In this document: positions 1 to 64,000 of the stretch, piece after piece | Position numbering within the stretch: the first letter of the stretch is position 1 | Layout: the number at the start of each line of letters is the position of its first letter | Source of the DNA: Eledone cirrhosa | Taxonomy: Eukaryota | Direction of reading: 5' to 3' | Assembly: GCA_964016885.1 (NCBI GenBank) | Contig: OZ024743.1 | Location: forward strand, 346,890,001 to 346,954,000 | Length of the DNA: 64,000 nt | Translations under genes and position numbers: made by a program | The notes under the pieces: generated by a model | Told to the model about the DNA's origin: nothing | Seen by the model: only the letters and a program-made list of their open reading frames with translations | Databases searched by the model: none

Positions 1-379
1 CGCAACTGATCTATGAAGTGAAAGAACTTACCCTACCCTAATTTCTAGAATTTTCAGCTACGTTGGCTTAATATATATTCTTTCTTGCCTACGGTGTACA
101 AAATTATTTCGACAAGATTACCAGCTGACGATTGTGATAATTTTTTATGGTTAGATGATCAGCATTGCTTTAAACCTTAAGGGTGTTTGAACTTTCAGCA
201 ATTGAGCGTGACTTAATTATCACCATAATCAACATTTTCTTCATATTCGTTATTTTCATTAGGATTATAAACGTTGTCATCATCATCATCAATAATATCC
301 TAACCTCTCCATTCGCCTATATCCTAATTGTGTTAATATCCTTTGCGTTATCATTATCGTCATTATGATCCAGGTTGTC

Positions 380-598
380 GGAGGATTGGCAGTATCGGTA
401 GAGATGAGTCGGGCACCATGCTTTGCAGCATTGAGTTACGGCCCTTTACAGTCTGATTGCAAATCCAGCCGTGGTTAACTTTGTCTTTCCTCCTCACGGG
501 GTCGATCAAATAAAGCACCAGTATCGTACTGGGGTCTATTTAATCGACTTTCCCCTCCTCCCAAATTGCTGGCCTTGTGCCTATACTAGAAATCATTA
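380..598 (+). mobile_element. tRNA-derived SINE, family 1 (Nin/Deu-like central domain)
   Basis: Head GGATTGGCAGTATCGGTAGAG, body CTTTGTCTTTCCTCCTCACGGGGTCGATCAAATAAAGCACCAGTA, tail GCTGGCCTTGTGCCTATACTAGAAATCATTAT; many reverse-complement copies elsewhere in the window. Confidence 0.75.
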
Positions 599-1881
599 TG
601 ATCCAGATTGTCATCGTCATCATCATCATCATGCCATCACCATCCTCATCATCAACTTCATTATGGTTATGATCCCATAGTCAATAATAATGATAATGAT
701 CACAATTATAATAAAAATTATCGTGACTTTCAACATCATCACCATTTTATATTTATTGTTCGATTCGGTAGCTACCACTAACGGGTTGATGATGCAGATT
801 CATAGTTGTAATAAATTAACTTGCGGTGGTTCGTTACGTCTCACCTATCATCAGCTCTTTATATGATGGGTAACAAATCTCAAACAGAATCAATTTCCCA
901 TTAAGCCTTTCATTACGATGTTTCTAATAAAAGATACTGCCTATGATCAAATCATTTTGAAAATAATTAATTATTTTGGCGTTCACATTATTAAACTGGT
1001 GTTTGGAGCATAACTTAAAGAATGTATTTGCTTTAAGATATGATGGTTATTTCCTAAATGAATAAATAAACGTTATGCTAAACACTTTTGTGTTGCAGAA
1101 TTAGGAGTGTTTTCCTGAGATTTAGTGTCACAGATGGAGAAATATGTAAATTTATACTTTAGGGATACAATCGTCGCCAATAATCATGACTTCTATTATA
1201 TACATTTTTTTCGTTTTAATTTTGTTATATATAGATATGTATATATTTATACCATTTAAGTTATTTTGTTTAGCAACGGCTAGAATGCTGGTTCGGGTTA
1301 GTAAACGATTATGAAATAAATAAAAGCACTCAACGTTGTGCAGATGACTCATCGTAAATGTGGTATCCTGTTGCTGGTTCAGGAATGGAGTTACATATTT
1401 ATTAAAATTAACAGAAGGCCGGCAGGACAGGAACATTACCTTAAAATTGTAATTTCGCGAAAACCTTATACATATTTCAATGGCTCAGTTTCATCATATA
1501 ATACAATAGGACTACAGTGAACACAAACAAAGAAGAGAAAATAGAGGACAGATTTGCTTCGGTGGTATAGTAATGGCAAAACATCCCTGGATATTACCCT
1601 ATTTTTTATTCTCTGTTTATGTTCGCCGTAGTTTTGTTGACTTATATAACTACTTCTGCAATCCTGTTGTTTTATAGAGCTAATTCAGCAATCATCACCT
1701 GATGAAATCGCCTATGTATTGCATCATATTCGGCTGATAAAAATGGGCAGTTGAAATATGTATATTGTTTTCACGGAATTAAAAATTTCAGGAAAGTTTC
1801 CAGTACGGCCTTCTATTGTTTTTAATGAGTTTATATATATATATGTGTGTGTGTGCGTGAGTGTATGCCTCTGTGTGCGTG

Positions 1882-1918
<37 letters not shown>

Positions 1919-1939
1919 GTTTATATGTGGGTATATATG

Positions 1940-1990
<51 letters not shown>

Positions 1991-1994
1991 TATT

Positions 1995-2073
<79 letters not shown>

Positions 2074-2493
2074 GTGTATATACGTATGTTGCAAGAATGT
2101 TGCTGTTGCTCATGTATTTTGGCGACTAATGTTTAAAATTGGCGGTTAATATATCACATAACGACTTTTTTATTATCATCTCTGTTCTGCCGAAAAGGTC
2201 ACAGAGACAAGAACCGAGCTCCAACACAAAAGACTTGTCTCTCTATGAGATTTCAGGGTCCTCTAGCATTTCACTCTGAAATTATGAGCTACTTAGCATC
2301 AGAGACTCGGCAATTACCTAATTAGATTTTGGCAGGCAAATCTGATATACACATCAACTGAAGCTCACAGCTCACCAACTTTGGCGTGTACTAGTGTCAG
2401 TGTGTGTGTGTCCTCGTGTGTGTATGCTTGCGTGTCTTTGTGTTTGTACGTATTTTAAGCGTTTATGATTTGCTACATAAATGCTACTATGTA

Positions 2494-2582
<89 letters not shown>

Positions 2583-2808
2583 CCCTGTGATACACAGGCG
2601 AGACTCCAGCGTAACAAGACTTACTATTTAGCCTTAATAATATGAATATATATATATATATATATATTTATTTAGGTTTGTTGGTTCACCACTGGATAGA
2701 ACCGGTCATTCCGTATGGTCAACCTCGATGTAATATTATGGAGAGTACTCAACGTAATGCAACTCACCCGTCTTCGTTTGTGTAGTTGGTGGTGCGAGTA
2801 CGGAGGTA

Positions 2809-3108
2809 ATTATTATAAAATAACAGGAGGCTGGACTGGTGTAAATCCTTGAAAGGTTTATTATACTATGATCACTTCAATGACCGGATTCAGTATGGTA
2901 GAAGCTGCTAAATAGTCGGTCGTCCTCTTGTCTCTGATTTTCTCTGATTTTCAGCCCCATGGATTTTATCTGTTATATTCCTTTGTTATATTTTGAATAC
3001 CTGATTATGTCACCGGATTTATACTGAACCCGGTCATTGAAGTGATCATAGTATAATAAATCTTTCAAGGATTTACACCAGTCAAGCCTCCTGTTATTTT
3101 ATAATAAT
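2809..3108. mobile_element. Fold-back element A (about 88-bp inverted arms 2809-2896 / 3021-3108) carrying a hammerhead-derived motif
   Basis: ATTATAAAATAACAGGAGGC...GACCGGATTCAGTAT is the reverse complement of ATACTGAACCCGGTC...GCCTCCTGTTATTTTATAAT with few mismatches; followed by (TAA)n/(TA)n. Confidence 0.75.
2997..3054 (+). ncRNA. Degenerate type I hammerhead ribozyme motif
   Basis: ATAC-CTGATTA-T-GTCACCGG..CCGGTCAT-T-GAAG-TGATCA-TA-GTAT: stem I ATAC/GTAT, stem II ACCGG/CCGGT, palindromic stem III TGATCA; two core deviations (CUGAUUA, GAAG). Confidence 0.55.
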
Positions 3109-3120
3109 AATAATAATAAT

Positions 3121-3186
<66 letters not shown>

Positions 3187-3192
<6 letters not shown>

Positions 3193-3531
3193 GATATTAA
3201 TAAATGGAAACTATATTTATAAAACCATATTTATTTCATTATACATACTTCAGGGATACCAAATTAAATCATGGTATGCCTTCATCAGACAAAATACAAT
3301 ATATAACAGTTTTACAAATAAGCTTTGACGTACCCTTTTAAAATGCAACCATTATTTTTGGAAGCCATCTGGATGGCTATCCTGAAATATGTATAATGAA
3401 ATAAATATGGTTTTATAAATATAGTTTCCATTTATTAATATCGTATATCTACTCCAAATACTTGTCGAGTGCTTTATATCAGTTATAAAAATATTTACTT
3501 GTTGTATCCCAACAATTTTCAATAGAACTTT

Positions 3532-3534
<3 letters not shown>
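3187..3534. mobile_element. Fold-back element B (about 70-bp arms 3187-3258 / 3378-3448 plus extra tail) between (TA)n tracts
   Basis: ACGATATTAATAAATGGAAAC...CTTCAGGGATA pairs with TATCCTGAAATATG...CCATTTATTAATATCGT; (TA)n on both sides. Confidence 0.75.
3238..3292 (-). ncRNA. Degenerate hammerhead motif
   Basis: Minus strand CTGATGA-A-GGCATACC..GGTATCCC-T-GAAG-TATG-TA; the opposite arm keeps GAAA (CCTGAAATATGTA); stem I weak. Confidence 0.45.
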
Positions 3535-3581
<47 letters not shown>

Positions 3582-3925
3582 TTTTAACCTCTTAATGGTT
3601 TCAGTCAATGAGGGGGCCCCTTTGACGGCAATTTAACATTACGTTACTTATTGTAGTTTGATAATTCATGTATTGATTTCTATTTATCGATCCGGTATAT
3701 TGCAGAATATAAACATGTTCAGTATATTCCCGAACATAACCGTTTCTTTTTTCGAGGCCTATTGTTAGACATACAAACTGTGTTTCTGATCTTAAGTATT
3801 TCATATTTCCATAGCGATGTTTAGATTTGGCTCAGTTCCGATGAACCAGACATCTGTGATCATAATCGTTTCAGGCTAGGAATGCATTGTTCATTCCATA
3901 TATATAGAGAGAGAGGTGTGTGTGT

Positions 3926-3972
<47 letters not shown>

Positions 3973-4018
3973 TGTGTATTTATATATTTATATACATATA
4001 AGTATATATGTATTTATT

Positions 4019-4053
<35 letters not shown>

Positions 4054-4819
4054 GTATATATATATGTATATATGTATATATATATATATGTATATATATA
4101 TATGTATATATGTATATATGTATATTTGTACATGTAAGTGTGTATATGTATGTATCTGTATATATGTGTGTGTGTGTGTGGTAAGCTTGTCTAGTGGGAG
4201 CTAATGTGAGAATTTGGTCATGTTGTGTGGTTTGAATCACTTTACTACAGGTTCGTGTGGTTTTACTGTGAGAACTGTAACGTGTTGTGAGCTGGGATGT
4301 GACACAGTGTTCTTTCATCTTTACCGACTCAATAAAAATGAGCACACAGCACTTTTTCTAAGTTTAGACTTGTTCAAGGACACCCAGGAAATGATGATTC
4401 AGTTTATTTTTGTAGACAGCAGGCTTTAAAAATATCCCGACGGTGAACATTTTCTGCTGCTCATTGTTTGATGAGTTTTTGCTTGCTGGACTTTTCGTAC
4501 TTTAGTTTGCGGTACAGACTTTAAACATGCTCGGTGATGAAAGCAATCAAGAAAGATAACACTTATATCCAGTCTATACTCTCTGACGCACGCACCCGCA
4601 TATGTGTGTGTGTGTCTGTCTGTGTACACTCAGAAATTGAGGCGGATTTATGTATCTATAGACATGTCTATTTGCGTCCATATTTTTGTACATGTATATA
4701 CTATATGTATTATACGCTTATGTTTATATATATGATTGTGTGAGTGTGTGTGTGTAAACAAATTAGGTGGCTTACAACCATTAGGGAAACAGAATGTGTG
4801 CTTTCCAAAGCAAATGATG

Positions 4820-5010
4820 ATAATAGTTGTTTCAGCTTTTGGCACAAGGCCAGCAGTTATCCCAGTGTATTACTGGTACTTTATTTTATCTACCCCCGTA
4901 AGGATGAAAGGCAAATTTAACCTCGGTAGGATTTGAACTCGGAACGTAAAGGGCCGTAACTCTATGTTGCAAAGTATGGTCTCGAAGCGTCTACCGATTC
5001 TGCCAAATCA
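4820..5010 (-). mobile_element. SINE family 1
   Basis: GGCACAAGGCCAGC...CCCCGTAAGGATGAAAGGCAAA...GGATTTGAACTC...CTACCGATTCTGCCAA, reverse complement of the 380-598 copy. Confidence 0.75.
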
Positions 5011-5577
5011 TAGTCGATCGCTATAACTAATAGTTGCAAAAAACGGGCTAGAATACTCCTAGATACGTTCCATATGCATTTTTATGTGTATATATACTTC
5101 GTACCAAAGTTCTTATTTCTTACGAATTAAGCACGCTTATTGTCCTTGGAATCATGTTTTGTGTCGTTGTCACTGATGTTGTAATTAAAGGTGTTGTTTT
5201 GAAGGTGACTGTGGCTTTGATGTTTCGTTCTTCTTGTCCATGTAAATTTAATTTCGTAAGACGTTCTGAAACACACCTGAAAGAATTTCTTATGGAAATT
5301 GACTGTTATCTCTCTTTTAAATATTGGTGATTAGCCTCACAAGTATGTTCCATGTGACCCCCCCCCCCCCCCGCCCGCACCCATGTCACTCTCTTTTTAT
5401 CTTTCTCTCTCTCTGTCATGTATATATATCTCTGTGTTTGTACTGTAATTATGTTACCTGTGTCTGCGAACTAAATGCATTGGGATTATAGATAATTACA
5501 TGGAAGCAAAGTTGATAAATCCATTCAATTAACAGTTTAGAGATTCAATGCTTTTATTCTTCCTCTTCTATTTAAGG

Positions 5578-5626
<49 letters not shown>

Positions 5627-6015
5627 GTGTGTAAAATGTGTGCTGGGGAATGACATCCATCTTTTGAATATCCTGCGTTTTGAATTAACATGATAGTAGC
5701 CCGTAGTACCATCAAAACGTGTATCTTTATCATAACACAAACACTTAATCAGCCTAACACTACAAGCCACATAATTTCTGCCAGCAGGCTCTAGTCGCGG
5801 TAGTCCACGACGATACCCATAGTGTTATTAAAGCCGGAGACTCATCATTGCAAAGGGAATTCTGAACTACCCATCTATGTCAGCTTCCAGTATCATTCGT
5901 ACTCAGAAGTATGCACACACACATTCATACATATATATTGCTACCACTGAAATATATATATAACAGTAACGAAGTATCCATAAAATGGTGTAAGACTCAA
6001 GTGTTCTTTCTTCTT

Positions 6016-6104
<89 letters not shown>

Positions 6105-7239
6105 ACTCCCACAATGACACACACACACACACATCTTATATAATTATTAGTGTTAACATGACGGGCAATCTTTGACCAGTCTGATGATATGTAAACTGTG
6201 TTGGTATTGTCTCTTTTGTATGTTTGTCGATTGGATCAATAACACTGTATAATATGTGCTATTTGGATCAACGATGTAGCAGCCTCTGTGAGGTTACTCT
6301 GTCTGCTATAAGTAACAGCCAAATCTTTTTAATATCGTTTTTCATTTATTGAGGAAAATCAACCCTGCATTGCATGATAGATCAACCCTGCATTGCATGA
6401 TAGATTCCTAGATTATATTACTCCTTGAAAAAAGATAATATTACAACAGACGCAATGCTTTCGATCATAAACCTACTTGATCAGCACTAACTGTGAGTTG
6501 GATCACTATGTCTGCGTTACCATGTAACAAATGATAAGTGAGGTAAATATCAACGGATATGTCCAGATAACTCTACGCATACAATGGGGCTGGATATTGT
6601 GTTGTTCCAGGTAAGCCTTGGCCACCTTGCCTTTATAGATATCATCTGGAACTAAATTTCCAATGCGTCTTGCTTTTAGTGACATGTTCGCCTACCACCA
6701 AGCAGGTAATATGAGTGAGTATGCTGGATTATAGCTATAGGTCAACCTCGATCAAGTTGTGTTATGATCCAAGGCATTCCAGCTATGCCAGATTTATGAG
6801 TATCTAAAACTACATTATCCAATTGGATGTTACTGTTTTAAAATGGTAGGCTCTGATATTCGGAATATTTAACTGGTATACCTGGTAGGTTATGTGAATC
6901 AATAGCCTCACAACTACAGCGAGAGTACAAGTACCAGCACTATTGGTGTTTTTCTCTTTTTTAAGTAGACTGAAATTCAAAAGGCCTATTATCATACGGC
7001 ATTCAAGTTGTGTGCATCCAGGCTTTCTTTAGTTTCTTTCATCTTTACGTAGATTGACTCGCATCATTAAATGAGTCTTTTTCGCATGATCCCTAAAGCA
7101 GTGATTTTGAAATTAGGGTAAACGCTCTACAGAGAGCATTTGATATATTGGGGAGGCAATTGGAATAGTTAATGTCACGCAACCTGTAGCTTTTCTTAAC
7201 CTAAATTATAATCGACATCATTAAACTCCTGTTTCCATT

Positions 7240-7336
7240 TATATATATATATATATATGTATATATATGTATATATATGTATTATATGTATATGTATATG
7301 TATATATATGTATATATATGTATGTATATATATATG

Positions 7337-7368
<32 letters not shown>

Positions 7369-7455
7369 TATGTATATATATATGTATGTATGTATATGTA
7401 TGTATGTATATATATATATATGTATGTATATATATATGTATGTATATATATGTAT

Positions 7456-7495
<40 letters not shown>

Positions 7496-7496
7496 G

Positions 7497-7536
<40 letters not shown>

Positions 7537-7569
7537 TATATGTATGTATATATATATATATGTATGTAT

Positions 7570-7644
<75 letters not shown>

Positions 7645-7657
7645 TATATGTATGTAT

Positions 7658-7698
<41 letters not shown>

Positions 7699-7717
7699 TA
7701 TATGTATGTATATATAT

Positions 7718-7763
<46 letters not shown>

Positions 7764-7764
7764 C

Positions 7765-7817
<53 letters not shown>

Positions 7818-7843
7818 ATATATATATGTATATATATATGTAC

Positions 7844-7879
<36 letters not shown>

Positions 7880-7962
7880 GTATATATATATGAACATATG
7901 TATATATGTATATATATGTATATATATATATGTATATATATATATGTATATATATATATATG

Positions 7963-8035
<73 letters not shown>
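7240..8035. repeat. Complex (TA)n/(TATG)n microsatellite array
   Basis: Nearly pure T/A alternation with G interruptions. Confidence 0.95.
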
Positions 8036-8037
<2 letters not shown>

Positions 8038-9717
8038 GAAGAACCTACGGAATAGGGAACTTATATACTTACCATCCGACAAAGGTTAAGAATTTTGCGT
8101 CATCTCTCAAGCCACATACAATAACCTAGCCTTTGAACACCTAAGCGACAATGAATTATACACAGTGATCCCGGACATGACTGCAGCCCAGATCGAAAAA
8201 CAGACCAACTCCATTTGGTTCGATATCTGTAGGAGAAGACAACTCCCAAATAAAGTTAAGCTCAACTACACCACTAGAAATAGCAGACTGCCCACATTCT
8301 ACCACCTCATCAAGACCCACACGAATAGTACTAAGACGCAAATAAGACCCATCGTCTCTAGCATAGAAGGACCCCTATACAACATTTCCTGGCTCCTCTC
8401 CCAGGTCCTCAAGCCTCTACTCTCCACCTTTCCCGGGCATGTCAGTAGCTCCGACGAAGTTATACGTAGACTAAACCAACTCCAGCCAGAACAACTTAAA
8501 CTAAATAAATACGCCTTTAGCCTCGACATTGTCTCCCTCTACACTACAGTCCCCGCTCATCCAGCTGTCGATTTATTGACGGACTGCGTGGTCGCAGAGG
8601 ACATCCACTGCTACGGCCTCCACCCGACGGACATACACCAGCTTTTGTCCTTCACAGTAGACAACACATACATCACCTTCCACCACCACACATACAGGCA
8701 GACAACAGGATTACCCATGGGATCCAGCCTATCGGGCCTGCTGGCCATCATCTACATGAACCAGCTAGAATGCCGAGCCCTCAACACCTGCCATTCCCAT
8801 ACCGTCTTCACCCGATATGTAGATGATATACTCATCCTTACATCATCCAGTGAGGAGGCAGATAAAATATACACAACATTCTCCAGCATGGACGCCAGTA
8901 TAAAGTTCAGCATGGAACACCCCGATGACCGCGGATCGCTATCCCTACTGGACTTCCAACTCAGGGTAACAGAGGAAGACAACATCCACACCTGCTTCTA
9001 TAAAAAAAGCCGCCAGCAGGGACCTGTTCGTACATTTCAGATCGGCCCTCCCACTCGGTGCCAAGTTCGGATACATAAGGAACGAACTGGCACGTATCCG
9101 GAACAAATGCACCGACGCTAGAGACCGAGACACACACCACACATTTCCTGGAAGTACTCAAACTGAACGGATACACGACTTCCACCACAAACCGTGCCAG
9201 AAAGAACAGAGGACATCGCACCCGAGGCACTAAAACTTGCTTCCTGAAGCTCCCACACTTCAGTTAAGAAACAACAACAGCCATCCGCAGAGCTATCAGA
9301 CGAGAGGGACTAGATATCCAACTGGCCCACTCAGGTGCTTCTCTACGCGGATAGCTAACCAAAAGACACTCCACCAGACATGACAACTGCTGCAGACTAC
9401 CCATCAACGACACAGACATATGCCACCAGGCTTACGTCGTATACAGACTAGAGTGTGACAAATGCAACAACTTCTACGTAGGTAGCACCACCAGGCCACT
9501 CCACATAAGAATAAAAGAACACCTCAATACTAACGTTTCCTCATTCAAGAAACACCTAGCTAAATGCAAAAACACCGACAAAACCATAACAGTTAGGATA
9601 GAAACTAAGGAAAGAAACCTCGGCAATCTTAGAATTAAGGAAGCACTAATTATAGATAAAACACAACCACCAATCAATAATAGACTAGAACTCAACACCC
9701 AATTTATAACCAGATAG
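8036..9717 (+). pseudogene. Disrupted Penelope-like RT + GIY-YIG endonuclease ORF
   Basis: Motifs PSDKG, IKTH..RPIVS, SLDIVSLYT, GLPMGS, RYVDD, LLDF, FYKK, then VVYRLECDKCNNFYVGSTTRPLHIRIKEH...IKEAL..PPIN; stops at 8087, 9265, 9352; frameshifts near 9008 and about 9135. Confidence 0.9.
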
Positions 9718-10106
9718 AGCTTCTAGCCCCATATTTACACCCCCACACACACGCACGCACACACACACACACACACGCTTACACCTCCACTTATTCTCTC
9801 TAACACATACTCACACAAAACCAGTTCTAACACCAGATAACACCTATCCCCCACATTTACGAATAGACATATCTTCTCACACTCACACACACACACTCAC
9901 ATACTTACACCTTCATGCATTCTCCCACACACTTAAACAGGCATGTATAAAAAAAAACAAAAAAAAAAACTCTTTTAAAGGGAGGCTACTCTTTATCCAC
10001 CTAATTTTAACTCTTTGACATTAGAGATAGAACAGATACTCTATACCATTTCCTGTCAGCATGACTTGGCAAGCTATTTAGGACACTGGTTTGAGAGTTT
10101 TACTTC

Positions 10107-10141
10107 CCTCTGAAGAAGAGATATTATCTCGAAAATTAAGG
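10107..10141 (+). ncRNA. Minimal type I hammerhead ribozyme in the Penelope 3' end (pLTR)
   Basis: CCT-CTGAAGA-A-GAGAT-ATT-ATCTC-GAAA-AT-TA-AGG: intact core, 5-bp stem II, palindromic AATT stem III, stem I CCT/AGG; Penelope pLTRs are known to carry such minimal hammerheads. Confidence 0.75.
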
Positions 10142-10302
10142 ACATTTAAATAAATCTAAGGTAAAAGACTAATTGTCAACAATATCTTTTGCATTTGCAT
10201 TCTTTATTCTATGTCCATACCTGCATTGTTTTGGCTATACTATACATATACAAACGTTTATACCCCATTACACAATGCTTCAAGTGAACTATAACCTCCT
10301 CC

Positions 10303-10371
<69 letters not shown>

Positions 10372-10401
10372 TATCTATATATATATATATACATATATAT
10401 C

Positions 10402-10456
<55 letters not shown>

Positions 10457-10724
10457 ATATACATATATATACATATATATATATATATATAAACATATAC
10501 ATATATATACATATATATACATATACATATATATATATATGTATATATATGTATATATATATATATATACATATATATGTATGTATATATGTATATATAT
10601 ATATATATGTGTATATATATATATATGTATATATATATGTATATATATATATATATATACATAAGTATATATACATATATATATATATATATATCCATAG
10701 ATATATATATATATATATATATAT

Positions 10725-10762
<38 letters not shown>

Positions 10763-10790
10763 ATATATATATATATCTACATAAGTATAT

Positions 10791-10823
<33 letters not shown>

Positions 10824-10834
10824 CATAAGTATAT

Positions 10835-10887
<53 letters not shown>

Positions 10888-11003
10888 TATACATATATAT
10901 ATATGTTTATATATATATATGTTTATATATATATGTATATGTATATATGTATATATATATATATGTATATATATGTATATATATATATATATGTATATAT
11001 ATG

Positions 11004-11034
<31 letters not shown>

Positions 11035-11035
11035 T
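10303..11035. repeat. Complex (TA)n array
   Basis: TA alternation with C/G interruptions. Confidence 0.95.
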
Positions 11036-11159
11036 AGGGTAAACATTGATGCAATTCAATTCAAGCACTCAACGTACTTTTTCCACATAGGAGTGACGGA
11101 GTAAATATGAATAAGAAAAAACGAAGTAGTTTCAGATGTTCAAACCCTTTAATAATAAT

Positions 11160-11233
11160 GTTGTGATATATATTTCAATGGCGACACTGGCCACACTGTT
11201 CTGTGTGCGAGTGTCGTGACATCATCAGACAGC
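11160..11233 (-). ncRNA. Type I hammerhead ribozyme (minus arm of element C)
   Basis: GCTGT-CTGATGA-TGTCA-CGACACT-CG-CACAC-AGAACA-GTGTG-GCC-AGTGTCG-CCATT-GAAA-TATATA-TC-ACAAC. Confidence 0.75.
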
Positions 11234-11555
11234 TTGTTACATAATAAGGTTATGTTTCCGAGGCAATCCAAATTGAATCGACATGGGAACGGATGAAATG
11301 CGTGCTTTTGGGTTTATCATCCGTTCTCCTGTGAGTACCAATTCACCCCCACCGGTCTGCGCGTGCGCATGTCCGAAGGAAGTTGACCATTGGCTACCAC
11401 AGCTTTTAACGAAATTCGCTTAGTCATTTCAGCCTCTCAGTGACGCAATGGCCCGTACCATCGTTTACTGCTACCCATTACGACTGTGGCAGTCAGTCGA
11501 AAGCCAGTCGATGCAATTTGGATTGCCTCGGAAACATAACCTGATTATGTAACAA

Positions 11556-11629
11556 GCTGTCTGATGATGTCACGACACTCGCACACAGAACAGTGTGGCT
11601 ATTGTCGCCATTGAAATATATATCACAGC
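11556..11629 (+). ncRNA. Type I hammerhead ribozyme (plus arm of element C)
   Basis: GCTGT-CTGATGA-[long stem II CGACA..CACAC/GTGTG..TGTCG]-GAAA-TATATA-TC-ACAGC; perfect 5-bp stem I; predicted AUC cleavage after 11624. Confidence 0.8.
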
Positions 11630-11694
11630 ATTATTATTAAAAGACTTGAACATCTGAAACTACTTCGCTTTTCCTTATTCTATATATGTATATA

Positions 11695-12311
11695 TATTAC
11701 ACGGCTCAGAAATATTTTTTTCTTTGAGCTATTTCATTGTAAAGGAATGCTTGAGTTTTGAACTCAATACACTTAATATAATTTCTCCTTACGTTGAGCT
11801 GGTAGTAGCTCCATATATACGGCTGTTATTTCTAGCAGTACGAGTATGAGGCTGGCTAGAAACTGTAAAACCATGTGCGTTAAACGGTCTTTTAAAATAT
11901 TTAGAAGTGAAGCATATCAATTTGTTCAGGGTGTTTACTGATGTGAGCTGGACATGATATCCTTACACTTATTCATCTCGAAACACATTTGGATTTTAAA
12001 GTTTAAACTTATCTACGGAACAGATATGATTTTGAAATTTAAATTTGTCTAAACACCATGGCCATTTGCCAATACTGTTTATTGATTTATTATTTTAAAT
12101 CGAGATAGGCAAACTGTAATATTATAATTAGTATATTTCATTCTAGCTAACTTAATTTCTTTTACAATATAAACACAGATATGTTGGTATTTGTGTTTCA
12201 TCATATATATTAATTTATATTTACTTGTATTACACGGCTCAGAAATATTTTTTCTTTGAGCTATTTCACTGTAAAGGAATGCTTGAGTTTTGAACTCAAT
12301 ACACTTAATAT
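11695..12311 (+). mobile_element. 533-bp unit with 84-bp terminal redundancy (family I, retrozyme-like)
   Basis: TATTACACGGCTCAGAAAT...CAATACACTTAATAT occurs at 11695 and again at 12228; homologous to the 556-bp unit at 49718-51146; degenerate hammerhead at 11934-11993 (CTGATGT-GAG..CTC-GAAA). Confidence 0.65.
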
Positions 12312-12531
12312 CGACAGTCGATCGACTTTCGTCAAATCGGACCGAGGAAACAATGTTTCCATTGGTCTTTCCAATTGCTAATACTATCTATCGGTCGCAA
12401 CTCCAGGTAGAAGGAGCAACGTGAAATAAAGTGTCTTGCTCAAGGACATAACGCATCGCCCGGTTCGGGATTTGAACTCACAATCTCACGATTGTGGATC
12501 CAGTTCTCTAACCACTCAGCCACGCGCCTCC
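12312..12531 (-). mobile_element. tRNA-derived SINE family 2 with 11-bp target site duplication
   Basis: Minus strand GGCGCGTGGCTGAGTGGTTAGAG (A box), GAGTTCAAATCCC (B box), TGTCCTTGAGCAAGACAC; ACACTTAATAT duplicated at 12301-12311 and 12532-12542. Confidence 0.85.
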
Positions 12532-12535
12532 ACAC

Positions 12536-15300
<2,765 letters not shown>

Positions 15301-15655
15301 TAGAAAGTAAGGTTTTTTTTACAAAATGATAAATAACCGAGGTGTCCTACACGAGTAGAAGTATAAAGAAAAAGGGATGAAATCGAAAATGCAACTGAAG
15401 TCCCACTTTTCTAAAAATATATATATATATTTGGTTCCTCCACCGGTTTCGCAGTTCCTCTGCTTTCCAAAAGGTGAGTTGAGATGGAGGGTCTGAGGTT
15501 TTTCTCACATCTGATGTGAGAAAAACCACAGACCCTCCATCTCAACTCACCTTTTGGAAAGCAGAGGAACTGCGAAACCGGTGGAGGAACCAAATAGATA
15601 TATATATTTTTAGAAAAGTGGGACTTCAGTTGCATTTTCGATTTCATCCCTTTTT

Positions 15656-15662
<7 letters not shown>
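15301..15662. mobile_element. Fold-back element D: near-perfect 301-bp palindrome (15362-15662, centre 15512) plus 60-bp tail
   Basis: Centre CTCACATC-T-GATGTGAG; each arm has variant hammerhead CCTT-TTGGAAA-GCAG-AGGAA-CTGC-GAAA-CCGG-TG-GAGG (15550-15587 +, 15437-15474 -); TA flanks. Confidence 0.85.
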
Positions 15663-15711
<49 letters not shown>

Positions 15712-15772
15712 ATATATGTATGTATATATGTATATATATGTATGTATATATGTATATATATGTATATATATG

Positions 15773-15831
<59 letters not shown>

Positions 15832-15860
15832 ATATATATTTATATGTATATATATATATG

Positions 15861-15928
<68 letters not shown>

Positions 15929-15933
<5 letters not shown>

Positions 15934-16973
15934 GGAAAAAATGAAACGAAAATTCATTTCCCACTCTTAGTACGGCTGTTACTTAAATATAAGTATGTAC
16001 ACGTACATACATATATGTATACAGACGTACAGTAGTATGTATATATATATATACATGCATGCACACATATATATATATATGTACGTATGGATTCACCGAA
16101 CATTTATTATAATGCTCGGTGTGTTTGTTAACAAACATCCCGTATTAAGCGGTAGTGTCCAGCAACCATCGTTGCTCGTTTGTTCAACACTGACAAAGGA
16201 ACGCTCTACCAGTTTCAAGCTTATAACTATGGTCAGCAACGTATACCTTCCTGCCAGATTGTTGAACGTATATACTTACCTTATGCATATTAACGGCTGA
16301 GTAGCCGAATTTGCATATCGAGTGGGTTAATAAGCTGGGTGAAAAAAAAAAGATAAACGGAAAAAATGAAACGAAATTTCATTTCCCACTCTTGGTCCGG
16401 CTGTTACTTAAATATAAGTATGTACACGTACATACATATATGTATACAGACGTACAGTAGTATGTATATATATATACATACAAGCACACATATATATATG
16501 TACGTATGGATTCACCGTACATTTATTATAATGCTCCGTGTGTTTTAAACAAACATCCCGTATTAAGCCGTAGTGTCCAGCAACCATCGTTGCTCGTTTG
16601 TTCAACACTGACAAAGGAACGATGTACTAGTTTCAAGCTTATTAGCTATCGTCAGCAACGTATACCTTCCTGCCAGATTGTTGAACGTATATACTTACCT
16701 TATGCATATTAACGGCTGAGTAGCCCGATTTGCATATCGAGTGGGTTAATCGGCCGGCTGCACCGAAAACGATAAACGGAATAAATGAAACAACATTTCA
16801 TTTCCCACTCTTAGTACGGCTGTTAGTTAAATATAAGTATGTCCACGTACATACATATATGTATACAGACGTATAGTAGTATCTATATATATATACATAC
16901 ATGCACACATATATGTATGAACGTATGGATTCACCGAACATTTATTATAATGGTCGGTTTGTTTGTAAACAAA
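15929..16973 (-). mobile_element. Tandem retrozyme-like array, family E (units 425 and 419 bp plus a partial unit)
   Basis: Units start TAAACGGAA at 15929, 16354, 16773; one minus-strand hammerhead per full unit (16202-16241 degenerate, 16620-16660 intact core). Confidence 0.8.
16620..16660 (-). ncRNA. Minimal type I hammerhead ribozyme
   Basis: CGTTG-CTGACGA-T-AGCT-AATA-AGCT-T-GAAA-CTAG-TA-CATCG. Confidence 0.75.
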
Positions 16974-17930
16974 TATATAAGAACCGTAGAGCAAATATTT
17001 ATTAAAATAATATATATATTACATTGTACGATTTTGTCAACAAACATTTTTAAAGAAAGTGTATAATTAGATATTTCGTAGTGAGTTTGTGGTATAAACT
17101 GAGGACTACAATCTGGAACTTGCTTGAAGTTGGATTCCATAGTTGAGTTCAATATCACTCCTGAAAATAGCTATGTATGATAGGCAAATGTTTCTGCTGC
17201 AATCTGTTTAAAAAAATGATGTAGTTTGACTTGTGTAACGGGATCATATTAGAGTGCAACAACAAAAGAAGTACAACAGGTAATGTCCACGGGGAGCAAT
17301 TTCGCAAGAAAAACTTCCCTCCCGCTCTTCCTCTATTAATTTCATTCACTGTTTTCCTTCATCCCTCCCCCAGCCAGCACTATCATCACATATCAGATAT
17401 AAAGGTCTTCGCAATACCATTTGCTCCAACGTTTAGTGCTTTTCTTTTTTCTCTATCACATTTTGCTATCCATTATTCACTATTCAGCTATTCTTTCGCC
17501 ATTTCTCACCCACTCTCCTTCTCTGTTTCTTATTCTCTCTCCTGTCCTTTAATCCTCTCACTCTCTCGTTCTGTGTCTTATGCAAATGTATGTATATATA
17601 TACACACATACTCACATTTATTTTTATTCTAAGAAAACAATGCCTTTCAAATCTAAATAATTATTGTGAGACATAAAATGCATATTCAGAGAAATGCGTA
17701 TATGTATGTATGAGTATACATACATACATACATACATACATACATACATACATACATACATACATACATACATACATACATACATACATACATACATACA
17801 TACATACATACATACATACATACGTGTGTGTGTGTGTATGTATGTGTATAAGTATAGGTTGTATACACATCTGCCCCATCTGCGCCAACCACGCCTTTCG
17901 GTCTCTCTGATTTTCTCTCTTTCTCTCTCA

Positions 17931-18000
<70 letters not shown>

Positions 18001-19141
18001 CTCTCTCTCCCTCTCTCTATTTCTTTCTATCTCTATCTCTCACCGATTCTCTTCTTGTATACCCCATCACTAACCGACACCCTTGGCATTACCCCGATAG
18101 TCATGTTCTAAATGGCAGTCTGGTGGGAAACAACATTTTAGCATGATTCCACACAAACAGACAATTAAAATGTCTGGGTCACTTGAAAAATCAATGAAAT
18201 GTCCTCTCTCTCCCTCTCTGTATGCATGTGTCTGTGTACGTGTGTGTTTAAAGGTTTATTTATATTTTTCCATAATGCAGCTTTCTATTGAAGCAACAGG
18301 CTTCCCCCTTTTTTACTTTTATCTCTGTGCCCCTTTGTGGAAACCACCCACCACCCTCTCCGTACATACATATCCCTGATTTTACTATTCCTGCTACATC
18401 ACTCCATCACCTCTAAATAGACGGATGCCTTCACCCTCCGTTGTGCTTTACATAAACTATACTTATACACACATAGACACACACATGCACATACTTACAT
18501 ATAATACATATAAAACATACATACATACACACGTTCATACACACATACATATTTACGTACGTACATCACTGTATGTGCTTGTTTGGCGAATAATTTAATC
18601 TGAAGCAATTCCATCTTGGACAAGTCATCGTAACCATTCAAAACGCATAAAAAATCTACTACAATCACTTTCCATTTCATTTTCGTAGTACTGTCGACAA
18701 ATTTCGTTGCGCTGAAAGAAATTTCTTAAGCACACAGCATTCTTACATAACCCTCTAATTATCCTATAGACAACCTTCATTAAGCAGATATATGAAAATC
18801 GCTTTTTATAAATTTTATTTATCTATTTATTTTATCTAAGTTAAAATTATTAGCAATTGGTGGACATGTTGCTGTTGTTTTTAAAAGATAAAGAGATTCA
18901 CTAATCCTGCAAGAAATATATGTGCTTGTTTATTCATCTGCATCCGTCCCCAATAAGCGTGAGTGAGCCTTGCCCCAAAATTAGAATCAATTTTACTGGT
19001 GATATTGTTTTCTTATAAACGCAATAAAATATTTACCATATGATCATTGTCATCAGTTTTTCGTTAAGAACATTATTGACCATGTCAATGTTTTAACCAA
19101 TTCAAATTGACTCTTTAACAACCCTCTCACTCTCTTTTCAG

Positions 19142-19258
19142 GATTGGTTGGTCATCCGTCATTTGGTTCGACGCAGGGCTTCAAACATAAATGTAAATTC
19201 TGCCAGAAAGTCTTCAGTAACGAGATCTCGCTTCAGGTTCACGTCAGGTCACATACAG
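19142..19258 (+). CDS. sall: Spalt-like zinc-finger gene, internal exon encoding the first C2H2 finger
   Basis: Polypyrimidine CTCTTTTCAG acceptor, GTGAG donor; translates [39 protein letters not shown] and joins in phase 1 to 25822, giving the HTGERPY linker. Confidence 0.9.
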
Positions 19259-19638
19259 GTGAGGCATAGACACATAACCAAGTTATACATGTTTATCTAT
19301 ATACATTACATTCTCCTCTTTTATTTGGAGTTACACTATTACCTTCTCTCCCACAACTTGCCCCGCTCGCTCACCCTCACCCTGTCTCTCTAGAAAACAA
19401 ATCCCTTGAATATAAACCTTCCATGATTTTCAATAATCTTCAGCGTGATAGAAAATTCCACTGATAGTAAAACATTTTCCTCAAATTCTCAAAAATACCT
19501 GCACATTTATATTATATATATGTATATGTATATCTGTGTATGTATATGTGTACACACACGCACGCACACACATATGTGTAATAGATATAATGAAGTAACT
19601 GGGAGTGGGAGTGGCGGTGATCGTTGAATTTTGAAGGC

Positions 19639-19694
<56 letters not shown>

Positions 19695-20377
19695 GCGCAC
19701 AGACGCATATGTGCGTGTGTATGTGTATAGAGGAAGAAAGTGTATTTGTGACGTCACTAATCCAGGATCTCGGTTTTCAAAATGTTGGAGCTTGAAGGAT
19801 TCGAAATAACTATGTAGTGCATCAACAACTAAGGGAACACCCAATATGTGTGTGTGCATATGTGTCAATAAATGCATATTAGTGAATATGTTTTTGTATT
19901 TGATCATATGATTAATGTAACTCAGATAGTGTGTATGTCTACTTTTGTACATATGTTGAAGTTGTGCAAGAGTAAAGCTGATAGCTGGGTGTTGGTAATG
20001 ATTTGATATATTGGCATGTATTGAGTTTTATAAGAGCCTTGGACGTATATTGTTTTATTATTAACAACCTAAGTGCATGTTGTTGTCATGGTAACATATC
20101 TTAGGGAGTTAAAGAAACACACGCTCTTATTTACAAGTGGTATATATATATATATATATTACTTGTTTCTTCTTTCGGCACAATGCCAGCAATTATCCCA
20201 GTGTATTACTAGTACTTTATTTGATCGACCCCGTAAGGATGAAAGGCAAAGTTAACCTCGGCAATGCTGCTGTACAAGCCTTATTTTGTTTATATATGTA
20301 TGTATACACACACCAACACACAAACATATATATGTGTGTGTGTATCGGTGTATATATGTATATATATATATATATAT

Positions 20378-20591
20378 GAAGGCGTGTGGCTGAGTGGTTA
20401 GAGAATTGGATTCACAATCTTGAGGTTGTGAGTTCGATTCCTGGACCGGGCGATGCGTTATGTCCTTGAGCAAGACCCTTTATTTCACGTTGCTCCTTCT
20501 ACCTGGAGTTGCGACCGATAGATAGTACTAGCAACTGGAAAGACTAACGGAAACATTGTTTCCTCGGTCCGATTCGACGAATGTCGATCGA
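20378..20591 (+). mobile_element. tRNA-derived SINE family 2
   Basis: GGCGTGTGGCTGAGTGGTTAGAG...GAGTTCGATTCC...TGTCCTTGAGCAAGAC; highly similar to the reverse complement of 12312-12531. Confidence 0.85.
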
Positions 20592-20625
20592 TCCTTTTAT
20601 ATATATATATATAACTCTCCCTAAC

Positions 20626-20714
<89 letters not shown>

Positions 20715-21877
20715 ATATATGATATATATATAAGTGTGTGTGTAGTTGGGAAGTGTGTTTTTATGTATCTATTTACTTGCATTGGATATGCCTTACAGGT
20801 ACGAATGCATATACAAATTCGAAAATATGTGTGATTATGCGGGTGGCAGAGACGAAGCCCGCTCCATTGGCAACTACTCTTCTTTCTGAAAAAGGAAATA
20901 AAATATCCTGCCCTTTCATGTGCTCCACAAACGAATCTTCAGGTGGACATACACGGTGAACAGTTGCAGGCGGATTCATTCCATTAATATATTCTGGATT
21001 GAGATGTCACTGATTTATGAATTCGGTGTTTAATTTATCTGAAGTTAAACTAGCTACCCCTGTCCGATAATAAAATAAGTTTGAATCTATTATCAATATA
21101 AATCCCTCCCGTCAGTAATACTTTTTTTGTCTTTCATCATAATCTTATGAGATACCCTCCATAGCATTATCATTAATATATATGAATGTATATCTGTTTT
21201 TAAATTTGTTGTGACTTATTTCATGCTTTTCCATATTTCCTAACCCGCCATTTTATTTCATTTAAAAAGGCGAGAATAACTTTTTTTTTTGTATATATAT
21301 AATGTATACTTTCAAATGATTAGAAACAACACTGATAGAAGATGGGAAATGTTTATACGTGTATTATAGAAAGAGTGTTGAACGTAAGAGCAATTATTTG
21401 TATTAAAGCGCATGTATGACCAAACATTCATTAAATATATGCAAATATCTATCTCTGTTTGCTGTATGCTTGTCTAGATTCGTATTTGTTAAAGCAGACG
21501 TATATGTTAGTGGGTGTGTCCATATGCATATATAGATATACATTCAATGAACATATATCTATATATGTACATATATATGTGTGTATATAATACCTGGATA
21601 TTTACACATATAAACATATATATACATAAATGTGTGCGGGTGTGTGCCTGTGTGTGTAGTTGTATAGACATTTAAATTTAATATCTAAAGATTATGTTAC
21701 TCTTACATTTCTTCTACACGATGTTGTTTTGACATTCATATAAAGAAATGTATATATATATATATATATAAACATATATAGGTGTGTGTCTGTATTTATG
21801 TGTGTGTGTGTGCGTGGAGGACTGTATTTCCTTACACAAACAAATATATTTATGAATACACATGCATATAGACAAGG

Positions 21878-21953
<76 letters not shown>

Positions 21954-22145
21954 TTAGAAACAAACACATGTATTTAAAAATCGATAAAGGAAAAAGTAAA
22001 ACACTACGTGAAATAGAATAACCGAAAATATCTACGTTCGCTTTGCCCAGAGGGGATTTTCCTCAATGCATTATCGCCGCGTTTATAAAATTGTTTATTT
22101 GACGTTTAAATAAATGCCTACATACCTATATAGACATGCGAGTGA

Positions 22146-22216
<71 letters not shown>

Positions 22217-23401
22217 GCATGTATTTATGTATATAAGCGTACACAAGAATATATGTTAGTAATATGCATGTTCATATATCATCTGCTGCCATTGTTAAGT
22301 TAGTTCAAGATAAATCCTTTCAATTTATGTATATTAACAGGTCTCTTGTATGCTCTGCCTAGGCTATTACTGTTATTGTTAATCTGATTAATAGAAAACT
22401 GTGCTTATTGTTGTTGTATTTTCTTTACTTATCTACTATTAGCATTATTAATTTATCTATCACCATCATAACCCCCACCAAACATATATATATATATATG
22501 TGTGTGTGTGTGATTACCTCCTTCCCAGCCTCATATAATTCTCTGATGCATACACTAACACTTTCTTCATCCTTTCAACCTTTCATCTTTCAATGCAAGC
22601 ACACATATTTTAGTCTCCCGTCCTCCTCAAATTTCACTCAGCAATCGTCCATATTATCCTCTCCATCTTCACTTCACCGTATTACCACATAACAACCTGT
22701 CTGCCTGTGTATTATTCTAATGGAACAATTACATATATACAGCATTTTAAATTTTTGATATTATTTTCATGGACGTTGCGTCACAGTTGAAGATGATGGT
22801 TGTGCCGTGGTTGTGGCGATAGTTGGATAATATTGGTATCATCGCTGTAATAGATGAATAGAAGAGTATTGATAATAGCACTGCTGGCACTGCTCGTATA
22901 TATATATTGGATTATTAATATCAGGAAGATATATATTTTGCCGTAGCAGATTATAGTATAAATATGAATCGAAATTAAATCTCTTGGATTCGTACAAACA
23001 ATGAAGTTGATATTTCTCTTCTTTTTGAGATTCCTGTTATATACTGAACCTGAACACTCGTAATTGCGATAGCTACAAAAAAAAGAGAAACTATTTCTGC
23101 TCTTCAAAATATAACAATTTCACATATTGTTATTTGGTGACATTGTCTGGGAAAATTGACACAGTCGATTGAATACCTGCCCTGGAAAGCCCTAGAGCAC
23201 ATAATCGGTAACTGGGAGGTATGATGTTCCATTCATTGGAGCAGTTGCTGTCAACATTTTTCCGTGTCTAAGGGTCTTTAACCGTTTTTCATAATCTATT
23301 GTACAGCATCTGATTCTAGTTGCAGTTATTTTCTTTGATTGAGTACCCTACATGTTAGAAATGTATCGCCTCAGCTTTTTGAAAATAGGAACTTCACAAT
23401 G

Positions 23402-23490
<89 letters not shown>

Positions 23491-23844
23491 CAGTGGCACC
23501 AGCTCTCCCTAGCTGGTCATGACTTGAAAAGTATAAGCGTATGCTTACCACATTGGCTGGCCCCAATACCTGCGGTGTTCATAGTGTGTTCATGCAATAG
23601 GCAGGAAGAATGTATTTTTTTTCAATTGCGATTGATAATATATGAATTGGAAACACGATAGTTCTTTAGAAAAGTAAACCTCCCACCTTACTTTATGCAC
23701 CGAGGGACCTATTAAGTTCGAAGTCATTCTATGTCTGATCTAAATATGTATTCTTTTCTACTCTTCATTTGTACTTTATGGTGATCTATTTTATAAAAAT
23801 GTTGTAATCTGAAAGTAATAAATAATCGCATTAGCTATGTTTCG

Positions 23845-23883
<39 letters not shown>

Positions 23884-24245
23884 TATATATGGACAGAAGA
23901 GCATAAACATATGGTGGGGCAGTGAATCATAAATACCTTTAAAAAATAAAAGCAATGAGAATATATTGCAAATAATGTTCGGCAGTGAAGTTAATAATTT
24001 GGTTTCTCCCCGTAAAGGAGAATTTGATTAATATAGTGATGTATAATTATATTATTATATAAGTGAATATATAACTGAATATATGATAACAAGTGAGATA
24101 GAATTTATGAACGTTTGGATGTAACTCAATGAAAATCTATGAATATATCACTTTTGACCCATCATCTTTGCTCCTTCATACTTCATGTGTATGATTCGAG
24201 AGTAGTGTGTCGAGTCGATAGGTATATATGTGCCATACTATATTC

Positions 24246-24307
<62 letters not shown>

Positions 24308-24432
24308 TCATATACAGATATATGTGTGAGTGTATATAAATATATATATGTATGTTTGTATGTTCATATATCATATATATATATACATATATATACATAT
24401 ATATAATATATACATATATATATGTCTGTTTG

Positions 24433-24460
24433 TGTGTACAAACTATATCATATATATATG

Positions 24461-24512
<52 letters not shown>

Positions 24513-24582
24513 CATATATATATGATATAGTTTGTACACATATATTGTATATAATATATATATATATATTATATACAATATA
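24433..24582. repeat. Two adjacent (TA)n-centred palindromes
   Basis: TGTGTACAAACTATATCATATATATATGTAAA-(TA)n-TTTACATATATATATGATATAGTTTGTACACA, then TATATTGTATATAA..TTATATACAATATA. Confidence 0.8.
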
Positions 24583-25178
24583 TATTATTTTTGTGTTTCT
24601 TCTTTTTCATTTATAATAAAAATAATAATATCTGACATTTCATGCATGTGAAAACTTATTATTGTTATCGATAAATCTGTGGCTTCTTGCATAATACTTT
24701 CATATTATTGCGAATACTACTACAAATAATAATATTACTACTACTGTTAATATCACCATCAATGTCGTTATCAATGTTATTATTATTCGTATTCGTATTA
24801 CTTCTGTTAAGACTGCCACTACCACTATTATGTTTTATCGGCTTTATTTCATTATGCTATATTCATATAGTCTTATCTAGTTAGAAACAGTTGCACTCGG
24901 TGAACTAATCGTTCCACAACTGGTTTACGCTAACGATTTTTGGCTCAGAATTTCCCAACGCGTGTACCTGAACCTGTATATGTGAGTGTGTGCGTTGTGT
25001 GTAGTGTTGTATAGTGTGGTGTATTTGTATGTTTTTGTGAATTCTTATGTGCAATGTTGTCGTATGAGATATAATATAATATAATGTAATATCTAGCATG
25101 TTAAACATAACGTGTTTCTCTAGGAAATAAAACAAAGCGTACAACCACATCAAATAAAACAAAACACGTGCGCGCACA

Positions 25179-25275
<97 letters not shown>

Positions 25276-25439
25276 ACATGCCCATATACATACATATACG
25301 TGTGTGTGTTTAGTTGGGCAATTGTGTCGAAATCAGGGGTTGTGAAAAGAGACTTAAACCGCAGTAGGTGGGATGAGCTGTTCCTTTGACTACAAAGGTT
25401 GCAGGTGTGTGTGTGTATGATGTGTTATGGTTGTATGTG

Positions 25440-25490
<51 letters not shown>

Positions 25491-25821
25491 AAATATCTAT
25501 GTATATATATATATATATGTATATGTGTGCATATACAATGTATGTAAATATGTATATATATATATATACACATGTGTATACATATTCAGAGAGCGAGAGG
25601 GGGGGGGGGTAATTTGTTTATTAATATTGTTTTATGCTAATTAATTCTATTATGCTAAATATTTTCTGTTGCGACAAGGCAATAATACAATTGCCTTATC
25701 GGAATCATATCACTCTATATTATATAAAATATTCCGTATTATATCTAATATTGAATCATAAATGTATGTACATACTTTAATATATTTGACATTATATCAT
25801 TTTTTGTTTCATATTTTGCAG

Positions 25822-28800
25822 GTGAACGACCATATCGCTGCAACGTATGCAACATAAAGTTCTCCTGCAAAAGTGCGCTGCGTGTGCATTTCGGAAAGCA
25901 TAAATCGCACTATAAATTGGCTCATCGGCCTGCTCCTGCTCACTCTGTAAGGAATCCAGCACTGTTACCGTCACGGTTTCAATTCTCACCAATGGGAATT
26001 GCTGTTTCATCAGTACCAATAAGTCTCTCAGCAGCCGGAATACCGATCACAGCTTGCAATTCTCCGATTGTGTCATCTGCGATAAGCCAAGCTTCCTTGC
26101 TAGGCTCGTCGTTGATGTCACAGCACAGAACAATTCCTCATGATGGAGGAGTTGTTCTGGTTGGTAGTAATAGTAGTGGTGGTAGTAGTAGTGTAATCAG
26201 TACAGGGGGTGCTACTGCTCTAGCTGCTGCTACCGCCGCTGCTGCTGCTGCTGCTGCTGCTGGCAGTGGTACCGAAAGTCCGGCTCTTAAACAGGAAAAT
26301 CCTGATACCAAATTAAGTGAAGATCCGCCCACTTGCGCCTCACCAAGCGACAATAATGTCAACAATAATAATAATAATAACTCTGTGAACAATATTGAGA
26401 TACCGATTCCATCTTCTACACCAAATGCTACTGCTGCCACCGTCGCATCTGTTCTTCCTTTAACAAAATTAGCGAGACTGACTTGTTCCAGTCCAGAGAG
26501 TACCTTAAATTTATCTTCGGACTCAGTTGCAGCTTCCATCTCATCCATCATTACTGCTGCCAATAGTTCAGTAGTAACGAGCACATCCTCTACTTTGGAC
26601 CATATACCTTTGAGTGCTTCACGTCATTTTCACATACTACCACCGATGTCAACGGTTCCACCGCCTCCTCCCCTTGCAGCATTGCCGCCCAACTTTAACC
26701 CTGCTGCTCACCCTTCGCAAATGAACAACACTGATTTAAGGACTATGCCAGGTGGGCTCTTCCCCCCCGCCAAGCATATTGAACCTGGAGAAAATGTTGA
26801 AGATTACATGGAAGTAAACACATCTGAAACGACCAAACTTCAGAAATTTGTTGAAAACATTGAACATAAGTTGAGTGATCCCAATGAATGTGCGATTTGT
26901 CATCGTGTGTTGAGCTGCAAGAGTGCCCTGCAAATGCACTATCGTATCCACACTGGAGAGCGACCTTTCCGTTGTAAGTTATGTGGACGTGCCTTCACCA
27001 CGAAGGGCAACCTCAAGACACATATGGGTGTGCACCGTGCCAAGCCGCCAACCCGGCTCACCCATCAGTGTCCAGTGTGTCACAAGCAGTTCACCAACAT
27101 TCTCGTGCTACAGCAGCACATTAGGGGTCATACAGCGGACACTTACCCAACAATGCCTCCTAGTCTCTATCGAACTAGTGAATGGCACCCTAAGCCGTTT
27201 GATCTGAGGCCTTCTATTGAACCAAAGGAATTAGATTTGAGCAAGACATCCTCAAGCTTTCTGTCTCGTTCTATTCAGCCTTCGACAACGTCACCATCGG
27301 TGTCTCAGACATCGACATCACCCTTGTGCTCACCTTTGGAAAACCACAAAATAAGTCCAACTTCCCTGGACCTAGCTCCAAAGAATTTAGAAAGCACAAC
27401 TAACCTGACAGAGGCAAGCAATGAAATGACTGAAGGAGCCACTAATGTCATAACTAGAACCAGTAACAGTCTAGATAGTAGCAATGTTATGGATGAGAAT
27501 ATGATGGAAGAAGGTGTGATTGACTCTGAAAATATGGACGAAAACCTGGTTGATACTTGCAACCTCGATGATACAGGTGATATGGAAGACAGTGCCCTAG
27601 ATGCAAGTGGCATAGAACCCAACCTGATGGATACTGAAGAGATAAATGAAAAATCAGAGAACAAAGAGGAGAAAATCGACGGGGAAGACACGAACAAAGA
27701 AGAAGAATGGATGGATACCAAATCGAAAGAAGAGGAATGGATGGATTCCAAGTCGAAAGAAGAAGAATGGATGGAGACCAAGTCGAAAGAAGAGGTATGG
27801 CCCGAACCCGAAGATTCTAGAACGTCGAGCGAGGCTGGCCATGAGAATCTTGAGGAAGAAAGACCGAGTTCTCTTGCTTCTGCTGCATCGCATGAATCAC
27901 AAGATTTGCATAAAAACCATGACTTCAATCCAGCATCAAGCTATGAGACACAGATTACATCTGTGATAACAAGCGGTTTTGTTCCTCCATCGTCAACCTC
28001 ACTTGCCGCTTTAGAAGCTCGAGTCCGAGCAATCAGTTCAAATAACCCTCTTAGTATGACCGTAGGCTCCAAGTTCAACATGCGACTCCATTCCCGTGAC
28101 TTCAACCCAGCCCATAAACAATTTTCACATCATCTTCCACACAGTGCTTTCCTCAACGGAGACGGATCTCCAGGAAATTCACCTCATAGCCAGTTATATA
28201 CCTCCGAGGGAAAATCCGAAAGCAATGGAATGAAAGATCCAATTGGTGCCCATTCTGTGTCTCTTCATATGCGTCCTGACGTAGCGGGTTTCCCCATGAG
28301 TTCCGTGTTTCCTTTAGCGCCAGCACTTGACTTGCGTCCCAAAAACGTAGAGGGCAAAACAAACACAACGTGTTATATTTGCTTTAAAACGTTTGCTTGC
28401 AAAAGTGCTCTCGATATTCACATTAGGAGTCACACTAAAGAGAGGCCGTTCAAATGTGAAGTTTGTGATCGCAGTTTCTCAACTAAAGGTAATATGAAGC
28501 AACATATGCTGACACACAAAATAAGGGACCTACCATCACAGGCATTCAAAAAAAACTCCAGCAAGCTTGACTCGGCATCTATCAAGAGGGAACCTACGAT
28601 CGAATTGGACAGTTCTCGCGTGTCCGAGTCGCTTGCGTCTACCAACAACAGTGTGAGCCCTAGTAATTTGAAATCTAGTAATACACTTAATAATGTCAGT
28701 AACAATAGCAACAACAACAACAGCAACAACAGTGATAACACCAACAGTAACAGCAACAATAACGGTCAAACTTCATTAAATACTAGTGTGAGTCAAGGAG

Positions 28801-30338
28801 AACATTCCTTGCCCCTAACTCCTACCAGTGAGGGGAGTAATACATCCCCTTTTGTACGACGCCCGTCTCCAAAACATACCTGCAGTGTCTGTCAAAAACA
28901 CTTTTCCAGCGCAAGCGCACTTCAAATTCATATCCGTACTCACACTGGCGACAAGCCCTTCAAGTGTAGTATGTGTGCGAAAGCATTTACCACTAAGGGA
29001 AACCTTAAGGTTCACATAGGGACCCATATGTGGGGAAACAACCCATCTAGGCGAGGTAGACGAATGTCCATCGAACCGCCTTTTCTTATTGGCCCTAAAG
29101 AGCACCCTTACTTATCTCCTTACCATAGGTCCCCGGAGATTTTCTTTCATCAGTATCCCCATTTCTTAAATGGAATCTCCCCGAAGATGAACGAGATATC
29201 TGTTATTCAGAGTTTAAACGGAAGCCTGAACCACATGCCCCACAACCTAACCGAGTCGCATTTGTCGAGCAAAGAAGATCCTCCACGTAGTGATAGTGGT
29301 GGAGGTCAAAGCAGCATTGATAGTGGACGTAAGAGCACGGAGAGTCTACCATCGTCTTGGCCCAGTGATAGTATGCCTGGCTTAGGAACAGCTCATCATC
29401 CTCTACAGCATCCGCTTCATATGCAACAACAGCAGCAACATCAGAACAGTTTAAGTCCCAATAGTACTAGCATTATTACTAGTGTGGCACCTGTAGTTAA
29501 CAACAGTAACATCAACAACACAAGCAGCAGCAACAGTCCAAATAACAACATAATTATTAACAGAAATTGCAATATGATTAATAACAGTGCGGCTATTGAT
29601 GTTTTAAGTAGCAACGTAAGCAACGATCTACAAATGTCGACCGGTACAGATGGTGAATTAGATCTCAGCATGAAATCAGCTTCCCTGTTATCATCAGCGT
29701 CATCGTCATCCTCTTCATCTTCCTCTTCATCTTCATCTTCATCATCATCGACATCTTTAGTGACCGGTGGTGGTGGTGATGCTGGTTGCGCTAGTGGTGG
29801 TGGTGTTGTCGACAGCAGTGCTGCTGCTATTGCTGCTGCTGGCGGCGGTGGTGTTTGTGGTAGTGTGAGCGGTAGCGTTGTCGTCGGCAGTGTATTAAAC
29901 GGAAGTGGTGATGGTGGTGGTGTAGCTGTCGGTGTCGGTGAAAGTAGTGTTGTTGTTGTCGGCAGCGGCGGCGGCGGTGCTGGAAGCAACAGTAGTAGTA
30001 GTAGTCATAGTAGTAGTATCGGTGGCGGTGGTGGTGGCGCTGGTATTGGCAGTGGCAGTGCTGGTAGCAGTGGTGCTATTTCCAATGCCGGAAGCCCCGT
30101 CTCGTCCCCACTGGCAGCACCTCTTTCCGTCTCACCCCCAACAGTAGTTACCACTCCAAACACTGACGCATCTCTTTTACCGGAAGCTCACCAGAACATT
30201 GCTTCCTGGTCGTGGCGAACACTTTGCCATATTTGTAACCAGGTCTTCCCTACCTCCCCAGCATTAGAACACCACATGCGACTTCACCACGCCACTAATC
30301 CAACCGAAGAACCTCTACGGACTTCTGTCTCAAATTGA
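25822..30338 (+). CDS. sall: Spalt-like (Sall/salm) C2H2 zinc-finger transcription factor, large terminal coding exon
   Basis: TTTTGCAG acceptor at 25821; SAL boxes FTTKGNLK (twice) and FSTKGNMK; conserved [21 protein letters not shown] and NEISVIQ motifs; 9 fingers here plus 1 in the upstream exon; stop TGA at 30336-30338; N-terminus not found in the window. Confidence 0.95.
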
Positions 30339-30766
30339 AATTTCCTCCAACAATTTTTTTTTTGTTTTTAAAATAGTTCAATCAAATGGTTTGAGAGATA
30401 TAATGTCCAAAAGTATTACATGTGACAAGACAAAATTGAAACAGAAACGATAACGTTGATGATGATTGCGATGGATTGGCGGTGATGCTGATGTTTGAGG
30501 TTAATAAAAATAATGAAAAAGTAATAATAATAAAAGTATTTATAAAATCACTATTATTATTATCCTGACTAAAATTTGGAATTACCAACATGGAAATATT
30601 CCGAAGGTATACCTGAAATCTGTAAAAATTACATTATGCATACGAGAAAAGGGAAGCCATAAACACACCGATGTTTGAGTGTGTATAGGTATATGCAAAC
30701 TTTCATAAAATTGCATACAGAGTGAATTGAGTGCATACATACAATAAAAAAAAAAATGTAATATAA

Positions 30767-30798
<32 letters not shown>

Positions 30799-31402
30799 GT
30801 GAAAACAACGATTCACAGGACAATTATAAATGGTAATAACAAGAAAAAGTCACCACACAATTGATCCATTGTGGTTCTTCAAAATAAAATAAAAAGGACA
30901 AATACATTTTTTTTTCCATAACTCGGAAAAAAAATTGACCTGTTTTACCGTTTCAAAATTTGCCCCCACTACCCCACAAAAATGATGTTGTTATGACAAC
31001 GAGACTGAACTTGTGTATAAATAATTAAAATAAATAAATTGAACAGAGCAAGAAAAGAAACAAGGCCATAAAGAAGAAAAAAAATGAGAAAAAATTTAAG
31101 CTAAATTTAAAAAAAAATAAAGCAAGTTTGAGGAATCAAACTAAACACGACATAACACACGGAAATATAGAAAAGACTATAATATTTCTCTGGCAAGAAT
31201 AGTTTTGACACACACATCTGTTATTTCATAGAACTGGGTGATGAGGACAATTCTAGGTGAATGTGTGCGTGTAAGTGTGTATGAAAGTGTTTTTGTCGCG
31301 TGTGTGTGTGTTTACCTTCCTTTTTCTTTTCTTTTGCATTTTTATGTATATAAAAGTGAGTGTGCATGTGTGTGTACAGTTGCATTCATTTCAATCCGTA
31401 TT

Positions 31403-31459
31403 ATATGTATATATATATATATGTATATATATATGTATATATATATATTTATATGTATG

Positions 31460-31492
<33 letters not shown>

Positions 31493-31531
31493 GTATGTAT
31501 ATGTGTATATATATATCTATCTATATATATG

Positions 31532-31563
<32 letters not shown>

Positions 31564-32661
31564 TATGTATGTATGTGTATATATATATGTATGTATATGT
31601 ATATGTATATATATATGTATATATATATATGTATATGTATGTATATGTATATATATATGTATATATATGTATATATATATGTATATGTATATATATGTAT
31701 ATATATATGTATGTATATGTATATATATGTATATATATGTATATATATATAAGTATATATATGTATATATATGTATATATATGTATATATATATAAGTAT
31801 ATATATGTATATATATGTATATATATGTATATATATGTATGTATATATATGTATATATATATATATATATGTATGTATATGTATATATGTATGTATATGT
31901 ATATATATATGTATATATATATGTATATATATATGTGTATATATATATGTATATATATATATATGTGTATATATATATGTGTATATATATGTGTATATAT
32001 ATATGTGTATATATATAGGTGTATATATATATGTATATATATGTGTATATATATATGTATATATATGTGTATATATATATGTGTATATATATAGGTGTAT
32101 ATATATGTGTATATATATATGTGTATATATATAGGTGTATATATATATGTATATATATATGTATATATATGTATATATATATGTATATATATATGTATAT
32201 ATATATATGTATATATATATGTATATATATATGTATATATATATGTGTATATATATATGTATATATGTATATATATATATGTATATATGTATATATATAT
32301 ATGTATTTATGTATATATATATGTATATATATATGTATATATATATGTATATATATATATGTATATATATATGTATATATGTATATATATATGTATATAT
32401 GTGTATATATATATGTGTATATATATATGTATATATATATATGTATATATATATATGTGTATATATATATGTATATATATATATGTATATATATATATGT
32501 GTATATATATATGTATATATATGTATATATATATATGTATATATATATATGTGTATATATATATGTATATATATGTGTATATATATATGTATATATATGT
32601 GTGTATATATATGTGTGTATATATATGTGTATATATATATGTATATATATATATATATGTG

Positions 32662-32736
<75 letters not shown>

Positions 32737-32857
32737 GTGTATATATATATATGTGTATATATATGTATATATATATATATATGTGTATATATATGTATAT
32801 ATATATATATATGTGTATATATATGTATATATATATATATATGTGTATATATATGTA

Positions 32858-32929
<72 letters not shown>
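31403..32929. repeat. 1.5-kb complex (TA)n/(TG) array downstream of the sall stop
   Basis: TA alternation with G interruptions. Confidence 0.95.
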
Positions 32930-32930
<1 letters not shown>

Positions 32931-33287
32931 CAGGAAAAAAGCACCAGCGATAAGAAAATATGTGTTTTCTTTCTTTAGAGAGTTTTTAAAATATGTATTA
33001 AACTAACTTATACATGTTAAAATAAAATGAAAAAAAAAAAAGAATAAACACATAAAACACACATACAGAACATTTTGGGAGAAGAGGATTAAAGAATGTG
33101 TAATTGTAAATATATATTGATATATCATTGCACTACACATTTAAAGAAAAGGCTGAAAAAGTAGAAGTGATTTATACAGAAAATAATTCTACGAAAACTT
33201 TCCATTTTAAGGATCAGCGGCTTTTGACAACGTGTGTAAGAGTTATGTTTATATGTAGCAACACCAGAAATATACTATCCACTAGCA

Positions 33288-33321
<34 letters not shown>

Positions 33322-35130
33322 GCAGGCGCCTAATTCAAACTCACATGCACACACACACACATACACATACACACACACACATATATAGATATGTATAGAT
33401 ATATATGTGTGTGTGTACTCGTGCATACGTAGACATTCCAGATTTGCGTCTTGACAATCTCGCAATCAAACATGGCATCAAAACTGAATGGAATTAAAAA
33501 GACAGGAGTTACATACAGTACCAGCACATCAACACTATTAATAAAAAAAAAACAGTGCTCCTGGTGGTTGATGGTGATGTCGTTAGTGATGATGATTTCA
33601 TTCATGATTTAACTTAATGGAATAGGGCTGACACTTGTGCGGCATATAATAATAATAATAATTATTATTATTTGTTTATTTTTATTGAATTATAACTATT
33701 AAGGTAATTACGTTAAAAGTAAAAGTACCACTCAACTACTTAGATCGACACCCCCTTCCCTCTTAATTACTACGTGCCTGAATCAGAAATCAATATTTAT
33801 TAATTAATTCACGTATATGAATGCAACCGATGACTTTACAAGTTGTTGGACGTTTTGGTTTTGCTAAATGTGCATCATCGGGGAAGCACTGAGGGATTAT
33901 TCATCTCCTTCTTCTAAAGCTGTACGTATGTGTGAGAAAGGTGTATTAATATAAACTCAATTCCTTTTTTTTTTTTTCACGAATCTCACGACATGTCAAT
34001 TTCCATAGTTCATTGCAATGTGAAACTTGAATCGTGTGAAAGGAATTCGGTCTAAGAAAAACATACACACCAAAACTCTTCCTCATTTGTTGAACATATA
34101 TATGATGTAATTCACTAAGCAAACTACATGCCGTTTTACTTTTGGCATGAAAATGACCCATAGTCATGTAATTGCTCAATTACATAGTGATGTCTTGTGG
34201 AATGACATGATTTCTGATAGCTGAAGATGATGACGACAAAACATGGGATGGTGTTGAGGATATTGGTAGCAATTTTACAAGTATACCTGCATAATTCTAT
34301 GTTCTCATCCTCACTAATTTAGAACGGTTGATTAGTAGAATTGTTGAGCCCCTGTCAAATACTTTGCATTATTTGTTCTGTCTTCTGTCATGCTCACCTT
34401 TATATTTGACGTATTCGGGGTTGAAAATAATGTGCTAGAATTGTTTAAACCGACTTTCTTCCTCACCGCTAAATTGTTTATCTGGTGCATAAATTAGAAA
34501 CAGTTGTTATACGGGCTAATTAATCATGGGAAATAGAAATCATGATGATACTTATATATTGAAAATATCGAATCCATAGCCGAAAAAGACCGTAGATGCA
34601 TTGCATTGCGTATGTCAGTAGGCAGATAACCTGGTATACAGCTCCGCTTTGCGGCTGGTTGAGAAACTCTATCGTTCTTTGAAAAAAAAACCCCAAATGT
34701 CAGATCTTTAGTTGGATACGGCAGTGCTAGATCGTTTCGTAATTTATACTTACAGCACTCTATAGTATTTATAGAAACAGAACAACCAAGGTCATTATTG
34801 TACTTGTGACATTAAAACCACATATATCCTCCCTATTGTTTTTTCATAGTTTCCTTTTTCTTTCAGTATTTTTTTTCTCATTTATTTTTCTTGAATCTCT
34901 TTGTTACTATCGCTTTTGTTTTAAATATTTATTTAACATTACGATTGATAAGAAGCTCATTCGTAGATTCAATGGATTGATTGATTTTTTATTGTTAATC
35001 ATATTATTATCATTATTATTACCGGCTAATTTATTGATTAGCTAATTAAATGGCTAATTACAAAGAATGATAACTACGTTTGAATATTTCACAAATATTT
35101 TCTTAACTCCCACCATTTTGTTTACGATAT

Positions 35131-35185
<55 letters not shown>

Positions 35186-35967
35186 GTTAGGCTTGTAATG
35201 ATAGCAATGTATATATAAATGTGAATAATTTTGCTTTATCTCTGTACATGGGTAATCAAAGGAGAAGGTTTGTGCTCTTGACATATTAGATCGTCTACGA
35301 CTGGTTAAGTTGATGTGGCTAATGGTCAGATGGAACGTACACAAGTTGATGTCTTCCGAATAATTAGAGCAGGTCGTGGTGTCACAGCCGGACATCGTGT
35401 TATGATATAATTCATAATACTAATCGTCGCTGACTTATCTGCTGAAAGAGCAAACCTCACTCTTATATGAAGTAATTCGCTACGGGTTAATCTTCACTTT
35501 TACTATGTAGATAGTATATTAGTATATGAATACATTAATGTATATATATATATGAATGTATCTATATATACGTGTATACATACTATTTCGTATATTCATT
35601 ATTCACGGAAACTAAAACTTTTATAGAACAGACACTTCTATAGCAATGTTTGTGTTTTCATGACAAATCTTATAGCTGTATTTATTCAAACTCAGGGATA
35701 TCACTGTTTTTATATTACAATTTTTAATTTTGGTTTCAGTAGAATTTCTGATAGATCTTAACGCTCTGTTACATTTTCTTCTATATTGCTTTACTTGAAA
35801 AATGTTTCTCGTAACACAAAATCGATGCACATTTGTGTCTGTGGGATTATGTGTGTATACGATGTGATGAATGACGTATCCCGCAACGTTATATATTAAT
35901 GCTCTCTCACATCTGAACGATAAGCTAATAATTTTTTCCGCCGTGTTTTGGTGCCTCTGTCTCCGCG

Positions 35968-36230
<263 letters not shown>

Positions 36231-37620
36231 ATTAACGTAGAAGGATACAAATACACAGGTGTGTCGGTCCACGATGTTCAAGCATTTGTAACGTGCGTGC
36301 GTTTTGGTCATCGAATACAATTTTTATTCTCTCTTCTTCTGAATTGACTTTTTCCATATTTTGATTACTAGTTCTGTAGTATTCTTAGAGTTCTTTATTT
36401 AATCCGCTTAAAATTCTCCAGGCTATGTATCTGTTGCGAAAGAATGTCAACCGCAAAATATTGCTGCCCTATCTAACGCTACGAAACCGGAACTAAATAT
36501 ATGAAGCTGGTCTTTGAAGCTCCGGATACTTTCTTTCATTTTATAAATTATTTATTTAAAACATTTTTCCTTCCAATTCTTCCTATTAGGATATATAATT
36601 TGTGGCGTAAAACGTTTTTGAGTTCTGGTCAGCTTGTGTTTCTTCTCTATTTTTTCTCTCAGTCTTTCTTTTTTTAGTTTAAAATTTACTTGATCTGAAG
36701 TAATTTCTATTTAATCTGGATCCATTTCTCAGAAACTTCATGGGTTTGGATGTTTAAAAACTGATTCTTTGTTTTACAACGAAATATCTGCTACTGTTTC
36801 TCATTAAACTCACCAAAAATATAATTTATTTTGGAAATGAAAATCTGTTCTTCTAAATTTTTCGAATATTTCTGTTTATCTATTTTATTTGTTTTCTTTT
36901 CTTAACTTTAAAGGAATAGTTAGAATTTTCGTTTAGCTTTTCTAATGTGTTTCTAGCTTAATTTTTAATTATTAATTTACAGGAAATAAACCAATTAAAA
37001 CGATCAACAACATACACACCATAATAATATTTCTTTAAATCTACAGAATATGTAATTTTGGTTACCTAAATGCAAAAACAAAACAAAAAATATATATAAC
37101 CAACACTGTATACAAATGCTAATAGTTATGAACTTGTTCCGAAATGATAATTCAGGCTAAGGTTTTCCTTCTGTTTACACAAATACACAATCATACAGAC
37201 TTTGGTTTTCTAGAATTCCAAAGATTCCCATCAGGCCAACTATAACTACCCCATTCTTACTGTTATAAAGACTACGTCTAAAATATTACTTCACAACCAT
37301 CGACGGCGTCGTCATTAGCGTCATTAATCATGAATCACCATCACCCAATGTTTTAAAGAGTGGTATTGTAAGTAACAATAAGTTCCTGCAACCTATATAT
37401 CTATCCTACAGAAATTGTATTATTATTATTATTATTATTGTTAATATTGTCATCATCCTCGTAATCATCATCATCGGCGTTTATTTCAAAAGTGATAAAT
37501 GATGTAAAACAAACAAACAAAAACACCTCAATATATAAACGTAAAAAAATGTACAGGAAACATAAATATGTAACAAGATACACTGAGAAATACACAAACA
37601 CACATGTATGAGAATGTATA

Positions 37621-37677
<57 letters not shown>

Positions 37678-38900
37678 TATATATATGTATGTATTATATA
37701 TATGTATGTATGTGTGTATATATGTTTATGTTCTGACATGCACACATACATACACACCAACAAAAAAGAAATCTAAACCCTCTTAGTCCGTGTGTTTGAC
37801 TGTTTACCCTCATATTACAATTTATGTATTTTGGGTGAGTGATATATATAGCGTGCTTTTATCTCGATTGCAAGGTTGTGAGATTTTGTGCGAAATGAAC
37901 AAAAAATAAATATATAAACATTTAAAGAGTAATAGTTGATACACATTGTGAAAGATAAAGAAAAAAATGACAAAAAATAAAGAGAAATATGAAGCAGATC
38001 TTAAGAAGAACTTACATATGTATGTATATGTTGTATATGCATTTATATACATCATAGGTGTTCTAAAAAAAAAAAAAGATTTTCTATTGAAACAATTATG
38101 AAAAGTTTGGCTCCATTAAATTACATTTTGATTTATAAGCAAAAATACAGGAACACGTACGTGTGCATACATATACTCATAAGTATATATACATTCGGAT
38201 GATGAACATATATAATGAATAATTGGAAGATAACTATGTATAGATACATCTATACATATATCACAAACACACAAAAACGAAAAAAATGAACAAAACCCAC
38301 AGACATATACATATATATGTATATATATATATATTGGTATATGCATGTATGTATGTATATATGAACACTGTGAAATTCTGTTACAAACAAGTGCGGGTTA
38401 TATATAAACCATTGCGTAGCTATATTCAGCAATCTATTACTTAAATAAAGGAAAATTTGCTCTACCAAATTCATTGAAATGTGTTGGTGTTTTCTGTATT
38501 TTTATGTCATATATTGAAAAAATATCAAAGAAAAACATACCCTTTTCATACATATTCATGTGGCTTTGTAGAATTGGTTATTTCTTCCCTTATCTTTATT
38601 CATTCCTTTCCTTTCTCTCGCTCTCTCTCATTGTATATGTGTGTGTGTATATATATACATAAATGTGTGTCAGTATATATATATATACGGAGAATATAAG
38701 TACATTCATTAAGGAATCCACAAGTCTGTTGAGCTATTGATTCGCGAGTCAGGTCTTATCGTACCTTGAGCTGATCGATCGCGAAACGTGCGTCTCATGA
38801 ATGGTGCTATACTGTTACTTCATTGCTGCTCCTTATTATTATATATGTATATATGCATAAGTGATGTATAAATACGGTTCTTTGTAATGGTAGTACTATT

Positions 38901-39082
38901 TAATTGTTTCTACTTTAGGCACAAGGCCAGCAATTACCCAGTGCATTACTGGTACTTTATTTTATCGACCCCATAAGGATGAAAGGCAAAGTCAACCTCG
39001 GCGGGATTTGAACTCAGATCGTAAAGGGACGTAACTATGCTGGAAAGCATGGCGTCCGACCCTCTACTGATACTGCCAATCC
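38901..39082 (-). mobile_element. SINE family 1
   Basis: GTTTCTACTTTAGGCACAAGGCCAGC...GGCGGGATTTGAACTC...TACTGCCAATCC. Confidence 0.85.
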
Positions 39083-40949
39083 ACATGCACACTAATAATA
39101 TGAAGCTTTGTATAAATAGATACTATCTTATGATATTTCATCTGTAATTATATTATTTGGAAGCAGACTTTAGCAGCCGGTAGCCGGTGTTATATATTTT
39201 CAAGCATTTTTATATTTCATTTAGAATATAATTGCTGTATTTAATTTCTATTGTCTTTTGAAGGCTGCAGAGATTTATTTAGAAGTATATACAATTATTT
39301 CTGTCTATTCGCCCTCAACTACATAGTGTTTTCTGCCATAGAGCCACGACGTCCAAAGCCTTGTGATGAACATCTGTTTGGGAAAACTATTTTTGTTCTT
39401 GTGTCCATCACCCGGTTGAACACCACCATATGGTCCTTGGTTACCGTCGATGTGGGCAACACTGCAATTGTGTTAGCTCTCATGTCTCCGTATAAATTCA
39501 TCCGCTTTACTCGGAGTCTGTGGGGTCGGTGATAAATGTTGTTCTCCTTCATGCGTGTAAACAATTAAATGTAATGAAAAACATCATCACTTTATCAGAA
39601 CTAATTATGTGGTACAATATGTGACTTAGCTCCTTCAGAGCTGTCTGGAGAATGCAATGCTGTGTTGTACTTAATATTGCTGGAATAATCTGAGTTGTTA
39701 CAAAAAATGTACTCGTACACAATATATAAATATATGATGTTTGTTTTCTTGAAATTATCGTGAATGCATTTTAAAAATTCTCTTTTTTTCAGCTACCTTC
39801 AATTTTCGTTTATAAGTTAGAGCTTATAACATTTGCATTTTATATTTTGTTGAAGCTAATTGCTTCCGTATGCAGAAACAACGTGAATTTACGTGTTTTA
39901 TTCTCACTTCACTATATTTAGCTTTCCACTAATATTCAATTTCTCTGGAAATAGTCTAGCCTAAAAACGATAAAGTAAACATAAGTCATGTCCTGGTCTT
40001 CATATAAAAAGACCATACCTCTAAAATGTGTTTCCTCTGAGAAATCATTATTCCTTCATCCCGAAGAGCATGTGTCCTACATGCTGTCGTCATTCCACAT
40101 GTAGGATGTTGTAAATCAGATGCTATTCATTTTTGGAAGAAGAAATATGTTGGTTTGATTAGTATTACATTCGACGGGTTCTATATGATTGGTTGTATAT
40201 GGGTGAATTGTCACACTATGAGAATTGTTATTGTTTCAGATAGAATATCATTGCATTTGTCCCGGTTCTTTGCACTCTGAATTTTTCATTTCATCCAGTC
40301 GGAGTTGATAGAATAAAGTACCTGACCATGGAGGTAAATTAGTTGAATTGTAAGAATATCGGATGAAATGCCTTAGAGTGTCTGCTCACTTTACGTTCTG
40401 AGATCAAGCTTCATCCAAGAAACGCAAATTATAAATGCTGCAATGGCGAATTGGGGCCATATACACTACAGTCAAGCGATTATGGGTTCTGAAATTAGAA
40501 TCCATGTTTATTCATAATGTCGCCAGCAATATGTATGTATGGGCCCTTGAGTCCTTATTGAGTCACAGGGGCGCCATATATATATATAGCATATTTTGTG
40601 GATTTAAATACATATGAGTTCCATTCCTTGTAGTGGAAGATTTGATCCCATAACATGACTGGTATTGTATTTTTCGTCCTCGAAAAGAAGAAAGGCAAAA
40701 TTGACCTAATCGAATTTCGAATTTAAATAGCCGGATTAAATATTGCGAAGAATTTTATCTGATGTTCTAACCACTCTGCTAATTCCTTGCCTCTACCTGT
40801 AATTTTGACACTAGATATTCATAATACTTACGCCATGTACCAAATGTATTGATTGATATTGCGACTATGACAAATCGTTTCTAATTTTTCTCCATGCAAT
40901 ATATTTCCACCAATATAATTTTGTATATCCGTAATAAGGCATCATTAAT

Positions 40950-41136
40950 TGTTTCTACTTTAGGCACAAGGCCAGCAATTACCCAGTGCATTACTGGTAC
41001 TTTATTTTATCGACCCCGTCAGGATGAAAGGCAAAGTCAACCTCGGCGGGATTTGAACTCAAATCGTAAAGGGACGTAACTATGCTGGAAAGCATGGCGT
41101 CCGACCCTCTACCTATACTGCCAATTCACCGCCATT
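40950..41136 (-). mobile_element. SINE family 1 with 16-bp target site duplication
   Basis: Same consensus; ATAAGGCATCATTAAT at 40934-40949 and 41137-41152. Confidence 0.9.
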
Positions 41137-41229
41137 ATAAGGCATCATTAATAAATACTTGTAACACGTGTATTTGAAAATTGATTTTGCCTGTCTACAA
41201 ATTGGTAGATTTCTTTTGAAAATAATAAT

Positions 41230-41618
41230 AATTGTTTCTATTTTTGGCACAAGGCCAGTAATTACTCAGTACATACTGGTACTTTATTTTATCGACCACG
41301 TAAGGATGAAAGGCAAAGTTAATCTCGGCAGGATTTGAACTCAGATCATAAAGGGACGTAAATCTATGCATCAAAGCATGGTGTCCGACTCTCTACCGAT
41401 ACTGCCAATCCACAATAATGATTTCTAGTATAGGCACAAAGCCAGTAATTTAAGGGGGAGGGGAAAGTCAGTTAAATCAACCCCAGTACGTTACTGGTGC
41501 TTTATTTTATCGACCCCGTAAGGATAAAAGGCAAAGTTAAACTCCGCGGGATTTGAACTCAGACCGTAACTCTATGCTGCAAAGCATGGTGTCCGACTCT
41601 CTACCGATACTGCCAATC
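41230..41618 (-). mobile_element. Two adjacent SINE family 1 copies (about 41230-41412 and 41415-41618)
   Basis: Consensus repeated head to tail. Confidence 0.8.
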
Positions 41619-43030
41619 GGATTGACCAATGACTTTTGAAGAGATTTTGATAGACGGAATCTGCGGCAGACTGTTTTATATAAGTTCTGTTACTTTGTGT
41701 CCCCATGACGTAGCTGTTTGACAAATGGAGATATCTAAAATAATTACGAACAAATCATAAGCACTTGTTCGACCTGATTAACCACAATTCTGGATGTGGT
41801 GAAAAGTTTCTAACATAGAATTTTGGGAGATGGGGATGTAATCATTACTTATTGAATTTGGCATCTGATTACCTTTTTTTTTTTATCGATCCCGGATGGA
41901 TGAAAAGTAGAGTTAACCTCACGAAGAATAAAAAGCTGAGTTGAACTCAGAACGTAAAAGGGCCTAATTGAAAACTGCAAAGACATCTATCTAGTACCCA
42001 AAGGAATCCGATAATATACATATCATCTTCAAGTGTTTTCAAAGCAGGGATATTTTAAGAGTAAATATATGATCAAAACTCAACATGATTACTGTTATTG
42101 GTTGAACTCAAGACATATATTGCCAGTGGTCAATAATCCCGTCCGAAAAGTAAAAGTTGAAAACCTGTCATTGAATGTAAGTTCAATCTTAGGAATCTAG
42201 GAAATAAGTGACCTTACTAGTCAGGTGATTTGCAGTTCATTCCTCTAATGACTGTACACCAGTGACATTAGTCCTCTTGTAGATTGAAGTACGTTTTAAA
42301 TATTTTTTCACTAACCGTTCAACACACTAGTATGAACTGACGATTACTAATCATATGGATAGAACTTATATTAGTCAACTAATGGCCGACTACACACAGG
42401 AATTTTACTAAGTATGTCTTTCAGTCAAAAGTATTGATATCCTGGTTAAATATCTGAACCAGTACAATGTGTCATGCATCCACTAGTCTTTAACACAGTT
42501 TCTTTCACACAAAAGCACACGCAAATGTGAGGTACTAACATTATAAAATGTTGATACATACATACATGTGTGTATGTATATATATATGTGTGTGTGATTA
42601 TTAATTACATGTTTTAACGTAGCATGTGTCTCCTAAAATAACTGTTGTTTTAAGAATCTTTATGAAGAAAATCGAAATTTTTAATGTCTACGTCCCAATG
42701 AATATGACCAAAATAATAGTCGATCGCAATAAATAGCAGTTGTCAGAAGATCGTGTAAAGAATAATATTTTCTGGAATTGCTAGCTAGCAGCTTATTAGA
42801 ATAGTGATTATAATGTTTAGCCCTGAGTCACAAGTTTCGATTCCTCAGAGGCACTTCTGTTTACCTTTACCCCTCTTATTATGGCCATTTGAGTTGGGAT
42901 GTACAAATTTCAAGAAATCAATATATATGGATATATATATAGTCACACACAGACAGAAACACATGTAATATTCCCTTCATTTCTATCTATCATTCTGACA
43001 AAGAAAAATAAATACATACCTAGTTGAAAA

Positions 43031-43215
43031 TAATTGTTTCTACTTTTGGCACAAGGCCAGCAATTATCCCAGTGCATTACTGGTACTTTGTTTTATCGAC
43101 CCCATAAGGATGAAAGGCAAAGTTAACCTAGGCGGGATTTGAACTTAGATCATAAAGGGTCGTAACTCTATGCTGCAAAGCATGGTGTCCGACCTTCTAC
43201 CGATACTGCCAATCC
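43031..43215 (-). mobile_element. SINE family 1
   Basis: Same consensus. Confidence 0.85.
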
Positions 43216-43864
43216 TACCAGTAAATTATGTCATTGAAGATTAAGAAGACTTTTTTTGCAGTGAGATGATTAGAGTTACTAGAAAAAGAGAAGATAAGTA
43301 ATATATATTGAAGTGTTAATACTAATCTCAAAATTTAATTAATACAATCCTGAATTTTATTTTAGGATTCGAACGGAGCGGAATAATCACGTCTTTTATT
43401 GACTGAATGCATAAATATATATCATAATTGTTTTAACTAAACCTATACGACAATATATTTTATAGATTAGCCAGGGTCATAAAAGGCAGGACCCGTTTCT
43501 CTTTTTAGGGCGTGCAAAATTGGTGCCAAATCCTTGTTTTGTTGAGTGTACTGAATGAAACGAGTAAACAACGGAGCGGTTAATCTAGTAGTTAAGTAGA
43601 TCCCGGTGGTGTTTGTTATTAGAACACAAGAGACCTTCACAAATACTGTAACGCATCTTCTCCGACGATCTAACAATTCCGAAAAATCTATACTGCCAGC
43701 CTGGTAATTTAATTCATCGGACCTGGACGTAATTCAAACTTAGAAATCGGAGGCCAGTATGAACACCACAAAGCACTTTGCCCAAGGCTCTAACGACTTG
43801 AACAATTCTCGCTTACATTATGACGAGCATCACTCATGATATATATATATATATATATATATAT

Positions 43865-44020
43865 AACGAAGGAAATGTGGTAAGGAACCAGGTGGACCAT
43901 AACTCACCAAAGTACTCAATACTTGAGGTAGTAGAGTGGGTAATAGGAACCAGTAATAGGAACGAGTCCAGAATTAGCCGTCGAAACGCCTTGAGCCCAG
44001 CTGTCGGGGTCTTACTGGTT

Positions 44021-44023
<3 letters not shown>
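43865..44023. mobile_element. Family G mini fold-back element (internally deleted) between (TA)n
   Basis: AACGAAGGAAATGTGGTAAGGAACCAGGTGGA...; shares sequence with 48481-48653 and 62424-62594; TAGCCGTCGAAAC half hammerhead. Confidence 0.7.
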
Positions 44024-44071
<48 letters not shown>

Positions 44072-44378
44072 GTTATATAATGTGTTTGTGTGAGTATTTA
44101 CGCGTATATACGCGCCTGCATGTATGTGTGTGAGTACATGCATGGTTGGGTGCGTGTCGCTTGGTGTCCGCACTGATTGGTCAATAACCATATTTGGTGG
44201 TGTGTGTCTGGTAGGGGACAGAGTTAGATGAGATTTTGGTTACGCTTGATTAACAAGCCTGATGAGCTGAGAGTCCTATAGCATTAATATAGATCCTGAA
44301 CCATCCATCGTGTAACTAAGTATGTGTGAAAACTCGCTTCGTTTTCAATATATATATATATATATTTTTTAAATATAC

Positions 44379-44463
<85 letters not shown>

Positions 44464-47300
44464 AGGTAAACATAGAGGTATGTATGAAATATAAGGGATT
44501 TGGACATGTGAAAGATTTAAGCCAGTGATGAATATTTGAGGATTTATAGAAAGTTTGATAAATACTAAGGAGAAAAACAGAACAAAACAGATGAATCCTA
44601 GATTGCTTGAAGTAAGAAAAGTAGATGATCCGGGCAACTATCCAAATTCAAGCAATCAGAGCAAATTCTGCTGCAGAATTTATATTAACTGTATGTAATT
44701 CACTAACAAATATTGATTTTATACAATCTGTGGCTGCAAAATGCAGAATCGAATGATGCATGATGATAAATTCTAGTCTAAACATTTTACAAACTTATTC
44801 AGAAAGTATAGATGTTTACGTTGCTGCTATATGGAATCGAGAATAGTTAACACTTTTGTAGTAAAATATACTAAAGGAACAACAAAAACTTTCAACTGTG
44901 GGAACTGACAAATACATAAAAAGTTATTATTAAACTACGGTGGTCACTTGCAATCGATTATGACTTCATAGAATGTACAACACTTTCTCTTAGTGATACC
45001 GATGCACTGACGTAATCAAAAGCAGACACATTCTCCACCGTCATTACCCTTGAACTAGCGGGGCAGCCAGCATGTGAAAGCCGGAAAGAGGAAGGACTGT
45101 ACTAGCACTAGGCTGGCATATGTTTATACCAACTACAAAAGGATGAAAAGCAAAGTGGATTCGGTGGTACTATTTTTAACTCTGAATGTAAACACACGAA
45201 ACGAATACTGTAAGGCCTATTTAGTTTAGCGCTTCTGTCAAATCTCCGTCTTTCTCTAATTAAAGTTACAGCATGAACGTAGAATTTACATAGGTGTGAG
45301 AAAACTTTGGTAATAGTCATTATACATAGAATAAAAATTAGTTACACATAGTATACAATAAAATAAGGAAATCAGTTCTCCTGGTACAGAACATAAATAC
45401 ATAACGCTAGTTACGAAATCTCACTAATCGACATTCAGCCTGAATACGAAGGGCCAGTGACCTCTCCCAACTGTCATTGTCCGATCTACAAGCATATACC
45501 GAGAAAAATCATATTCACGTTTGCAATTTTCACTACTTTTACTCCCTTTTGGGAAATTTGCTGGCGGTGATCCGCTCTTTCTGCACCCTAACCTCCCTGT
45601 CCAGGTGAAATTTGAAGAAGTCTGTGAGAGCTTGACTAAAGAGGAATGAGTCTGTCTTCAGTCATTTCAGACCTGTTCACGCAACCTGTTTCGCCCAAAT
45701 CCACAGCCATAAGAAAACTGCTCGCTCTTCTCTGTTAAAACAGGGCGACGGGATGATCTTCAGGATGAACTCAATCGATAGAATAAAAAATATTAATACA
45801 AATTACATTATTAACTGTAATGGTGATCATTGCGATGATAACGATAAACTTGTTGGTAACGTTATTACCGATGATGAGTAAGGAAAGATGATGATAATGA
45901 TCGAGGTGATGATGATGGCGCTAGTAGTGATGATGAAGATGACTACGATAAAGGCACTCGGGATGATGATGATTACAACAAAGATGATGATAATTTCGAC
46001 GATGATTGTGATGGCAGCTGTATGATTAATTGGCTGGCAAGATGATTTGAATGCATGGTGTTAGTTAAAATAATTCTACTTGTTGAATGAGGCACAGGAT
46101 CGTCTCCCCGTCTCCCCCACAAACTAATAAATAAAATAAGGGATAAAGGGAGGAGGTTGGCACAAGTCCAGGCTAGTTTCAGTTTCATGTCAAATGAATT
46201 GATTATTCAGCGTTAAATGTAGACCTAACCAATCAACCTCATCTGTGTGTCTCCTCTCTTTGTCTATATCTTTAGTTTCCTGCTTATCATACCCTCTCAC
46301 ACTTTTGTCTGTTCATATATCTCTCTTTATGATCCGTTCTCTATTCTAGCTTACCTAATTATATATTTTCTGTCGTACAGAGTTATCTACTTTTTTTTAT
46401 CCTTATAAACATTCTAAAAGCATCTTCTAAAAGAAGGTTTGAAGAATGGAAATACATAAATGAATAATTACACTAGTAAGAAGCCAGAAATATCCTCCAT
46501 TTCCTGGCATAGCTTCAACAAGCAGCCCCTTGTGTTGATCAACAAACTGGAATATTCATCATTGAGCGTCATAGCGGTACATTTATAAATCTGTATCATG
46601 CAGCCACGGAAATACCGATTTTTCCCACACATAGTTTCAATATGACTAAATTTCCTCAAGTCTTTTTTTAGTTTTTTAGTCTTTTGACGGTAGATGGTGT
46701 TTAAAGGTATATTTGACTGCTGTTTCTTGCAGGCTGGATGATTACGTAACATCGCGTGGTTATATTTATTGACGCTTTGAATAACTTCATATATCTAATC
46801 ACTGTTAGTTACATTGTTAGTCGACTAAACAATAAAGTGTGGTTAATACCATTTCTTCTCAACGACTGGGTTCCGAATTCAAGCGGAGTAAGCAGCTGAT
46901 TACTGCAAACAATGTGACAGAAATTTTGTAGACACATACATATGGCTGCCTCACAAACACACAGATAACGCCGCATCCCCATCTATATGATCAATATATA
47001 AAACATTAATCATATTGTCTGGTAAATTGGTTGGCCAATTGGATTGCTAAATATAGCTCGCCGTTAGAACCTTCGGCCAGCTGTAGTAATTTAAAATAAA
47101 AAAAAATATTTTATGAGCAGTAACACATCAGTATATATTGCCTAGTCCAAATGCATCCAATATATATAATTGTATATTCATATATATATATATAAGATGG
47201 CTGCAACTAAATTTCGAGTATTGCTTTGTATTGGTAAGTGAAGACATTCTCTTGAGATGGGCGAAGCAATTACGAATAAGCAACTCAGTAATTAGCTACA

Positions 47301-48288
<988 letters not shown>

Positions 48289-48435
48289 TGTATGTATATT
48301 ATATTTGGTAATTAAAAACATTTTGAAGACCTTGCGCTATTATTTTAAAGTCTTCAAAATGTTTTAAATTAAACATACGGTATATTAGCAAATATACTAT
48401 GCATACATTCATGTATACATCGCTGTTTCAGAGCA

Positions 48436-48480
<45 letters not shown>

Positions 48481-48482
<2 letters not shown>

Positions 48483-48653
48483 CGAAGGAAGTGTGGTAAG
48501 GAACCAGGTGGATCATAACGTACCAGAGTACTCGCTACTTTGGGTAGTAGAGTGGGTAATAGGAAAAGTGTCAGCACCGCGACAGCAGAGCTCTAAGCCG
48601 ATCGACGGCTATTTTTGGAAATAGCTCTGCCGTCGGGGTCCTGACTCGTTTCC
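48481..48653. mobile_element. Family G mini fold-back element
   Basis: GTCAGCACCGCGACAGCAGAGCT..GACGGCTATTT-TTGG-AAATAGCTCTGCCGTCGGGGTCCTGAC; TA flanks. Confidence 0.75.
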
Positions 48654-48703
48654 TATATATATATATTTTCCTATATATATATATCTTTTCTTATTTATAT
48701 ATA

Positions 48704-49099
48704 TAAATATGTATACGTACATACATATATGTATACAGACGTACAGTAGTATGTATATATATACATACATGCACACATATATATATATGTACATATGGAT
48801 TTACCGAGCATTTATTATAATGCTCGGTTTGTTTGTAAACAAACATCCCGAATTAAGCTGTACAGTGTTTAGCAGCCATCGTTGCCCTTTTGTTCAACAC
48901 TGACAAAAGAACGATGTACTAGTTTCAAGCTAATTAGCTATCGTCAGCACCGTATACCTTCCTGCCAGATAATTGAACGCCTGAAAGTATATACTTTCCT
49001 TATGCATATTAACAGCTGAGCAGCCTAATTTTCATATCGAGTGAGTTAATCGGCCGGGCGCACCGAAAACGATAAATGGAAAAAATGAAACGAAGTTTC
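48704..49099 (-). mobile_element. Family E retrozyme-like monomer, circularly permuted relative to 15929
   Basis: Homologous throughout to the 15929-16973 units but starts at AAATATGTATACGTAC and reads through the unit junction (GATAAATGGAAAAAATGAAACG). Confidence 0.8.
48912..48952 (-). ncRNA. Intact minimal type I hammerhead ribozyme
   Basis: CGGTG-CTGACGA-T-AGCT-AATT-AGCT-T-GAAA-CTAG-TA-CATCG; stem I fully paired with one GU. Confidence 0.8.
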
Positions 49100-49196
49100 T
49101 GTATACATATTGCGTCCAGAAATAGCCGTCGAAACGGCTTGAGCTCTGCCATCGGGGTCATACTTTTATATATATATATATATATATTCCTTTTTT

Positions 49197-49300
<104 letters not shown>

Positions 49301-49309
49301 CATATATGT

Positions 49310-49502
49310 ATGAAAAACCACAAACCCTCCATCTCAATTCAACTTTTGAAAAGCACAAGAACTGCGAAACCGGTAACGGAACCAAATGAATATATTTTTT
49401 TTTTAAAGACTCCAGTTGCATCTTCGATTTCATCTTTTTTCTTTATACTTTCACTCGTGTAGGACACCTCGATTTTTTTTCATTTTGTAAAAAAAAACTC
49501 AC

Positions 49503-49510
<8 letters not shown>
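49310..49510 (+). mobile_element. Single-arm copy of family D with variant hammerhead (49342-49379)
   Basis: GAAAAACCACAAACCCTCCATCTC..TTGAAAA-GCACAAGAACTGC-GAAA-CCGG-TA..GTGTAGGACACCTCG, matches the reverse complement of 15301-15505; TA flanks. Confidence 0.75.
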
Positions 49511-49552
<42 letters not shown>

Positions 49553-49555
<3 letters not shown>

Positions 49556-51141
49556 ATATAATTAATAAATATCATAAATTCTGATTTAACCTTTATTACA
49601 CACATGGTAATGCAGTAACTTTTGATTGCCTACTTTAAGCTGGATAGATACAACTGACTTGGAGTATCCTTAATTGCTTACACCTGCTTATGAACGATAT
49701 ATATATATATATATATATACATTAAAATATATGATAAACACAAAACGTGTTTGCATTGCAACAGATAGTCAGCTATTAATGAAATAAACTAATTAAAGTG
49801 AATACAATTTGTCTGTCTCGATATAAGTCAATAAAGACAATCTTATATTGGCAACTGCCATGATTCCTGGACAGATTTAAATTTCAAAATCCAAACCTGT
49901 TCTGTAGACGAATTTGAACCTCGAAACCTAAATCCGTTTCGCAATGGTGCTATGTGAATTTAAAAAATAAAGAGAATCGAAATGGAATTGAAATAAAAAG
50001 TGAAATATCCAAATCTTCTGTGCATATCAACAGGAATCCAGTAGAAATTAGTACATTTCACATCAAAAAATTTTGCGAGTCTGACTACACGTGTATAGCC
50101 AGACCAAACTAGCCGTCCCGCATTAACGGTGCTAGAAATAACAGCCATATATGCGGGATTAAAAATCAGCTCTAACATTTAAGGAGCAATATACTATATA
50201 ATATTTTGAGAATAAGCTCTCAGTCCTTTACAATAATTAAGCTCCAGGAAAGGGTCATTTCCGAGCAGTTAAATACATTAAAATATATGATAAACACAAA
50301 ACGTGTTTGCATTGCAACAGACAGTCAGCTATTAATGAAATAAGCTAATTAAAGTGAATACAATTTGTCTGTCTCGATATAAGTCAATAAAGACAATCTT
50401 ATATTGGCAACTGCCATGGTTCCTGGACAGATTTAAATTTCAAAATCCAAACCTGTTCTGTAGACGAATTTGAACCTCGAAACCTAAATCCGTTTCGCAA
50501 ATGTATTTAACTGCTCGGAAATGACCCTTTCCTGGAGCTTAATTATTGTAAAGGACTGAGAGCTTATTCTCAAAATATTATATAGTATATTGCTCCTTAA
50601 ATGTTAGAGCTGATTTTTAATCCCGCATATATGGCTGTTATTTCTAGCACCGTTAATGCGGGACGGCTAGTTTGGTCTGGCTATACACGTGTAGTCAGAC
50701 TCGCAAAATTTTTTGATGTGAAATGTACTAATTTCTACTGGATTCCTGTTGATATGCACAGAAGATTTGGATATTTCACTTTTTATTTCAATTCCATTTC
50801 GATTCTCTTTATTTTTTAAATTCACATAGCACCATTGCGAAACGGATTTAGGTTTCGAGGTTCAAATTCGTCTACAGAACAGGTTTGGATTTTGAAATTT
50901 AAATCTGTCCAGGAATCATGGCAGTTGCCAATATAAGATTGTCTTTATTGACTTATATCGAGACAGACAAATTGTATTCACTTTAATTAGTTTATTTCAT
51001 TAATAGCTGACTGTCTGTTGCAATGCAAACACGTTTTGTGTTTATCATATATTTTAATGTATTTAACTGCTCGGAAATGACCCTTTCCTGGAGCTTAATT
51101 ATTGTAAAGGACTGAGAGCTTATTCTCAAAATATTATATAG

Positions 51142-51188
<47 letters not shown>

Positions 51189-51382
51189 GTGTAGCTAGTT
51201 GGTGCATTGTTTATCCGTAAGAATTGCGTAATAGCTTCTCGTTCGTAAACAGGTGTAAGCAATTAAGGATACTCCAAGTCAGTTGTATCTATCCAGCTTA
51301 AAGTAGGCAATCAAAGGTTACTGCGTTCCATGTGTGGATTAAACGTTAACTTAGAATTTATGATATTTATTAATTATATAAC
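49553..51382. mobile_element. Outer fold-back element with about 145-bp arms (49553-49697 / 51239-51382) enclosing the family I insertion
   Basis: GATTGCCTACTTTAAGCTGGATAGATACAACTGACTTGGAGTATCCTTAATTGCTTACACCTG versus its reverse complement at about 51251-51313. Confidence 0.8.
49718..51146. mobile_element. Family I: 556-bp tandem unit present as about 1.4 copies (49718-50500) then about 1.16 inverted copies (50500-51146)
   Basis: TACATTAAAATATATG repeats at 49718 and 50274; ATGTATTTAACTGCTCGG at 50501 and 51057; the identical 72-aa ORF on both strands reflects the inversion; degenerate hammerhead at 50745-50852 (+) and 49927-50034 (-). Confidence 0.85.
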
Positions 51383-51521
51383 AGTAACCTAAACCAGTGT
51401 GACGTCATAAGATATTAACACATTTATTTAGGTGGTTTGATATATAGTCGGTTAACGCGTCAATGTCTGGGAAAGTCCGGAGAACATGATATTCGAAGCT
51501 GTCGACTGAGAGATGAAATAT

Positions 51522-51556
<35 letters not shown>

Positions 51557-52747
51557 TATATTATATATATATATATATATATATTAATGAGACCAACGAA
51601 AGAGGGATCGTTAGCGATATGGTCTATCGTAACCTAATGCTGTCACATTTGTCTCTGTATGAAACTATTTACATTGCAACAGACAACTCTCCCTTAAAAT
51701 GTGTTTGGATTATCTTTGTGCTGTTGTATGGGAAACTTTATCCTGACTAATTTAAATTATTCTCTGTCACCATATAAACTTTACCCAATACATACCACCA
51801 ATTCTTTTTTCGCCAATTCTTCCATGCCACTGTCACCACAGTTATGATACTGTTATCATAACTTTACTGTCATATTCTGACATTCTTAAATACAACACTA
51901 GAAATTCTAACTGGGATATGGGGGACTAATTAGTCTCATCTCAATGAAGATCCTTTCTAGAAGCAGGAACTAACCACCAATCAACAGAATTTCTTAAATC
52001 AAAGACAATAGCTGTCCCGACAAGCTGCAGGCTGTCGAAATTCTTCAGCTAGCACGGGATCTGGATTAGCCAATGAGAAACATAAATATTTAGATGCTCT
52101 CAACCCCTTATCAAACAGGCGGTTACATCTGAAGTACCATGAGCATTTTATTCCGCCTGCAAAACTTAAGTTAGTAGATATCTATTCGAAAACTATAAAC
52201 GGGTGGATTAGCAGCGTTCATTCTGCAGCATTCTGCATCTAGCATTGCGTGTAAGGAGAGATTTGATGTCTGTGAGTAAATGAACCCGCAAAAACAATAA
52301 CAACTCATAATACATATTTGTTTCTACTTTAGGCACAAAGCCAGCAATTGCCCAGTTCATTACTGGTACTTTATTTTATCGACCCCGTAAGGATGAAAGG
52401 CAAAGTCAACCTCGGATAATACATATTGAAAGAAAGACATTGTTAAAGTCAAATTATATGCTTGTCATATACTCTTTTAATATTTTACCAGTTCCAGCCA
52501 TCCGTGTATTTCGAGGAAGATTTGTTATATTCAATTAATAATTTGTAAAAACTCTTAGATTTATTTCTCGTTCATTTTTGGTAAACAGGACTGCAATGTT
52601 AAAATATTTCGTCCCACTTCTGCAAACTAGATTTTGACTGAGTTCCACTACCAATAGAGATTTCGAATGTTGTAGATGGTTAAAATGATTCTACACCGAT
52701 ATACATACATACATACATACATATATATATATGTATATATATATATA

Positions 52748-52780
<33 letters not shown>

Positions 52781-52821
52781 GGAGAGCGTGAGAGAGAGAG
52801 AGTGAGAGAGAGAGATAGAGA

Positions 52822-52900
<79 letters not shown>

Positions 52901-52901
<1 letters not shown>

Positions 52902-53173
52902 CGGGGCCTAGTGGTAAGAGTGTTGGACTTACGATCATAATGTCGTGGTTTCGATTCCTGGGCTGCGTGTTGTGTTCTTGAGCAAAACACTTCATTTCAC
53001 GTTGCTCCTGTATACTCAGGTGAAAATGAATACCAGCAATAGTTGGGGGTTTAACCCTGCGATGGACTGGCGTCCTGCCTGTCCAGGGGGAAGTCTTGTA
53101 CTCTCAGTCGCTTCACCCCATGAAACCGGGATAAGCACCGGCCAAATGAGCCTTCTGGCTTAAGACAGACTTT
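52901..53173 (+). mobile_element. tRNA-derived SINE family 3 (V-domain-like)
   Basis: GGCCTAGTGGTAAGAG A box, GGTTTCGATTCC B box, TTCTTGAGCAAAACAC, CCCTGCGATGGACTGGCGTCC, tail GAAACCGGGATAAGCACCGG. Confidence 0.8.
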
Positions 53174-53190
53174 AATCTATATATATATAT

Positions 53191-53344
<154 letters not shown>

Positions 53345-53356
53345 ATATACATATAT

Positions 53357-53426
<70 letters not shown>

Positions 53427-53445
53427 CTGCGTGTGAGCGTGTATA

Positions 53446-53488
<43 letters not shown>

Positions 53489-53748
53489 TTATATACACAC
53501 ACAAGTACATATACGTAAATTCATACATACATACATAAATGAGTTATAGTTTAGTATACATGCAAAGATAATGGAGTTAATTATTTGCCGATTTCAAGTC
53601 CCCCTGTTTAGAAACAGCTCTAAAGAAAGGGTAGAAATGTCATACCAAAATTTGGCACTCTCTGGGAAATGTCAGAGTCCAAAGAACTAACAGATGAGGA
53701 GGTATCATACAACATAATCACGCCCTCCACTTACACAATCGACATTGA

Positions 53749-53794
<46 letters not shown>

Positions 53795-53875
53795 TGCGCG
53801 CGTATGTGTATGAGTTGCATATATATATATTTAGATATATATCTATATACGTATATATATAGGTGTGTGTGTATG

Positions 53876-53921
<46 letters not shown>

Positions 53922-56510
53922 AATATATATAAATGCATATACACGAATGCATATGAAGGAATACATACATTTATATATGGTTGTGCGTGCGTATACGTGT
54001 GTTTGATTCCGTGTGTGTATAAAAATGTATCCTTACTACAAAACATTCATATCGAAAACAATTGTGAACTGTTTGTTCTTGTTTTTCAGAGAGAATGCTG
54101 ATGTTGGTGTTAAAGTAGAAAGTTGTGGCAGTATAAGTTTGTGGTGTTTTTAGTATTTGTTTTGTTGGTGTGTAGTTATACTTGTGTTGTTGCTGTTGTT
54201 TGATGTATTTACATATTTACTTTTTGTTTCTTTTATACTATTTTGGGCTAGGTCTGACCTCAGCAACAGACATATATTTATTTATGTATTTTTATATATG
54301 TTTGTTTCTTATAACGCAACTCGTGAAAAGAGTTTTAACGAATGCATATGCAGGAATACGTTCATTTGAGTGTATGCATGCGTATTCCTCTGTGCCTCTG
54401 CGTGTGTAACAACCCAATTCGGTTGCCATAGACTGAATGCTTTCTACTCTTAGTCGTTTTTTGTTAACACTGTTATGGAGGCAAGGAGCAACAGCAACCG
54501 CCGCAGATGTAGTAACAACAACAACAAAAACCCACAAAAACAAATGCATAGAAAATAAACTAACAGTAAAAAAAAAAAAATCTACAACAAAAAATAAACA
54601 CCCACGAACCATTAATAGATATAAAATAATTTATCAGAAATCTAATCAAACAAACGTAAACCGCCTTACATTGCACCTGATAATATATTATTAATCAAAT
54701 ATATAACTAATCTCCTTTGCATCAACCAAGAAAACTCAATCCTGAAATCCTCAGAAATGAACTTCCGATGACATATACGTATGTTAAGAAGTTAATAACA
54801 CATTAGTTATTAATGTAATATCGATAACTAGTAGATTAAATATACAATTAGTTAAAAATTCACCATGATTGAACATGTAACTAACAATACTCATGCTCTG
54901 ACAAAGAATCTTTAACTTCTGGTGGAATCGGAAGGGCGGCGTCATGTTGAACGGCGTAACTTGGGTATTTTAAACTGATGGAGAGAGTGAGATAGAAAAT
55001 GTCAAAGAGAGGTAGAGGAAAATTTTACTCTAATACTGGACTGATACTTTATTTATCGATCCCGAAACGATGAAAGGCAAAGTTGATCGAAACTGTATTT
55101 AAACTCCGGGCGCAACGAATAAAGCAAAGCATTGTATTCGGCGCTTTAACGATCCTCACATTTCGCCGTTTTTCTTCTTCTTCTTTTCCGAATTTCCTAC
55201 CGTATCTATGACAATATTTCCCAAAGTGTGTTCTGAAGAATGCGAAAACAAAATTCTATGTTCCTGAGAGATAAAGTTTTCCTTTTTTAATAAGATTTAA
55301 TAACAAATATTTATATCAGCATTTATATTATACAAAACAAGTAAGATGGTAAATTTGGCCGAGTAATTAATTATACCTTGCGGTATTTGTCTTTGTACAT
55401 TGCACTGAAAGATAACAATTTGGTGTTCAACGTTTCAAGGTTGATACATAAAGTACCCATCCAATCAACTCCTTAGGCTGTAACTTCTATGGTGCTGTTT
55501 TGGCGGATATTGCGGATATTGCAGACATTTTGAATATATAGTGCTGTTCATTCTGCTGGAAATATTTGATCAGATCTCCAGTTTTTAACCGCCCGTGTGG
55601 CTTCACGTTAGATATCAGCCACATCAACTTAAGCAGTTTTTACAGTCAATACAAAGCCCAGGGATGCTCTCTTTCTCCTCTAATTAACATATTAAAACAT
55701 AGCAACAATTATGATATGAGTGTATATGATAATGTTTATTTCAGTCTGTCTATATAATGTGTACATCTGTGTGCATCTGTATGCGTATGTTTAAGTAAAA
55801 TCAATTAGTTAGACGCTTTGATTGGATGTCACTGGGTGCAGTTTAATAATGATGATTCGTCTGAGAGATTAACCTTCGTTTTCACTAATATTTTGCTCTC
55901 ACTCTCTCTCTCCACGCCCCTCTCTCTCTCTTTCTATCTATCCGTCGATCTCTTTGTTTTTCTCTCTCTCGTCCTTACTGTCGATCTGTTATCCTACCCC
56001 ACTCTCTCACTTTGTATCTGTTATCCTTGTTATTGCTTGTATCTCTATGTCAAATATTGACGTAGTCACAGGCATGACTGAATAATTAATAAGTTCACTT
56101 CGGAATCTCGAGGTCGCGGGTCCGAATCTACTACTTGGCCTCTCTGGACAAGTGTCTTTCCTACAGCTCCGGTTAATCAAAACCCTTCAGTCAGTGACTT
56201 GAATGGCAGCCCGAAGAATGGATTGTACACATTTCTCACATATTGCGTCAGGCTGATTCCACTATGAAATTTAGATAATGGAATAGAAAACCACATAAAC
56301 ATAAACTCACATGTATATCATCCAGTTGATTGTAAAACATTGAAATTGACGGAAAATTCATTTTATGTTAAACACTTTTGTGTTTCACACATTAAAATTC
56401 CAGAATCTGTTTTTTCTTTATACTATTTCCTCCTTTCCCTATTTATCTCTTTATTTCTCTCGTCGTTTCTTCTTTCACACTTTATCTCTTTCTTCCTTTC
56501 TTTATTTCCT

Positions 56511-56565
<55 letters not shown>

Positions 56566-56823
56566 CTATTTCTCTCTTTCATAGTCTTAGTCATTTCCTC
56601 TCAGTCAAGCACACGGAGTTTGCTCTCCGTGTCTCCCTTTCAGAGTATATGTTTGACCTTTCTCGGAAACAGTTTATGGGGTTATTATCCACGGTAGAAA
56701 ATGTAGAGGCCTAACAAAGGTTTGTATGTTTTTGATGTGGGTGTTTTGATGATGTCAGAACCACATTGATTTTGCTAAATAGATTACATACAGATATGTA
56801 TATATATATGAGAATACACACAC

Positions 56824-56870
<47 letters not shown>

Positions 56871-57354
56871 CGTTGGTAGAAATCCGTAGATGAGGGATCA
56901 AGGAAACTGTGCTCGATCGGTCGGAAGAGAGCTTATTTACTATAAACAAAGTTTCATACACTTAACATGTATGTGCTTCCAATGGTTTCGGGTTCCAGTC
57001 ATGGCCACCACTGCATGACGGAGGTGGCACTTTTAAACTGCCCCTTCATTCGGGTACGTGGACAAAAATAGAAAGGTATATTCGATGCATGGAGGTAATG
57101 GGCTAAAAGCTGTTTGTATACGAATTTATCAACTTTTCCTGCATGAAGGGATTTGTCAGGTAGATAATTTGTTTCATGCAAAGGTACATAGGGATACACA
57201 GGACACAGGTGATGAATAATTTAGATTTAAACATATGACATACATGCATTTTCACGCATACCTGTGCGAGCACAGTTATAACATTGCACAGGAATCTACG
57301 GGTAGCAAAACATGCATAAATGGATACACACGCGCACACACATACACACACACG

Positions 57355-57485
<131 letters not shown>

Positions 57486-57523
57486 CGAAATATCCACTTC
57501 TGCGTTTACAGATTGACTTTGTT

Positions 57524-57574
57524 AGTTTCAGAAGATCCCGTTAAGGGTGAAAGCAGCGATTCTTTGCTTAAACT
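57524..57574 (+). ncRNA. Type I hammerhead motif with one core substitution, in a ~110-bp insert between microsatellites
   Basis: AGTTT-CAGAAGA-T-CCC-GTTAA-GGG-T-GAAA-GCAG-CGATTCT-TTGC-TT-AAACT. Confidence 0.6.
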
Positions 57575-57590
57575 TTAATCTGTTATTTTA

Positions 57591-57621
<31 letters not shown>

Positions 57622-58520
57622 AGCTGAAATCATACACAGACTCACACAATTATATGTATATACCCGTATCTAGGTATACATATATATGTTCATCTAGATC
57701 TAGATCTTGATGCGTGTCTATCCATAAGTGTGTGTAAATATATATGATTTGTGCCTGCATATATATATGTGTGTGTGTATGAATTTATGAATGTATGGTT
57801 AACCGTACAGTTGTATTCAAAGTTATACATGTGCGATCACACATATGCATGAAGCTGAATGCATATCTTATGTTTAAATCTTAATTATTCATCATCTATG
57901 TCCGTGTGTGTACGTGTGTACGCTTAAATACGACAAACTATCTCCTTTCAAGCACGAACATTTGATGAATTCGTATTAAAACCAGTTTTCAGCATATGAT
58001 TTCCTCCCCTGCGTCGAATATAGCTCTCTACTATAAGGAGTGAGATTCGGCCTAAATATATCAATTTCCCCTTTTCATATATTTGTCCAGATACCTGAAA
58101 CAAAGGCTAGTTTAAGTGCCTCATCTATTATACAATGGTGACCATGACTGGAACACGAAACCTATGGTAGCACATCGATACATCGATGTTAAGTGTATGA
58201 AATTTGTTTAGACTATTGATAAATATAAATATATATATATATATATGTGTGTGTGTGTTCTCCTTGCTCTTCCATTGCCAATATATTCAGTCAGCCACAA
58301 CTACTGACAGAAGAAGCAATGTGAAATAAATTGTTTCGTTCAAGAACACAGCACACTGTCCGGCCCATGAATTGAACACACGACCTTATAATCGTTAATC
58401 CTACAGCCTAACCCCATATGTGTATATATAATGTACGTATGTGTGTACGTATGTGTGTACGTATGTGTGTGTATGTATTAATTTTTTAATGCTTGCATGC
58501 ATGTATGTATGTATGTATGT

Positions 58521-59122
58521 CAGGTCACCAGTTGGTGCTACTGGTAACATGTATCCCAGTACAGCCTGTCTCATGGTCGGGTCGTTGGCGACTAAACTGG
58601 CAACCCCACCAAGGTTTTTTGGTGAGGAGGGTGACTTTGGACATCCTGCAGGACTAAAAACAAAATCTGTCAAAGGGAAAAGGAGCTCTTAATAATCAAT
58701 GGCCATCCAAAATCACCGGGAGAGATGACCCCTTAGCCTTTGTCAAGGCAGAATTCTAGAAGGAAAACTCTGATATAACACCTGCAATCCTGATGGTATC
58801 CAATGATGTTGACTTGTTCTTCTTTTTGGTAAATATCATCTTGGTTAAGAGAGTGGGACTGGCTTTGTGGAGTGCCTTTGCTCACTATAAAAGCTTCACG
58901 GCACAGGCATTGCTTTATATCTGGAGATCTCTCTGCACTTGTCGTCACATGGTACCATGGGCCCAGCACTATGTGTCAGTAATTGTCACAAGTGTAGTGT
59001 TTGTACCAGAGTTTTCAAGTCGCTGGCTGGACTAAAAAGTCACACTTGTTCAGCGCATTAGTAGGGGTTCTCCTACATGGATATAAAGTAGTGGCCGTAC
59101 TTGAAAACGAGTTGGCAGCCAC
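58521..59122 (+). mobile_element. About 600-bp insertion in (TATG)n, possibly RTE-LINE 5' UTR derived
   Basis: GC-richer block flanked by (TATG)n on both sides; CTAGAAGGAAAACTCTGA resembles an RTE 5' UTR motif (from recall, unverified). Confidence 0.35.
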
Positions 59123-60592
59123 CATGTATGTATGTATGTATGCACATACATATGTATCCAGAATAAAGGCAAATCTCCCATTTTTTGAAGTCCTAAAAAA
59201 TACTCTATCCTTCATCACTACCTCACTCTGTACAAAGCTGAAACGCGATCTTTATTATGTATCAACTGCTATATCAGGGACATTCCAGAAACCGTTGAAA
59301 AATGTCCCAACAGCTGGTTGGTAAAGATTCACTCATCAACACATTCTTATGACTACGTCACAGAAACAGCTATTTTTCTTTCTCTCTCAGACCTTATTAC
59401 CAATAGTATAATATTCTTCTGAATTATGTTCTATATTTTATCTACTAACGATTCCCTGAAGTAATAATCTGCATGTAATCTCCGCCTTGTGCATTTGCTT
59501 ATTCCCTCCTTTTTATTTCTACTCTATCAAACTACATATTTCCAGCATTAAACACTCCTCAGTCCTTCCTAACAAGAATGAAAGCCGTTTCAAAGACATT
59601 TCTGTCATCATTGCTGTTATTTATCCCCTGCCACATAGATCAGTCCTGATATATAAACATATGGTAAAAAGGCATCTCAATTATTGCTATTCCAGTTTAT
59701 AATTATTGCTATTCCATGAAGTAGATGTGAGAAGTTCGCAAAGAAACTAGGTGTATGTTTATATGCGACTATAGTCTGAATCAAGTTTTGGTCAGTTAAG
59801 CTCGCAATCATTCAAATCATATTTGGAGAAACGTTATATATATGTGTGCGTTCAGTCTATCAGCTGTTATATTGAAATGATAATGAACATCTCTCTTCTT
59901 AACTCAACGTGTAGCATATGTGTGAACATTATTAACTCAACGTGCAGCATATATTTGACAATTATTATGTGCATATTGGTGTATCATGGCCGTGAATGGT
60001 TCAATAATATAATTGAACGGAGCACTACAGTTACGGCTAAGAGGCTTTCGTATCTAGCATTGTAGTTACAAAATACATGAAATAATATTATTGTTCATAT
60101 AATATTGCCATAAAATGGAGATGCAAAAGTTTAATACAGATGATAATGGTACAAGCATATGTAAACAACAAGTTAATAAACAATTATTTACACAAAACAA
60201 AATACATATAACATCCGCTTGTCATCAGGAATTATTAAAAGTGATTGAATTTAACCAAATGCAAGTTTCGAGAATATAAGCAGTATCAAATTTTGGATAT
60301 AACCAAGCACATAACGAAGAAAGCAATATATCAAAGTTAAATTATGAATGGACCTCCTATGTTGATCAAACAGAATATATTGGACATACGGTGGCATATG
60401 TATGCATTGTTTTATTGGTTTCAGCTTACTGGAACAGTGTTTGTTTTTATTCTAATTAATATATTTCTAATAAGTGGATTTTGTATATATATATAAATAT
60501 AACGTTATCACTCTTCTTGCTACTTCAAAAGTTAAACTAATATATGCTGTCCATGTACTGCGGCGCGGTTTATCTTTTTATTTCTTTTCACC

Positions 60593-60759
<167 letters not shown>

Positions 60760-60828
60760 AAAATCTTAAAAAATAAAACTACTGTTATCCTTTCCTAGAC
60801 AGTAATCTTGCGAACAAATATCGTCCGC

Positions 60829-60900
<72 letters not shown>

Positions 60901-60999
60901 TGTGTATGTGTGAGTAAGTGTATGCATGTGTGTGTATGAGTGTGTATGTGTGTAGGTTTTGAACAATGAACATAAAAAGCAAAAGGCGGAGACAAATGC

Positions 61000-62225
61000 T
61001 TTATTAGTTCAATGATTTACGATCGTTTCTGCGGGTCGATTGTTCATAATGGAACGATATATTGATGAATTGATAGTGGTTATGCCACCACATATCACTA
61101 ATCTTCATATTCAAGATCCATCTCACCTTCTTCCTCAGAATCATTGAACTATAATCTTTATTTGTAAGATATGTAAGAAAGCTGAAACGCATCAAAATAG
61201 ATAAATATGGATAAAAATAACCGGATTAGATACGCCTATTAAAGCTATTTAATCTCAGCAGCAGTTTCGTAAGCAATCTTCGTAAGGAATTATATGAATC
61301 TGGATATTTGGGAGGATATTAATTTAATGGAATAAATTGTAGTGGTGTTAGATGTTAGGTAGGTTTGTATAATCTGAAAGTCTTTAGCATTTTGTGATTG
61401 GTGTTAAAAGTTAGGTAGGTTTGTATGATCTGAAAGTCTTTAGCATTTTGTGATTGGTGTTAAAAGCTAGGTAGGTTTGTATGATCTGAAAGTTTTTAGC
61501 ATTTTGTGATTGGTGTTAAAAGTTAGATAGGTTTGTATGATCTGAAAGTCTTTAGCATTTTGTGATTGGTGTTAAAAGCTAGGTAGGCTCGTATGATCTG
61601 AAAGTCTTTAGCATTTTGTGATTGGTGTTAAAAGCTAGGTAGGTTTGTATGATCTGAAAGTCTTTAGCATTTTGTGATTGGTGTTAAAAGCTAGGTAGGC
61701 TCGTATGATCTGAAAGTCTTTAGCATTTTGTGACTGCTTCATATTAGAAGAGGCTCTTCGGAGATCAGGCTTTGGAAAATTTTCTGAGAGCATAACGCAC
61801 ATCTCGTATGCTCTCCCTGATACTTCTTCGGGGTCCATTTTTCCAATAGTAACATCAAAGAAATTCCCATATGTTTTCTCTGTCCATTGCTCATTCTCGA
61901 ATTCTATTATAGTTTTCTTGGCATGTAGAATTACAGCTATCTCAGTCTTGGTGATATCAAATCTTCTTCTAGACAAAACAAGTGCCAGATTGAGTAATAT
62001 TGGATGAATAATAGCCGTCCATATCGAATTGTTGAAAGCAAGTCACTTCCCTCGCTTTTAGTTTAATATAACATTCGATCGGTGATTTTCCAAAGTGGGA
62101 GTTTCAAATACTTCTTCACTTGTAGTATAATCCTGTCCAAAGATTACTTGGCTAATTCTTCCGATGCCGAATGTTGACGGGTTGAGTAGTCTTATAGAAG
62201 GATTGCTAAGGGAAACTATTTTATG
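61000..62225 (-). pseudogene. Highly decayed Penelope-like RT remnant (different lineage from 8036)
   Basis: Minus-strand peptides LLNPSTFGIGRIS, FQQFDMDGYY, ILHAKKTII..W..FFDVTIG resemble Penelope-like RT motifs; boundaries approximate. Confidence 0.55.
61355..61733. repeat. 56-bp minisatellite, about 6.8 units
   Basis: (T/C)TAGGTAGGTTTGTATGATCTGAAAGTCTTTAGCATTTTGTGATTGGTGTTAAAAG at 61355, 61411, 61467, 61523, 61579, 61635, 61691. Confidence 0.95.
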
Positions 62226-62392
62226 GTCCTTGAAGCTAAACTACCGAGACAAGTAACATATCATGGCATAACCACTATCAATTTGTCAATATATCGATTT
62301 ATCATGATCAATCAACCCCCTGAAAGGATTGCAAACCAATAAACACATTGACCTTTGCCTGTGGTTTTACTTTATCTTTATTGTTGAAAGCA

Positions 62393-62423
<31 letters not shown>

Positions 62424-62427
<4 letters not shown>

Positions 62428-62594
62428 AGAGTCAGGAGCCCGACGACAGAGCTCCGGTTTTTCGACAGCTAGATCCGATTTAGCTGTTGAAATGGACGGA
62501 TCTCAGCCGTCGAGGTCCTGACCCTTTTCCTATTACCCACTCTACTAACCTAAGTATCGAGTACTCTGGTGCGTTATGGTCCACCTGGTATCTT
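62424..62594. mobile_element. Family G mini fold-back element (opposite orientation to 48481)
   Basis: GAAAAGAGTCAGGAGCCCGACG..TTTCGACAGCTA-GATCCGATT-TAGCTGTTGAAA..GCCGTCGAGGTCCTGACCCTTTTCC plus tail; TA flanks. Confidence 0.75.
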
Positions 62595-62636
62595 ATATAT
62601 ATATATATATATATATATGTATTCTTCTTTCTTTTT

Positions 62637-62909
62637 CTCTTAAGCCAGAAGGCTCATTTGACCGGTGCTTATCCCGGTTTCATGGCGTGAAGTGACTGAG
62701 AGTACAAGACAGCCCCTTGTACAGGACGCCAGTCCATTGCAGGGTTAAACCTCCAGCTATTGTTAGTACTCATTTTCAGCTGAGTAAACTGGAGCAACGT
62801 GAAATAAAGTGTCTTGCTCAAGGAAACAACACATCACCCGGTCTGAGAATTGAACTCACAACCTTTCAATTGCAAGCCTAATGCTCTAACCACTAAGCCA
62901 TGCGCCTTC
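62637..62909 (-). mobile_element. SINE family 3
   Basis: Reverse complement of the 52901-53173 consensus. Confidence 0.8.
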
Positions 62910-62943
62910 ACATATATATATATGTGAGTGTGTGATTATATAT

Positions 62944-62974
<31 letters not shown>

Positions 62975-63817
62975 AAATATTAAACAAATAATGAATAAAC
63001 AATGAAACAGTTCCTTATATTAAACAAAAAAAGTTCACTATTTAACGATCGTTTCTAGGATATATATGTGTTAGAATTGGCATGCATATTCAACAGATCT
63101 ATGTACAAAATTATACAAAATTATACAAACTATCAAGATTAAATATACATACCAACACATATATACGCCGTCTTCAGAAATAATGAAATATATTTATTGA
63201 TAATAACAACAATTCAAACTTTCAGGTCCGTTTGGGAACAAAATTGACCAATGAAAATACAAAAGGTTTAATGCAGTTCGGTGTGTGTATATACATGTAA
63301 CTACCCTTACACATATTTTACAAAAATGTATGCACAACTTGTATACACATATAAAAAGGATGGATGCAAATACAAAATTTCAAGGTTAATGTCTCTGTAA
63401 GTTTATAATGCACAGATAAGATGCGTATAGACACATAAATATGAAATAAGTGTATACACATATTTTCATACTAACACATATCCGTACAATCACACATACA
63501 CGCGCGTATATGCATAAACATACACATAAACTACGAACATACAAACACACACACACCCCCACTCACATATATATATGTGGATATAAAATCTTAAGCACAT
63601 GGATATTAATTCACTCACATAAACACTGGCACACACATTTAGATCAAGATACAGAAATTATGTGGGAGGAGGGGGAGAGGTCAGTATTCAACTGTTTGGG
63701 CAGACTGCTTAATATAGATGTATCTATAGACTAAGAAAATAAAAAATAATAAATAATAAATAAACATTAAAAAGGAAAGAAAAGAAAAAAGAAAAAAGAA
63801 AAAAGAAATATATCAAG

Positions 63818-63901
<84 letters not shown>

Positions 63902-64000
63902 CACACACACACACATATATATACATACACATATACAAACACATACATATACACACATCCACACTTAGAACATACATACACACACATATATAAACATATA

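What the first reader, a model, noticed from the sequence alone, without database searches (positions are those of the whole stretch)
15929..16973. Family E: tandem ~420-bp retrozyme-like array, with a circularly permuted copy at 48704-49099
Seen: about 2.5 head-to-tail units, one minus-strand hammerhead per full unit, spaced about 419 nt. The distant copy starts at a different phase, crosses the unit junction and has an intact ribozyme with a different stem I 5' strand (CGGTG/CATCG). Known: metazoan non-LTR retrozymes are tandem repeats whose minimal hammerheads cleave as dimers and yield circular RNAs. Inference: this family produces a ~420-nt circRNA that is reverse transcribed by rolling around the circle.
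Basis: partly seen in the sequence, partly recalled or inferred. Interest (0 to 1): 0.8.

Follow-up and report, generated by a model that had tools for sequence, protein, structure and literature searches.

The report
Hammerhead retrozyme with fixed Penelope ends
This 420-base repeat is an aged copy of a non-coding element with a predicted self-cutting RNA motif, present about 30,000 times in the genome, and its copies end at two fixed points, so it was likely pasted in by a Penelope-type jumping-gene enzyme, probably copying an RNA circle, rather than inserted at random phases as first proposed.

Summary
The array (2.5 x 419 bp) and three minus-strand type I hammerhead motifs are real, but only one of the array's two motifs keeps its catalytic core. 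The family is large: 29,646 exact ribozyme 16-mers against 2 for the control. The distant copy is not a random circular permutation. In ribozyme sense, copies end at two fixed sites about 59 nt apart (A, B) that run into (TA)n, while 5' ends are scattered. The distant copy ends at A and the array at B. Over half of sampled insertions are head-to-head two-armed, and 35 of 36 classifiable pairs combine one A end with one B end. This matches the Penelope-like (PLE) tail footprint, and an adjacent PLE fragment shows it too. Reverse transcription passes through the cut site (1 of 79 arms stops there), and both arms share a haplotype. That fits a circular template but does not exclude an uncut multimer. 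No RNA evidence was available and no partner PLE was found. Verdict: a new member of the metazoan non-LTR retrozymes, likely PLE-mobilised. The scan noted this family before on other DNA (e1-8665316).

The parts
15929..16973 (-). Tandem array, 2.5 units, subfamily E1a, single arm: 5'-truncated at unit position ~69, 3' end at fixed site B. Its segments differ from each other by 4-9%, so an old insertion
16620..16660 (-). Type I hammerhead, intact core CUGACGA/GAAA, 4-bp stem II, palindromic ACUAGU stem III, predicted cut 3' of 16625; one U.U mismatch in stem I
16202..16241 (-). Decayed hammerhead (G8C, stem II deletion, stem III and stem I broken); predicted inactive
   Evidence: G8C abolishes cleavage in a PLE hammerhead (PMC11167929)
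15929..15986 (-). ~59-nt tail between fixed end A (~15987) and fixed end B (15929); forms predicted hairpins
   Evidence: (A=214, B=273 in unit coordinates)
15659..15930 (.). (TA)n-rich tract joined to end B; inferred target site, shared with the neighbouring PLE fragment
16309..16316 (-). Octamer-like ATGCAAAT motif (also 16728-16735), shared by the subfamilies aligned; promoter role untested; motif name recalled
   Evidence: comparison with U2/U6 upstream regions inconclusive
48698..49099 (-). Distant copy, subfamily E1b (8-nt insertion before the ribozyme): 5'-truncated at unit position ~246, crosses the cut site, 3' end at fixed site A into (TA)n
48912..48952 (-). Intact hammerhead with stem I CGGTG/CATCG, the wobble-flipped subfamily form (36 of 367 motifs; CGTTG/CAGCG 227 of 367)
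15302..15659 (.). Context: head-to-head pair of 3' ends of an autonomous PLE family (P3; RT, CX4CxxC linker, GIY-YIG) with one long (tailed) and one short end, the same layout as two-armed E insertions

Best explanation
The repeat is a non-coding hammerhead retrozyme whose copies end at two fixed sites in (TA)n and are likely inserted by a Penelope-like reverse transcriptase/endonuclease supplied in trans, probably copying a circular monomer RNA. Shown: high copy number, fixed 3' ends A and B, scattered 5' ends, head-to-head arms pairing A with B, one haplotype in both arms, no stop at the ribozyme cut site. Inferred steps: multimer loci are transcribed; adjacent minimal hammerheads pair through their ACUAGU palindromes and cut out ~420-nt monomers, which a host ligase would close; the PLE enzyme nicks both strands of a (TA)n tract; one nick primes cDNA at B and the other at A on the same RNA; each cDNA runs a variable distance (tens of bases to several units) and the two cDNA ends join, often over a few overlapping bases. 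Single-arm copies, such as both copies in this window, would be events with one retained arm. Long arrays are further extended later by DNA-level duplication. Confidence is about 0.9 for PLE-type insertion and about 0.6 for the circle.
For: End B: 3,087 exact copies run into AT versus 3,273 that read through. End A: 1,564 versus 6,497; all four controls 0. In 40 position-ordered loci, 48 of 56 arms were classed A or B, a few of them with interrupted tails. In a 3'-anchored sample (79 of 80 loci scored), 46 were two-armed; partner ends were A18/B0/other4 for B anchors and B17/A1/other4/edge2 for A anchors. No tail-to-tail pairs were seen. 44 of 79 arms cross the cut site and 1 ends there; only 18 genomic sites have six non-family bases right before the cut; 241 mapped 5' ends show no wall at the cut or at any transcription start. 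The two arms share rare variants 28 times in 74 loci against a shuffled mean of 1.4, maximum 5; subfamily markers agree between arms in 65 of 67, 53 of 55 and 50 of 50 loci. In the young haplotype (25 loci), segments differ 0.4% within an arm, 0.6% between arms and 2.3% between loci; in L139 two rare variants occur in 9 of 9 segments across both arms. Stem I shows a linked U.G to G.U flip between subfamilies. The genome holds at least 8 GIY-YIG PLE families, some with 844-1,096 aa open frames. A PLE enzyme cuts and extends both strands of AT-rich DNA and starts at two internal RNA sites that bound the tail (PMC11167929).
Against: No RNA, cleavage or circle was observed. No PLE sharing sequence with the unit was found in 50 GIY-YIG loci, 6 divergence-pattern loci or the flanks of 184 family loci. 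In vitro the anole PLE used unprocessed RNA and did not need the ribozyme. Only 1 of 9 Xenopus retrozyme dimers cleaved. Three rare variants (in L014, L016, L189) are shared only by same-rank segments of the two arms, as a linear multimer template would predict. 205 rare variants are unshared against 14 shared in the first set of 33 loci, and conversion between inverted arms could create some of the sharing. The tail is 59 nt, longer than the 30-40 nt described. The array in this window has only one intact core.
Confidence: 0.6

Rival explanations
1. Same PLE-driven insertion at A and B, but the template is an uncut linear multimer transcript. The ribozyme is a passenger or acts later, and arrays grow by DNA duplication.
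For: Unprocessed RNA was the dominant substrate for the anole PLE. Same-rank variant sharing occurs in L014, L016 and L189. DNA-level block duplication is evident in L137, L154, L225 and the 18-23-ribozyme arrays L140-L142. 46 of 56 position-sampled arms hold one ribozyme, so long templates are rarely needed.
Against: There is no 5' wall at a transcription start. Mismatch rates are alike for within-arm, same-rank and other-rank segment pairs (1.7%, 1.7%, 1.8%; 2.2% and 3.0% in the two smaller classes). Young multi-unit arms are near-identical across both arms. The ribozyme core and stem I pairing are kept across three subfamilies.
Confidence: 0.3
2. One reading: cDNA starts at arbitrary points on a circle, so genomic copies are random circular permutations.
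For: Copies cross the cut site intact and 5' ends are spread over the whole unit.
Against: About half of exact passes through site B and a fifth of those through site A are termini; the distant copy ends at A.
Confidence: 0.03
3. A DNA-only repeat (satellite, or a Helitron/MITE-like element with a microsatellite core) that spreads without an RNA step; the ribozyme is a relic or a chance motif.
For: The AT-rich palindromic core drives much of the folding score (z -7); large arrays have expanded at DNA level.
Against: Polar architecture with fixed 3' ends, truncated 5' ends, head-to-head A+B arms and no tail-to-tail pairs; the same layout in an RT-encoding PLE family; a compensated stem I.
Confidence: 0.05

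Closest known systems
Metazoan non-LTR retrozymes (Cervera and de la Pena 2020, PMC7229834, passages and Discussion read; Li, Clavereau and Pollet 2026, 10.64898/2026.07.22.740005, parts 1-3 of 5 read)
   Same: Non-coding, low-GC tandem units of a few hundred bp, one type I hammerhead per unit with a short palindromic stem III, dispersed monomers to multimers, and co-occurrence with PLEs.
   Different: RNA, cleavage and circles are not shown here. The text read describes no fixed two-site 3' ends or A+B two-armed insertions for retrozymes. Li et al. found homology to PLE terminal repeats for 24 of 57 Xenopus families (21 of the 22 matched elements were PLEs); none was found for this family.
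Penelope-like elements with (TA)n bias (Neptune, Hydra, Naiad; Craig et al. 2021, PMC8557442, passages read; Frangieh et al. 2024, PMC11167929, parts 1-2 of 4 read)
   Same: Partial tandems, 5' truncation, an inverted 5'-truncated copy, a tail at one end only, microsatellite targets, and a ribozyme upstream of two internal start sites.
   Different: No ORF; tail 59 nt rather than 30-40; start sites 214 and 273 nt after the cut (about 85-92 nt in the anole element, from the positions given in the paper); both ends sit at a short UUAU that could pair with a TA primer, whereas the anole site was not homologous to the target.
PLE minimal hammerheads (Cervera and de la Pena 2014, PMC4209133, passages read)
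   Same: Type I topology, a bulged base before helix II, palindromic positions 15.2-16.2 and loop 3, predicted dimer action.
   Different: This motif has a 5-bp stem I with a possible extension and a 4-bp stem II, close to the 'canonical' metazoan form described there; activity is untested.

Membership tests
Metazoan non-LTR retrozyme | Type I hammerhead in the repeat unit | tested here: met
   298 of 367 motifs (found allowing one mismatch per half) have both core halves intact; 1 of 2 in this array
Metazoan non-LTR retrozyme | Non-coding tandem units of about 150-450 bp, low GC, no LTR layout | tested here: met
   Units 416-433 (E1) and 466-538 (E2, AT core expanded); no ORF of 120 aa or more inside the array beyond one microsatellite frame at its edge; primer-binding site not scanned
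Metazoan non-LTR retrozyme | At least two consecutive complete ribozymes (Li et al. 'active' criterion) | tested here: met
   Met at family level (L139, L080, L018, L086); not met by the array in this window
Metazoan non-LTR retrozyme | Self-cleavage, as monomer or dimer | not testable with these tools
   Computed only: stems I+II -6.1 kcal/mol, ACUAGU duplex -4.8 kcal/mol
Metazoan non-LTR retrozyme | Linear and circular monomer RNA in tissues | not testable with these tools
   No RNA holder listed; contigs cannot show ends or circles
Penelope-like element (autonomous) | ORF with RT and GIY-YIG endonuclease | tested here: not met
   The unit is non-coding; filed as a non-autonomous client, not as a PLE
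PLE insertion footprint | Fixed 3' ends with a tail at one end only | tested here: met
   two ends 59 nt apart; 35 of 36 classifiable arm pairs are A+B
PLE insertion footprint | 5' truncation, partial tandems, inverted 5'-truncated copy | tested here: met
   46 of 79 anchored loci are two-armed head-to-head; 5' ends scattered
PLE insertion footprint | (TA)n target bias | tested here: met
   Most A and B ends listed run into (TA)n or TA-rich sequence; exceptions are interrupted copies and one (CA)n
Derivative of a known PLE terminal repeat | Sequence homology to an autonomous PLE of the same genome | tested here: inconclusive
   None among 8 families sampled, but only 150 of 10,597 GIY-YIG candidates were scored and 50 loci fetched

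The most novel reading that the evidence does not exclude
A dimeric Penelope enzyme grips one small ribozyme-made RNA circle at two sites 59 nt apart and primes one subunit from each nicked strand of a (TA)n break. Two reverse transcriptases then roll round the same circle and write a mirror-image insertion with one tailed and one untailed end. This would explain the PLE tail asymmetry and the unproven circle-copying step of animal retrozymes in one mechanism.
Probability: 0.4. Interest if true: 0.8.

Novelty: new member of a known kind. Interest (0 to 1): 0.55.

Why it matters
How animal retrozymes enter genomes has been proposed but not shown: circle templates and PLE helpers were suggested in 2020, and a 2026 preprint argued from co-occurrence and sequence homology. 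Here the insertion junctions themselves carry the PLE two-start-site footprint, with a near-strict one-long, one-short rule and one haplotype per insertion. That gives exact, testable predictions (start sites, target, no stop at the cut) for the existing in vitro PLE assay. At roughly 30,000 ribozyme copies the family is also a sizeable part of this genome. The locus itself is an aged copy with no special function evident.

Tried and rejected
(1) Random circular permutation: rejected. (2) Dimer or trimer circles from ABAB/ABCABC arrays (L137, L138, L154, L225; arrays picked for length or alternating spacing): rejected as evidence, because identity is nested rather than star-like, variants are mostly confined to one arm, and whole insertions with flanks are duplicated. 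(3) A stall after exactly one turn, or a 5' wall at the cut or a transcription start: not seen. The apparent peak at position 1 is an artefact: 15 of its 17 entries at position 1 show the ribozyme continuing upstream. (4) RNA-editing scars (lead from e1-8803865): raw A>G 9 of 28 arm-shared variants, T>C 0, background 29 of 383, p=4e-4. After dropping junction-proximal bases, CpG sites, non-contiguous arms and L137, it is 4 of 14 against 21 of 246 (p=0.035) and 4 of 23 against 24 of 309 (p=0.12); a weak hint only. (5) Autonomous partner: not found. (6) snRNA-type promoter: U2 and U6 upstream regions gave only AT-composition matches; the young haplotype often alters the octamer. (7) Expression: no RNA holder listed; four contig sets of unrecorded type were laid and show presence only; whether run X5 is RNA remains open. 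(8) Rfam: no hammerhead model hit. (9) Local folds of 60-nt windows were not better than shuffles (z -0.2 to -1.1), as expected when stem III needs a partner. (10) The arm-chaining script was confounded by the AT core and was replaced. One search had a filter error and was redone. Loci left out: L001 and L030 (self, duplicate) and L011, L028, L140-L142, L153, L154, L181 (duplicates or segmental repeats); L200 was not scored, where L180/L181 are duplicates and two anchors (L178, L233) were mis-set.

Full report
Observation. The window is AT-rich animal DNA from a 3.0-Gb assembly. A cephalopod origin is my inference from composition and from unchecked earlier notes; I did not test it. TRF reports 2.5 units of 419 bp at 15928-16973. 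A scan of both strands found three type I hammerhead motifs, all on the minus strand. The one at 16655-16625 has an intact core, a 4-bp stem II and the palindrome ACUAGU in place of a closed stem III, but a U.U mismatch in stem I. The one at 16236-16207 is decayed, including G8C, a change that abolishes cleavage in a PLE ribozyme (PMC11167929). The one at 48947-48917 is intact. Rfam does not detect them.

Family. A 16-mer across the cut site occurs 29,646 times against 2 for the control; this counts ribozymes, may include related families and misses mutated copies. Cut-to-cut units fall into three subfamilies: E1a, E1b with an 8-nt insertion, and E2 with a longer AT core. The array is E1a and the distant copy E1b. 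Contigs from three other coded organisms cover 220-360 bases of the stretch at about 95% identity, so the family is not confined to this species.

Ends. Numbering the unit from the cut in ribozyme sense, 3' ends fall at position 214 (A) or 273 (B) and run into (TA)n. Genome-wide, 3,087 exact copies end at B against 3,273 that continue, and 1,564 end at A against 6,497 that continue; these patterns cover the E1 forms only. The array ends at B and the distant copy at A. The distant copy is therefore a 5'-truncated insertion with a fixed 3' end, not a free permutation. To avoid bias towards copies that hold the ribozyme, I took 80 loci from the start of the end-anchored lists on contig C1, skipping those already held. 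Of 79 scored, 46 have a second arm head to head. The partner end was A in 18, B in 0 and unclassified in 4 for B anchors; it was B in 17, A in 1, unclassified in 4 and cut off in 2 for A anchors. An earlier set of 68 loci gave 16 A+B and 3 A+A pairs, two of the latter with interrupted tails, and no tail-to-tail pair. Arms overlap in unit sequence and each holds bases the other lacks, so they are neither simple fold-backs nor L1-type twin priming (inference).

Comparison with PLEs. Passages of PMC8557442 describe partial tandems, an inverted 5'-truncated copy, a 30-40 bp tail often at one end only, and (TA)n bias. PMC11167929 shows a purified PLE protein cutting and extending both strands of AT-rich DNA, predicted to be a dimer, and starting at two internal RNA sites that bound the tail. 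This genome has at least 8 GIY-YIG PLE families, with open frames up to 1,096 aa carrying RT, and RT plus GIY-YIG in L101; family P3 has a CX4CxxC linker like Neptune. A P3 head-to-head pair with one long and one short end lies next to the array at 15302-15659, across the same (TA)n tract. No family sampled shares sequence with the unit, so the helper is unidentified.

Template. Self-cut linear monomers would stop cDNA at the cut site. Instead 44 of 79 arms cross it and 1 ends there; only 18 genomic sites have six foreign bases directly before the cut, three of them 1-nt deletions (the pattern captures about 18% of random flanks by arithmetic, fewer if the flank is TA-rich). The 241 mapped 5' ends are spread over the unit with no wall. 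The template was therefore a circle or an uncut multimer. Both arms come from one source: rare variants are shared 28 times in 74 two-armed loci against a shuffled mean of 1.4 (some of the 28 proved to be junction artefacts or subfamily alleles, and 14 remain in 66 loci under the stricter filters), subfamily markers almost always agree, and young insertions differ by 0.4-0.6% inside and 2.3% between loci. Segment pairs differ about equally whatever their rank, as a monomer circle predicts. Against this, three rare variants are shared only by same-rank segments, the anole enzyme preferred unprocessed RNA, and conversion between arms may add sharing. Alternating arrays first looked like dimer circles but are better read as later DNA duplication. 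An A>G skew among arm-shared variants weakened under strict filters. I put the circle at about 0.6.

What is known. PMC7229834 (passages and Discussion) showed linear and circular RNAs for coral, mussel and axolotl retrozymes and proposed circle templates and PLE helpers. The 2026 preprint (parts 1-3 of 5) links retrozymes to PLE terminal repeats by co-occurrence and phylogeny; 1 of 9 dimers cleaved. PMC4209133 (passages) gives the dimer logic. PMC6962438 (passages) lists 235 hammerhead hits in giant squid without analysis. Searches listed no paper on cephalopod retrozymes or on A+B two-armed retrozyme insertions; the library lacks most subscription papers, and Repbase and Dfam could not be checked. 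Earlier unchecked notes of this scan describe the same family and sister families with the same reading; my reading was stated before I saw them.

Verdict. The feature is real and belongs with the metazoan non-LTR retrozymes on every feature testable here; cleavage and RNA are untested. It works like a non-autonomous PLE but is not a PLE, as it has no ORF and no homologous partner was found. This locus is an aged copy that could not release a monomer alone. Interest 0.55.

Noticed in passing
window 8036-10303 (+): 5'-truncated Penelope-like element between two (TA)n tracts: RT (Pfam PF00078, 8090-9121), GIY-YIG (PF01541, 9355-9717), frameshifted, with a minimal hammerhead-like motif near 10110. 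Unrelated in sequence to family E.
   Followed up: partly
window 15302-15659, 49306-49579; L101, L102, L110, L112: PLE family P3 carries a hammerhead variant with U3-A8 in place of C3-G8 (UUGAAAA); families represented by L118 and L120 show the same swap. Standard CUGANGA scans miss these.
   Followed up: partly
window 48482-48655, 43866-44025, 49109-49168, 62388-62622: A second very common short family (F; hits in 44 of the held sequences) is also two-armed in (TA)n with one long and one short end, but its arms seem to start near one fixed point, unlike family E.
   Followed up: partly
window 49099-49168; L167: The 5' end of an E arm joins head to head with a short arm of family F in two places. 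These may be chimeric insertions in which the two priming events used different RNAs, or deletions between neighbours.
   Followed up: partly
window 25822-30338 (+): Large C2H2 zinc-finger coding exon after a clear splice acceptor; spalt/SALL-like by recalled motifs, not by a call. Both E copies are antisense to it; whether they lie in its introns is unknown.
   Followed up: no
L140-L142 (G000 C1 ~53.35-53.37 Mb and 51.77-51.78 Mb): Old satellite-like arrays of 18-23 or more E ribozyme units, mostly 3-10% divergent with nested duplications: a retrozyme turning into satellite DNA.
   Followed up: partly
window 38900-39084, 40945-41129, 41227-41414, 43031-43215, 4818-5006, 20158-20262, 52315-52415: Dispersed ~185-bp repeat family, 82-97% alike; SINE-like by size, not examined.
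   Followed up: no
window 49712-51146: Near-perfect inverted duplication (566 bp at 99.6%) related to 11979-12223; a recent palindromic insertion of another family.
   Followed up: no
window 61343-61733: 7 x 56-bp minisatellite, 95% matches.
   Followed up: no
L200 ~265-295 and ~1640-1670: A PLE of another family is flanked by the same short non-TA sequence on both sides, a possible visible target-site duplication inside (TA)n.
   Followed up: no
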